Assembly: GCA_965603825.1 (NCBI GenBank) | Contig: CBFDEM010000047.1 | Span: 682,001-746,000, forward strand | DNA length: 64,000 bases | Source: Blepharisma stoltei ATCC 30299 | Taxonomy: Eukaryota > Protista > Ciliophora | Direction of reading: 5' to 3' | Part shown: positions 1-64,000 of the stretch, piece by piece | Layout: each line of letters begins with the position of its first letter | How positions within the stretch are numbered: position 1 is the stretch's first letter | The notes under the pieces: generated by a model | Database searches by the model: none | Seen by the model: the letters and a program-made list of their open reading frames with translations, nothing else | Told to the model about the DNA's origin: nothing | Position numbers and translations under genes: made by a program

Positions 1-906
1 AGCTATATACAAAATCAGGCAAATTCTGCATATATCGAGCTTTACCAATCCTCTCTAAATAGACTGTCTACTTATCATAATTATTGTTCAGAACAAGACG
101 AAATTGAAATTCGAAAGAAGAAGAAAAAAATAAAGCCGAATGGTTTTAAAACAAAAATTTACATAAAGTTTATAGGACTTTGTGCAATTATTGTAGTATT
201 GACGTCAGTTTATTATTTTGTGGTTGGGTATATATTTTATCCTTTATGCAAAGAAAATCTGGTTAAGCGCTATATTTTGCTTGGGGCTTTTTTGCATAGA
301 ATTTCTGTAGTTTCTGAGATGACATACTGGACTAGTGAATTAGCCTTCCATGGTGATGATTCTTTTAGAACAAATTCCGGCTTAGAATATCCATTTTCCG
401 ACCCTGACACTATGTTTGGCGACTCAATCTTTCGATTTAACCTTTTAAGCAAAATTATTATTGATCCATCCTATAGAAACATGTACTCAAAGACCCTAAA
501 ATGAAAATTTTTTGAAGGGAATTCAAAAGACGTTGACTCAATTTTTGCACAAGGGACTTATGCAGCTTCAAATGCGCTGGTTTTTGATGCATCGTTTATG
601 TCTTTTTCTAATGCCGATAATTTAGACTTAAGGATGACGAAATTTATACAAAGAATGAGTTCTCTTCAAGGATCAATTCAAGAGAGAACTATAGTTGTAG
701 ACCATGATTCAAGGTTTTATGTCGAAAATCAGTTCAATTCTTTTTTCTTTATTACTATTTGGTATTGCGGGTTTTGCTTGGTTTTATTTTTGTGCTTGTA
801 TTCGCCTATGATAAATAGAGAAAAAAGAAAATTGAATAAATTGCAGGAAATATCAGCATTGATACCTCCTTCTTTAGATAATAAAAATAAAAGCAATAAT
901 AAATAA
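1..906 (+). CDS. 3' part of TmcB-like multi-pass membrane protein (tandem paralogue of 1410-5643), 5'-truncated by window edge
   Basis: Frame open from base 1 with one in-frame TGA (502-504) to TAA at 904-906. Translation (SYIQNQANSAYIELYQ...YPLCKENLVKRY...EKRKLNKLQEISALIP) aligns with the C-terminus of the next gene. Confidence 0.85.
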
Positions 907-1409
907 CGAAAAAATAGAAAATCATAAAATTAGATCATGGGACACTTTTAGTAAGCCCTTTCATTCAGTTCACATGTGCAAGCTGCAAAAAATTGTAAGA
1001 CAACCTCAATCTATAAATAGGTATAATAATAGAGATATATAGACTTAACGATTGTTTTTATTTTAAAAGAGAATGCATTATACCCTTATACCAATTGTTT
1101 AAAAACAACTTCTTTGTAATCATAATTTTGATAGATAAATATTAGGCAATTTCATATTAGAATGCTCTCATTTATTATGTTTGTAAAATTTTTATATTAA
1201 GTAAATTTAGATAAAATTTTATATGTATTTAAAATTGATTAACTTTAGATATAGTCTATTTTCTAATAAAAAATATGATGCAAGCTGCTTAAGGCAATAA
1301 ATGAAAATTCATAGTTAAGAAAATTAAAAACAGTTTCTTCTCATATGAAGCTTAATAAAATTGATAGCTTATAAATAAATTTGTTCCTTAATAAAATACT
1401 GATTTAATT

Positions 1410-4400
1410 ATGGCTGAAGAAATGAATGATGGGCTTGCTCTTCGAACTAATTCATTTGAAAACTCACATTCTTTTGCCAATTTTGCATTAAAAATAGTAA
1501 AAGAGTCTATATTTGGAGGATTTTGTTGTCTTTCTATAGCAAAAAAAAAGACTGTCTACAATCTATCCATACAAAAATTTGTGAAAATCTTGAAAAGTAT
1601 AATTATTTTTTTACAAATATCTCGGCTAAATTGAAAAATTGATGCAGACCCAGAAAATCAAAAGCTAGAGCATTGGAAAATCCTTGGATATGCGAGCTTT
1701 GACCAAATTTTTGTTGATTTTGGAAATTTAAGCCTTTGTTTTATAGGATTTTCTATTATAGTATGGATATGTACACTGTTTATTGTAATTTTTTCACTTA
1801 TGAGCCACTATAAGAAAAATATAAGCGAATATTTAACTTTTTTCCCAAAATTGCTGGTTATATTTTTGGCAACAATAGGATATATTCCTTTCCTATTGAT
1901 TTTTTTACTAACAATAAAATATTCAGTTAAGGATCAAAATATAGTCGAGGAGTTTTGAAAATGTGAGAACTGCAATTTAAATTTATAGGAGTTTTCCTAT
2001 AGGAGCATTTGGAATATTATCTTCAATTTTCAGCTTAATTTGTTTGGTTGCTATATCATATGGAGAAAAAATTTTTTGTGCCAATTTGAGACATTCTTTT
2101 AAAAATCAAAATTTAAGCACAAAATCCCATTCAACATTGAGCATCCAAACCAATTTGTTTTATTTTGCAGTAGTTATTGTTTATGTTTTCTTTAATTCTT
2201 ACAGCGACTATCCCCATCAATATTTGCTTATTATCTATCCTGTCATTCTTATTTACAAGTATATTAAATATATCCCTTTTTATAATTCAATAGTAAATGA
2301 AACCGCTATTGCCAAAAATGCAGGAATTGCTTTAACAGCTGGAATTTTTCTATTTGGAAATATTGTAGGTAATGATTATATTACAATATGACTGTTTTGG
2401 ATTGCTATGCCTATTAATACCTATTTTATTTTATATTTTGCAAAAAATAAAATCAGATTAAATCTAGGCAAAAGTAAAGAAACCATGAAGAATCAGTATG
2501 AGGTTGAATGATTTTTGAGGTCAAAATTATCTGCTAAAGGAGATTTTGATGCTACAGATATATTAAAAAAGTTTTCTGGTTCTTTAGAAATTGAAGGATT
2601 TTATTCTGATAAGCTATTTACTGTATGGGAAGCTTATTATTGCATTGACGTGCTATCAGATGAAAGACTGGCCAGAATCAAGCTAAATAAAGCGGTTTCT
2701 ATGAGGTCAACCCTTGAAGGAGATTTTCAAGTCTGAAAATGCAAAATATTATTAGAAGAACACTCAATAGGGTTTTATGAAGATATAAGCACGCTTTACT
2801 ATATTTTACAATTAGAAAATATTAAGAAAAAAGATGAAATTTTATGCAATAAATTTCTTGATTTTTGAGCAGAAATTACATCTGATAAACCGATGATGGC
2901 AAAACTTCAACATTTTTCAGGAGAAATATCAAGGAAATTAGATGAAGTAAAAAAGGGATATTCAGATTTAGTGAAAAGCTTTCCAAATAATATTTATTGC
3001 CATGAGCTTTATGGATCTTTATTAATGGATATTCTTAAAAACAACGAGATTGGATTTAAACTTTTGAGCCGAAAAAATGGTCTAATGTCAATCCAAAAAG
3101 AAGCCTCAAAATCTAAATTTTGGAAATTTTCTGAAATTAATGGCTTTCTAATTGTATCTGCTAACCCAGAATTATTTGGGACAATAATCTATGCAAATTT
3201 ACCTGCAGGCCAAATTCTATCACAGCCAGTAAGCCGAATTATTGGATCAAAGCTGAGCAGCTATATTCCTGAGCCATTTTCTGAACAGCATGATAAATAT
3301 TTAAAAAAATTTCTATCAAATTGTACAAACCCTGACGTCGAGCCTAAAATGTCTTATTTTCTAAAAAACGAAAGAGGCTATTTAGTAGGCTGTGACTTTA
3401 AAATAACCCTTATTTCTTTAGTCGAACATATTTATTTTTTTATTTCATTGAACCCCAATGTAAAACACAGAGAATTTGCTTTAGTTTCTGATTATGGTCA
3501 AATTTATGCATACAGTGAATTATTTCCACAAATTATTGGTAATAATAAAATAAGCCTAGCCAATCAGTTTGCAGATAAAATAATTCCTGGGGTAGAATGT
3601 TTAGCAATGAAACCTCTTGAACCGTTACTTATTTCGATTAATTCCAAAGAAATTTTGCTTGTAAAAATCACGCATATAGTTTTGAAGTCTTCGTTTACAT
3701 TTTTAGTTCTTATTGATGATTATAGTGAAATTGAAGCTTGAAAAAGAGGAGAAGACACAATACAAAAAAGAGAAAACAAATATAAAAATGAAAATAATTT
3801 AACAAATGATGTGAAAAAGAATAAAAGTCTCAGTAGAAGCCCAAAGAATCATCATAGGCTATCTGCTTTTTATTCAGTAGCAGAAATAGGGTATACGATA
3901 GAAAATGAAAAAAATAAAGAACAAGAAAATATCAAAACTCCATTTACAGCAGCAGAAAGCACTTTAGCATATAATGCTGGTTTAGGTAATTAATATATAG
4001 GTATTAGTCAAATTACAGTAAAAGAATCTGAGAATATGCTGAGGTTCTTCAAGTGAATATTACTTTTCTCAGTAAAATCCAATTAGATTTTGGCTATTAT
4101 TAGTATGAATATAATAATTTTGACATACATTAATCAGCAAATAACCCATTCAAATGACCTCACCACTGTTAAAGATATTGCAGGAATTATGCAAGAAATT
4201 TCTGTAGAAGCTTATCTGTCATATACAATAGACTTATGCCACATTCATTCTACTTTGAACTGCTCTTACTATAAAGACCAACTTAGTGCCAGCTTAGAAA
4301 GGCTGCGAGCACTGCAACTTACCATTATAGACGACTATAGCAAATGAAGCTATTGTGCCCATTCAACAATAGTGACAGAAGAAATTGTTCCAGTATACAA

Positions 4401-5643
4401 CCCTGACCAATCAGACTATGTGACATTTTTAAATCTCTATGGTTTTGTATCAGAAATCCTTAAGCATGTATTTTTAATATAGGGATATTCGTTTCTTAAT
4501 GAAGCTGATTATAGTAAAAATCAATCTTATGATGAGTTATTTTTGATAAATAATGGACTAGGAGGCGCATCCATAATGTTAAATTCTTCGTTTCAAGGAC
4601 TCTTAAACTGTGAAACTGAGAGACTAAATCAAAATGAAAACATCACTATGATTTTTGTATATGCAAGCCAAATATTTGTATGGATATTAAGCTTAATCTT
4701 TGTGATATTTTCTTTCAAATTTAATAAACTGCATGATAAGCTTTGAAATTATATACAAAAGCAAGCAAATTCTACATATTTCGAGCTGCACCAGGCATGC
4801 ACAAATAGATTGTCTTCATTTCATAATTATTCATCTGACCAAGAAGAGCTTGAAATCAAAAAAAGAAAAAATCCTAAACCGTTTATATTGAAAACCAAAT
4901 TATACATTAAATTCACATGTATTTGTTCGGTTATCGTAATAGTAACATCAGTATATTATTTTTCCATTGAATTTATATTTTATCCTTCATGCAGAGAAAA
5001 TTTACTTAAAAGATATTTATTATTTGAGGCATTTTTATATAGAGTCCCTGTAATTTCTGAAATTATTTTTTGGACTATTAACCTAGCATATCACGGTGGA
5101 GAATCTGTGCAAAAAATAAATGGCTTAGAATACCCATTCCAGGCTTCTGGAATTATGCTAGAATCAGCCATATACAGATTTAACCTGCTAAGCAGCATTA
5201 TTGTGAACCCTTCTAATTATGGTATGTATTCAGACGATATAAAATTCAAATTCTTTGAAGGAAATACAAACCCAGACCCAGTATATGCCCAAGGTACTTT
5301 TATGGCAGCAGGTGTGCTACTTATGGACGCAAATTATATTTCTTATACTAATTCTAATGATATAAGCACTCTTTTACCAAAGTTTATCCAAAGATGGATA
5401 ACGTTTCAAGCAATGGTCTTATCAAGGATATCTATAATTGATAATGATTCCAAAATTTATGTACAAAATCAATTAAACACGGTATTTTTGGCGACTTTTT
5501 TATTTTCTGGGACTTGCTTTGGGCTATATTTTTTCTTGTATTTGCCTTTTATTAGGATAGAAAAACGAAAATTGAGAAAATTAAAAGAAATTTCTGCTAT
5601 GATTCCTCAAGCTTTTGATATGAAATTTAAAAGAAATAATTAA
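1410..5643 (+). CDS. TmcB/TmcC-like (tiny macrocysts) PAS-domain multi-pass membrane protein, ~1395 aa, one unresolved frameshift near 1983
   Basis: ORF fragments join via in-frame TGA=Trp and three 15-nt introns (3986-4000, 4072-4086, 4468-4482). N-terminal TM helices, PAS motif GTIIYANLPAGQIL...IGSKLSSYIPEPFSEQHDKYL, C-terminal TM helices. The frame changes by +1 between ~1980 and 1986. Confidence 0.75.
3986..4000 (+). other. 15-nt spliceosomal intron GTAATTAATATATAG
   Basis: GT..AG, A six nt from the 3' end; removal deletes an in-frame TAA. Confidence 0.9.
4072..4086 (+). other. 15-nt intron GTAAAATCCAATTAG
   Basis: GT..AG, A at -6; removes an in-frame TAG. Confidence 0.9.
4468..4482 (+). 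other. 15-nt intron GTATTTTTAATATAG
   Basis: GT..AG, A at -6; removes an in-frame TAG. Confidence 0.9.
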
Positions 5644-5652
5644 TTTTAAGGA

Positions 5653-6441
5653 TTAGAATGCCCTAAATTTGTATTTCAGATATAAAATAGCTCATGGAGG
5701 AAAAATAGGGATATTTGGCTTTTCGTTTTCTGCAATTGCATTTAGAGCTAGCTGGAATTCTTCTTCTTTGCTAATTATTAAATCTTCCTTTGAGAAGCTT
5801 CCAGCTAATAAACTGTCGTATTCCATAATTTTATTGATATGAGAGCAAGCATCTTCATTTGGTAATCCAAAATTATTATTTTCAATTTCTTTTAGAGGCA
5901 TTTTTTCTTCTTTTTCATTTAAAATAGTTAATCTTCTAGGATTTTCATATAAATTATCAACGTCAAATGCTGAATTTTCTGAAAAAGATGTAGCCCCATA
6001 TTGAGATTGAGGGTAATTATCAACTAAATTTAAATACTTAATTTTCCATATCAAACTGTTTATCATTGGATTATCTTCGATAGGAATCGGTTCAATTCTT
6101 TCCTTAGTACAAGATTCAGAATTTACAGTCGCTTTAAGTATAGTGAGAATAATTTTTGACTGATTTTGTAGAGCCATTGTTCAATGAAGAATTTTAATTT
6201 GGCTTGGATTTGGCAGTGAAAGACGAGAATTAATCAATATTTCGACTTGATAAAAGCCATCTGAAATATATTGGCCATTTAAGCTTGCATTAAATACTAG
6301 TGTGCATGGATCATCATTCATTAAGGTTTCGCCAATTAAAGGGTTGTTTACATCTTCATAAGGATAAACTCCTGGGTCACTATTTAGATGCTTTATCTCT
6401 AAAAATCTTGAAATCAAATAAGGCAGGCGGGAAACAGCCAT
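5653..6441 (-). CDS. Hypothetical protein, 262 aa
   Basis: Track ORFs 6181-6441 and 5692-6177 are in one frame, joined by TGA=Trp. Reading through a second TGA (5692-5694) ends at TAA 5653-5655. No family recognised. Confidence 0.75.
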
Positions 6442-6863
6442 TTATTACTTGATTTGTAAGCTGCTTGTATATTAAATATATAAGGAAAAATTGTTACAAT
6501 AATAATTAAATTACCATAGTAAACTTTCTTTTTGGCATATTTTTAATTAAGAATAAGATAGAAATACAAAGGAAAATCCAATTATATAGGCTTTATTGTA
6601 AAACTGAGTATTTTAGGTTGAATTCCCCTTATCCCTGCAGTTTCTCTTCTATGTAACTGTTAATTATTTCTAAAATATTTCATCAATTAATCAATTGGTT
6701 TTGAGTAAATAACCTGGAAAAATTTCCTAAGCATTAAAGCTAAAATAACCATTTCAAGCATGATTTATAATCGCTGAAAAATAAAAAACCTTAAACACAA
6801 ATGCTCTTGACATATAATTGTCAGAATACAAAATCTATTAAAATTCGTGGCGCAAATAATAAA

Positions 6864-9284
6864 ATGGGTCTTATGAGATCTGAAACAATGGGTTACTACA
6901 CCCTCATCATGCAAGCAGACATGGGATGGAGGATCCTAAATCACCTTGGCAAGCTTTCAGTGCTCCAATTCGTTGATCTTAACTCCAATCAAATAATTTT
7001 CAATCGTCGCTACGCTTCATATATTCGTAGATGTGAAGAAGCAGAACGAAGAATTCGTCTCATAATGACTGAGCTTGAGCGGTTTAATATAAAAATCACC
7101 TATCCTAAAAATGCACATGAAGTTTTAGATCAGCTTGATAATGAGCTTGAAGTTACCAATACTCCAGCACAAGCTATCTTTGAAAATTTGGAATCAGATC
7201 TTGAGAAAATCGAAAAAAGCCTCAATAATCAGATAAGAAATTATGAAGATTTCCAGTCTCACTTCAATGGACTTATAGAAAAAAGGCTTGTCCTAAAGCA
7301 AGCAAAATCTGTGTTTGGCATTGAAGGGCAATTCTCAATTTTCAAAAAAATCGGAGGCATAATTGATAAAGCTGATATTATAAGATTCAAAAAAATGATC
7401 TTGAGGACAACTAGAGGAAATACCCTGGATTTATTTTATGATATTGAAGAGCTTATAAAAGACCCAAAAACCAATAAAAATATTGAAAAATCTGTTTTTT
7501 TTATTCTTTATAAAGGAGATGACCAATCAGCGATGAGCCAAAGACTAGCTAAAGTTTGTGACACAGTAGGCTGTAAAAGGTATGATATCCCTGCTGATCA
7601 AGAACAAATTGCAGCCGATTTTATGCACAATGAAAACGAAATTAACACCAATATAGAAGTGTCTAGCAGAACTAAAGAAAATATTTTAACAATACTTGAA
7701 AGAATGGCTGCACCTAGAAATAGTGAAACTGATTGCTCTTATATAGAAGAACAGCGGCTTTTTGTGCTAAAAGAAAAAGCAATTTATCACAATTTGAATA
7801 TGTTTAATTTGAAAAATAATATTTTTTGCGGAAACTGTTGGTGTCCGAAGTCACAGGAACAAAAAATTATAAATATTCTTGATGAAATGGCAAAAACTCC
7901 TGGAACTGTGCCGGGGCAACTTAGAGAAGCAGAAAATCCTCCTGAAAATGACACACCTCCGACGTATTTTAGGCTTAATGATTTTACAGCGCCTTTTCAA
8001 GAAATTGTGAATTTATATGGAGTTCCCTGCTATCAAGAAGCAAATCCGGCCTTTTTCACGTGTGTGACTTTTCCTTTCTTATTTGGGATTATGTTTGGAG
8101 ACATAGGTCATGGGCTGCTATGGGTCCTTTTTGCATGCTATTTAATTTACTCAAGAAAAAGCATTGAAAAATCAGAAAGTCTTTTTAAGCCTGCTATCCC
8201 AGCGCGATATTTATTCTTATTGATGGGGTTATTTGCTACTTATTGTGGATTTATTTACAACGATTTTCTTGGAGTTCCACTTAATTTATTTGGATCTCGA
8301 TGGTCAGAAAATCCAAAATATGGCCAATATACTCAAGACTCTATTTATCCGATAGGTTTAGATCCAAGCTGGTATAGAGCTGATAATGAGCTTGCGTTTT
8401 TTAATAGCTTTAAAATGAAAATTTCTGTAATTTTTGGGGTTATACAAATGATTGCAGGAAACATGTTTAGAGGCGCAAATGCAATTTATTTTAAAAATAG
8501 AACAAATTTCTTTTTTGAATTTATTCCTCAGCTAGTTTTTATGGTATGCATTTTTGGATATATGATATTGATGATTTTCATCAAATGGGTAACTGATTGG
8601 CGTTATAATTGGGATAACACGGCACCTAATATCATAACTATCCTTATGAACATGATTTTGAAATTCGGATCCTTATCAGAGTCACAACCTCTATGGGGAG
8701 ACAAACAAGGCCAAGAAGATCTCCAATTTTACTTATTATCAATTGCTCTTATATGCGTTCCACTTATGCTGATTCCAAAACCATTTATTTTAAAGCACGT
8801 TCACGAGCAAGAGGAAAAAGAAAATTCCAAAAAAACAGCCCATAGTGCTGGATATGTAGAAATAGGAGAAGACGACCGACCAATAGTGAAAAAACACAGT
8901 GAGCACAAAAAGTTTGACCTTAGTGAAGAATTAATTAATCAAATGATAGAGACTATTGAATACGTCTTAGGAGCTATCAGCAACACTGCTTCCTATTTAA
9001 GGCTGTGGGCTTTATCACTTGCCCATGGGCAGCTTGCCAAAGTTTTTTTTAAGATGTGCTTAATAGGCTCAATTGAATCTGGTCTTGTCCCAATAATATT
9101 CATAGGGTTTTTAGTTTTTGCGAATGTGACTGTAGGAGTTTTGATGATGATGGACGCTATGGAATGTTCGCTGCATACATTGAGGCTTCATTGGGTGGAG
9201 TTTCAGAGCAAATTCTATAAGGGAGAGGGGATTAAATTTGATCCCTTTTCATTTCAAGCCATAATAGCGAAATCTAAGAGATAA
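6864..9284 (+). CDS. ATP6V0A: V-type H+-ATPase V0 subunit a, 806 aa
   Basis: Starts MGLMRSETM (family N-terminus). Motifs PPTYFRLNDFT, FPFLFGIMFGDIGHG, ISNTASYLRLWALSLAH (essential Arg), LHTLRLHWVEFQSKFY. Confidence 0.97.
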   Translation: MGLMRSETMGYYTLIMQADMGWRILNHLGKLSVLQFVDLNSNQIIFNRRYASYIRRCEEAERRIRLIMTELERFNIKITYPKNAHEVLDQLDNELEVTNTPAQAIFENLESDLEKIEKSLNNQIRNYEDFQSHFNGLIEKRLVLKQAKSVFGIEGQFSIFKKIGGIIDKADIIRFKKMILRTTRGNTLDLFYDIEELIKDPKTNKNIEKSVFFILYKGDDQSAMSQRLAKVCDTVGCKRYDIPADQEQIAADFMHNENEINTNIEVSSRTKENILTILERMAAPRNSETDCSYIEEQRLFVLKEKAIYHNLNMFNLKNNIFCGNCWCPKSQEQKIINILDEMAKTPGTVPGQLREAENPPENDTPPTYFRLNDFTAPFQEIVNLYGVPCYQEANPAFFTCVTFPFLFGIMFGDIGHGLLWVLFACYLIYSRKSIEKSESLFKPAIPARYLFLLMGLFATYCGFIYNDFLGVPLNLFGSRWSENPKYGQYTQDSIYPIGLDPSWYRADNELAFFNSFKMKISVIFGVIQMIAGNMFRGANAIYFKNRTNFFFEFIPQLVFMVCIFGYMILMIFIKWVTDWRYNWDNTAPNIITILMNMILKFGSLSESQPLWGDKQGQEDLQFYLLSIALICVPLMLIPKPFILKHVHEQEEKENSKKTAHSAGYVEIGEDDRPIVKKHSEHKKFDLSEELINQMIETIEYVLGAISNTASYLRLWALSLAHGQLAKVFFKMCLIGSIESGLVPIIFIGFLVFANVTVGVLMMMDAMECSLHTLRLHWVEFQSKFYKGEGIKFDPFSFQAIIAKSKR

Positions 9285-9326
9285 TTACTTAATTTAGGAT
9301 TTTAATAGAATATGATTAAAAACCAT

Positions 9327-10524
9327 TTAAACTAAATCCTTGCGAGGTTTTTCAGTAACTGTATATCTTGTGGTAATATTCCTTAAATTTTTCATGTTAT
9401 CGAAAAGCATTTCTTCGATTTCATCTCTTTCTTCTTCTTTCTGAGCTGGTTCTCTGTATTAATATTACAGTTTTACTCTTAGCCTTTCTATTTCGCTTTC
9501 AAGGAAATCGCTGCATTAAAATTTACTTTTTCTTACTAAGTAATTGAATATTTTTATTGAGTTCATTTTCATCTTTTTTTTGATTTGATTCTTCCTCTTC
9601 TATCCTTTCCCTTATCTCTTTAAGCTCATCAATTTTATCTTTTAAATGATCCCTAAATGTTTTTTACTCTTTTTTGTCTAATTCTTTCATTGCTAGCTCT
9701 TTTATTATGCCTTCTTTCTCATACTTCAGCCTTTCCAATACTTCATTGAGCTCTTCCACATTATTTTCTATTTTTTCAATATCTTGCTTTCTTGATTTAT
9801 TTTTTGCTTTTGCCTTTTTTATTTTTTCATTTAATTTATTTTCGCTTTCTTCAGAGTAATTAGCATCCTGGTCTTTTTTAGAATTTTTTTCTTTGAGTTC
9901 ATGATTCTCATGTGAGAGGTCTTCAAGGGTTTTTTCTGATTTTTCACACTGAGTTTTAAGCTCTGTGAGGACATGTTGAGTTTCCTCAGATAATAAAACT
10001 TCTTGTTGTGGCTCTTCTAATTGTTGTGGATCTTCAACTGCTTCATTTCCTATTGTTGATCCCATCATGGTTGATGATAATGTGGCTGCTCCTAAGCTTT
10101 CAGCTTTTACAGAAATACAAATTTTCGCGTTCTTGTCTTTGCATTTTTCGATTCTGTGGACTTGTTCAATGACTGGAGCGTCTAAGTATTCAACAAGATT
10201 TAAAACAACTTTTCCAATATCTTTGATTTTTCCATTAATCTCGCCAAGGACTTTTAGCTCGATTTTTTTATCAGGAATCGAGTGCTTTTTAGTATAAATC
10301 GTATGGGTGTTTGATAATGTTTCCTCGATATCCACCTTAGTTTTATCGTTGTCTACTACTATTTCACTAGATGTTTTGATTGATTTTGTGTCTATATAAA
10401 TCTTACGGCTTTTTCATTCAACTTTTATATGAGTTTCTTGAGGTAATTCAATTTCAATGTAGTGAAATTCAATTTCAAAATTAAATTTCACTCCTTTTGC
10501 TCCAAGTCTTTCAAAAATATCCAT
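9327..10524 (-). CDS. N-terminal C2 (NT-C2/EEIG1-like) domain + coiled-coil protein, ~378 aa, four tiny introns
   Basis: ATG 10524 gives MDIFERLGAKGVKFNFEIEFH...KVEW(TGA)K; NT-C2-like IGKVVLNLVEY...KCKDKNAKICISVK, then heptad-rich tail. Introns 10392-10406, 9653-9667, 9511-9526 and 9454-9468 give a continuous frame to TAA 9327-9329. Confidence 0.8.
9454..9468 (-). other. 15-nt intron GTAATATTAATACAG
   Basis: GT..AG, A at -6; removes in-frame TAA codons. Confidence 0.85.
9511..9526 (-). other. 16-nt intron GTAAATTTTAATGCAG
   Basis: GT..AG, A at -6; removal restores the coiled-coil frame (NDFLESEIERLRVKL). Confidence 0.8.
9653..9667 (-). other. 15-nt intron GTAAAAAACATTTAG
   Basis: GT..AG, A at -6; removes an in-frame TAA. 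Confidence 0.85.
10392..10406 (-). other. Probable 15-nt intron GTAAGATTTATATAG (no in-frame stop)
   Basis: Perfect match to the consensus, but the frame is open whether spliced or not. Confidence 0.65.
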
Positions 10525-10973
10525 TATTTATTTGCAAGTCATATAATTAGGATATGCAAAATTATGTTTTTTAGCTCTTTAAAAGTTATCAATCTATACA
10601 ATCTACGGCACTCTTAGCTCTATGTTTTGGCATATTTGTAAAATGAAATCGCCATAAGATCTTGACTCTTCATCATGAATAAAAGACAAAAGTAGAAATT
10701 ATATTGTGTTGGGTTGAATCCACAAAATATTCCCTTTTATTATATAATTAGACAATGGCCGACCTTGTTCTTAGACAACTGTATAAATCATTTAATGGCC
10801 CTATCCATGCTCCTATATAACTAATAATAACAGCGCAGGCACCCTAAAATTAAATTTTCGGCCTATATGCAAAAATTACAAAAATATTACTTGGAGGCTT
10901 TTGATTATTTAATAATGTCCAATCAATTAGAAAGCATCAAAAATATTTATAATTATAATTAATTGAAACAAAA

Positions 10974-11891
10974 ATGTCAACTCTCAGCGTATTCTCATCT
11001 ATTATGAGCAAATTCATGGACTCGCAAATACTGGAAGAAGGCAATTACTCAAATCTGGACAACAATAAGCATGCATGATATAGATCAAGAGATTTCACAA
11101 ATGAAGAAGAATCAGAGCCTGCAAAATACCAAAAGCTTACTGATGAAAACGAGTCGCTAAGGAATATTATGAATCAAAAAGACTCCGAGCTTAAAGAATG
11201 CTATAAAAGAATAGATACATTAGAAAAGTGAATGCAAAATGAAATAGTAGAACTAAATAAAAAAATAAAAGATCTTAGCAGTAATGAAGGGGAAGAGCTG
11301 GCTCCACTTCTAGAACAGTTTAAAGTCGGATTAATAGAGAGGGATGAAGATATCCAAGAAAGACTTTTTCTTCTTGAAGAAGAAGTTTTCTCATCAAAAA
11401 ACTTAAGCTCGAATGACAAAGAAAACAAAAAGCCAATAGCAAAAACTGCTGACTCCGAGGAATGTAAAAAAACAATTTTAAATTCAACAGAAGAAGAACC
11501 ATCCTCAAGCAGAAGAAAAAGACCAACTCCTGGCGAAAAGTCTAAAAGAACAAAAGCTAAGCCTAGAAGACCTGCCAGATCTCGTAGGCTAAAGCCTATT
11601 ATTTCAGACGATGATTTATCTGATGTATCAAGTGAAGAAGAAAGCGAAGATAGTTTTCCAGCTCCAAAGAAAACAAAGAAAAAAATGCCAGCTAATGGCG
11701 AAAAAAATAAAAAAGTTAAAGAAAAGCCAATTGAAGAACAAAAGACTGATGTTTCTAAAGGAAAAATACCTGATGAGGAACCTCCAAAGAAAAAGCCAAT
11801 AAAACGGCCCAATGAGTCGGTTGAATTAATAGAAGAATGCACTGAGGAAGATTGGAATAAAGCGGCATGGAGTAGAATTCTTAAGAAATAA
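10974..11891 (+). CDS. Coiled-coil protein with Lys/Arg- and acidic low-complexity C-terminus (likely nuclear), 305 aa
   Basis: ATG 10974 is in frame with track ORF 11232-11891 through two TGA=Trp codons. Basic clusters RRKRP and PKKTKKK. Confidence 0.75.
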
Positions 11892-11947
11892 AGGTTAATT
11901 TAATAAATATATATAAAGCATCTTTTCCATAAAAATACAATTTATTA

Positions 11948-13957
11948 TTAAATTTTAATTACTTCAATTTTCGCAATATTTTCGGTTTGTTTTTTAAAAA
12001 TAGCTAATTCTTCAAAAATTTCGTCATTCAATGGATTTTTCAATAAAGGCTTAGAATTAATAAAAAGCCCTGAAAATCAATTATTATCTGAATCCAAAGC
12101 TTCTCCTCGGCCATGAGGAATTCCTTCTATCCATTCTCCTGTATAATAACTTCCGTCATAAAAATAAATCGACCCATTCCCATGCACAATATCATTAACA
12201 AATTTGCCTTTATAAGTCATTTTATGAAGGGTTAAAGTTCCAGCTCCATCTTTGACCCCAGCAACCCAATCTCCAAAATAGTCGCCTATATTTTCAATTT
12301 TAAGCTGGCCTTTGCCATGAAATTTGCCTTCTCTGAACTCTCCTTTATAAATGCACTTATTTTCTGTAAAAATAAATTTCAACACTCCTCTTCCATGAAA
12401 TAAATGATCAACAAATTCCCCTTCATATTTAACCCCATCATTATTGGTGAACTCTCCTTTTCCATTTAATTTTCCTCTTATATAATCTCCTTTATATATA
12501 TCTCCATTGTCATTTTTTAAGCAGCCTTTTCCATTTGGCTTCCCTTTCAAAAAAAATCCTTCATAAATATCTCCATTGTATCATTTTTTAGTTGCAAATC
12601 CATGAGGTTTTGATTTTTTAAACCACCCTTCAACAAAAAATTCTTCTGTCTCTAATGCTCCTTTTCCGTCAAGATAATCATCCACAAAAATCCCTGAGTA
12701 TCTATGCCCATTTTTTAGCTTAATTTCTCCATTTCCATTGAGTTTGCCTCTGACTCATGTTCCTTTCTTTATATCTCCATCTATTGTGATTAATTTTCCT
12801 TGTCCTTGTAAGCAATACGTATTGAGCTCTCCTGTATAAATCCCATCAGCCCATTTTAGAGTCCCATTTCTGGGATTTTCATGTTCTCATTCTCCAGTAA
12901 ATGTAGACCCGTTTGGATAATTCATAGTCCCAAAACCATGAATTTGGTCGTTATCTCAGTCTCCTTTATAATAATACCCATTTCCTTCAAAAATTCCAAA
13001 CCCATGTCTTAGCCCATTAAAAAAAATCCCTTGAAAAATTTCGCCGCTGGGGAATGTCAGAGTTCCTTGGCCTTCTCTTAAATAGCTGTTTCATTGGCCT
13101 TTATATTGTGTTCCGCAAGCATATGTGAAATTATTCCCTTGCCATAAATCTTTTATAAAATGACAGTCATTAGAAATGCATGATAGTAAAGTAGATTTAA
13201 ATGCTCCTGTTTCAACAAATATTTTCCAGTCATCGCATCTCACTAATTTTCCTCGGCAAATTAATGTATTTGGGTAACTGATGATTCTTGGCCACAATGA
13301 AAAACTTTCATCTGAAATAGAAATTGATTCATAAAGTTTACTAAAAAACGCCTCCCAGTTAAGTTTCCTTATATAACCTTGTGAGGTATTTATCGATAAA
13401 ATTAAAAATCTTATAAAAGATTCTTGGAAAACGTCCCATCTTACAGCTGCTTTTCCGCTGATATGGTTATTCCAAAACTCTTCAGCTTCTGAAGCTTTAG
13501 CATGATTATTAAGCAAATCCAAGGTTATTTTTTTCTTAATCCCATGCTTAGCTATATGTACCATTTCCTTAAGAAAACTATTCGTCAATTTAGGGTCTAA
13601 AGACTTTGCGCATACGTTGGTATCTTTTCTAAGAGGACTTTGTCTGTTAGATAGCATAGAATCAATAAGTTCTTCAATGCAAGGTTCTCTAGGGTCTATA
13701 TAAAATATCTTGTTTTTTCTAGGGGAAGGGGAATAAATTTCGTCTTCTTTAATAGCAAATGGATTTTTGCATCGAATAGGCGAAGGCGAAATATCAAGCT
13801 TTTTCATGTATTCTTGAAGCTTAAGCTTTTGAAATAAATTAACTTTAATAAGAGACCTTGGGCGCTTTAAGTCTTCGAAGCTTTTTTGAGGTGACTGAGA
13901 AAATATTCGTCGTGGCGTAAATGTTTTATCAAATTTCTCTTTTAAAGGAGATTCCAT
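11948..13957 (-). CDS. MORN-repeat protein, 669 aa
   Basis: Many YxGxW/F..G..HGxG repeats. In-frame TGAs sit on the MORN Trp (YKGQW, YKGDW, FTGEW). Stop TAA 11948-11950. Confidence 0.9.
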
Positions 13958-14565
13958 ATTATGCTTTTGTTTTACTTATGATAATGCGTTTTGTTTTGAA
14001 TTTTATTTATCATTTTTCACAAGCTAAATGCATATATTTTATTCTCGATGATGAATTTAAAATTAACTATAAAAATAAAACGCGAAGCCTTAGCTGCCTA
14101 GTATTTATAGCAGCGCATTCCCATTTGACGCTTTTAAATTGATTTTTGAATTATCGAAAACATTTATTTTTAATTTTTATGAGCAATAAATTTTAATACT
14201 GCCTGAATTTTTAACTCTATTCTAGCAAGATGTATATTAATTTCTCCCATTTATGAAAATTCATAGACCTATAGGCTTATTTTTCTTCTAGCATAAAGTA
14301 ACCAAAAACAATATCTATTTCTCAAAATTTTGCATTTCCCTTTACTCGTCATTGTATTAAATCTTCATATTTCTGCATAAATAATTAGATAAAAGTTATC
14401 TGTAACTGCTAAACCCAGTTATGCAGCACCAACAAATATTTATTTTTAAATAAACACTTTCTTTGCCAAGCAACGCAAAAAATAATAAAATCAAAAAATT
14501 AATGTATAGTTGTCTTTTCTTTGATCATATAATGAATTCCTATTGAAAATGCAAAAATAAAGGAT

Positions 14566-15129
14566 ATGGGTATTTGTATGAGTAAGCATTCCCATCGAAA
14601 GGTGTCAGTTAAAGCGAGAAACAATGACCAAGGCCCAGATTTAGCTAAAATAAGAGCAGAATTGATTTCAAGAATTCACAGTTTGCATTCTGTGAAATCT
14701 GAATGCAAACAAGGGATCGAAATCTGTGCGATCCAGAAAGAAAAAAGCAAAGCAATTATACTGAAAGCTAAGCAAGAATATATAAACGGAAAGCTAAAAG
14801 AAATCCAAGACCTGATTAAACTAATAGATGATTCGCAAGATAAGCCTATAAAAGATAAAAATATGATAGCAAGCCATGCTTTAAAGCTAAATGAAACCCT
14901 TGACCCTATTTTGATTGAAAACGATATTGATGAAATTATTTCTGGAAGAGAAAGGAAACAATACGACGAAATTCTCCAGAGAAGCCAAATCTTTAACAAG
15001 GACAGCTTGGACATTCCTAGTCAAGTTGATCAGCTTTTTGAGTCTTCAGCATCTTTAAATGAGCCAAATTCTGGTGGAGTGAGAAGGAAATATAATAGAA
15101 GAACTAAAAGCTCAGGGAAACTTCTTTAA
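14566..15129 (+). CDS. Hypothetical helical protein with MGICMS N-myristoylation/palmitoylation-type leader, 187 aa
   Basis: Uninterrupted ATG-TAA ORF in AT-rich flanks; Gly2, Cys4, Ser6. Confidence 0.8.
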   Translation: MGICMSKHSHRKVSVKARNNDQGPDLAKIRAELISRIHSLHSVKSECKQGIEICAIQKEKSKAIILKAKQEYINGKLKEIQDLIKLIDDSQDKPIKDKNMIASHALKLNETLDPILIENDIDEIISGRERKQYDEILQRSQIFNKDSLDIPSQVDQLFESSASLNEPNSGGVRRKYNRRTKSSGKLL

Positions 15130-16032
15130 ATAGTACTGGAAACTATAAAGCTTAGAAAATGAGAGAAATGAAGATATTGATTAATATAATATGAATTTAA
15201 TTGGTAAAAGTGTAAGGAAAACTGAATTATATTAAATGAATGCTTTAGCAAGAGATATATATAGTGGCCATATAAGTTTAAAATAGGATGACATTTGCTA
15301 GTATTATTTGAATAGAACATGTTTGAAATTATATTGTTTTTTATTAAAATATAGATCCAACTTCTTTGATAAATCGCACTGTATCATGCATAAAAACTAG
15401 ACAAATTAACTTGCCTAAAGCACAAACTTATATTATAAGTAAAGGATCTGGTAGATAACTGATATATTTGATACTAAAACACTTAAAAAAGTTAAGAACC
15501 TAAGGGCAGTAATATTACTATATTTGAAAAAGATGCCATACTTGAAAAAAAGAAGAATAGTCAAAATGTATTTTAAAAAATGACTTCAATTATAATTTGC
15601 GATTAAATATTAAATTTTAATTTTAAATAAAAATCTACCAAAAATAGTTTATTTTAATGTCATGATGAATTATTTAAATATTTTATTTAGCTATTATCAT
15701 AAGCAAAAGTTATTTTCTTTAGCATTAAGAACTTCTTATATATTTTTAATTTTAAATTTTTACTAATAGCTCTTATGCTTATGGGATTGGGGGTTCTTTA
15801 ATATCTGAGGTCTACTATAACTTAAATTGATGCAAGTAATATAAAAATGGCTTGATGCAAGATGTGAATGAATATGATCTAGCTAATAATAATTCATTTA
15901 TAAATTTTTAAAATATACTAAAACTTCAATATATCTTAAGGAATTGAACATAGATATGGATATTAATCCTTATAAAGATTCAAAACTTCAGCAAAGGTAA
16001 AAGGTAGTATAGTTCGCACTATGTGCAATTCA

Positions 16033-16172
16033 AATAGGGAGCAGAGTGATTGAGCAGAATAGAGGTAGCTCATCTGCTAACTCTCAAATTGGCAGATCTA
16101 ATGATACTGCAGACTTATTAACTCGTGCTAAGAAATAACTTTCTATATTGTTTCATTATTCTGCTCCCTATT
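16033..16172 (+). ncRNA. Candidate structured RNA: 33-bp imperfect stem closing a branched head
   Basis: 16033-16065 pairs with 16140-16172 (24 Watson-Crick, 7 G-U, 2 mismatches, no A-C). Internal hairpins 16072-16097 and 16099-16120. Family not recognised. Confidence 0.5.
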
Positions 16173-16322
16173 CAGAGCTACAATAAGGAACGATCTTGAA
16201 TAATTCAAGTAAGATCATAAAATTTGCAATTTCGAAAAATATAAACTTTCACAAAGCCTATAAGAAGAAGATTTCTAAGTAATTATAAATATCTTATCAA
16301 TTATTTTAAATCATTAATCTAT

Positions 16323-16721
16323 CTATGAATCTAAATCTACATCTGGAAATCCTAATTGTATTCCCACATGCTTTTCCTGCTCCATAACTCTTGAATCAAG
16401 CAACAAAATATCTTGCTGAATTTTAATTTTTCCTTGGTTTAATGCAAAAAGTTGATGCTTAAGTAAAGTAACATCAGTTCCAATATCATTGAGTTTATTT
16501 TTAAGGTTTTTTTCAAGTTTCTCAGTTTCGTTTAAGGCTGAATTTGTAATATCGTTGCAAGATTCATTGGCTATGTGATTAATATCTCTTACTCCACCCT
16601 TTAGATCCTGAAAAAGAGTGCGGTTTAAGTTGAGTTCTTGCTTTAGGTCTTTAAGCCTTTGGTTTAGATGCAAAATGAATTCTTTTATAGTGGGCTCTCT
16701 GCTTGGTTCAGAAAACTGCAT
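16323..16721 (-). CDS. Small coiled-coil protein, 132 aa
   Basis: First ATG at 16721 (MQFSEP), heptad-rich, TAG stop. Confidence 0.75.
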   Translation of the reverse strand: MQFSEPSREPTIKEFILHLNQRLKDLKQELNLNRTLFQDLKGGVRDINHIANESCNDITNSALNETEKLEKNLKNKLNDIGTDVTLLKHQLFALNQGKIKIQQDILLLDSRVMEQEKHVGIQLGFPDVDLDS

Positions 16722-17172
16722 GGGTAGAGATAAAAATGTTACATTTATACACAAAATTAGGCTTGGTTCAACAGCAAATTGTAATTAAATTTAAGATTTA
16801 AGCATAGAAGGCTTTATATTTTAAGGCTTTTAAAAAGCTATAAAGCTATTTGGATAGAGATAAATAAAAACAATTTTATTTTATTATGAAATTGTTATGA
16901 AGAAACTGTTTATAGTTCTTATCTAAATTTTAAATTCATAATTTTAATCATATTTGTGTATGCACTTCTTATTAATTTGAAAAGAAAATACTTATAATTA
17001 ATAATTTTTGAACTTGTCAGCAGCGTTCAAAAATAGGAAAAATTGCTTAATTTCCTATGGCTTAGCATTTTTGAGTGCTAATGCCATTATACTCTTTTTG
17101 TCTAAAATACAATATTTGAAATGGCTCCATTTATACGTTAAGTCATTTCACTGAAAAATTTATAAAATAATA

Positions 17173-18156
17173 ATGGGCTGCGGAGGTTCAAAAAAAGACG
17201 TCAAAGCTCCAGAGAATATTTCTCTGGAAAAAACAACAAAGAGTGCTGATAATGCCAAGACTATTCCAAGCATAAAACTCTCAGAAAATATTGAAAATCC
17301 AACAGTTGCTTCATTTTTCCATCAAGCAACTAATACAATTTGTTATGTAGTTGCCTGCCCAAAGACCAAAAAATGTGCAGTGTTTGATTCTGTGTTAGAT
17401 TATGACCCAGTTTCCTTAAAAACATCAACTGTTCATGCAGATGGAGTGATTGCTTATATTATTGAAAATAATTTTGAGGTAAATTATATCATTGATACCC
17501 ATGTCCATGCCGATCACTTAACAGGTTCAAAAATATTAAAAGAAAAGTATCCTAATGCTAAAGTTTGTATAGGTTTCAATGTAACTACAGTTCAAAAAGT
17601 CTTCCAAAGAATCTTAAACTTGCTAGACCTTAAAACTGATGGCTCACAGTTTGATAAACTTATAAAAGATAATGAAGAAATCCCATTAGGTGATCTAAAA
17701 ATAAGAGGAATTTACACACCTGGGCACACTCCTGCATGTATGAGTTATGTGGTAGGGGATTCTTTGTTTACTGGCGATACCATATTTATGCCAGATTTCG
17801 GGACTGCCCGTTGTGATTTTCCTGGTGGTTCTGCTGACACTTTATATGACTCAATACAAAAACTCTTTGGGCTACCTGACAATTTTAGAGTATTTGTGGG
17901 GCATGATTATGGGACAAAGTCCAGAAAAGAAGCATGGGAAACCACAATGGTAGAAGAAAAGCTGCATAACTTGCATTTAAATAGCAATACTCCTAGAGAA
18001 CAATTTGTCAAGTGGAGAAGCGACAGAGATGCAACTTTAGAGCTCCCGAAACTTATAATGCAGTCTATACAGCTAAATTTAAGGGCAGGTAATTTCCCTC
18101 CTCCAGAGGAAAATGGCACCTCGTATTTCAAGCTTCCTATTAATCCTAAATTTTAA
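17173..18156 (+). CDS. ETHE1: Persulfide (sulfur) dioxygenase, ETHE1/Blh-like MBL-fold enzyme, 327 aa
   Basis: DTHVHADHLTG, TPGHTPAC, FTGDTIFMPDFGTARCDFPGG, VFVGHDY. Confidence 0.92.
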   Translation: MGCGGSKKDVKAPENISLEKTTKSADNAKTIPSIKLSENIENPTVASFFHQATNTICYVVACPKTKKCAVFDSVLDYDPVSLKTSTVHADGVIAYIIENNFEVNYIIDTHVHADHLTGSKILKEKYPNAKVCIGFNVTTVQKVFQRILNLLDLKTDGSQFDKLIKDNEEIPLGDLKIRGIYTPGHTPACMSYVVGDSLFTGDTIFMPDFGTARCDFPGGSADTLYDSIQKLFGLPDNFRVFVGHDYGTKSRKEAWETTMVEEKLHNLHLNSNTPREQFVKWRSDRDATLELPKLIMQSIQLNLRAGNFPPPEENGTSYFKLPINPKF

Positions 18157-18165
18157 ATAAAAAAA

Positions 18166-19266
18166 TTAATTACTCAATTGAGATTCTTGACCATCTTCTT
18201 GGAATTTTGGACATGCAAAATTTTTTCCCAATAAATTAAGGTTATAAGCTTCAGTTGTTTTGTACATCATGTCATCCCTTGGGCTAAGACTTTTTATTGT
18301 GGGGATATGATATGCGCTATATTAATGTTACCCTCTTATAGTGCTTTGCTTGTAAAATGCTCGGTCATATCTTTCTAAATCTGGAGAATGGGGAGTTCTT
18401 AATATATGCTCGTGTATTAATGGCTTTCTGGCAGGGTTTTTATTGAAATCGATAAGCGTGAAATTAAGTCTGGGCATGAGCTTTTCTTCATTTTTATTAT
18501 AAGGCCCAGGAGTTTCTCCAATCTTATGCAGATCTTTTCTCGGTATCATTTTATCAAAAGCTACAGTTCTTGACCTTTTATGCTTAGAATTATTTGTATC
18601 TGCTGAGGCATAAAACTCAAACCTCAGCTCATTCGGTGGATTCGACGATTTCACAAAAGGATCCCTTGGTTTTTGTATTTTAAAGTCCAAAGGCGATTTA
18701 ATCTTATGGCCCGGTTTCTCAGGAATAGGACTTACACTTTCTGACTGTTTGCTGAACTTGTCTTGATAATCATTTAGGTTATATATTGTTCGACTTAATT
18801 TATTATCATAATACCCTATGCTTGTCTTCGAATATTCTGCTGGAAATGAGCAATTTAAATCATCATCTACACAAGCAGGAATAAAAATTTTTCTCTGTCT
18901 TGGGACTCCTATTTTTTCCTTTATTTTTGGAGCTTGGTTAATTCGTGGATCTATAACATTATATTTAGGTGTATATCTTCCTACCTTAGGAGACTCAGTT
19001 TTATTGCGATATGCGTGATCTCTTTGTTCTCGTGAAACTGATACAAAAGAAGCTGTGCATTTTTGGGGCTTATTTGCTTTAGCTTTTTCTTCATCCTCGA
19101 GTTCTTTTTCAATGCTTTCTAGGAGCCCTTTGATGCCAGCTGCTGGAAGAGGCTCAGGCTCCTTTATTTTTGCCTTTCTTTTCGGGGATAAATTTAAGTT
19201 TGCGAAGAAGTGGATACTGGCTTTGCCTTGGCGAGAAAAGAGGACTTCGTTTTTTAGAATTTCCAT
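18166..19266 (-). CDS. Pro/Lys-rich protein with SHIPPO/ODF3-like (STPGR-type) repeats, probable ciliary/microtubule-associated, ~361 aa
   Basis: ATG 19266 (MEILK). Motifs SPKVGRYTP and TPGPYN. The 15-nt intron 18317-18331 extends the frame to TAA 18166-18168. Confidence 0.7.
18317..18331 (-). other. 15-nt intron GTAACATTAATATAG
   Basis: GT..AG, A at -6; removes in-frame TAA codons. Confidence 0.88.
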
Positions 19267-20319
19267 TAATATGCAGAAATCAGTTAAGTTTAATAGAGAT
19301 TTATTAACAAAAAATATAATTTTGCAATAAAATAAGATAAAGATATTATCAAAATTATTCGAAAATAGCATTATGATTTTCCCAATTCATCATTTGTTTC
19401 TTGTAATTTTCTCATCATAATTAGCTTGAAATATCTTTTAAAATGGATAAATTTCGTATTAAAAATGAATAGAATTCTTTCTTGATGTATAATAACTACA
19501 AAAATGGATTTTATCTTTTGATCAGAAAACCCGATTTGCCAATAAAATGCATGCAATCTTTATATTTAATATGCTTGATGTGAGTATTTAAATATCTGAC
19601 ATACAAATTATATTAAATAAACAAAATTAGATTTTTATAAAAATAGTTAATTTAGAACAAAGTTTTGGGCTTGTTAGAGTAAAAAAATCAATTCAGGAAA
19701 ATAGAGATAAGCTAATCAATCATTTTATGGGTATCAATCCGAAGGAGAAAATTTAGCATTCTGTCTATAGATTAACCATTTTAATTAAGCTTAGTAAGTC
19801 ATTTATTTTTATACCCGGAAGTGCATCAATAGGCCACTTTGCTTGCACAATCTTTCAATTTATTTAATTATTTTTTTCTCTCCAGCTTCAGAAAAATAAA
19901 TCTAGGGAAAATGGGTTTATTAATATATTTTCTCTGATAATAGACTCATGATCAATCTAATTTATATCTAATTATCTCTAAAATCTTAATTGTCAGCTAA
20001 TCTCTAAAATCCTTAAGTAAGCATAATTAGCCAAAAATTTTCTCATCATTAAAAGCTCTTGATTAATGGCTATATTTATAAATCACATTAATTTTAAGAC
20101 TTCTACTAAGGATTAACTTTTTCAGCTCGCAAAATTTATAGAGAAAAAATTCCCCTTCAGGGTAAATTCTTTCAAAATTTAACAAAAATCGAATTGCTAT
20201 CAATTTTTATGTTTTTTTAAATATGATAAATAAATCGTTTATATCCTCAGAATCACGCATTTTCTGATCTCAAAGTTTAATATTAGTAATACTCATAATT
20301 TAATAAGGAGTGCCAGAAA

Positions 20320-22512
20320 ATGAGAATGATTAGTAATAATAATATGAATAAGTATCATGAAACCTGATGGAAAGAAGAAGTCAACGAAACTTTTCAAATT
20401 TTGAAGAAATACATTTATCTTTCTATGGCAATAATAGTAGCTGCTTGCTTGTTTTGTCTTTTACTGGTTAATTCAAGTATATCAATATTCGTAATCCAAG
20501 CGCCGTTCATAGTAATTCACAGTTGTACGTTTTTGATTCTCCCTTATTTAGAAAATAAAAATGCAATTCTCAAGGCGATTTCCTCAATTGCATATGCTGA
20601 ATTATCAGGGATTTCGCTTTTTTATCAAGCTCGCCACCTATCATCTGAACACAGGATTCTTATAGAGATGCATGCAGTTCTAATTGTGAAGCATTTAGAG
20701 CTACCTTTTATTAAGTCATTTTGGCTTAGAAATTTGATATATGGAAGACATGTATTTTTGTGGTATTACATTAAATATTATTATGGAGAGCTAAGCTTCG
20801 CAGAAAATTTTTCGATGCATATGACAACTGTATATGTTTTAATTATTTTCAATCTGATATCTTATTATAGGTTGAAATCCTCATTCGAAAGGTTTTTATA
20901 CAGAAAAGAGCAAGAAGCTGCTGAGAACAGACTTGGAGTCATAATGAGTGCATATCCAGGCGGAATTCTCGTAATTTCAAGTCTTGAAAAAATTGAATAC
21001 TGCAACTCTACAATGCTTAATCTGCTTTCCTGTACTTATTTCGAAATTTTCCCATTGCTTGAAGGGGTTCAATACTCAAAAGATAAAAAGTTTTCCAATA
21101 TAACAAATTCAAATAAACTTATTGATGATATTCAAATTTTATTTGGATCTGAGACAAACCATGAAGTGATGCTTGGCATCTCAGTGATAGGAGAAAATAG
21201 TATTGAGTGGAAGGCAATAAAAGTCCTTTGAGAAGATAAATTTGCATTAATCATTTATGCCAGGAATGCAAATCAGATTATACAATTGGAACAAACTATT
21301 TCAGAAAATAAAATAAAGACTGTGTTGTTGCGATCTGTGTCCCATGAACTTAGGACTCCAATTAATGCAATTTCATTTTTAGTCCATGATTTGATTGAGG
21401 ATGTGAAAATCATATTGGCAAAGTCGCATTTAAAAAAGTTAAAAATGATATCTGTTTCTTCAAAATTGCTATTATCCCTTGTAAATGATTTATTAGATTA
21501 TTCAAGAATGCTAGCAGGTGTATTTGCTATCCAAAAATCAAGGGTTTCCTTAAAAGAAGTGATCAGCAGCACATGCGATTTGATAAGAATTCAGGCTATT
21601 AAAAAAGGCTTAGGATTAGGGATAAGAATTGATCCAATGCTTCCTGAGTATATTTACACAGATCCTTTTAGATTAAGCCAAATTTTGCTGAATTTACTTA
21701 GCAATGCTTTAAAATTTACAATGAAAGGACAAATAGACATTTCTTGTATTTCTACTAAAGAAAATAAACTAAAAATTTCAGTAAGAGACACTGGACTTGG
21801 GATCCGTGCAGAAAAGCTACAAAACCTATTCGAAGAATTCAATACTGAAAATATACCCAATATAAATCCTCAAGGCTGTGGTCTTGGCCTCCATATTTCT
21901 AATAGATTAATTAAAGCACTTGGAAATGGAACAATAAACGTGGTATCCCAATTCGGTAAAGGTTCGATGTTTTCATTTACAATTGATATAAACGAAGAAA
22001 ATAATTCCCCTGCTGATTTATCAATAATTTCTAATGAAAAAGACTCGCTATTTGATGAAGAAAACCAAAACGTCATCACAGTCAAACAATTTTTCACGTT
22101 CCACGAAGGAAAAACTCAATCCCCAAAGGTTTTAATAGCAGACGATAATGATTTTAACAGAATTATTATTGGGACTCTACTAAAGCGAAACGGGATTTTA
22201 TTTGACGAAGCCTGCAATGGCAAAGAAGCAGTCGACAAAATTGCACTCAAGAGCTCCAAAGAAAAGCAATACTCAGTCGTCATAATGGACTGTAACATGC
22301 CTGAATTAAATGGGTGGGAAGCTTCCAAAAAAATATGTACACTGTATAGTGAAGGACGACTATGTGAAAAACCAACAATAATAGGACACTCTGCATATAG
22401 CTCAGCTGAGGACATTTCTTTATGCTACCAAAGCGGGATGGCAGAAGTGCTAGTAAAGCCTTGCAGCCCTGAAGAGATTTTAGGGACCATAAAAAAGTAT
22501 CTGACAAGTTAG
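20320..22512 (+). CDS. Membrane-bound hybrid sensor histidine kinase (TM, PAS-like, HisKA, HATPase, receiver), ~730 aa
   Basis: H-box SVSHELRTP, N-box QILLNLLSNALKFT, G1 DTGLGI, G2 GCGLGL, receiver ADDNDFN...IMDCNMP...KP. Two TGA=Trp join the fragments. The start may be one of several nearby ATGs. Confidence 0.93.
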
Positions 22513-22560
22513 TAATATTTTTTTTCAATTTTATTTAATTATAATAGTAATTATTTATAA

Positions 22561-23793
22561 TTATTCAGAATGGGAAGTATGGGATTCAGATGGCTGTGAG
22601 GTAGGATGAATATTAGGGAGCGTTGTATTTAATTCTTGGTGCAGTCAGGAGTCTTGTAATGCTTCTCTAGCTGTAGGTCGAATACTTGGCAATGGCTCTG
22701 TTAATCTTAAAACAAGTGTTGATGCGTATTTTGAGACATTTTTCCAAGCTGGATGTTGAAAAGAAATTTTGCCTTCACGATTTTTTATAAGGACATCATT
22801 TATATTTTTACCGTTAAATGGCATTTTGCCACTCAATAAGATGTATAAAATGACTCCTAAACTAAATAAATCAGCTTTGGCATCATAGTAGTGTTTCCTC
22901 AGTATCTCAGGAGCGATATATCCAGGAGATCCACACCTTAGATGTAAGCCTTCAGTGACTTCTGCTGCTAAGCCGAAGTCAATAATTTTGAAATCATAAT
23001 CATTTTCTTCGGAGACCATAAGAATATTTTCTAGCTTAAGATCTCTATGAACTATATCTAATGAGCTCATATAGTCTAAAACTCCAAGCATTTTTTCAGC
23101 GAAATGAGAAACCGTTCTCTCATTGAACACTTTTTTTTTGACCATTCTTGAATGTAAGTTGCCTCCTTCTACATAATCTGTGACTAAGTAGATAAGGGAT
23201 GAATCTTCATATACGTAATGAAGTTTTACAATATTTGGATGGTCAAGCATTCTCATGATTTTTATTTCATCAGCCACGCTGTTAAGACTGCTGGTGGTGC
23301 TGAAGTTATTTTTATTAATAGCTTTAACTGCATAAGGCTTTGAGTCATTATTGCTTAAAGCTAAATAGACAACCCCAAAGCTGCCGCTTCCTATCTCTTT
23401 TACGATGGAAAAATCGTTCGAGAAGTCAGTCATAATGCAGGTTGGGAGCAGGACGTCTAGTCACTCATTTAATTTTTCTTCATTTTCTACATAAAAATCC
23501 CGAGAGCATCCTCGATGACCAACCGAAAACCCAAACCTTTCTTTATCACCGTTAACCTCTGTAAAAGGCTCAATTATCTTCCAATCTAATAAAGTTATTT
23601 TATTAATTGAATCAGGGATAACCTTTATAAGATAGTTTTTGATCAGAATTAGTTCACAAGACTTGATAGCTCCTTGTTTTGCTTTATAAAAAACTTTGTT
23701 TTTGAAGACTATGCTGCTATTTTTGTTTTTTTCTGGCTTTCAGAACTTATAAGAGCCCTGAAACCTACTATTTATGGACTCAAACAAGGACAT
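22561..23793 (-). CDS. PH-like domain + CaMK-group Ser/Thr kinase (copy 1), 410 aa
   Basis: GSGSFG, AVK, HRDLKLEN, DFG, CGSPGYIAPE. N-terminal PH-like region ending DFYVENEEKLNEW(TGA)L. Confidence 0.92.
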
Positions 23794-24584
23794 TTATATT
23801 TATTACTGACAATATCTTTTATCAATTTATCAAATTATCAGTGTTTTTTTGGCAGTTTTATAAAAATAATTAAATAAAATTCATAGAAATTTTATATATA
23901 AAAAATGTAATTTTTAATAGAAAATCAACAGAAAATTAAAAAAAATTTAAAATTGGTTAAATTCATCTACAAAGAGGTGATGATTACTGTACTTGAATAG
24001 CTTGCTTTCTAATTTTAGGCTCTAGCGAGCAAAGAAAGATCCTATTTATCAAAGAAAAAATTCTAAATTTTTGGGTATAGCCTGTTTTGCTATCTAAATT
24101 AATCTTTTGTGCAATTTTTTTATATTTCTTAATAATTAAAAAATATTTAAATTTAGAACGAAATAAATAAAAGGAATAATATTTAAAAATCTTATTCTCG
24201 AAATAAAAGAACTGAGGGAAGATTTTTCAGTGTTTAGATATAGAGGTTGTATTATATTGGAATTCACATTTTTTTTTGAATTGAAAAATAAAATGCAATA
24301 TCAAAAATTAAAATCAATCTATTAATTTCTATAGTTTATAAAGACAACTCAGTCAAAATCTACAAATTATAATTTCTTATTTTACTTATTTTGCTTAATA
24401 TAAATTTAAATTACATCTAAAATTATTATAATTTATTTTCTTCATTTACTTATAAAATAATAAACATCTTAAATCTCCATATTATTTTCTAAAAATGCGT
24501 AAATTATTTTTTGAAGTATTATAAACTTTCCATATGTCTATTTAAAATTGTAAACATTTAAGTTTAGTAAAAGCTATAATTATC

Positions 24585-26042
24585 CTAGTTACTTCGCTTT
24601 AATGTCTCTTTATGGTCCAATTTCATTTTTTTAGTTAATCTTTCGGCTAATTTTTTTTTTGAGAGCTCATTATCAGAAAAATTAGATTTCTGAAGCCACG
24701 GATGATCTAATATTTCTTTTGCAAAAGGTCTTGATTTAGGGTTCGGCTCCATCAATTTCATAACAAATCGAATACCTTTTTTAGACACATGCCTTCAAAT
24801 TTCTTTTTGAAAAGAAATAACACCTTCTCGATTTTTACGCAGAATTTCTACTGTATTTCTGCCGCTGAATGGCATTTTTCCGGATAATAGGATATAAAAA
24901 ATAACGCCTGAGCTAAAAATATCAGCTTTGAAATCATATGGCAGCTTTCTTAGAATTTCTGGAGCTATATAGCCAGGAGAGCCGCACCTAATTAGCGAAT
25001 TCTCATTTAATTCAGCTGCAACCCCAAAATCAGCTAATTTGAAATCGTAATCGTTATCCTCAGAAGTCATTAGAATGTTTTCTAACTTAATGTCACGGTG
25101 AATGATATTAAGGGAGCTTAAATAGTCAAGCACACTTAATAGTTCTCTAGCAAGCCGAGTTACTGTCTTCTCATCAAACCTTTTTTTTGGACTTATTCTT
25201 GCAAATAAATTATCATGTTCTACATAGTCAAGTATTAAACATATATGGTTTGGGCACTCATAAACATCATGGATTTTAATTATGTTCGGGTGACTGAGTT
25301 TTCTGATCACCTTAATTTCGTTTACAAGATTTTCTAGGCCCATATCATTTTTTATTAAGTCTTCCTTATTGATTGCTTTTACAGCATATTGCTTTCCTGT
25401 AGAATTGCTATTAGCAAGATATACTTTTCCAACAGTTCCACGCCCGATTTCATTCAATAAAGTAAAATCGTCAGAAAAACTTGCTAATGCATCAATTGAA
25501 GCTCAATAATCTTGCTTAGTTCTGTTGATTGCCGAACTTTCTGAAATTGACTCTTTATACAGATGTTGTATAAGCCAAAATTGTAATATACCTTTAATTT
25601 CTTCTTTAGAAGTCTGAAATTCTTCTGATTTAGTTAAAATCTTACCAACATTGACTTCATCTTTTATTTTATTTATCAAATTTGTGTTCAACAGCAGCAA
25701 AGCAGCTATCCACTCATCAAGTTTTTCTATATTTTCTACATAAAACTTCCGTAAAGCTTCATTATTACTAATTGAGAACCCAAATAGTTCTATTTGACCT
25801 ATGGACTCTGTAAACGGTTTTATTATTTTTTTATCCAATAAAGCAATTTTATTGGCCGAATTCGGGGTTATCTTTATAAGATATTTTTGAGCTAATGCTA
25901 GCTCACATGATTTAAAGGTCCCTTTCTTGGATTTTAGAAAAACTGTGCCTTGAAAGATTCTTTCTATAGTGTTGCTATTATCAAACTTTCAAAAATTACT
26001 GGATCCTTGAATCTTGGCATTTATAAGTTCAATTTAAAACAT
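24585..26042 (-). pseudogene. PH-CaMK kinase copy 2 with TAA at codon 3 (recent pseudogene, or sequencing error)
   Basis: ATG TTT TAA ATT (26042-26031) versus paralogue ATG TCT TCA ATT (28786-28775). The rest of the frame is open to TAG 24585 with intact kinase motifs. Confidence 0.7.
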
Positions 26043-27349
26043 TTATTATAATTATTATTGATTTTTACCATCCAATATTATAAAATTTTTTTTCAGCTAG
26101 TTAATATGCATATTTAATCTAGAACAAAAATAAAAATTCCATTTTGAGAAATCGAGAACAGAAAATGAAAAAAAATTCTTACTTCGTTTGGCAAGTCTAT
26201 ATATTATAGACGATTTTTATCCTTGAGTGATAGCTAGTAAATGCTCTATTTAATTATAAAAATAAAAAATATTTATTTAGATGAAATTGAAGAATTTTAG
26301 GCTTCATAAATTAAGAATTTATGTTATCTACAAAATATATGCATTAAAATTAAACTTTTCAGATACTTAAGTTAAAAGTTAATAGGCATTGTTGGAGATT
26401 TCATTGCAATCACTGTTATTTTATTATTACATTATTTTAACACCAATTTTTCAGCATTTATCTCTTTAATTATTTAAACTGAATAAATAATTTTTAACCA
26501 AGTTGAATCTTTTCTCTATAATCTTTCATTCATTCTGCAGTTCTCTGTGAATATAATACAATTCAGGCACCATTATTTTTAATAATATTGTCAAGAATTC
26601 CACATTTCTCTAATCAATTAAAAAATACCTCATCAGATCGAAAGGCAACTGATTTATTTTTCCTTCGCTTAATATTTAGTATGGATTTTCAAACCTCATT
26701 CTACCCCTTACTCTTGCTCTGCATACTTTCAAGCATTGACTGCTTTCTCTCAGTGTCCAGTGTGCCATTTGCATCATCTTGATTTATTATCAATTTAACT
26801 TTTTATATAAAAATAGATTTTTAATGCTTTATTGAGAGTTTATTTCCTAAAAAAGTTAAAATAGTAAAATTTTTACTTTTTTAGTAAAATCCAAATTTTT
26901 CTAGCAAAGAAATTTCACGGCTTTGCATTTTCAGCAGACAAAATAAAAATAAATAAAAAATGAAATCGGCTCCTAATTATAGTTTAGAGCATAAAAGAAT
27001 GCAATATTCATCTTTAAACTTAGCCTTACATTTCTAGAACTTTATTTTATTCAATGTGTTTTATAAATACTTTAGTCATCAAAATGAGCTTGTTTTATTC
27101 TAATCATGTATGGAAAAAGTTCAATTTGTAGTTTGTCTAATTCTAAATAATCACTGACATTATTATTAATAAAAAATAATATAAGAAGATTAAGAATTCA
27201 AATCGTAAATAATATTTCAAATTCATTTTCTAAAAAATTAATATTTAAATATTTTATAAATTAATCATTATCGAGCTATAATTTCTATCTATTTGGTTTA
27301 AAATTTAATAATTAAATATTTTCAATACAATAAAATTATGCCTTATTAT

Positions 27350-28786
27350 TTAAGGTCCGATTTTCATTTTTTTATTCACGCTCTCCGCTAATGTTTTATT
27401 TGAGAGCTTTTTATCAAGTTTATTTAGTCCTCGCTGAAGCCACGGATCACCCAATGCTTCTTTTGCAAAGGGTCTTAATTTATGATTAGGTTCCATCAAT
27501 TTCATAATAAATCGAATACCTTTTTTAGACACATGCCTTCAAATTTCATTTTGAAATGAAACAATACCGTCTCGATTTTTACGTAGAATTTCTATTGTAT
27601 TTCTGCCACTAAATGGCATTTTTCCGGATAATAGTATATAAAAAATGACACCTGAGCTAAAAATATCAGCTTTGAAATCATATGACAACTTTCTTAGAAT
27701 CTCAGGAGCTATATAGCCAGGAGAGCCACACCTTGTTAGTGAATTCTCATTTAATTCAGCTGCAAGCCCAAAATCAGCTAATTTGAAATCGTAATCGTTA
27801 TCCTCAGAAGTCATTAGAATGTTTTCTAACTTAATGTCACGGTGAATAATATTAAGGGAGCTTAAATAGTCAAGCACACTTAATAGTTTTGTAGCAAACC
27901 GGGCTACGGTATTCTCATCAAATGCTTTTTTTTCAATAATTCTTGAAAATAAATTATCATGCTCAACGTAGTCAAGTATTAAGCATATATGGTTTGAGCA
28001 CTCATAAACATCATGGATTTTAATTATGTTCGGGTGATTGAGTTTTCTCATTACCTTAATTTCGTTTACGAGATTTTCTAGGCCCATCTCATTTTTTGCT
28101 AAGTCTTCCTTATTGATAGCTTTTACAGCAAATTGCTTTCCTGTAGAATTATTATTAGCAAGATACACCTTGCCAACAGTTCCGTGTCCTATTTCATTCA
28201 GTAAGGTAAAATCGTCAGAAAAATTCGTTAATGCATAAACTGAAGTTAAATATTCTTGCTTAGTATTTTTTATGGACAAAGCTTCAGGAATTGTCTCTTT
28301 ATATTGGTTTTTTATAAGACAAGACAATGAAATACCATCAGATTCTTCTTTAGAATTCTGAAGTTCTTCTGAAGTCACCATAGTGTTTTGAATATTACGG
28401 TCATCTTTTATTTTTCTCATAAAATTTTTATTCAACACTTGGAAAGCAGCAAGCCATTCATAAAGTTTTTCTCTATTTTCTACATAAAACCTTTGAGAAA
28501 CTTCACTATCACTTATTTTAAACCCAAATAGTTCTGTCTGATCAATAGCTTCTGTAAAAGGTTCTATGATTTTTTTATCCAATAAAGCGACTTTATTGGC
28601 CGAATTCGGAATTATCTTTATAAGATAGTTTTGAGCAAGTGCTAGCTCACATGATTTAAAGGCCGCATTCTTAGACTTTAGAAAAATCTTGCCTTGAAAA
28701 ACTGTTTCTATAGTAATGTTATTAGTAAAATTTCAAAAATTGCTTGATTCCTTATTCGTGGTATTTAAGGACTGAATTGAAGACAT
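27350..28786 (-). CDS. PH-CaMK kinase copy 3, 478 aa
   Basis: GHGTVG, HRDIKLEN, DFG, CGSPGYIAPE; two TGA=Trp. Shares a ~55-60 aa linker insertion with copy 2. Confidence 0.92.
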
Positions 28787-29997
28787 TTATTTTTATTACT
28801 GATATTTATTTTTCTAATTTTATAAAATTCTGAGCCTTTTTAATTAGTTAATATAGATGTAGTTAATTTTAATTCTTAATTAATATTTGATCACATTTTA
28901 AAGGATAGAGAACAGAAAATTAAAAAAAAAACCTCATAGTTTGAAAAGTCCACACATTATCTATGAATTTTAATCCTTGAGTGATATTTAGTAAATGCTA
29001 AAACTCAATTATAGAAATAAAGAAATATTTTTTTAGATTTAAATCAAAAAAATTTTCGCTTTATAATTTAAGAATTCACATCATCTCTGCAAAAACTCAA
29101 AATTTGCATATACTTAGAGAAATTCTTGTAAATAATCCAAATTCTGATAAAAAATAATATTAGAAAATAAAACCAATGACTCTTAATTTTTAAATGCAAC
29201 TTTTTTGGTTTTTTGTAATTATTGGCATTCCTATCCTCCAAAATCGGTTTTCATTTTATAAAAACTAATTTACTGTTTTTTTAGTTAAAAAGTAAATTGA
29301 AAGAAAATTCTTTATTAATTATTGGTAAAATTATAAAATCGCTAGAATTAATATTATTAAATTTCGTGCTCGTTTTTGTTTGTATTTTCAATTAATGCTC
29401 TTTTTTTAATTTTTAAAGCTCCCCACTTTAAAATGTAAAATTCTATTTTGAGGGCACTAAAATAATTTTTTCGCTTAGGTTTTCTTTAATTTACTAATTG
29501 CCTATCAATCTTGTTCAAAAAATTAATTAGAGCATGGCTCCTTCATTCAGTTTTATAATTATTTTATTACTCTAAAAGTATGCATAAGACTTTCACATAT
29601 ATATTAATCATAAGACTTGAAATCGCCTTTTTCTGGCAAACAATACATAATAGCATGGCTTTACCAGATTGAATTGTCACAAATCGAGATTTTAGCCTCC
29701 TATGAAGAAGAAAGAATAACGCATGCCCATAAATTTTACGCTATTCATGAGTTTTCTCATCTTAAACTTTCTAGCCTTGCTTTTTATATAGAATTTTTTT
29801 CTTTTTTAATCCTTAGCATCTATAATCCCCTTTTCAAATTTTTATCAGTATGAAAATCACACTATTTCTATTTTTATTCAATAATTAAACAAAAAATCTA
29901 GTTTTAAAAAGTGTTTTTAGCCAGAAAAATATCCTAATTATTTTTGAATAATATAGACAAATTTATATTACTATTTATTTACATAGTTTACTTATTC

Positions 29998-31257
29998 CTA
30001 AAGTTTTGATAGCTTTCTATGTATAATTATCCTCTCTTCTGCTACTTTTGTTTCACTTTTATGTAATTTTTTTACATCATCTATAACTACTCTACTTTCG
30101 TTAAAAAATGGATGTTTGAGAAGGTCTCTTGCATAGCCTCTACGACAAGGATCTTTGTTCAAAATTTTAGTCACAAATGCTAAGCAGTTCATTGAAACCT
30201 CTCTCCAAATTTGTTCTTCGAAATTTAATTTACATTCTTTATTCTTTACTAGTATATCTTGGGCTGTCTTTCCAAAAAAGGGCATTTTTCCGCTAATTAA
30301 TATATATAAAACAATGCCTGTACTGAAAAGATCTGCTTTTGTTCCATATGGAAGCCCATTTATTACCTCAGGAGCAATATACCCTGGAGATCCGCATTTT
30401 TTGAAGAGATCCCCTGTTGCTTCTTCAGCTAACCCAAAGTCAGCTAACTTGAATTCATAATCGTTGTGTTCAGAAACCATTAGGATATTTTCTAATTTAA
30501 TATCCCTATGTACAATGTTTAATGAGTCGAGATATTCAAGAACTCCCATTAGCCTATGACTGAGTTTTACTATTGTTTCCATAGTAAATCTTTTCTTTTT
30601 TATTATTCTTGTAAACATGCAACCTCCTCTGACAAAGTCTTCTACTAAGTATACATGAGTATTACTTTCGTAAACTCTATGCAATTTTACTATATTTGGG
30701 TGGATGCATTTTCTCATAATTTTTATTTCATTTGTCAGAGAGTTTAGTAATTCTGAATCCTTTAAAAGGCGGTCTTTTTTTATTGCCTTTACTGCATATC
30801 TTTCGAAATCTTCATTGCTCTCTGCAAGGAAAACTTGAGCGAATTTGCCTGTTCCAATCAGTTTTATGAATTCATAGTCATCTTCTATGTCTGTTTTTAT
30901 GCACAGACTGGATAATTTTTCGATCCAACTGTCTAAGAATTTAACATCAGACACATAGAAATCTCGGGAGTGCTGGTTATGACCTAACCTAAAACCATAA
31001 TGATTGCCCGTTTCATCATGCTCAACAAAAGGCTCGAGGATCTTTCACTCAATCGGGACCATTTTCTTAGGCGAGGAACTCAAATTTATTAAGAATTTCG
31101 GAGTTAAAGTATATTCTCCTTCTTTGAGAATTTTCTGCTTAGACATCTCATACAACTTGCCTCTGAAAATCTCACAAGAGTCAATATGGTCATATGGCAT
31201 CCAAAATTTCCAAATCCCTTGAGCTTGGTGGTCAGCAATTTCAAATATTGTGTTCAT
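29998..31257 (-). CDS. PH-CaMK kinase copy 4, 419 aa
   Basis: Fragments joined by PIEW(TGA)K. GTGKFA, HRDIKLEN, DFG, CGSPGYIAPE. Confidence 0.92.
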
Positions 31258-33233
31258 TATTTATTATTAGATTGCATCACTGCCAAGAAGAGTTATTTAC
31301 CTCTAAAAATGGTTGGAATATAGCTAAGACACAAAATTAATTAAATTAATTGGTTTTTTAGATAGCCTTCTTGGGTAGAGTATCTGATCTCAAAGTTGAT
31401 TAATAATTTATTTTACTTTTTGTTGTAATTTAGAATTTTCGAGACTGATTTATATTTTTTTTTTTCTTAACCTAGTAAAAGCATTCCTTTAAGAAATTCT
31501 CAAAGACTGCCTTTGACTAATACCTGCTCTTAAGATTTATATTGATCGCATATTATGGTGAATTTAAAACCCAGCCACTTTACCAAAAAAAGGGAAAATT
31601 TTGATTAAAGCGAAAAACAAAAGAAGATTAAGGCTAAGCTTTTAGATTTAAATTTACTTTAATTTCTAGACATTAGAATAAAAATTAATACTTGCTGTGT
31701 GAGATAAAGACCATAATAATCATTTTGAATTAGAAGGTGCCTAAGCTGGTTTATAGTTGAAAGCATTCTAACCGTTTCCTGATTTCTATAAGATAAGAAA
31801 TGCAACTACTTATAAATAGATACGTATTTTATTGAAGTTACCTATCAATCTATTTAATATAGCAATTACAAGATTTAAGAAAATATTTTTGAATGACAAA
31901 TACGCTTATTTCTTTATAAGAAGTATTAAGGATTCCCTATAAATAGGCTAAATTTTAGCTTCAGGAGTTTTTAGGGTAGAAGCAACAATAGGTCGACATT
32001 TTTAACCAGTAAACATAGACATATTAAAATTCAGGGATAGCTGATAACAAAATGGGAGATAAAGCCATTTTTCTTTCTAAATTAAAATATTTAATTAGCA
32101 TATCAGTTCCATATCAGTGAGTTGTCGTTGCATACAGTCATAATAAGCTCATCAGATCGAAATTTAGAAATATTCATAAATAATTAACTTTATTGATTGA
32201 AAAAAGAGGAATAAATGAATGCATGATTGCTTTTGATTCATAAAAATTTAACAATATTGAGCCACTATCGACTATAAAGGAAGGCTGCTCTAATATATTA
32301 TTTGCTAATCTTCTTATTTTTTTTAGCTTTTAGATAATCTAATAAAGAGCTAAATAATACCCTTCTCAATAAGAATTAAGCTTATTTTATTAAATACCTG
32401 ATCAGAACTTCAATTCCCAGATATTTCTTATCAAGTACGTGATTAAGTTTAATCAATTGACAACTATCTATGGTGAGTTTAATAGCTAGTTTAATAATAA
32501 AACTTGCAGGCGAACTTCATAAATTTTATATTCGCCAGGCCATGCAGCCATATTATTGATCAACTGAAGTATTAAAACATGCCTATTATTAGCTGCAGGC
32601 TTATTTTTAAAATTTAAATAAAACAAACTACCAGCAAGGCTTCCAATCTACTCTTTGATAAATATAAAAAAATTGTAACTTTTGATGATATTATAATATG
32701 GCAAAAATATAATTATTAGATGATTGCAAGATTAATGGGTATTTGCTTATTTGGGAAGCCAATGCGAAATAAGTTATATTGAGATTAAAATTGAAATTTT
32801 ATAAAAGCTAAGAGTCTATTAGATGCAAGAATTATTCCTAAAAATGGTAAAGTTATATTTGAAATTTTTCTTATACAATAATTGCAAAATTATGTATGTT
32901 ACATTTTTATAATAAAATAGAGATGGATTTATATCATAATAATGCATTTATAACAATAGCTTTTAAATTGCTATTGAAGAAATACCCAAATTTTCTGGAG
33001 CTGTTAATGCCCTTACTCCTTTAATTAATTGCACTCTCGTCTAATTTCGAGCTTCCCTAAGATTTATTTTAATTTTTTCTCTTATTATTATAATTATTTG
33101 ATATTATTTAGTCAATTTAAATATTCTTGAAAATTTAGCGATTAAGTTGATTTTCCCCAAAAATTATATAAATATACATATTCTAACTCTAAAATCTTAA
33201 TTACATTATTCTTCATACCAATCTTTGTAGGCT

Positions 33234-34463
33234 TTATTCCTCCCTTTTTTCCTCCGATTTTATTATTGGACTTGTCTTTATTTTCTCCATTTTTGAGCTT
33301 GTTTCAGACAGCCATGGGTGATCTAGCATGTCTCTTGCAGTGCTTCTACAATTTTGATCCTTTTGCACCAGTCTAACCAAGAAGCTTAAGCAGTTGTGAG
33401 GAACATAGTTTCAGATGATTTCCTGGAAATTTAATTTACAGTCTTTATTCTTGCATAATATATCCTGAGAAGTCTTCCCATTAAAAGGCATTTTCCCAGT
33501 TAGTAAAATATAGAGCACAATCCCAAAGCTAAAAACATCTACCTTAGTTCCATATGGAAGCCCTTGCAGTATTTCAGGAGCAATATAGCCTGGGGATCCA
33601 CATTTTTTGTGGAGATCCCCTGATGCTTCTTCTGAAAGTCCAAAATCAGCGAGCTTAAAGTCATAATCGTTGCCCTCGGAGACCATAAGGATGTTTTCAA
33701 GCTTAATGTCTCTATGCACAATATTTATAGAGTCGAGATATTCCAGCACCTCCATAAATTTATAGCTTAATCTTAATATCGCTTCGTCATCGAATTTTTT
33801 CTTTTGAAGTATTCTATTGAACAAGTCTCCTCCTTCTGCATAGTCTATGACTAAATGCACATGGGTTTCACTCTCATAGACTCTGTGTAATTTGGCTATG
33901 TTTGGGTGATTGCATTTTCTCATATTTTTTATTTCGTTGATTAGTAAATCAACAAATTCGGAATTTTCTAGAAGGTAACTTTTTTTGATTGATTTTATGG
34001 CGAATTTTTTCATGTCTCCAACTCTTTCTGCAAGAAAAATCTTGGCTGATCTACCTTTGCCTATTGGTTTTATAAAGTCATAGTCATCTTCTATGTCTGT
34101 CATTATGCAAACTTTCGACAATTTTTCTATTCATTTCTCTAAAGAATTAATGTCAAAAACATAAAAATCTTTATAATTCCCTGTATGGCCTAGTCTAAAA
34201 CCATATCGAACTTCGCTTTTATTTTCTTCAATAAATGGATCAACAATTTTTCATTCAATTGGAACCATTTTTTGTCTGCCTAGCTTATTTTTCACTAGAA
34301 ATTTCTCTGTTAAACTAAAAAATCTCTTTTTAAGAACTCTTGATTTAGATAGTTCATACAAATGGTTGCCAAAGATTTCATCCATATGATCCTCTTGGTA
34401 TTGCCCCCAGAACTCTAAATTTCGCTGCATTTGTCTGTCTGCGTTAACAAAAACTGAATTCAT
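33234..34463 (-). CDS. PH-CaMK kinase copy 5, 409 aa
   Basis: ATG 34463 (MNSVF); three TGA=Trp; kinase motifs intact; DHPWL; TAA 33234-33236. Confidence 0.9.
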
Positions 34464-35130
34464 TATTTTATAAGCCACAAAAATTTACTGATTAAATAAG
34501 TTGATTTATTACTAAAAATGGCTAGAAGTCATAAGCTTTTGAAAAAAGTGACCTATACGAATAAAAATTAGATTTTTGAGCTTTCATTTTAGTGACTCTA
34601 TTAATTTTAATCTTCTATTGGATTTCTAGAAAAAATTGAAATAAACTAAAAGCTATGAAATTTTTGGTGTTTTAAGAGAATTTTGAAAATATCATATAAA
34701 AACTTTAAACTATCCATATAAATTTTGTTTTTTAAAGATTTTTAGCCTGCCTTGATAAGATTTGTAAGCCATTTTATTAAGACGACAAAGTTATTTTTCT
34801 GAGGTCACTTCATAAAGATGGGATATAAGGCAAACAATATTATAACTAGAAATCCTGCAAAATAAATTATTTAAATTTAAATTTCTAAATATAATAATGA
34901 AATTTGATATTTTATGTTAAAAGCCAGCTTTTTATGATAAATTCAAAATTTTTTTGTTTTCAGTTATCTTTTTAAACTTCTTTATTCTTGCAAAAATAGC
35001 TTATATACAAATTCTAATCACTATTTAAACATCCAAAAATTAAATTTCGATCAATAAAGTATAATCACAAATAAATTAATTTAAAAAATCACAATTTATT
35101 ATAAATCATGATATTATTTTATCAATTTAT

Positions 35131-36366
35131 TTAAAATTTTATTTTCTTCCTGATTTCTTCTGCACATGAGTTTATGTCTTTAGTTTCTTGTAATTTAAAT
35201 TCATTTTCAGAAAATCATGGATGATTCAAGAGGTCTCTTGCATTTGCCCTAAAATTTTGGTCTCTCTGCAGAAGATTAGAGACAAAGGATAAGCAATTCT
35301 TTGTAAGGTTCTTCCAAATAGACTCTTGGAAAGCTATTTTGCAGTCTTTATTTCTTAATAAAATATCACGAGTTGTTTTCCCTCCAAATGGCATTTTCCC
35401 AGTTAATAAAATAAATAGGACAACTCCAGCGCTGAACAGGTCTACTTTGGTTCCATATGGAATGCCGGTTATTATTTCAGGTGCTATATACCCAGGAGAC
35501 CCACACTTTTTGTAAAGAGATCCAATGACTTCTTCTGACAGCCCAAAATCGGCTAATTTGAAGTCGTAGTCATTGCCCTCAGAGACCATTAAAATGTTCT
35601 CAAGCTTTATATCTCTGTGAACAATATTTAAAGAGTCCAGATAACTGAGGACACTCATCAGCCTATAGCTAAGCTGAAGTATTGTTTCTTCAGTGAACCT
35701 TTTCCTCTTTATTATTCTTGTAAAAAGGTCTCCTCCTTCTGCGTAATCTAGGACGAGATAAATATGAGTCCCACTCTCATAAACTCTATGAAGCTTCAAA
35801 ATATTTGGGTGGTTACATTGCCTCATAATTTTTATTTCGTTGGTTAAGTTTCTTAAAATGTCTGGATTTTCTACTAATTTGATTTTTGTGATAGCTTTAA
35901 TCGCGTATTGCTTATTATTATTAGCTCTTTCTGCTAGAAAAATCTGAGCAGATTGGCCTTTTCCAATTGGTTTTATAAAATAATAATCATTTTCTATATC
36001 TGTCATTATGCACAAGTCAGACATTTTTTCAATTCAAATTTCAAGACTTTTGGTGTCGGGCACGTAAAAGTCCTTCATGTGGCCGATATGGCCTAGCCTG
36101 AAACCGTAGCGAGGAGCATTTCTGCTTTCTTCAACAAAAGGCTCCATAACCTTTCATTCAAGAGGAACCATTTTTTGAGTATTTTGGTTTGATTTTATTA
36201 GGAATTTTGAGGTCAAGCTATAGCTGCCTTCCTCAAGAATTTTTGACTTGCCCACCCTATACAAATGGCCATTATATATTTCATTTTCCCCATTTTGGAC
36301 GTTGGTAATCCAAAACTTACAAGTTCCTTGGGCAAGACTGTCGATATTTTCGAATACTGAATTCAT
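35131..36366 (-). CDS. PH-CaMK kinase copy 6, 411 aa
   Basis: ATG 36366 (MNSVFE); TGA at the kinase C-lobe HPW; TAA 35131-35133. Confidence 0.9.
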
Positions 36367-36801
36367 TATATTATAAGTGATCAATACATTTACTGTACAA
36401 AAAAGCTAATTAATCAGAAAATGGCAAAAATAAAATAATTTTAGATTGAAGATTCTTATAGTATGCATAAAGACTAAAATGGTAACTTGGAACTGAATTT
36501 TCAATTTTTATTTCAAAGTATTTATATCGAAATTAACGATGTCCCATTCCTAAAAGCTCAAGAAATGAAGCCATACACAGTTAATTTTATTATTAGAACT
36601 TAGATTTTTCTAGAATCCATTTTTTATTCGAAATTTTCTAAAATTGATTAAATAACTAGAGTCTCAAAATTGAATCTAATTTTAAATATTTTTATGCATC
36701 AGTATCAATTATGAGTTTTTATCTGCTAAAATCGAAATTATTTTTCAATTTCTGCTATAGTTATATTTTTGAAAATTCTTGCTTTAATATTAAATGGAAT
36801 T

Positions 36802-37391
36802 GAAGCTGGAAATTACCAGTGTTGAGATAGCAGAGGCTGAAATATTTTTTATACAAAATATTTCTAAATCTGTTCTGGCTGGTAATAAAATTGCTTTTGT
36901 AGTTTTATTTTATAAAAATGGGTAGCTAGCTGCTTTATTGATCTAAAGGTGAATAATGCTAGGCATCTTGAGTTAAAATTGGAAAATTTGCATATTTAAT
37001 TTTTGTCTCTTGATTATTAGGCTAGATTAGCATTTTTCACCCCTAAACGCTTATTGCCTTAGAGGGAGCAGAAAGTACCTTTTTCTACAGCAAGAAAAAG
37101 TTCGATTAACTAGTTTTACTTTTATAATTTTGGAGCCTATAAAATTGGAGAGCTGGGTGAAAATCCCAGTTTCTTGCTAGGCAGATGGCCTATTCGAGAC
37201 CTTTGATGGCCTACCATTTTCAGGGTTTTTAACTTTGGATAATTCTGAGCCTTAATATTTCCATTTTTCATAGTGAATCGTCTGTCATATATAAAGGATT
37301 TTCGACCCTTTTCTGTGGCCTAATCCCACATCAGGCGTTCCAATGAGTGTTTAGGAAATTGGTTCTAAGTGTTTATCTGCCAGACTTTTTT
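36802..37391 (+). ncRNA. Candidate ~590-nt multi-domain structured RNA ending in a T6 run
   Basis: Four consecutive nested helical domains (36812-36886, 36914-37084, 37150-37172, 37180-37381) with many G-U pairs. No long ORF. Family not recognised. Confidence 0.5.
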
Positions 37392-38163
37392 ATTTGTCTT
37401 TTAATCATTTTATCTTTAGTTTATTTCTAAAGTTAAATAATTTGGAAACTCTAGAAAGATAGATTTTATATATATATGATAACTAAAAATATTTGTGTCT
37501 AATAGCATTATACAGAGCATACCTATTAAAGTAAATCCAAAAACTAATTTTTTTTTAACTGTCAAGCTAAAAAATGAATGTATTTTCTTTAGCAGTTATG
37601 CCTAACCGACAAGCTTAAAAATTAAAAGAAGTTTTAATATATTCAAATCCATGGAAAATTTATTTTTACTTTTTTATATTTATTAAAGTCAGATGCTCGA
37701 AGTGCCATTTTATATTGGTTTATTCAAAGCAATTTTAAACAAATTTAAAAATGAATTAGAATTATTTTAGATTAATCAGTATAATACAAATAAAAGATTA
37801 ATATACCCAAGAGCTGGTATAGTTTATGATTTAGCTATATACATTGTCTTGAGAAATTTCAGCTAGAATGGAATCTTAAAATAATTTTGCAAGTCTATCA
37901 TATTTATTTGGCACAAAAACCAATTTCTTATATTTCATTAAAACTGAAGCAGCAGGCTACTCTTAAAGTTAATAAATAATTGTTCTCATAATTGATATTT
38001 AAGCAATAATTTCATATAGAGAACTAAAATTTAATAGAAAGCATAAACATCTAAATAAAAATATAATTATCCTTCTAAATATTTTGTAATAAAAGGTAAA
38101 AAATTTATTTTGTTTATAACTCAATCTAGAGCTATTTATTACTCAAATGTTTTTAAGTCAAAA

Positions 38164-39000
38164 ATGAATCAAGATGACACGGTAAAAGAACTTCGCAGAA
38201 GGCAACAGCAATGGATGAGGGAAAGAGACATTGAGATGGAGCGGCAGAGCTTAGGCCTTGAAGGTCTATCTCCTGGAGATCTTGTCAACCAGCTTACAGA
38301 AAAAATTACATCAAAACTCCCATCTTCTTCAAAACAGCAAAAAATTGACAAATCAGTTGCAGATGAGCTAGAAACAAACACATGCTCTATTTGCTTTGAA
38401 TTAATGCTGCCAAAAGAGCATGCACCTATTATTCTCTTTCCATGTGGCCATACTCTTTGCAAGCTTTGCATTGAATCCCACTTTAAAACAGCCCGACAAA
38501 AAAACTGTCCTCTTTGCAGATGCAAAGTCGACAACCAAGCAGTCAACGTCTCCTTACAAAATCTTGTGGTGGTCTTTGCTAAGCAAAAAAATTTGTCAAA
38601 CCAAATAACTCAAGAATCCCAAATTTCCAGTCAATCAGATAATGGAGATTACACAGAGCAGCTACAAATGTACAACTTAAGATGTAAAATATTATATGAT
38701 GAAAAAACAGCCACCGAGCAACAAATTTTTCAGCAAAAACTGCTTATTGAGGACCGAGAAGCTGAAATCACAGTTTTGAAGTCTGAAGAAGACGACGCGC
38801 TTATGAGGATGCGAAAAGCTGAAGAAGAGCTGGAGCTGATAAGAAAACATCTCAGGAGAAGCAATGACGAAATTTCAAAAATTCAACACAAGTTAAATGA
38901 GTTGGAAACCACTGTGACTCTTATTGACGATACATTGAAATCCGTCGAAAGAGAAAGAGCTAAGGTCACAACACTAATTAATATTAAAAAGAATTCCTAA
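38164..39000 (+). CDS. C3HC4 RING-finger + coiled-coil protein (putative E3 ligase), 278 aa
   Basis: CSIC...PCGHTLCKLC...CPLC followed by a long coiled coil; first ATG 38164. Confidence 0.9.
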   Translation: MNQDDTVKELRRRQQQWMRERDIEMERQSLGLEGLSPGDLVNQLTEKITSKLPSSSKQQKIDKSVADELETNTCSICFELMLPKEHAPIILFPCGHTLCKLCIESHFKTARQKNCPLCRCKVDNQAVNVSLQNLVVVFAKQKNLSNQITQESQISSQSDNGDYTEQLQMYNLRCKILYDEKTATEQQIFQQKLLIEDREAEITVLKSEEDDALMRMRKAEEELELIRKHLRRSNDEISKIQHKLNELETTVTLIDDTLKSVERERAKVTTLINIKKNS

Positions 39001-39014
39001 TAAATTAGTAAACT

Positions 39015-40352
39015 CTAAGCTAGAGTGCTTTTGCTGACATATTCTTCTATATTTGCCATCGTCAAACTGTTAGGTCGCTCTATAGGTAGCCCAAGAGCTC
39101 TTGACCACACCAGTCCTGCAGAAACTCCTATAGCTCTGGAAACCCCAAAAAGCACTGTATAAAAATCAAATTCCCTCATCCCAAAATAGACCAAAAGTGC
39201 CCCAGAGTGTGCATCCACATTTGGATACGGATTTGCAGCTTTCCCTGCTTCTTTTAATACTCTTGGGACTACTTTATAAAGGGTAGCCACTAGTTTACAT
39301 AAAGGATCTTTAGGCATGACACGCTTGGCGAACTCCATCTGGCATACAAATCTAGGGTCAGTTACTCTTAAAACGGCATGTCCATATCCAGGAATGACCT
39401 GTCCACTGGCCAAAATTTCTTTAACGAATTTTTCAACTACTTCTTCAGTTGGGTTTTGGCCTGTTTTTTCTTGGAGTTTTAGCAAAAATTTCAAGCATTC
39501 TTGGTTAGCTAAGCCATGGAGAGGGCCTGCAAGACCATTAAGACCAGCTGAGTAGGCTAGATATGGGTCGCTTAAAGCAGAGCCAACCAAATGTGTGGCA
39601 TGGGCACTCACATTTCCTCCTTCATGGTCACAATGGATTGTTAAATAAAGTCTCATAAGCTCCCAAAAATGCTCGTTTTCAAATCCCATCATTTTGCTGA
39701 AATTTGCACTGAGGTCTAAACTTGGGTCGGTAGGGCCAAGTCTTCTGTCTTTATAAGTATTTCTATATATCATAGCAGCTATTCTAGGAATTCTTGCAAT
39801 TAAGTCGAGTGAGTCTTCAAGGACATATTCCCAGTAGTTCTCTTTTTTAACTCCAGCATTATAAGCTCTTACAAATTTACTTTCAGTTTGCAAAGAAAGA
39901 ACACCAATACTTAATTGATTCATTGGATGCATGTGCTGTGGCAGAGAATTCACTATACGAACTGTATGTTCTGGGATGGTTTCAGAACGCTCTGCAATTT
40001 CTCGTACCAGAATATCACAATCACTGTTAGAAGGGACTTCCCCTGTGATTAAGAGATAAAACATTGCCTCAGGTAATGGTTCACGCTTAGCTGATGGCAA
40101 ACGTACTTGACATTCTGGAAGGGTGAGCCCTCTGAACTTGATCCCTTTGAATGCGTCCAACTTTGATGTTTCCGTCATTAATCCTTTTATCCCTCTCATT
40201 CCTCCTATGACCTGCTCTATTGTAATTGGCCCCAGAACTTTGTTGCCGTGCTCTTTCCTGAGACGGGCAAGGCGTTCACGTGTTTCAGGAATCACATCAG
40301 CAAATCGTTGTTTAAGAGCTGAAATTGATCGTTTGAGAGTGGCTGAGATCAT
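39015..40352 (-). CDS. CS: Citrate synthase, mitochondrial (eukaryotic type), 445 aa
   Basis: DHEGGNVSAH, GLAGPLHGLANQE, IPGYGHAVLR, PNVDAHSG, ERP; Arg/Ser-rich presequence. Confidence 0.98.
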   Translation of the reverse strand: MISATLKRSISALKQRFADVIPETRERLARLRKEHGNKVLGPITIEQVIGGMRGIKGLMTETSKLDAFKGIKFRGLTLPECQVRLPSAKREPLPEAMFYLLITGEVPSNSDCDILVREIAERSETIPEHTVRIVNSLPQHMHPMNQLSIGVLSLQTESKFVRAYNAGVKKENYWEYVLEDSLDLIARIPRIAAMIYRNTYKDRRLGPTDPSLDLSANFSKMMGFENEHFWELMRLYLTIHCDHEGGNVSAHATHLVGSALSDPYLAYSAGLNGLAGPLHGLANQECLKFLLKLQEKTGQNPTEEVVEKFVKEILASGQVIPGYGHAVLRVTDPRFVCQMEFAKRVMPKDPLCKLVATLYKVVPRVLKEAGKAANPYPNVDAHSGALLVYFGMREFDFYTVLFGVSRAIGVSAGLVWSRALGLPIERPNSLTMANIEEYVSKSTLA

Positions 40353-41104
40353 ATTAAAATCTAGTGGATATATAAAAATTGATATAAATTAGAGAGAGTG
40401 GAGAGAAAAAGTGCTTAAATGAGTTTATTTATTATTATGATCTTTTACAGTGCTTAAAGTGCAGGAAATCGGATAAAGGGAAATGTGATTTCAGATGAAA
40501 TTTACATTTCTAAACGATCGAAATTTCTTGAAGTATGGCGTATGATATTTATCATATATAAGTTTTGCATATTTTTTAAGATTTTGTTAATATTATTACT
40601 TACTTAGCTATTTCAATAGATTTTAAAATATTTCTTTTCTATTCCCTAATTTTTATTATTGAATTTATGAAATAGCTAATATATATGCATTGGTGGAGTA
40701 ATTTCTTAAAGTATAACTTAGCGATTTTCTAAAGTTTTCTATAATAATCATTTACGCTTTCATTTAGTTTATGGAAATTAAGATATAAACCTTTCTGGTC
40801 TAAAAGAGATTATCATCAGAAATTCTTCTAAAATCTCAATTATAAATAAAGGAATTCCTGATAATAATTCTTTGGTTGAATTCTCTATCATTAAGCCATT
40901 CTTAGCATTTTATCTCACTTTTTTATTTTTACTACACATGATAATTATAAGGTAAATCATTTTCTTTGAATTTTATAAAATTAATTTTAGGTTAATTAAT
41001 AAAAGAGCCACATATATTTCTTTTTATTATGAGAAATCAATAAAACTAGCCTGATATCTAAACTTTAGTTAAAATAATTTTGCAGTCAGCTCTTTGTAAA
41101 TTTA

Positions 41105-42994
41105 ATGGTGAAAAATAACTCAAAAGTAAGCTCAAACTCTCCTCCAGCTAGCCCAGAAGCTGAAGAAGAGGCGAACTATGCAAAAAACCTCGAAAATGGG
41201 CCCCTCTATGAGAATCTCAAGACAATTGATTGTGCTGACCACAACAGCATGAAAATTCAGCTGGTTTGAGATTCAATTTGTTACTCTATAGACACAAAAA
41301 AAGGAAAACAAGAAATCCTAAAAGGAGTCTCAGGGTCTGCTAGCCCTGGGGAATTTGTAGCCATTATGGGTTCTTCAGGGGCTGGGAAAACTACCCTTTT
41401 GAATATAGTTGCAGGCAGGATTTCCAGCTTCCATAACTCCCATGTGACTGGAAGTGTAAAGGCTAACGGCGCTAATATAAGCAGCATAAAATTTGACCAA
41501 TTTTCTACTTATATTACTCAAGAAGACATTTTGCTTCCAACCCTGACTATTCGGGAATGCTTTGAGTTTTCAGCAAGAATGAGGCTGAAGGGCACAAATG
41601 AAGAAATTTTGGAAAAGGTAGAAAAAACAATAGCTGACTTAAAGCTTGAAAAAGCAGCAGATAATGTGATTGGGAGTGTACTTAATAAAGGAATTTCAGG
41701 AGGAGAAAGAAAAAGGACATGCATTGGGGTAGAAATCATAACTGATCCTGCTGTGATCATTTTAGACGAGCCGACATCAGGGCTTGACAGCTTTACAGCT
41801 GAAACTTTAGTAGATTTGCTTATTGAGCAAATAAATAAAGGCAAAACTGTAATCGCAACTATTCATCAGCCTAGTTCCAACGTTTTCAAAAAATTTTCAA
41901 AATTAATTTTACTATGTGAAGGATATACAGTTTATCAAGGTCCTCCAGCAGACTCCAGAAAATATTTTTCAAACCTCGGCTATAAATGTCCAAGACATGT
42001 AAACCCAGCTGATTTTTATATGAGACTGCTTCACGTTGTAAACCGCTTTGAGAAAACCCCTGAAGAAGAAGAAAAACTAAACAGTCTCGCTGACGCCTAT
42101 AAAGAATCCGAAATCAAAGAAACCCCCACTTCTAAATACGATCTCACAGAGCTGAAAAACAAAGGCGACAATAGCTTGAATTTTTTCAAAAAAGTCGGCT
42201 TATTGTGGAAACGCTCGATGATAAATGCTGTTAGAAATCCTTTCTTATCCCGAGTAAGACTTGCCCAATTTATTATAGTTTCTGCTATAATTGACCTTGT
42301 TTTTCATGACCTCGGCAATGATTTCGACTCCATCCAAAATACGACAGGTGTCTTATTTTTTATGACCCTTGGTAACATAATGTTAGGGAACAATCCAAGC
42401 GCTTTGACTTTTCCAGCAGAAAGACCTACGTTTTTAAAAGAGCACAGTGAAGGCTTATACAGCACTTTTATCTATTTTATAGCCAAAAACTTGTCAGAGC
42501 TGCCAATGCAGTTTGTAGTGACGATGATTTATTCCTTAATGGTTTATTTTGCCTTAGACTTAAACTTAACTGCCAGCAGGTTTTTCACGTTTTATGCAAT
42601 TTTGACTATTGCTCATATGGCAGGGGTTGGATCAGGCTATATAATCGGTGGGCTGTGTGAGACAGAAAATGTGGCCGCTCTTTTTGGACCGATTGTTCCA
42701 ACTTCACTTATTGTGTTTGGAGGGTCTTTTGGGAACTTAAAAAATATGAATGTTGCTTTTAGCTGGATACAGTATATTTCACCATTTGGGTGGTGCTTTA
42801 AGTCTTTAGTAATCAATCAGTATGAGGATTTTGATTTTGACTGTGACTCAGATGAGAAATGCGATCCACTTGATACGCTTGGGTTTAATGATCCTTTGTG
42901 AAAGGATATTATTTGCTTGATAGCGCTGATGATTGGATTCAGAATTATTGCTTTTGTATGTTTGAGCATGATATCAAGAAAAAAGAAACACTAG
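41105..42994 (+). CDS. ABCG (White-type) half transporter, 629 aa
   Basis: Walker A GSSGAGKT, signature ISGGERKR, Walker B IILDEPTSGLD, TIHQP, NPADF, C-terminal TMD; two TGA=Trp; TAG 42992-42994. Confidence 0.95.
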
Positions 42995-43282
42995 TTTTTC
43001 ATAATTATTATATAAATTTTACTATAATTATAATTGTTAATTCGTGAATACAATGGTGCTCCCCTAAAGCTAGAAGTAATAGTCCCAAGGGATTTTGAAC
43101 AGTTGTGGACAGAATTCACAAGCTGACCTTAATTTTTCTTTATTGACCATAAGACTGAGGAATTTGCATTGAACTTTTTCAAATTTATATATGCAAGATT
43201 ATTAATTGTTATTTGGCAACAAAATTTAATAAATTTTTTCCTTTTGTTAACTTTAATTGAAATCCATAATAATAATCACCAG

Positions 43283-45151
43283 ATGAGAGGATCTCATAGC
43301 GGTCATAAAAAATCATCTGATATGCCAGAAAACTTGGATTTAGATAGCTCAAGCTCTCTTAAGCAAGACACTTCTTCATACTTTGTCACGAATAGCACCG
43401 AAGAAAATAATACAAAAATTCAACTAATATGAGACGACATTCATTATGAAACTACAATCGATCGCAAACCGGTAGAAATCTTAAAAGGAGTATCTGGGTA
43501 TGCTAACCCAGGTGAATTCCTTGCTATTATGGGCTCATCAGGGGCTGGAAAAACCACTCTGTTAAACATTATTGCTGGGAGAATAAAGTCTTCGAACAAC
43601 TCTCAAGTCAAAGGAACTGTAAAAGCTAATGGAACCAACATAAACTCTATCAATTTTAATAAAGTGATGGCTTATATTACCCAAGAAGACATTTTATTGC
43701 CAACACTATCTATTAGAGAAGCCTTTACGTTTTCAGCAAAACTTAGGTGCCAAGGCTCTGACACTCAAATTGATGAAAAAGTGGAAAAAATGATAAAAGA
43801 CTTAAAACTTGAAAAAGTTTGTGACAATATAATTGGAAACACTTTAAAAAAAGGAATTTCTGGAGGAGAACGCAAAAGAGCTTCTATTGGAATTGAGCTG
43901 ATTTCTGAGCCTTCTGTAGTAATTTTAGATGAGCCGACTTCAGGGTTGGACAGTTTTACTGCCGAAATTTTGATTGATTTATTGATCGCTCAAGCGAAAT
44001 TAGGGAGAACTATAATTTCGACTATTCATCAGCCAAGTACAAATATTTTTAATAAATTTAATAGGCTCATTTTGCTTAGTGAAGGGCTTACCATTTATCA
44101 AGGAAAAACCAAAAATTCACGAAAATATTTTTCGAAATTAGGCTATGAATGCCCAGACAATATAAACCCAGCTGATTTTTATATGAGGCTGCTTCACATT
44201 GTAAATCGGTATAATATGACTCCAGAAGAGTCAGAAAAAATTTCTCATTTACTAACTGAGTATAAAAAATCAGAAAAAAAAACTGAAAACTCCAACTGTT
44301 TATCCTCTCAAATAGAATACACTAAAACTGGGAACCTCAGTGTTTTGTCAAAAATGAGTATCCTATATAAACGTTCTTTTCTAAATGCAACAAGAAATAC
44401 AATTCTCACAAAGGTCAGACTGATAGGGATTATATTCAATGGAACTTTGATTGATCTTTTGTTCCATGACTTAGGGAATGATTATACCTCAATTCAGAAT
44501 ATTAATGGCGTTTTTTCTGTTGTCCTGATGAATCTTCTGTTTAGCTCAGCAATGTCTTATTCATTGAGTTTTCCAGCTGAAAGGCCAATTTTTATAAAAG
44601 AGTACAGCCAAGGGCTCTATGGAAGCTTAATTTATTTTTTAGCAAAAAATATATCAGAGCTGCCTATGCAGATATTTGCCCCTATGGTTTATTCTTTATT
44701 AATTTATTTTGTGTTAGGACTGAATCTAGCTGCTGCCAAATTTTTTATATTTTATTCTTTGATTTGTTTTATAATACTTTCTGGGTCAGGAGTTGGATAC
44801 CTTATAGGAGCTTGTGTTGAAGGAGAATTATTAGCGGCTGCATTTGCACCGCTGCTGCCTTGCATTTTTTTAATATTTGGAGGTGTTTTTGGGAATTTAG
44901 ATAAAATAAATGCAGCTTTCCGATGAATGCAATACTTGTCACCTTTTGGCTGGGCCTATAAGTCTATAACTATAAACCAGTATACAGATTTTGACATGGA
45001 TTGTGGAGATATTGAATGCGACCCTCTTGGGATGCTTGGATTTCACGACCCACTTTGGCAAGATATTGTATGTCTTATAGCGTTTGTTATAGGAATTCGA
45101 GTGATTGCCTATTTTTTGCTGGTAATATGTGCTAGAAAGTATTTAAAATAA
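43283..45151 (+). CDS. ABCG half transporter (tandem paralogue), 622 aa
   Basis: Same motifs; TGA=Trp at 43430-43432 and 44924-44926. Confidence 0.95.
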
Positions 45152-45244
45152 AAATTCATATAATTTATTATCAATAATTTAGATGATTTTATTTTTAAAT
45201 GGATCGCCGTTAAGTATTTGTAAGCAAAAACTAGAAAACCACTA

Positions 45245-45530
45245 GTATAGCATCTGCATTTCTCAAATGATGCCTAGTATTTTCCTACTATTTGGAGGAA
45301 ACTTATACAGAATTAACATAGCTTTTCTCCTTTAAGCTGAATATATAAGTCTATGACTATAAATAAGTATTCAGAATTTGGCATGGATTGTGGAGATATT
45401 GAATTCGACCCTTATGGGATGCTTGGATTTCATAATCCGCTTAAAATGATATCATGTGCTTTATAGCATATGCTATAGAAATTCAAATTCGCATATATTG
45501 CGTAGGTAATATTTGCGAGAAAATGTTTTA
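45245..45530 (+). pseudogene. Degenerate relic of an ABCG 3' end
   Basis: Homologous to ~44830-45150 (e.g. ATGGATTGTGGAGATATTGAAT...GGGATGCTTGGATTTCA), with deletions, frameshifts and stops. Confidence 0.85.
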
Positions 45531-45715
45531 TTATTCTCAATGATAACTTTTTACGATTTTATTTTAGAAATTCATTGCTATTATTGACCATATTTAATAA
45601 AATTTGAATTTTAAGCCAATTTCGAGATATATTGTATCAGATCATTATTATTAAGTACCAAAAATTGCAATTAAGTCTTAAATCTTTATTTTATGTTTAA
45701 ATCTATGTCAATTTA

Positions 45716-46558
45716 ATGAGTGAAATTCAAACAAATCCAAGTCCCATATATAATTCTGATGCCAAAGCTATCAAGTATTTTCATCATGCAAGAGGAAACG
45801 CAGGCAAGCTTGAATTGAACGTGGATTTAATTTCTGAAGAATCTGAGCGAAAAGAAGTCGATTCCCTTCCAAGTGAACCTCAAAATGAATTTTCAACCCA
45901 AAAATCTCCAAAAGCTGAAGCAAGCTCAACAGGAATTGAAGATAAAAATTCAGAGCAAAGCTACCATAAAACTGCCTCTTTGGATTATTCGTTTTCTGAA
46001 GACCCAAGCAACTTGACGTACAGAATAAGTGATTCAGCATCAGGATTTAATAATTCTTTGGCTGAAAGATTTCCCAAGTTTACAACGGCATCTTTGACTT
46101 TAAGCGAAAGCTCAAGCATGCCTCCTTCAAATGATCTGAATTTTAGGAGTTCTCTTATTGAATACCGAGAATCAATAGGACAAGATTCAAACCCTTTTGA
46201 TATTATGGTAACTGAAGAGGAAGAGCACAGCGACGATACTAATTTTGGGAAAATTGACATCGAGACACCAGTTAAATCTCCAGAAGGAGAAAAATTGGTA
46301 CTTCAACAAATAAAACAGCAATTAAATTTGAAAGATATCAACTTAATTATTATAAATGACGAAGTAAGTGGAGACGATTTAGAAGACTCTGATTATATGC
46401 CACAGAATAATGATAAGAAACTGGATGACAGCTTTAAAATGATGAATAGCCGAATAATTAAATATAACACCGAAAGTAATGAGGAATCGAAAAATAATAC
46501 ATTGCAGCTTGAGGACCGAGGGCACAGCTGTGGATGCAATCTTTGCATTATTTTTTAA
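45716..46558 (+). CDS. Acidic Ser-rich disordered protein with C-terminal CaaX (CGCNLCIIF), 280 aa
   Basis: Intact ATG-TAA ORF; CIIF-stop prenylation motif with upstream cysteines. Confidence 0.85.
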   Translation: MSEIQTNPSPIYNSDAKAIKYFHHARGNAGKLELNVDLISEESERKEVDSLPSEPQNEFSTQKSPKAEASSTGIEDKNSEQSYHKTASLDYSFSEDPSNLTYRISDSASGFNNSLAERFPKFTTASLTLSESSSMPPSNDLNFRSSLIEYRESIGQDSNPFDIMVTEEEEHSDDTNFGKIDIETPVKSPEGEKLVLQQIKQQLNLKDINLIIINDEVSGDDLEDSDYMPQNNDKKLDDSFKMMNSRIIKYNTESNEESKNNTLQLEDRGHSCGCNLCIIF

Positions 46559-46802
46559 TTTGATCATAATTATAACTAAAGATAAAGTATGCTGTTAATC
46601 AAATAAATAAATACTTTAATTTCCATACGAAATTGCAAGCCACTTAGATATAATAAATGTAATTTTTTGCGATTGATCCTTTTCAGATTTTGCTAGCTCT
46701 ATATCTCTTTATTTGCGCATCTCAAAGTTAGCATTCTATTTATTATAAGAAATAGGGCCTAAATAATTTGTATTTATAATATTAATTATTAATTTTTCAC
46801 AT

Positions 46803-48131
46803 TTACAACTGTTCAACTATTGCAATCAGATCATTGTCTGAATAGATTTTTTTTACATCTGGCTTCTCTATTTCGAGTAAGACATTTGCATCAGAAACAG
46901 TCTGCGATTTTTTTATAAAATACACCCTCCTTGATCTTTCTTTGACCCTTCTAAAATGTTTTAAATTAAATTTAAGCCATGGATGATCCAAAGCTTCCTT
47001 TACTGTCAGCCTCTGGCTCGGATTAATTGCCGTCAGTTTAGTAACCATATCGATTGCTCCTTGCGAAATAATTTGCCAATACTTCCCTTTAAATGAAATT
47101 TTTCCTTCTCTATTATTTCTTATTTTTTCAGCCAGATTTCTCCCTGGAAATGCAGGATTTCCAGTTAATAGTCCATAAAGTACTATTCCTATGCTAAAAA
47201 TATCAACTTTATTGTCATAAAAATTTTGGCAGAAAATCTCTGGGGCGGTATATCCTGGTGTCCCACATTTTTTGGACAACTCATAATCATTTTCACAGGC
47301 CAAGCCAAAATCCGCCAATTTAAAGTCTATATCATTGTCTTCTGATACCATAAGAATATTTTCAAGCTTAATATCTCTGTGTACAATTCCTAAGGAATGC
47401 AAATAGTCTACAGCGTTTAAAAGCTTGACGATAATTTCAGCTGCTTTTTTTTCTGAATATCGACGAATTTTATTAATTCTTTCTAATAAATTGCCACCAC
47501 TTATGTATTCTAGTATAAGATATACACAAGTTTCGGATTCATACACTTTGTGGAGCTTGACGACGTTGGGATGATTGAGATTTCTCATCATACTAATTTC
47601 ATTTACTAGACTAGTAATACTATTGTGAAGACTATTTTCTCGTGATTTTGGGCATATTTTGATTGCGTATTTCATTCTAGTTTCTCTATCTTCTGCTAAA
47701 AAAACTTGTCCGTGGGCACCTTTTCCGATTTCTTTTATAAAATGAAAATCATTTGTAACATCAGTCATTATCCCGACCAAAGAAAGATTTCTAAGCCACT
47801 GATCAAGGAGGTCAGAAGATTCAACATAAAAATCTCTATAACGAGATCCTTGCCCTATCCGAAAGACATGATTCAACCCTGTCAGGTTTTCTTCCTCAAA
47901 GGCTTCAATTAATTTTCATTTTATGCTGGCTTGTTTAATGTTTTTGCCCTTTTGATATTTTAAAAGATTTTCTTCTGTAAGGGCAAGCGTTATTGGGACG
48001 AGCCGAGAGTTATCGATAAGTTCCCATACTAAACTTTCAAAAATTATTCTGTGGTTAATCTGGGTGCTTTTGCACCAAAACTTTTTTGAAATTCTGTCAT
48101 CGCAATCAATTTCGCGAAAAATCGATTCCAT
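46803..48131 (-). CDS. PH-CaMK kinase copy 7, 442 aa
   Basis: SIKW(TGA)KLIE joins the fragments. GKGAHG, HRDIKLEN, DFG, CGTPGYTAPE, DHPWL. Confidence 0.92.
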
Positions 48132-49547
48132 ATTAATTATTGGTTCTTTTTAGTTTGAAGATTTATTGGCATTAATTTCTATGCTAAGAGACACCGATGG
48201 TCGATCTTGCAAATATCATAAATTTATATTATATTTGAATTTATAAATATAGAGTTTTTGATTGAGTTTCATAAATAGGGTTTTAAAGGAATATGAAACG
48301 CTTTTTGAGTTCTGATAGCTGAGATAATATAATTTTAAATTTAAGGAGGGCGTTTAAGTATGCAGAATGCTCAATATAACCCTTGTCTTCAACAATTTTG
48401 TAAAACTTTTCTAATGATCAAATTTAAATAAATTTACCATAAAGAAGTGACAGAAACGAATTTATCCAACAATTTTATAAATAAAATTTGTAATCCATTT
48501 CTCCATTTTCATAAATAAAAGAAATATGAAACTTTGCTAAATTAATAATTAGACTTAAAAAATTTTTTACTAATTTTAATAAAAATGAAATTCATCAGCA
48601 GAAATATTCAAATTTTGGATCAAGGACTAAACCTAATTATCAATAAATTCATAAAATTTATAAATTTTACTTTATACCTTGCTCTAAATAGTGTAGTAAT
48701 TTAATACTAATATAACTTCTTTATTATATTTTGATCCGCCAAGCAGGAAAGGAATATTTATTTATCGAAAATATTGCTTATAAGAACAGATTTTATACAT
48801 TTTACCCGAGTAAATTTTAATTGCTTTAATTAGGAATAACGACTATAAATTTTAATCTTTATAATTGATGAATCTTTTGATTATTTATAACTCATGGAGC
48901 ATTTTGAACTTAACTAAATTGCTTATTTTAAGAATTTTACTCAATTTTATATGCAAATTAATTATAGCATGCTTATATATTTCTGCAGGCTATTAGCATT
49001 ATTTCTAGCTTATATAATCTAGGCACAAGCTTTCCTTGTTAGATTATTGAAAATTATGATAGAAAAATAACAAGATTTTTATATTTTTAAATTATAAATA
49101 AATTTAATCTAAGTTTATTCAAACAGACGCTAATTTATTAAAAGAATTTTTGTAATTTGTTTTTTTAATTGCAATGAAATTAAAAATTAGTATAAGGCTT
49201 ATCTTTTGATTTCCTATTAAGTTCACTTATCTAGAACTAATAACTATTTTTGGTATAAAATGGCGACTTTGCCTATTTCTTAAAATCCTTAACTATTTAA
49301 AAGCGATTTAAAAAATTTACAGACAGCGATCTTCAATATTTCTAAGCCAGCCTAAAGATATTATTCACTCAATGCAAAGCCACCGGCCTATGCATATCAA
49401 GCTGCCAATTATCATGATTTAAGTTGAAAACAATCAAGCCAAAAAAGGCAATTTTCATACCCAAATTTAATATTGATAGCTGGAATTAAAAATATCTCAA
49501 TGATAAGCATACTGATTTTTACTCTTTTTTTATTAAAATACTTTGCA

Positions 49548-51767
49548 ATGGAAAACTTAAACCCCTATGAAACTAATGATCATAACCCAACAGTTTTAAC
49601 TACTATTGAATGCAAGGCTTTGCAAATACCCAAAAAACGAGGATTCAGAAGCTTCTTAAAATTCGTTTCCAATGACATGGAAAAATCGTTCCAATACCTA
49701 ATGATCAGCGAAGAGAAGCATATGTATAAAGTGTCTGAAAACTTAGGGGGAAAATTACCTGATTATTTATGGAGTTATTATGCTTTGTGCTTAATTTATA
49801 TGCTGATTTATATAGTTTCGTATGTAAAGGATGATTCTTCATCAAGCAGCTTCACTTGCCAGATTTCGTTAATTTGTGGTCAAATGATAATTAATTCTTT
49901 GATTTATTGACTTGCATTTTCAACGAATATTTTCAGAATTTTGAGGATTCAAGTTTTGTCATTTTCTTATATAATGATAGGAGCAATTTTGATACTTAAT
50001 AATGGGCCGGTCCAAGTGTGAATGCTTGACGAGAAATCTGAGACATATTTTTCATGCTTGCCGGGCCTTTTAGTTCTTTTAACAGTATCACAGTTTATAA
50101 CACATTTCAGCTTTGCTAATTATTTCAGAGATAATGCTATTATCGCATCAATTTATATTGTGCTTCACCTTTTCTCTGACCAAAAACTTGCTGTTACATT
50201 ATTTGAATTTGGGATTTTCGTCTTAAGGATTTTCTTCGAAACTCGAAAATTTTATATCAAAGAACTTACATTACGTCACAGATTTTACAATAAGCAGGCA
50301 TATAGTGAAAAAGTTGTGGACTCGGCAAGATCAGAGCCACAAACCGAAATTGAAGGAATTACCGAATTTTTGTGTGAGTGTTTAACTCTCGCGAAATCTT
50401 TGAAGCATAGTCCTAATGAAATTGAAGATAAAGCTTCATTGATTGCTGAACGAATTAAAAAGGTCCTTCAAGTTTTGAAATCCAAAGCAAATATATATAC
50501 TCCTAATATTGAAGTAATTACAAGAAATATGACTGAAGAAGACAAATTATTTGTAAAACAAACAATTATTGAAACTTCAGCTAAAGAAGTTTCGTCATCT
50601 AAAACAAAAATTAAAAAGAGAGACACTGATAGGATAAAGTTAATAACAAAATCTTATAATTTCCAAGAATTAGAAGGCATCTTAAAACAGCTCGGAAATA
50701 ATTGAAATTTCGATATGTTTTTCTTAAAAGACTGTTCAAGTGGTAAGCCTCTAGCGACAATTGGTAAATATTGTATAGATAAATATGTCCTAGATGAGCT
50801 GCTTAGTGTGAACGAAAATATCATCGCAAACTTTTTTGATCGTCTGGAATCTCAATACAATGACAATCCTTACCACAACTCTACACATGGGGCCGATGTA
50901 CTTGCCTCTGTAATTTATTTTATTAAAAAATCAGTTTTATCCGAACTTTTAGATGATATCGACCTTTTGGCCGTAATTGTAGCAACCCTTGGGCATGATG
51001 TAGGCCATCCTGGCCTCACAAATCGTTTCCTCATTAATAACCATGATACTCTTGCTATTGAATATAATGATATTTCAGTACTCGAAATGATGCACAGCTC
51101 ATCAATTTTTATTATCATGAAAGCACTTGATGCTGATATTTTCCAAAATTTATCACCAGAGCACTATACAACTGTCAGAAAATTAATTATAGAAATGGTT
51201 TTAGGCACAGATATGAGCAAACATTGGGACTTCCTCACAGCTTTTAAAGCAAAAAATGTTAGCGGACATTTAAAACAATTAGAAACTGCAGACCAGAAAA
51301 TTGACGTGCTAAAGCTTATAGTAAAAGGCGCTGATATTGGCCACTCTGCGAAATCTCAGGATTTGCATAAAAAGTGAAGCTTTTTAGTAATTGAAGAATT
51401 TTTCAACCAAGGGGATATCGAGAAGATGAAAAAGCTGCCGGTATCGATGTATTGTGACAGAAATAACACTGATATTCCAAAATCTCAGATAGGTTTTATT
51501 AAAAATATTGTGCTTCCGCTATATGAAGTCATGTCAAATTATTTAGCTTCTGAATTAATTGAAGAAAATTGTGTCAAGGAAATACAAAATAATTTGGTGA
51601 TGTGGGAAAGTGAAACCCTCGCAATACGGTGCAAAACTATGGTGCCTGCCAATGAAACACTGCTAGTAGAAAAACTAGAAGTAGAGAGTCCTGGGGAGAG
51701 GAAAACCAGGAGATATGGCACTTCTCGTGCTTTGCTTGATCCTACGAAAATTTCGTGAGAAGATTAA
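49548..51767 (+). CDS. Class I 3',5'-cyclic nucleotide phosphodiesterase with N-terminal TM helices, ~739 aa
   Basis: YHNSTHGADV, HDVGHPG, TDMSKH, ADIGH, KW(TGA)S...EEFFNQGD, KSQIGFI. W(TGA)NFD precedes the catalytic domain. The final TGA 51756-51758 is followed by TAA 51765-51767. Confidence 0.92.
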
Positions 51768-51989
51768 ACTCTTTTTCCAAAGAAATAATTACATCTAAAT
51801 TTAAGTAATAATTGAATAAACAAATAATGGTCTTATATATTTTGTATTAAATTAGATAACTTTTATTATAGCTTGAATGGAAAATTTCTTTTCGCATCAA
51901 TAGAAAGTTAAAAGTATTTTATTAAAAAACTTAAAGATATATGTGTAAACTCTAAAGAAAAAATATAGAGAATTATAATCTGCAAAAGA

Positions 51990-52580
51990 AGCTAGGCTAA
52001 GACAGGCATAAATCAGCTCAGGTCTTCAAAAAAATTACTTCAGGCCTTATTGATAACTAAAGAATAATTATCTGCTATATCCAGTTTTATATGCATTTCA
52101 TTCATTTAGCTTATGCAAGCTCGAGATGTCATCGCTTAGAACCATAAATCAGAATTCTATACTGACTATCTCTGCAAAAATGTAATCCGATTAGCAAATG
52201 GCCTTAATAAAAAGCTCACTTTTTAGCCATGAATCTATTAAGACAGAGCTAGAATTCTCAGCACAAAAATATGTTCTCTTTGTTCGCTTGTGTTCGAGTT
52301 TCAAGTAGAATAATCAAATAATAGAATATCAAAGCTATAGCCACAATTGACATATTTAGCATATCTATGAGATTGATACTTAACTCCAGTCTGCAGAGAA
52401 AACTTGGAATTTGCATTTTTTTGATTTCAGCAATCTAACGAGGATTATTGGAAGAAAATTAGTAGAGAAACATATAATCTGAATCTTGATTCTAATATAT
52501 GAGGCAATAATGATTTTTCACTTAGGCTACATTTACTGAGAGAAAGATTAGAAATTGCAGTTTAATCAGAGAGATAGCTA
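51990..52580 (+). ncRNA. Candidate structured RNA region (nested helices)
   Basis: Nested pairings such as 51993-52001/52105-52113, 52151-52159/52250-52258 and 52357-52366/52572-52580; by-eye only. Confidence 0.3.
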
Positions 52581-53434
52581 TAGAGATTACTAAGGCATTT
52601 TTCTTCGTTTTGGAGAAAATTAATAGCCCATGATTAATTTAATTTCTCTTAATTTTTCAATGCTATGTACTTAATTGCACGTATTTCTATTAAGAAGGTA
52701 AAAGCTGAGGAGATATAAAAATCTAAGTTTTTTTTATTTTTAAGTCTGGCATGGACCTAAATAAATAAGAAGAAAATCAGAGCTATAAGATTTTTTTATG
52801 CTTTCGTTTTAAATTTATGTCAAGGCTCATTAATAAAAACACTTTTATATAGGATGGCAAGCTAACTCTTGGTGTACAATAAAAAAAATTTCGTCTTGAT
52901 CTAAATCAATTAGGATTTAATTTGTCTTCTAATACTTTCCTTATTTGAAATCACCATATTTATTTGATTTTAGCAATTCTAGAAAAGTCTAAATATTAGT
53001 TATTAGCAAAGGATTTATGTCCTCATCTTCAAATACATATTGGTCCTTTTAAGCGATCCTCGAAATTAAAAATACCAAATAAATTGAATTATATTTAAAA
53101 AAATATGCTTTGCGGAAGCTATTTTTATAATGGCTTACAATTTAATAAATAACAAAAAATAAGGCAAGGAAAAGCCCGATTTTTAAATATTAAGATCCAG
53201 CAAGCTAAAGCTATGTATGATAAAATTATCATAAATTATAAAATCCAAAATAATATTTTTAACGAATATCCCAGTAATTAGTATTTCCAGGCCATAAACT
53301 GCTATCCTTTTGTTCATTTATTATTTAGTGAATTCACCACATTTCTTAAATTGTATACATATCTAACTTATATGAATTTAAATCTCCAAATCTCTTGATT
53401 TGTAATTTATTTTTTATCTGAATATTCTAATAAA

Positions 53435-54709
53435 ATGCAGTCCATATTTTCAGAGGCAGACACCACTCTTCACAATGGCAAAAATTTTTGAATTCCTTAC
53501 AACCAAGCTTGCTTGCCTATTATTTATGAAGGATATTTAACAGAGATAACTGAGATCGGCCCTGTAATAAATTACTACCTATTGAATAAGCATTTTTTAC
53601 TTAAGCTCAATAAAGGCTCAATTATTGTCGAAGGAATGACGATCCTGAAATGGAAAAGGGTTACACCTTTCAAAGATAACAGAGAAAACCCTAAATATGG
53701 GTTCAAGCTAGGTCATAATGACAACTATAGGATATTCTACGTAAATAGTGAAGAAGAGCTGAACATATGAATCAATAAACTAAGTTTTGTAGGAATAATT
53801 GACAACATAGAAAAAGATTATTCAATGGCCAGAGAAATCGGAAAAGGGTCATTTGCAAGAGTATTTTTAGGCATTGAAAATACCAGCTCGCAAGAATTCG
53901 CTATTAAGTGCTTTAATAAGATGGACTTGTGAAACAGAAAAAATGGCATTAAGCATTTACTGAATGAAATAGATATCATGAGGAAGCTCGACCACCCCAA
54001 TATACTCAAGCTATTTAAGGTATATGAAGACTGTGATAAAGTTTATCTGGTCTTAGAGTATGCTGAAGGTGGGGATCTTAGAAAAAGACTATCAGAATGC
54101 AAAAAATATCCTGAAGAAGCAGCAATCAGATTTATTCAAAAACTACTGAGGGTTGTTGATTATATGAAATCTCTTAATATTGTACACAAGGATATCAAGC
54201 CAGAAAACATTCTTTTAACAAGCCCTAGCGACAATAGCAATTTCAAGCTCGCTGACTTTGGACTCGCCTGCGAATGCGATGGCTATCTTGAAGGAAAATG
54301 TGGATCATTAGGCTACGTAGCTCCTGAGATCCTCTGAGGAATGAAATACAGCTTCAATGTCGACGTCTTCAGCACTGGTGTCGTGTTTTTTGCCCTCATC
54401 GCTGGCCGAAGTCCATTTTATGGGAAAAGTGTCAACGAAATTTACCTTAAAAACTTGAACTGTAATATCCAATTCAACGAAAAGTGTTGAATAAATATTA
54501 AAATCCCAACAATTAACATGATCCAAATACTCACAAATAAAGACCCTTCTTTCAGGCCTCTTGCCAAGCATGCATTAAGAAACGCTTTATTCGATGACGC
54601 AGATAATAACTATCAAATCAATTTATCGCCTTTGTCATATTTATTGACAAAACAAAGCAATGAAAAAAGCTGGCTTGAAAACAAAGAAGACGTAAACTGT
54701 TTAATTTAA
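53435..54709 (+). CDS. PH-CaMK kinase copy 8 (HKD catalytic loop), 424 aa
   Basis: ATG 53435 (MQSIF); five TGA=Trp; GKGSFA, AIK, HKDIKPEN, DFG, CGSLGYVAPE. Confidence 0.88.
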
Positions 54710-54890
54710 ATTAAAAAGCTTTCAGATAATTTGGTTTGAGTAGGAATAATTTTTTAGAAAAAATGGATTTAATTAATATAAATTTTGCCGATTTTTATAC
54801 AGTAATTCCGAGTTTTATATATATTTTTAAATTTCTAAATTTTTTTCACTGAAAAGTAAAATCAGGTATTTTATAATAACAATAAAAAAA

Positions 54891-56050
54891 ATGTTTCGAG
54901 AATCTGATATCAAATCGCGTAAGGAAGAACATAAATTTTGGTCATTATGTTTTTCAACTACTAATGATGCAATATATAGTGGCAAGCTTTTTGAGTCCTC
55001 TAGCTCAGGTGCGCTTAAAGAGAGCTGGTTTCATCTGACCAGCCATTATTTAGTCAAAAATAAGTCAAATATCAACGGCTTATCAAAGAGATCCTTATTG
55101 ATATGGAAACCAGTCAGGCCATTTGTAAAAAACTGTCATTTATATGGCTTTAGGATTGGCTATTATGACTGTTATAAGGAGTTTTATGCTGAATCTAAAG
55201 AAGTGTTTGCTGAGTGGCTTAAATTTTTATCCTGCATTGGGATAATGCAAAACATCGAGGAAGACTTCCATTTCCTCAAAGAAATCGGCAAAGGAAATAT
55301 CGGGACTATTTTTTTGGCTGAAGAAATAAATACCCACACAAAATATACTGTTAAGTATATTAAGTCCAACAAATTTGATGAGTATATCATAAATGAAATC
55401 AATATATTGAGGACTCTTAATCACCCAAATGCAGTCAAACTGTATAAAGTCTATGAGAGTGATGCAGGAATTTACATTGTTTTAGACAATCTCAGTGAAA
55501 CAAATTTATTTCAAAAAATTGTAGATGTGAAGAATTTTTCTGAAAAAGATTGCTTAGTTTTTGCAAAAAAAATTATGGAGTTTCTTGATTATTTCAACTC
55601 ACTTAATATCATACACAGAGATATTAAGCTTGAAAATTTTGCAATGTCTTCTAATGCTGGTAACACTGATTTTAAACTTATTGATTTTTCGATGGCTACT
55701 TTTGATATAATAACAATAATTCTAGATGTGGATCGCCTGGCTATATTGCACCTGAGATATTAAAAGGAGAAAATTATGGACTGAAGGCTGATATTTTTAG
55801 CGCTGGAGTAGTTTTGTATATAGTGAGCACGGGGAGGATGCCATTTTATGGAAGAAGTCAAAAGGAAATTTTATTAAGGAATAGAGATGCTATTATTAAT
55901 TTTCCTACAAATTTTTGTCTAAGAATGTCGAGAAAATGGATGAGCTTCTTATTTAAACTGCTAGACCCAAATCCTAATACAAGAATAAGCTCTGGAGAAG
56001 CTTTAAAAGAAGTAAGTGACATGCTTTATACCTATCAGTCTAGTATCTAA
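54891..56050 (+). pseudogene. PH-CaMK kinase copy 9 with a 1-nt frameshift in the activation loop (DFS instead of DFG)
   Basis: After DFSMATFD (~55705), the RCGSPGYIAPEILKGENYGLKADIFS continuation lies in the -1 frame. Loop length versus paralogues indicates one missing base. Confidence 0.7.
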
Positions 56051-56318
56051 AAAGATAAGAAAAAATAGTATAAATAACACAGCTAAATTAACGTAAACAA
56101 GGGTATTAATTTTTTTGGGTCAAAATTTTCCAGAAAATGCATTTATTTAAATTTCAAATAAAATGGAATGTTTTGCTTGCAAAATCTAAAATTAAGAAAT
56201 TTAATTTATTATTTCTTTTCTCTTCTATATTATTTTAAAATAATTCTTAACAATACAGCTAAAATTTCCTTAAATCTTTCTTTATTTAATTGCAAAATTC
56301 TACTAGTTCAAACAAAAT

Positions 56319-57632
56319 ATGGGACAAGTTTCATGCAGAACCTGCGACTGCCATTGAATTGACAGTAAAGCTGAGGTCGAGCTTCGAAGTAGCGTATTTT
56401 TTATATAGGACCTATATTCCTCCCACCAAGGCTACAGAGAAACAATGTCAATAATCCTCGGCGAAAATTCTACCATCGATTCCGATATATTTCAAACCAA
56501 AAAGTCACATATAATTAAAGTCCAGTCTCTCTGAAGGTCCTATAAAGCTCGGAAAGATTTCAAAAAGCACCTACGAGCCAGAAAGCCTCATTATCCTTAC
56601 TTTGGAAACGACGAAGTTTATTTTGATTTAAGCAAACGGTCAGCTCCACCTTTGTACCGCGATGTAAGACCTGCAAAAGTATATCCTAATTGTGGAGTTT
56701 ATATTGGAGAATGGAGAGGGGCATTCAGAGATGGCCATGGCGTCATGTCTTGGCAAGACGGATCACGGTATGAAGGAAATTGGTCTTGGGGCAGACCTGA
56801 AGGAAGAGGAAAATTCATTTTTGCTGATGGGGATAAATATGAAGGAAAATGAAATAATTATTTTTTTATTGGGGAAAAATCAAATTTAGAAGGCTTAGGA
56901 GCTGTGCTGTGGAAGGAAAAAGTAAAGGATGGGTATGGTAATTTTTATATAGAATGGCTTTGGTATAAATATGAACAAGCTAGAAATAGCCCAAGATCTG
57001 CGCCGACAAGCCCGAAAAATAAAAAGAAATTTAAAGAAATCCAGGAGAGATTTGAGTATGTAGAAAAACTGATTGAGTCTAATAAACCTCGAGCTGCTTT
57101 AGAGACACATGATAGATTTGGGAATGCAAAAGAGTATCAGCAGCTTAAGTATCCTGATGGGACTATTTATATTGGAGAATTCAATGGACTGCTAAGAGAA
57201 GGCAAAGGAAAAGTGACCTGGCCTGATGGAGATGTATATGAAGGAGAATGGAAAAATGACAAGCAGTTCGGATGGGGAAAAAACATATGAAAAGATGGGT
57301 CAAAATATATAGGATCTTATCTTGACAATCTCAAAGACGGAGCTGGGATATATGAATGAGAAGAAGGCACAAAATACACTGGAGAATGAAAAGACAATAA
57401 TATGCATGGTGTAGGCAAATATATATGGCCTGATCAGAAAATTTACCTTGGAGAATGGACTTTAGGGATGATGCATGGGTTTGGGGTCTTGGAATGGCCA
57501 GATGGCAGAAAATATGAAGGTGGTTGGTTCCAAGGTAAAAAACATGGAGAAGGAGTCACAAGCTATGCCAATGGAAAAGCCAGCAAAGATGTCTGGAGGC
57601 ATGGAAAAATTATCAAGCCAGATGTGAATTAG
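56319..57632 (+). CDS. IQ-motif + MORN-repeat protein with acylation-type leader MGQVSCRTCDC, ~427 aa
   Basis: IQ-like IKVQSLW(TGA)RSYKAR; MORN repeats with TGG and TGA at the same Trp position; introns 56394-56408 and 56938-56952. Confidence 0.88.
56394..56408 (+). other. 15-nt intron GTATTTTTTATATAG
   Basis: GT..AG, A at -6; removes an in-frame TAG. Confidence 0.9.
56938..56952 (+). other. Probable 15-nt intron GTAATTTTTATATAG (no in-frame stop)
   Basis: Consensus match; the frame stays open if retained. Confidence 0.7.
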
Positions 57633-57637
57633 AATAA

Positions 57638-60328
57638 TTAAATGTAAGCTAATTTTATTACAAAGGACTGATCGATTTTTACAGCCTTGGGATATATAAA
57701 AACTGTATTTCCTTTTACTTGAAAATCAATTTCCCTTTGGTTTTCTTGTTCAATTTTTCTAGGCACTTGTTTTATTCCTATAATCACGATTTTTTCCACA
57801 ACATTATTCAGATCTATATGCCCTTTTTGGATTTCATATTTAAAAATCCCTTCTGAGAGCTCTATTTTTGCATAAATAAACTCACCATCTAGATATCTAA
57901 ACGTCAAAGTATCATCAATATAAAGGCTTCCTGAAGCTTTTCCCTCATCATTGAGTGCTACTATAAAGCTATAAGGATCATTATACATATCTTTTGAGCA
58001 TTTTCTTACTTTTTCTTGTCTAGTTATAATACTTCCTCCTCTAATATAGGCTGGAACCCAATACTCTTCTGTATCCACCAATAATTTTCCTGATTTAACC
58101 TCTATATAGCTGTGATAATCATATCATTTTCCTTCAGGAATATACACAGAGACTTTATCTTGATTTTCCTGAGTAATAGCAGCTACAAGAATCCCTGAGC
58201 CGACCATAAATTGTCTGTCCAAATCAGCAGCATTATCATCATTTGGGTACATTGCAAACATAGGAATTACCACAGGGGTACCTTTAGTGCTGTATTTGTA
58301 AAATAAAGTATATCAATATGGAAGGAGCCTATATCGTTCTCGTATAGCAATACGGATTTTACTGAGGACTGGCTCTGCAAATAGTCAGGGCTCTCTGCGT
58401 TTTGACTCATTCTGCGAGTGGCATCGGAAAAATGGGTAATACGCTGCTATTTGGAATCACCGAGAATAGAGGTCAGGGCTAGGATCAAAGCAGTAACCTC
58501 CTATATCAGAGCCTGTAAAGCTTAGCCCACTTACCGCACATTGTAAAATTAATGGTATAGAAATGTCTAAATAACCCCAGCTAGCTAGGTTATCTCCTGC
58601 CCATGTAGCGCCATACCTTTGAGATCCGCTGAAAAATGACCTGGCCAATACAAAAGGCCTTTCTTTTTTCCCATTTCTTTTATATACCCCTTCATATGAT
58701 GCTTTTTGTGTATAGAGTCCATATAAATTGTGCAGCTCCCTATGCTCATATTGATTATGTAAAGAGTTTCTTGACAAGGTTTTTTCAGGCCCAGATGCAA
58801 TAGCAGGCTCATTCATATCATTTCAGAACAATAAAGCCATTGTAGAGTCTTTATGATTTTCAAAGCTGTAATAGGATCCTCAAAGGTCACGGACCTCAGG
58901 TCTTGATAAATCAGGCCAGCAAGAATTCCCAGGCCAGGTGTCTCCCATTCATTCTAAACCATTTTTATCATTTACAAAAAATTTTTTTTCTGATAGCTCT
59001 CTATAAAGGTCATAGGAAAAACTTCTTTTTATGTGAGGGTCAGCAATAACAAAAAGTTTTCGACCATTTAGGGAGAGGAAATCAAGCATTTCTATAGGAG
59101 AAGGATAGTTCTGGTAGTTCCAAGTTCTGTAGGCAAAGCTGTCAACTGTGTCTATGTCAAGCCAAATTGAGTCGTGAGGTAAATCATTTTTATCGAAATT
59201 TGAAGAAATTTCGAGGACTTCGGATTGAGTGTTGTAGTCTCACCGCGATTGATGGTATGCTAAGGCAAAAAGAGGGGGCAGTTGGGCTGGACCAGTAGCC
59301 ATTGTGAACTTTTTGATAATTGATAGAGGAGATTTATTAACAAACATAATAAACTCCATGACCCCTGCTTCTGACATCCAGTGCGTCTGCTTAGTTCTGT
59401 CCCAGGTCTTTATGTCAATCCAAGTCTCAGACCCGTTCATTCAAAACACTCCAGCTGAATAATTTTTTTGACTTCTGCTTACTATAAATGGAGACGCTCC
59501 ATATAAGGCTGATTTTTCTCCTAAATGAAATTTATAATGGTCAAAATTAAAAAACCGGTACGGGTCAGAATTTACTGTATCTTTTAATGGTAAATCGTCA
59601 GCATGGTGAGCTAAACCATACACATGGGTGGCCTCTGCAAACTCAAAATCCATTGCTACACTACAAGGCCCACGATATTTTATATCAGTAAATCCGAAAT
59701 ATTTTTCCACCCAAAGGTCTTGAAAAATCTCTAAATTTCCATTTTTTTCTTTATAAATCCCAGCAGAGTCTATTGTTGGTATTGGGAAATTTTGATTTTT
59801 TTCTTGATTTTTTGGTCTAATGTCGTCTGTGAATTTTCTATATCTTTCAAAATTCATTAAAGAAGATGCATTAGCTGATACAGTCAGGGAGCCTTTAAAA
59901 TATCCTTTTATTAAAATAGGAGAAAAATTTATTTCATATTTTGCTTTATTTCAAGTAAAAATAGCATTTCTTTCTGAAATTTCTATACAAGAAAAATCAA
60001 TTTTTTCTAAAGCTTGTGGGTTTAAAATATCGCCACTAGGGATTCGAAATCGTGGGAAAATCGGGTTTATTTCGTCTAGATAAACGTGGATGCATTCATT
60101 CTTATACATTATAATTTCTCCTTGAAGAAAAGGATTGTCTTCAAATAGGCTGCGACAAGTAAATTTTATTCCTCCGTCAATTCTGAGTATTGAGGAAGAG
60201 ATAATCTCATAACTCAAATCAAATCTCAAGCCTGCGGTGTTGTTATTTGCATTGTGTGAAGCTAAATACCTGTTTCTTTGGCAATGGCTTGACTCTTTTC
60301 AATTTTTAAATGGATATCGGTCATCCAT
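57638..60328 (-). CDS. GH31 neutral alpha-glucosidase (glucosidase II alpha/GANC-like), 896 aa
   Basis: Nucleophile motif W(TGA)NDMNEP, acid/base WAGDN, YHQSRW, DSIWLDID, HNLYG, RPFVLARSFFSGSQRYGA, PFFRCH, REPW; one frame from ATG 60328 to TAA 57638. Confidence 0.93.
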
Positions 60329-60617
60329 TTTATTTAAATCAGAAAGCAATTAATTTCATTAATAAATAAGAAAATTGCAATTATAATAAATTATTGGATA
60401 ACTTTGTGAGACTCAAAAGTGCTGTCGTATCAGATTTTTTAGAAATTTGGTACTATTTTTTTCGTAAAATTTATCGGCTTAATCAATAATTTATTAGTCA
60501 GCATTTATCAAGTTCAATATTTATATTATGTCTTAATCTGAAATGGGATAAAATAAATTAGTTATAAATTCGACGCTATAAATATGTTGAAAAAATTTAT
60601 TTATAATAGCTATTAAC

Positions 60618-61607
60618 TTAAGAATTGTTCTTTAGATATCCATGAATCCACTTTGCTCCACCTTCTTTATTTTTCAAATACTTAGCCAGCTTTTCATAAC
60701 ACGGATAAAATGGATTTGCCATCAAGTTTGCATCTGGAGGATCATTTTTATGCAGCTTCCCTAATTTAATAGAATCCAAGATTTCTTTTAAGTCTTGATA
60801 TTGAGGCTTGTTTTCAAGCTCCTTCAGAAGTATTTGCTTATTTTGTTGTCTATATTCAACAACAGCTTTTTTTATCATAAAGTTATAGCAAGATAAAGTT
60901 GATCATTTTCCTAGATAAAATTGAACGTTAAGCAAATTTGGATTTATTTGATAATGAGCTTTTATTTGAGATTTAGATAATACCCGAAATTTTTTAGTAT
61001 TTGAGCAATTCATGCACAGAGGCTTTTTTAATAAAGGGCAACGAAAGAAATTGTCCTCTTCCATCAGCTTGTGACAGCCAATACAGGCTTTGAGGGCCAT
61101 TGCTATATATGAGTTTTTCCAATTGTCGACTTCTATTTCTGGAACTGGAAACTCATTTGTGTAATAAAAGTGTCAAAGTTCTTCATCTCAGGTAATGTGG
61201 TAGAATTCTTTACATACAAAAGAAAGTTTTGATGCGACCTCAGCTGGGCTCATAAATCTAAAGACTTCAATTCATGCCCTTTTATATTTAGACGGTTTTG
61301 ATTCCACTTGTTTTAGCATATTAGGAGGAGAATGATAAGGCTTGTCAATAGGTGGATATTTAGAATTTCATTCCTCAAGCCACTCTTTAAATCTTTGTAA
61401 CCCATCGCCACCTAAGTTCATTCGAATGTCCTTCTCACAAATATATTGCATCACTTTGGGTCTATAGCAGTTCAGATGGTAATATTCATTCCCACTCATA
61501 TGGTAAATGAATATCCTGATGTCGTGTTTTTTAATATTCTGTTGACAGACCCTGCAACGAGTTAGGCTTGACTTGCAATATTGAGCTTCAAATTCAATTC
61601 TGAACAT
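60618..61607 (-). CDS. zf-PARP-like zinc finger + F-box-like + XPA-like C4 zinc finger protein, 329 aa
   Basis: AQYCKSSLTRCRVCQQNIKK...YYHLNC (PARP finger); AWIEVFRFMSPAEVASKLSFVCKEFYHITWDEELW (F-box pattern); CIGC...PLCMNC...FRVLSKSQIKAHY (XPA-like). Joined by TGA=Trp. Confidence 0.8.
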
Positions 61608-61963
61608 TTCGGATATAATTACAAAATAATGGATTATTCATTTTTCGATATGTAAATTTAGAGGATTTGATTGAATTTATTATAGAGACTCAAGCTGCGA
61701 TAAGTTGCATTTATCTGTAGATTTTGGTTTTATTAAAAGCATAAGAATCTTTACCATAAGTAAATGTCCTAATAAAGATCTTAAAGTTGTTGTAATAGTC
61801 GTCGCTCAACGTTAAAGATTTTTACTTTTCATTGAAATTAGGAGATTACATAGTAAGCCAAATTGATGCTTTCACTTTTGGAAAGGCAGAAATCTCTATA
61901 AAACTCTATCAATATGAGAAATTCTTTTAATTTTCCATTCAATCTTTTCTATAATAAATATTC

Positions 61964-62407
61964 ATGGAATCAACCAGAGTCAGGTAAACGTCTTTTTGAA
62001 TGGTGACTTAAATAAAAAATGCGAAGCCACCTGTGCATAGCAATCTGATCCTTTCTGAGTTAATTTCAGATTGCAAAGAAAAATTTGACATTAATGGACA
62101 TACAAAATGCAAGCTTTTTGATTCTGGAGTAGGAGAACTATCTGATGATGACCTTGATTATTTAAACCCAGATGAGCCGCTTTTTCTTTCACAAGGCGAA
62201 GAATTTTCAAAAAATTCAAGTATACTAGTATATGAGCCAATAAAACAATTCGGGGAAGGAGGTTTTGGGTCTGTATGATTATATGAGTATAATTCAAATA
62301 AAAATTTAGCAGCATTAAAATTTGTCTCATTTGATTCCCTTATATCAGCTGAAGATGTAAATAGAGTTTACGCAGAAATTGAAGTTTTAAGAGGTCTCAG
62401 GAATTAA
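61964..62407 (+). pseudogene. Truncated KHA/DCX-like ubiquitin-fold + kinase N-lobe fragment
   Basis: KLFDSGVGELSDDDLDYLNPDEPLFLSQGEEF then YEPIKQFGEGGFGSVW...AALK...AEIEVLRGL, stopping right after helix C. The 5' end needs compensating frameshifts (VNVFLNGD is out of frame). Confidence 0.75.
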
Positions 62408-63244
62408 TACATGGGATTTTATTTACAATTGTTGCTATCAGTTTTGTAATCTTCACATTTAAGCATAAAGCCTATAATTATCCTCGGTTCAGCTGATGAC
62501 TTTCTTTAGGCCTAATAGCTGCAACTTGAACTTCATTTTTGGCAACTATAATATAAGCCTTCAAAAAAATTCAAAGCATTGTTTGGAGATTTATATTAAT
62601 TCTTGGGTATATTGTTATAGCAATGATCGGCTGGACAGTTCAAAGGAAAAAATATCCAAGTTTACTTTTAGAAAAACGGTAAAAAATACGATCATTTTGT
62701 TTAAATTTGCATTTACTTTCAGAGGGAAAAGCTCTAAGATTGCTCCGCTTAAGTCAGTAGAATAAAATATTTTACTAATTTTCGAAAATAAAACATCATG
62801 AGCCTCTATTTTATTTCCTATAATAAATGATTTACAGATGTTTAATGAAATGCACTGTAATTGGAAGTACAATTTGTTTCTTTGATTTATTGGAAAAAGG
62901 TATAATATCGATAGTAAAAAAAAGACTTCAGATAAGGGACTATTAATATCAAGAGCGATATCGTTACATTGCAAATATAAAACATTTCATGCCAAAATTA
63001 TTCATGATCATGCTATAGCATATTGTAGATTCTCGATGTCTATCAACTTAATCAATAATTTGCATTCGTATTAAATGATAAAAAATCAAGTCAAATTTTC
63101 TTTAGTCAGCACTTATCAAGTTCAATATTTATATTATGTCTTAATCTGAAATGGGATAAAATAAATTAGTTACAAATTCGAAGATAATTTGATAAAAAAT
63201 CACGCTATAAATATGCCGATAAATTTATTTATATAGCTATTTAC

Positions 63245-64000
63245 TTAATTATTGTTCTTTAGATATCCATGAATCCACTTTACTCCGCCTTCTTTATTTT
63301 TCAAATACTTAACCAGCTTTTCATAGCACGGATAAAATGGATTTGCCATCAAGTTTGCATCTGGAGGAACATTTTTATGCAGTTTTCCTAATTTAATAGA
63401 ATCCAAGATTTCTTTTAAGTCTTGATATTGAGGCTTGTTTTCAAGCTCCTTCAGAAGTATTTGCTTATTTTGTTGTCTATATTCAACAACAGCTTTTTTT
63501 ATCATAAAATTATAGCAAGATGCACTTGATCATTTTCCTAGGTAAAATTGAACATTAAGCAAATTTGGATTTATTTGATAATGGGCTTTTGCTTGAGATT
63601 TAGTAAATACCCAAAATTTTTTTGTATTTGAGCAATTCATGCACAGAGGCTTTTTTAATAAAGGGCAACGAAAGAAATTGTCCTCTTCCATCAGCTTGTG
63701 ACAGCCAATACAGGCTTTGAGGGCCATTGCTATATATGAGTTTTTCCAATTGTTGATTTCTATTTCTGGAACTGGAAACTCATTTGTGTAATAAAAGTGT
63801 CAAAGTTCTTCATCTCAGGTAATGTGGTAGAATTCTTTACATACAAAGGAAAGTTTTGAAGCAGCCTCAGCTGGGCTCATAAATCTAAAGACTTCAATTC
63901 ATGCCCTTTTATATTTAGACGGTTTTGATTCCACTTGTTTTAGCATATTAGGAGGAGAATGATAAGGCTTATCAATAGGTGGATATTTAGAATTTCATTC
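63245..64000 (-). CDS. Second copy of the zf-PARP/F-box/XPA-like gene, 5'-truncated by window edge
   Basis: Near-identical to 60618-61373; frame open to TAA 63245-63247. Confidence 0.82.

Follow-up and report, generated by a model that had tools for sequence, protein, structure and literature searches.

The U3 RNA pairs with the 5' ETS and the 18S rRNA through separate short segments, and the 26T RNA found in the ORC of Tetrahymena derives from 26S rRNA. This 26T RNA recognises rDNA by Watson-Crick pairing (PMC4287346), and another Tetrahymena RNA, TtnuCD32, is a ciliate-specific non-modifying snoRNA taking part in pre-rRNA processing (PMC6315972); together they are ciliate precedents for unusual RNAs pairing with rRNA or rDNA. 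The yeast snR30 (U17), a 606-nt RNA with several hairpins, makes a bipartite pairing with the pre-rRNA without modifying it (PMC7601244). Telomerase RNAs have been reported in heterotrichs (PMC8287931). In the macronuclear genome of the heterotrich Blepharisma stoltei (41.46 Mb, 64 contigs, all searched here), an element of 590 nt located in a stretch of 64,000 nt (hereafter the window) carries on its plus strand two short segments complementary to the probable first nucleotides of the pre-rRNA.

The element is like snR30 in its size, its several hairpins and its bipartite pre-rRNA pairing, and the ANANNA hexamer following its first hairpin (D1), together with an AGA placed three bases before its T tract, loosely recalls the H and ACA boxes of that RNA. 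Such box words are AT-rich and occur at 36885 and 37072 (ANANNA) and 37382 (AGA), so that the hexamer at 36885-36890 is a possible but weak H box. Unlike snR30, the element has no complement to the ES6 of the 18S rRNA; it has no exact m1 and no ACACCA (the m2 fitting this 18S), the look-alikes being in the wrong order, and the U17 family (RF00045) gave no match in it. Furthermore, the guide would loop out while the target is continuous, the reverse of snR30. With U3 the element shares complements to the pre-rRNA leader and the 18S rRNA as separate short segments, but it lacks boxes A/B/C/D and would target the very 5' end of the precursor instead of sites within the ETS. TtnuCD32 is a U14-like box C/D RNA acting at 5.8S, unlike the element, a distinction made from its description. 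The 26T RNA targets the rDNA replication origin, whereas the element is a separate single-copy locus complementing the probable transcription start. Heterotrich telomerase RNA (PMC8287931) is likewise a structured ciliate ncRNA missed by Rfam, but the element has neither a CCCTAACA template nor an upstream element. By analogy, the element would work like U3 or snR30 while being a member of neither family.

Table 1. Position and strand of the element, of its predicted parts and of the flanking genes in the window.
Feature	Position	Strand	Remarks
Kinase gene copy 6	35131-36366	-	Flanking gene, transcribed away from the element; context only
Element	36802-37391 (590 nt)	fold favours +	In the 1.8-kb spacer between the kinase and RING genes
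D1 hairpin	36812-36886		Folds equally on both strands; followed by ANANNA hexamer 36885-36890
D2 inner stem	36948-37041	+	P 0.68; its 3' strand masks the second leader complement
Rod	37020-37388	+	Strand-specific; paired ends, two branched heads; GC 0.39; T6 tract 37386-37391
Weaker second leader complement	37031-37044	+	Complements +1..+6 and +13..+20, with a target bulge of 6; -20.4 kcal/mol
Long-range helix 37042-37055/37342-37355	37042-37355	+	14 bp, P 0.94-0.97; strongest in the rod, missed in the preliminary description
18S complement	37051-37061	+	11-nt Watson-Crick match to 18S rRNA 1366-1376
Possible compact box C/D unit	37203-37248	+	C-like TTGATGG, 14-bp guide 37214-37227 against 28S 1177-1190, D box CTGA
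Leader guide B	37256-37269	+	14-nt perfect complement of probable pre-rRNA +13..+26; unpaired 0.63 in the rod ensemble
Looped-out segment	37270-37298	+	29 nt between the guides in the predicted duplex
Leader guide A	37299-37310	+	10-nt perfect complement of +3..+12 (majority rDNA allele), then G-U (+2) and U-A (+1)
RING-finger gene	38164-39000	+	Flanking gene, starting ~770 nt after the element; context only

The spacer holding the element is framed by two divergent genes (Table 1). BLAST and two single-sequence covariance models found no second match and no paralog in the genome, the lone weak match being coding, and the element is thus single copy. All six frames were negative on the codon model, and a search for a small ORF or pseudogene gave neither a Pfam match nor a genomic paralog; both identities were rejected. 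Among the 16 spacers of the window, the 369-nt rod stretch described below is the non-coding stretch with the highest GC content (0.38-0.39) and the lowest MFE. The GC content here is 0.29-0.39, versus 0.44-0.53 in six known ncRNAs measured from the same genome. The IES-containing assembly shows extra insertions at ~36459, ~36650 and ~37417, which are probably IESs, and leaves uninterrupted the 770 nt holding the element; the latter, being retained in the MAC with IESs on its flanks and none inside, is not itself an IES. The germline insertion at 37417, 26 nt past the T tract of the element, measures 570 nt and has C-rich terminal inverted repeats and an internal palindrome.

The preliminary description had drawn four successive nested domains (D1 to D4) on the plus strand. 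The 14 helices that it named are all present in the sequence (107 pairs, of which 18 are G-U, and one mismatch), but they do not make up the predicted fold, as the structure forced into the four domains reaches -134.2 kcal/mol against -153.9 kcal/mol for the MFE, that is 20 kcal/mol worse. In the full-length plus-strand ensemble, the top and middle parts of D1, the inner stem of D2, D3 and the TGTGG/CCACA hairpin are recovered (P 0.68-0.98); the closing helix of D2 falls to P 0.02, and the closing helix of D4, its three arm helices and two of its three short hairpins to P 0.0. The D4 closing helix has a P of 0.9 when this domain is folded in isolation. The ensemble favours instead a long-range rod extending from 37020 to ~37382-37388, with a z of -3.08 on the plus strand versus -0.26 on the minus strand, and several mutually exclusive folds are possible for the element. 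Over the whole 590 nt, the stability supposed for the plus strand was found against shuffles (z -2.82), and the minus strand was nearly as good (z -1.93). Taken alone, D1 folds on the two strands (z -3.5/-4.1), and D2 (z -1.3) and D4 (z -1.5) are weak. The G-U deviations advanced in favour of the plus strand represent 16.5% of the MFE pairs versus 16.7% in shuffles, and the argument is therefore without weight. Since boundary-optimised local z values of -4.1 or lower are also reached in four other spacers of the window, folding alone is suggestive and not decisive, and the modelled stability of the element does not appear exceptional on its own. The part that stands is a GC island, non-coding and present in a single copy, whose plus strand forms a predicted rod at 37020-37388.

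Elsewhere in the window, the spacers 16778-17162 and 26667-26942 have a local folding z of -4.5 to -5.0 and no Rfam match, and a long, near-perfect hairpin at 15967-16216 has a local z of ~-5 on both strands and has the 10-mer AGGGAGCAGA in common with the element. A kinship between this hairpin and the element was rejected, the other 35 genomic copies of AGGGAGCAGA being in long ORFs; one shared 10-mer is expected by chance, so the sharing is probably fortuitous.

The Rfam search of the element returned no match, at E 10 or at gathering scores, and agrees with the earlier statement that it is not RNase P, MRP, SRP, U3 or telomerase RNA, each of which was found at other loci. The candidate identities were rejected as follows: U6, whose gene lies elsewhere; RNase P or MRP, with no CR-I/CR-V P4 pseudoknot or Rfam match and true genes on contigs C18 and C31; SRP RNA, with no helix 8 motif or Rfam match and a true gene on C18; U3, with boxes A, C', B, C and D lacking and two true genes elsewhere; telomerase RNA, with no upstream element (USE) followed by a template that spans 9 nt or more of the CCCTAACA repeat; and U14, with no Rfam match in the genome and its A domain missing from the element. 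Over the whole genome, U14 (RF00016) and U17 (RF00045) gave no match above noise, and these processing snoRNAs are either diverged or missing.

Termination by Pol III, also proposed previously, is contradicted by the 16 runs of at least four T on the plus strand, including six internal runs of at least five T; internal runs of four T or more number zero in U6, RNase P, MRP, SRP and the telomerase RNA candidate described below. A USE matrix was derived from seven Pol III-type genes, in which this motif stands 58-65 nt before the start, and no USE was found at that distance before any plausible start of the element. The highest-scoring site (11 bits, at 36540) precedes 36802 by 260 nt, and transcription directed by it would begin just ahead of T5/T6 runs. 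The T runs together with the lack of a usable USE lead us to reject Pol III transcription of the plus strand. The notion of an undescribed, probably plus-strand structured RNA thus survives, through the lack of an Rfam match and the location of the known RNAs elsewhere, whereas the four-domain fold and the Pol III idea should be dropped. In the course of these searches, a strong telomerase RNA candidate was observed on the minus strand of contig C11 (C11:751254-751359 and ~140 nt beyond), with an upstream element at -59, the template CACCCTAACACC, a GC content of 0.53, a length of ~185 nt and a T5 end; the genome paper had found no telomerase RNA candidate with Rfam (bioRxiv 2021.12.14.471607).

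A first scan against one rDNA unit of the genome revealed two neighbouring complements ~350 nt before the 18S. Positions 37256-37269 (14 nt) and 37299-37308 (10 nt) of the window perfectly complement two adjoining stretches within what are probably the first 26 nt of the pre-rRNA. Their target, preceded by a T run and TATATATAAG and conserved from one rDNA copy to the next, resembles the plant Pol I start site TATATAAGGGG (PMC4691072), and it would correspond to +1..+26 of the pre-rRNA, the start position being putative. When the target was the entire pre-rRNA and a match on either strand counted, as many as 24 abutting Watson-Crick pairs were obtained in one of 5000 dinucleotide shuffles and in none of 606 genomic windows of 590 nt, the best of which reached 20. 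None of 16842 background 75-mers paired with +1..+32 as strongly as the element. Genome-wide, the bipartite pattern is found in 11 rDNA copies and at this locus only, a count that shows uniqueness and not significance because the pattern was derived from the element. The pairing is perfect with both guides for the majority allele (7 rDNA copies) and weaker for the variants: the commonest is a C-to-T change opposite G, which keeps a G-U pair, the others lie at the junction or at the outer end, and with the C4 allele, that of the unit first scanned, as target the leader duplex ranks only in the top 3-4% of the background. Co-folding of the element with the leader predicts that the duplex forms, with a net -5.5 to -13.2 kcal/mol.

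The rod also includes a 12-nt complement of the 28S rRNA, and the occurrence of four complements (14, 12, 11 and 10 nt) in one 369-nt stretch is in the top 0.23% of the background. The leader match emerged in the course of numerous tests and relies on a selected allele, and the target and guides are low in complexity, the target being purine-rich; after allowing for the allele choice and for about a dozen analyses, we estimate the probability of a chance match at ~0.005-0.01. Judged from these comparisons, the complementarity of the element to the pre-rRNA appears non-random, as would be the case for an antisense RNA of the processing type. No convincing C/D or H/ACA boxes frame the leader guides in the element, and a scan for H/ACA guides (bipartite pocket 14-16 nt before H/ACA, around a target U) gave best scores equal to or below those of three control spacers. 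As to the rDNA itself, the fifteen dispersed units have an identical 5.8S score and differ by ~9% in the 5' ETS region (two copies aligned), and a sixteenth, divergent 5.8S match lies at C40:9569-9700.

No contig covering 36428-37955 was present in three mRNA-like runs, which do cover the kinase, RING and citrate synthase genes, nor was a minus-strand transcript of the element found in their contigs; such runs speak against an abundant polyadenylated RNA but tell us little about an untailed one, for which they are uninformative. In another Blepharisma the kinase, ABC, RING and citrate synthase genes stay together (the RING protein being 68% identical), and the region beside RING and kinase shows no similar spacer and no fold. 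Beside the RING and kinase orthologs of other heterotrichs, where the neighbourhood differs, no ortholog of the element was found either, which precludes a covariation test. We infer the existence of the RNA, together with its polymerase, its ends, its nucleolar location and any function.

Taken together, a non-coding island folding on the plus strand and a rare bipartite complement to the leader make an antisense helper of ribosome biogenesis the most economical reading, and the explanation that we tentatively put first, with less than even confidence, is a nucleolar antisense RNA whose target is the pre-rRNA leader. The observations behind it are the complementarity and its rarity, the single copy, the non-coding GC island and the plus-strand fold. 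Several other hypotheses have to be weighed. One that is nearly as probable is that of a non-functional GC-rich island, the relic of an old gene, of a transposon, of a tandem duplication or of scrambled rDNA, whose fold and rRNA matches would be by-products of its composition and of many tests. The lack of a transcript in the mRNA-like runs, of an ortholog and of a promoter element are in agreement with it, as are the similar local z of four other spacers, the mutually exclusive folds and a weak self-similarity of ~225 nt (p 0.02-0.03), and the dispersion of the rDNA units at 16 loci makes stray rDNA pieces conceivable. However, such an island leaves the 14+10 abutting match as a rare event, and it bears no coding, Pfam, paralog or MITE-family signal. 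Two findings speak against a simple rDNA relic: the two pieces are without rDNA similarity up- or downstream, and the rRNA-like words lack co-linearity; a relic of the rDNA promoter was rejected on the same lack of flanking similarity. The self-similarity fails a local test and is equalled by 3 of 11 control spacers, and the case for a ~225-nt tandem duplication is weak, its halves having no common fold. A MITE/Merlin (IS1595) relic was rejected as well, with no TSD, no second TIR pair in the genome and no transposase similarity.

A weak self-similarity with a period of 165-240 nt is seen in the spacers at 15326, 19501, 32401 and 52301, and is possibly a nucleosome-scale periodicity of composition. 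The 19-mer 37044-37062, which coincides with an arm of the best helix, gave 43 matches in a metagenome scan, 42 of them like the end of one bacterial IS1595-type element; they come from lake and peat metagenomes, have no similarity past the 19 bases, and are judged to be due to chance.

It is unlikely that the locus gives rise to a long structured ncRNA, or an RNA precursor, whose function is a different and lineage-specific one, the leader match being incidental. The highest GC content and lowest MFE of the 16 spacers would fit this hypothesis, and so would a plus-strand-specific rod whose ends are paired and which precedes a T tract; in Tetrahymena, T tracts follow monocistronic snoRNA genes and unassigned ncRNAs of ~210-285 nt exist (PMC3273799). 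On the other hand, the GC content (0.29-0.39) is lower than in the six known ncRNAs (0.44-0.53), no expression was seen in the mRNA-like runs and the leader match is left unexplained.

We consider it improbable that the element hosts, or is processed into, a compact box C/D snoRNA of the ordinary kind at 37203-37248, directing 2'-O-methylation near 28S C1180. The C-like box, the 14-bp guide and the CTGA do stand in canonical order, a layout arising by chance about once per 75 kb (5 in 377 kb), but the C box ends in G, the D'/C' boxes are poor and degenerate, a terminal stem and an Rfam match are lacking, no paralog with the same guide exists outside coding DNA, and the other 540 nt would be unexplained. 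By eye only, a possible box C/D layout (ATGATGG ... CTGA) was also noticed in the kinase-Snf7 spacer of another Blepharisma. Very improbable, finally, is a DNA element of the minus strand that acts not as RNA but through binding sites, Pol I initiator-like or related to an origin, which the rDNA initiation region also has: the minus strand does hold sense copies of +3..+12 and +13..+26, and CATTTT, present three times here, recurs upstream in the rDNA, but there is no rDNA promoter similarity upstream of the piece (score -7 vs a shuffle mean of -2), the motif is interrupted by a 29-nt insert, CATTTT is a frequent word (107 in the window) and no minus-strand transcript appears in the mRNA-like runs.

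Under the preferred reading of an antisense nucleolar RNA, the locus would produce from its plus strand a single-copy non-coding RNA of ~370-590 nt, not made by Pol III and presumably a Pol II transcript or a processed precursor. Guides B and A would pair side by side with the first ~26 nt of the nascent pre-rRNA, looping 29 nt of the RNA out in a three-way junction, and this binding would open the rod in which guide A is otherwise paired. The second leader complement and the 11-14 nt complements of 18S and 28S could provide further contacts, in the manner of U3 and snR30. Most likely the RNA would chaperone or time 5' ETS processing; alternatively, the same complementarity may be used at the Pol I start, where the RNA would pair with the non-template strand of the DNA. 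A limited literature search, which does not establish absence, returned no report of an RNA pairing with the extreme 5' end of pre-rRNA. It is conceivable, though rather doubtful, that the element represents a new class of ciliate nucleolar RNA devoid of C/D or canonical H/ACA boxes, whose bipartite guide clamps the first 26 nt of the pre-rRNA and in this way links the initiation of Pol I with 5' ETS processing or with the selection of one or another of the dispersed rDNA units. If real, the proposed RNA would add a new step to the early ribosome biogenesis of a deep-branching ciliate, and would give a handle on how its 15 dispersed, slightly different rDNA units are used.
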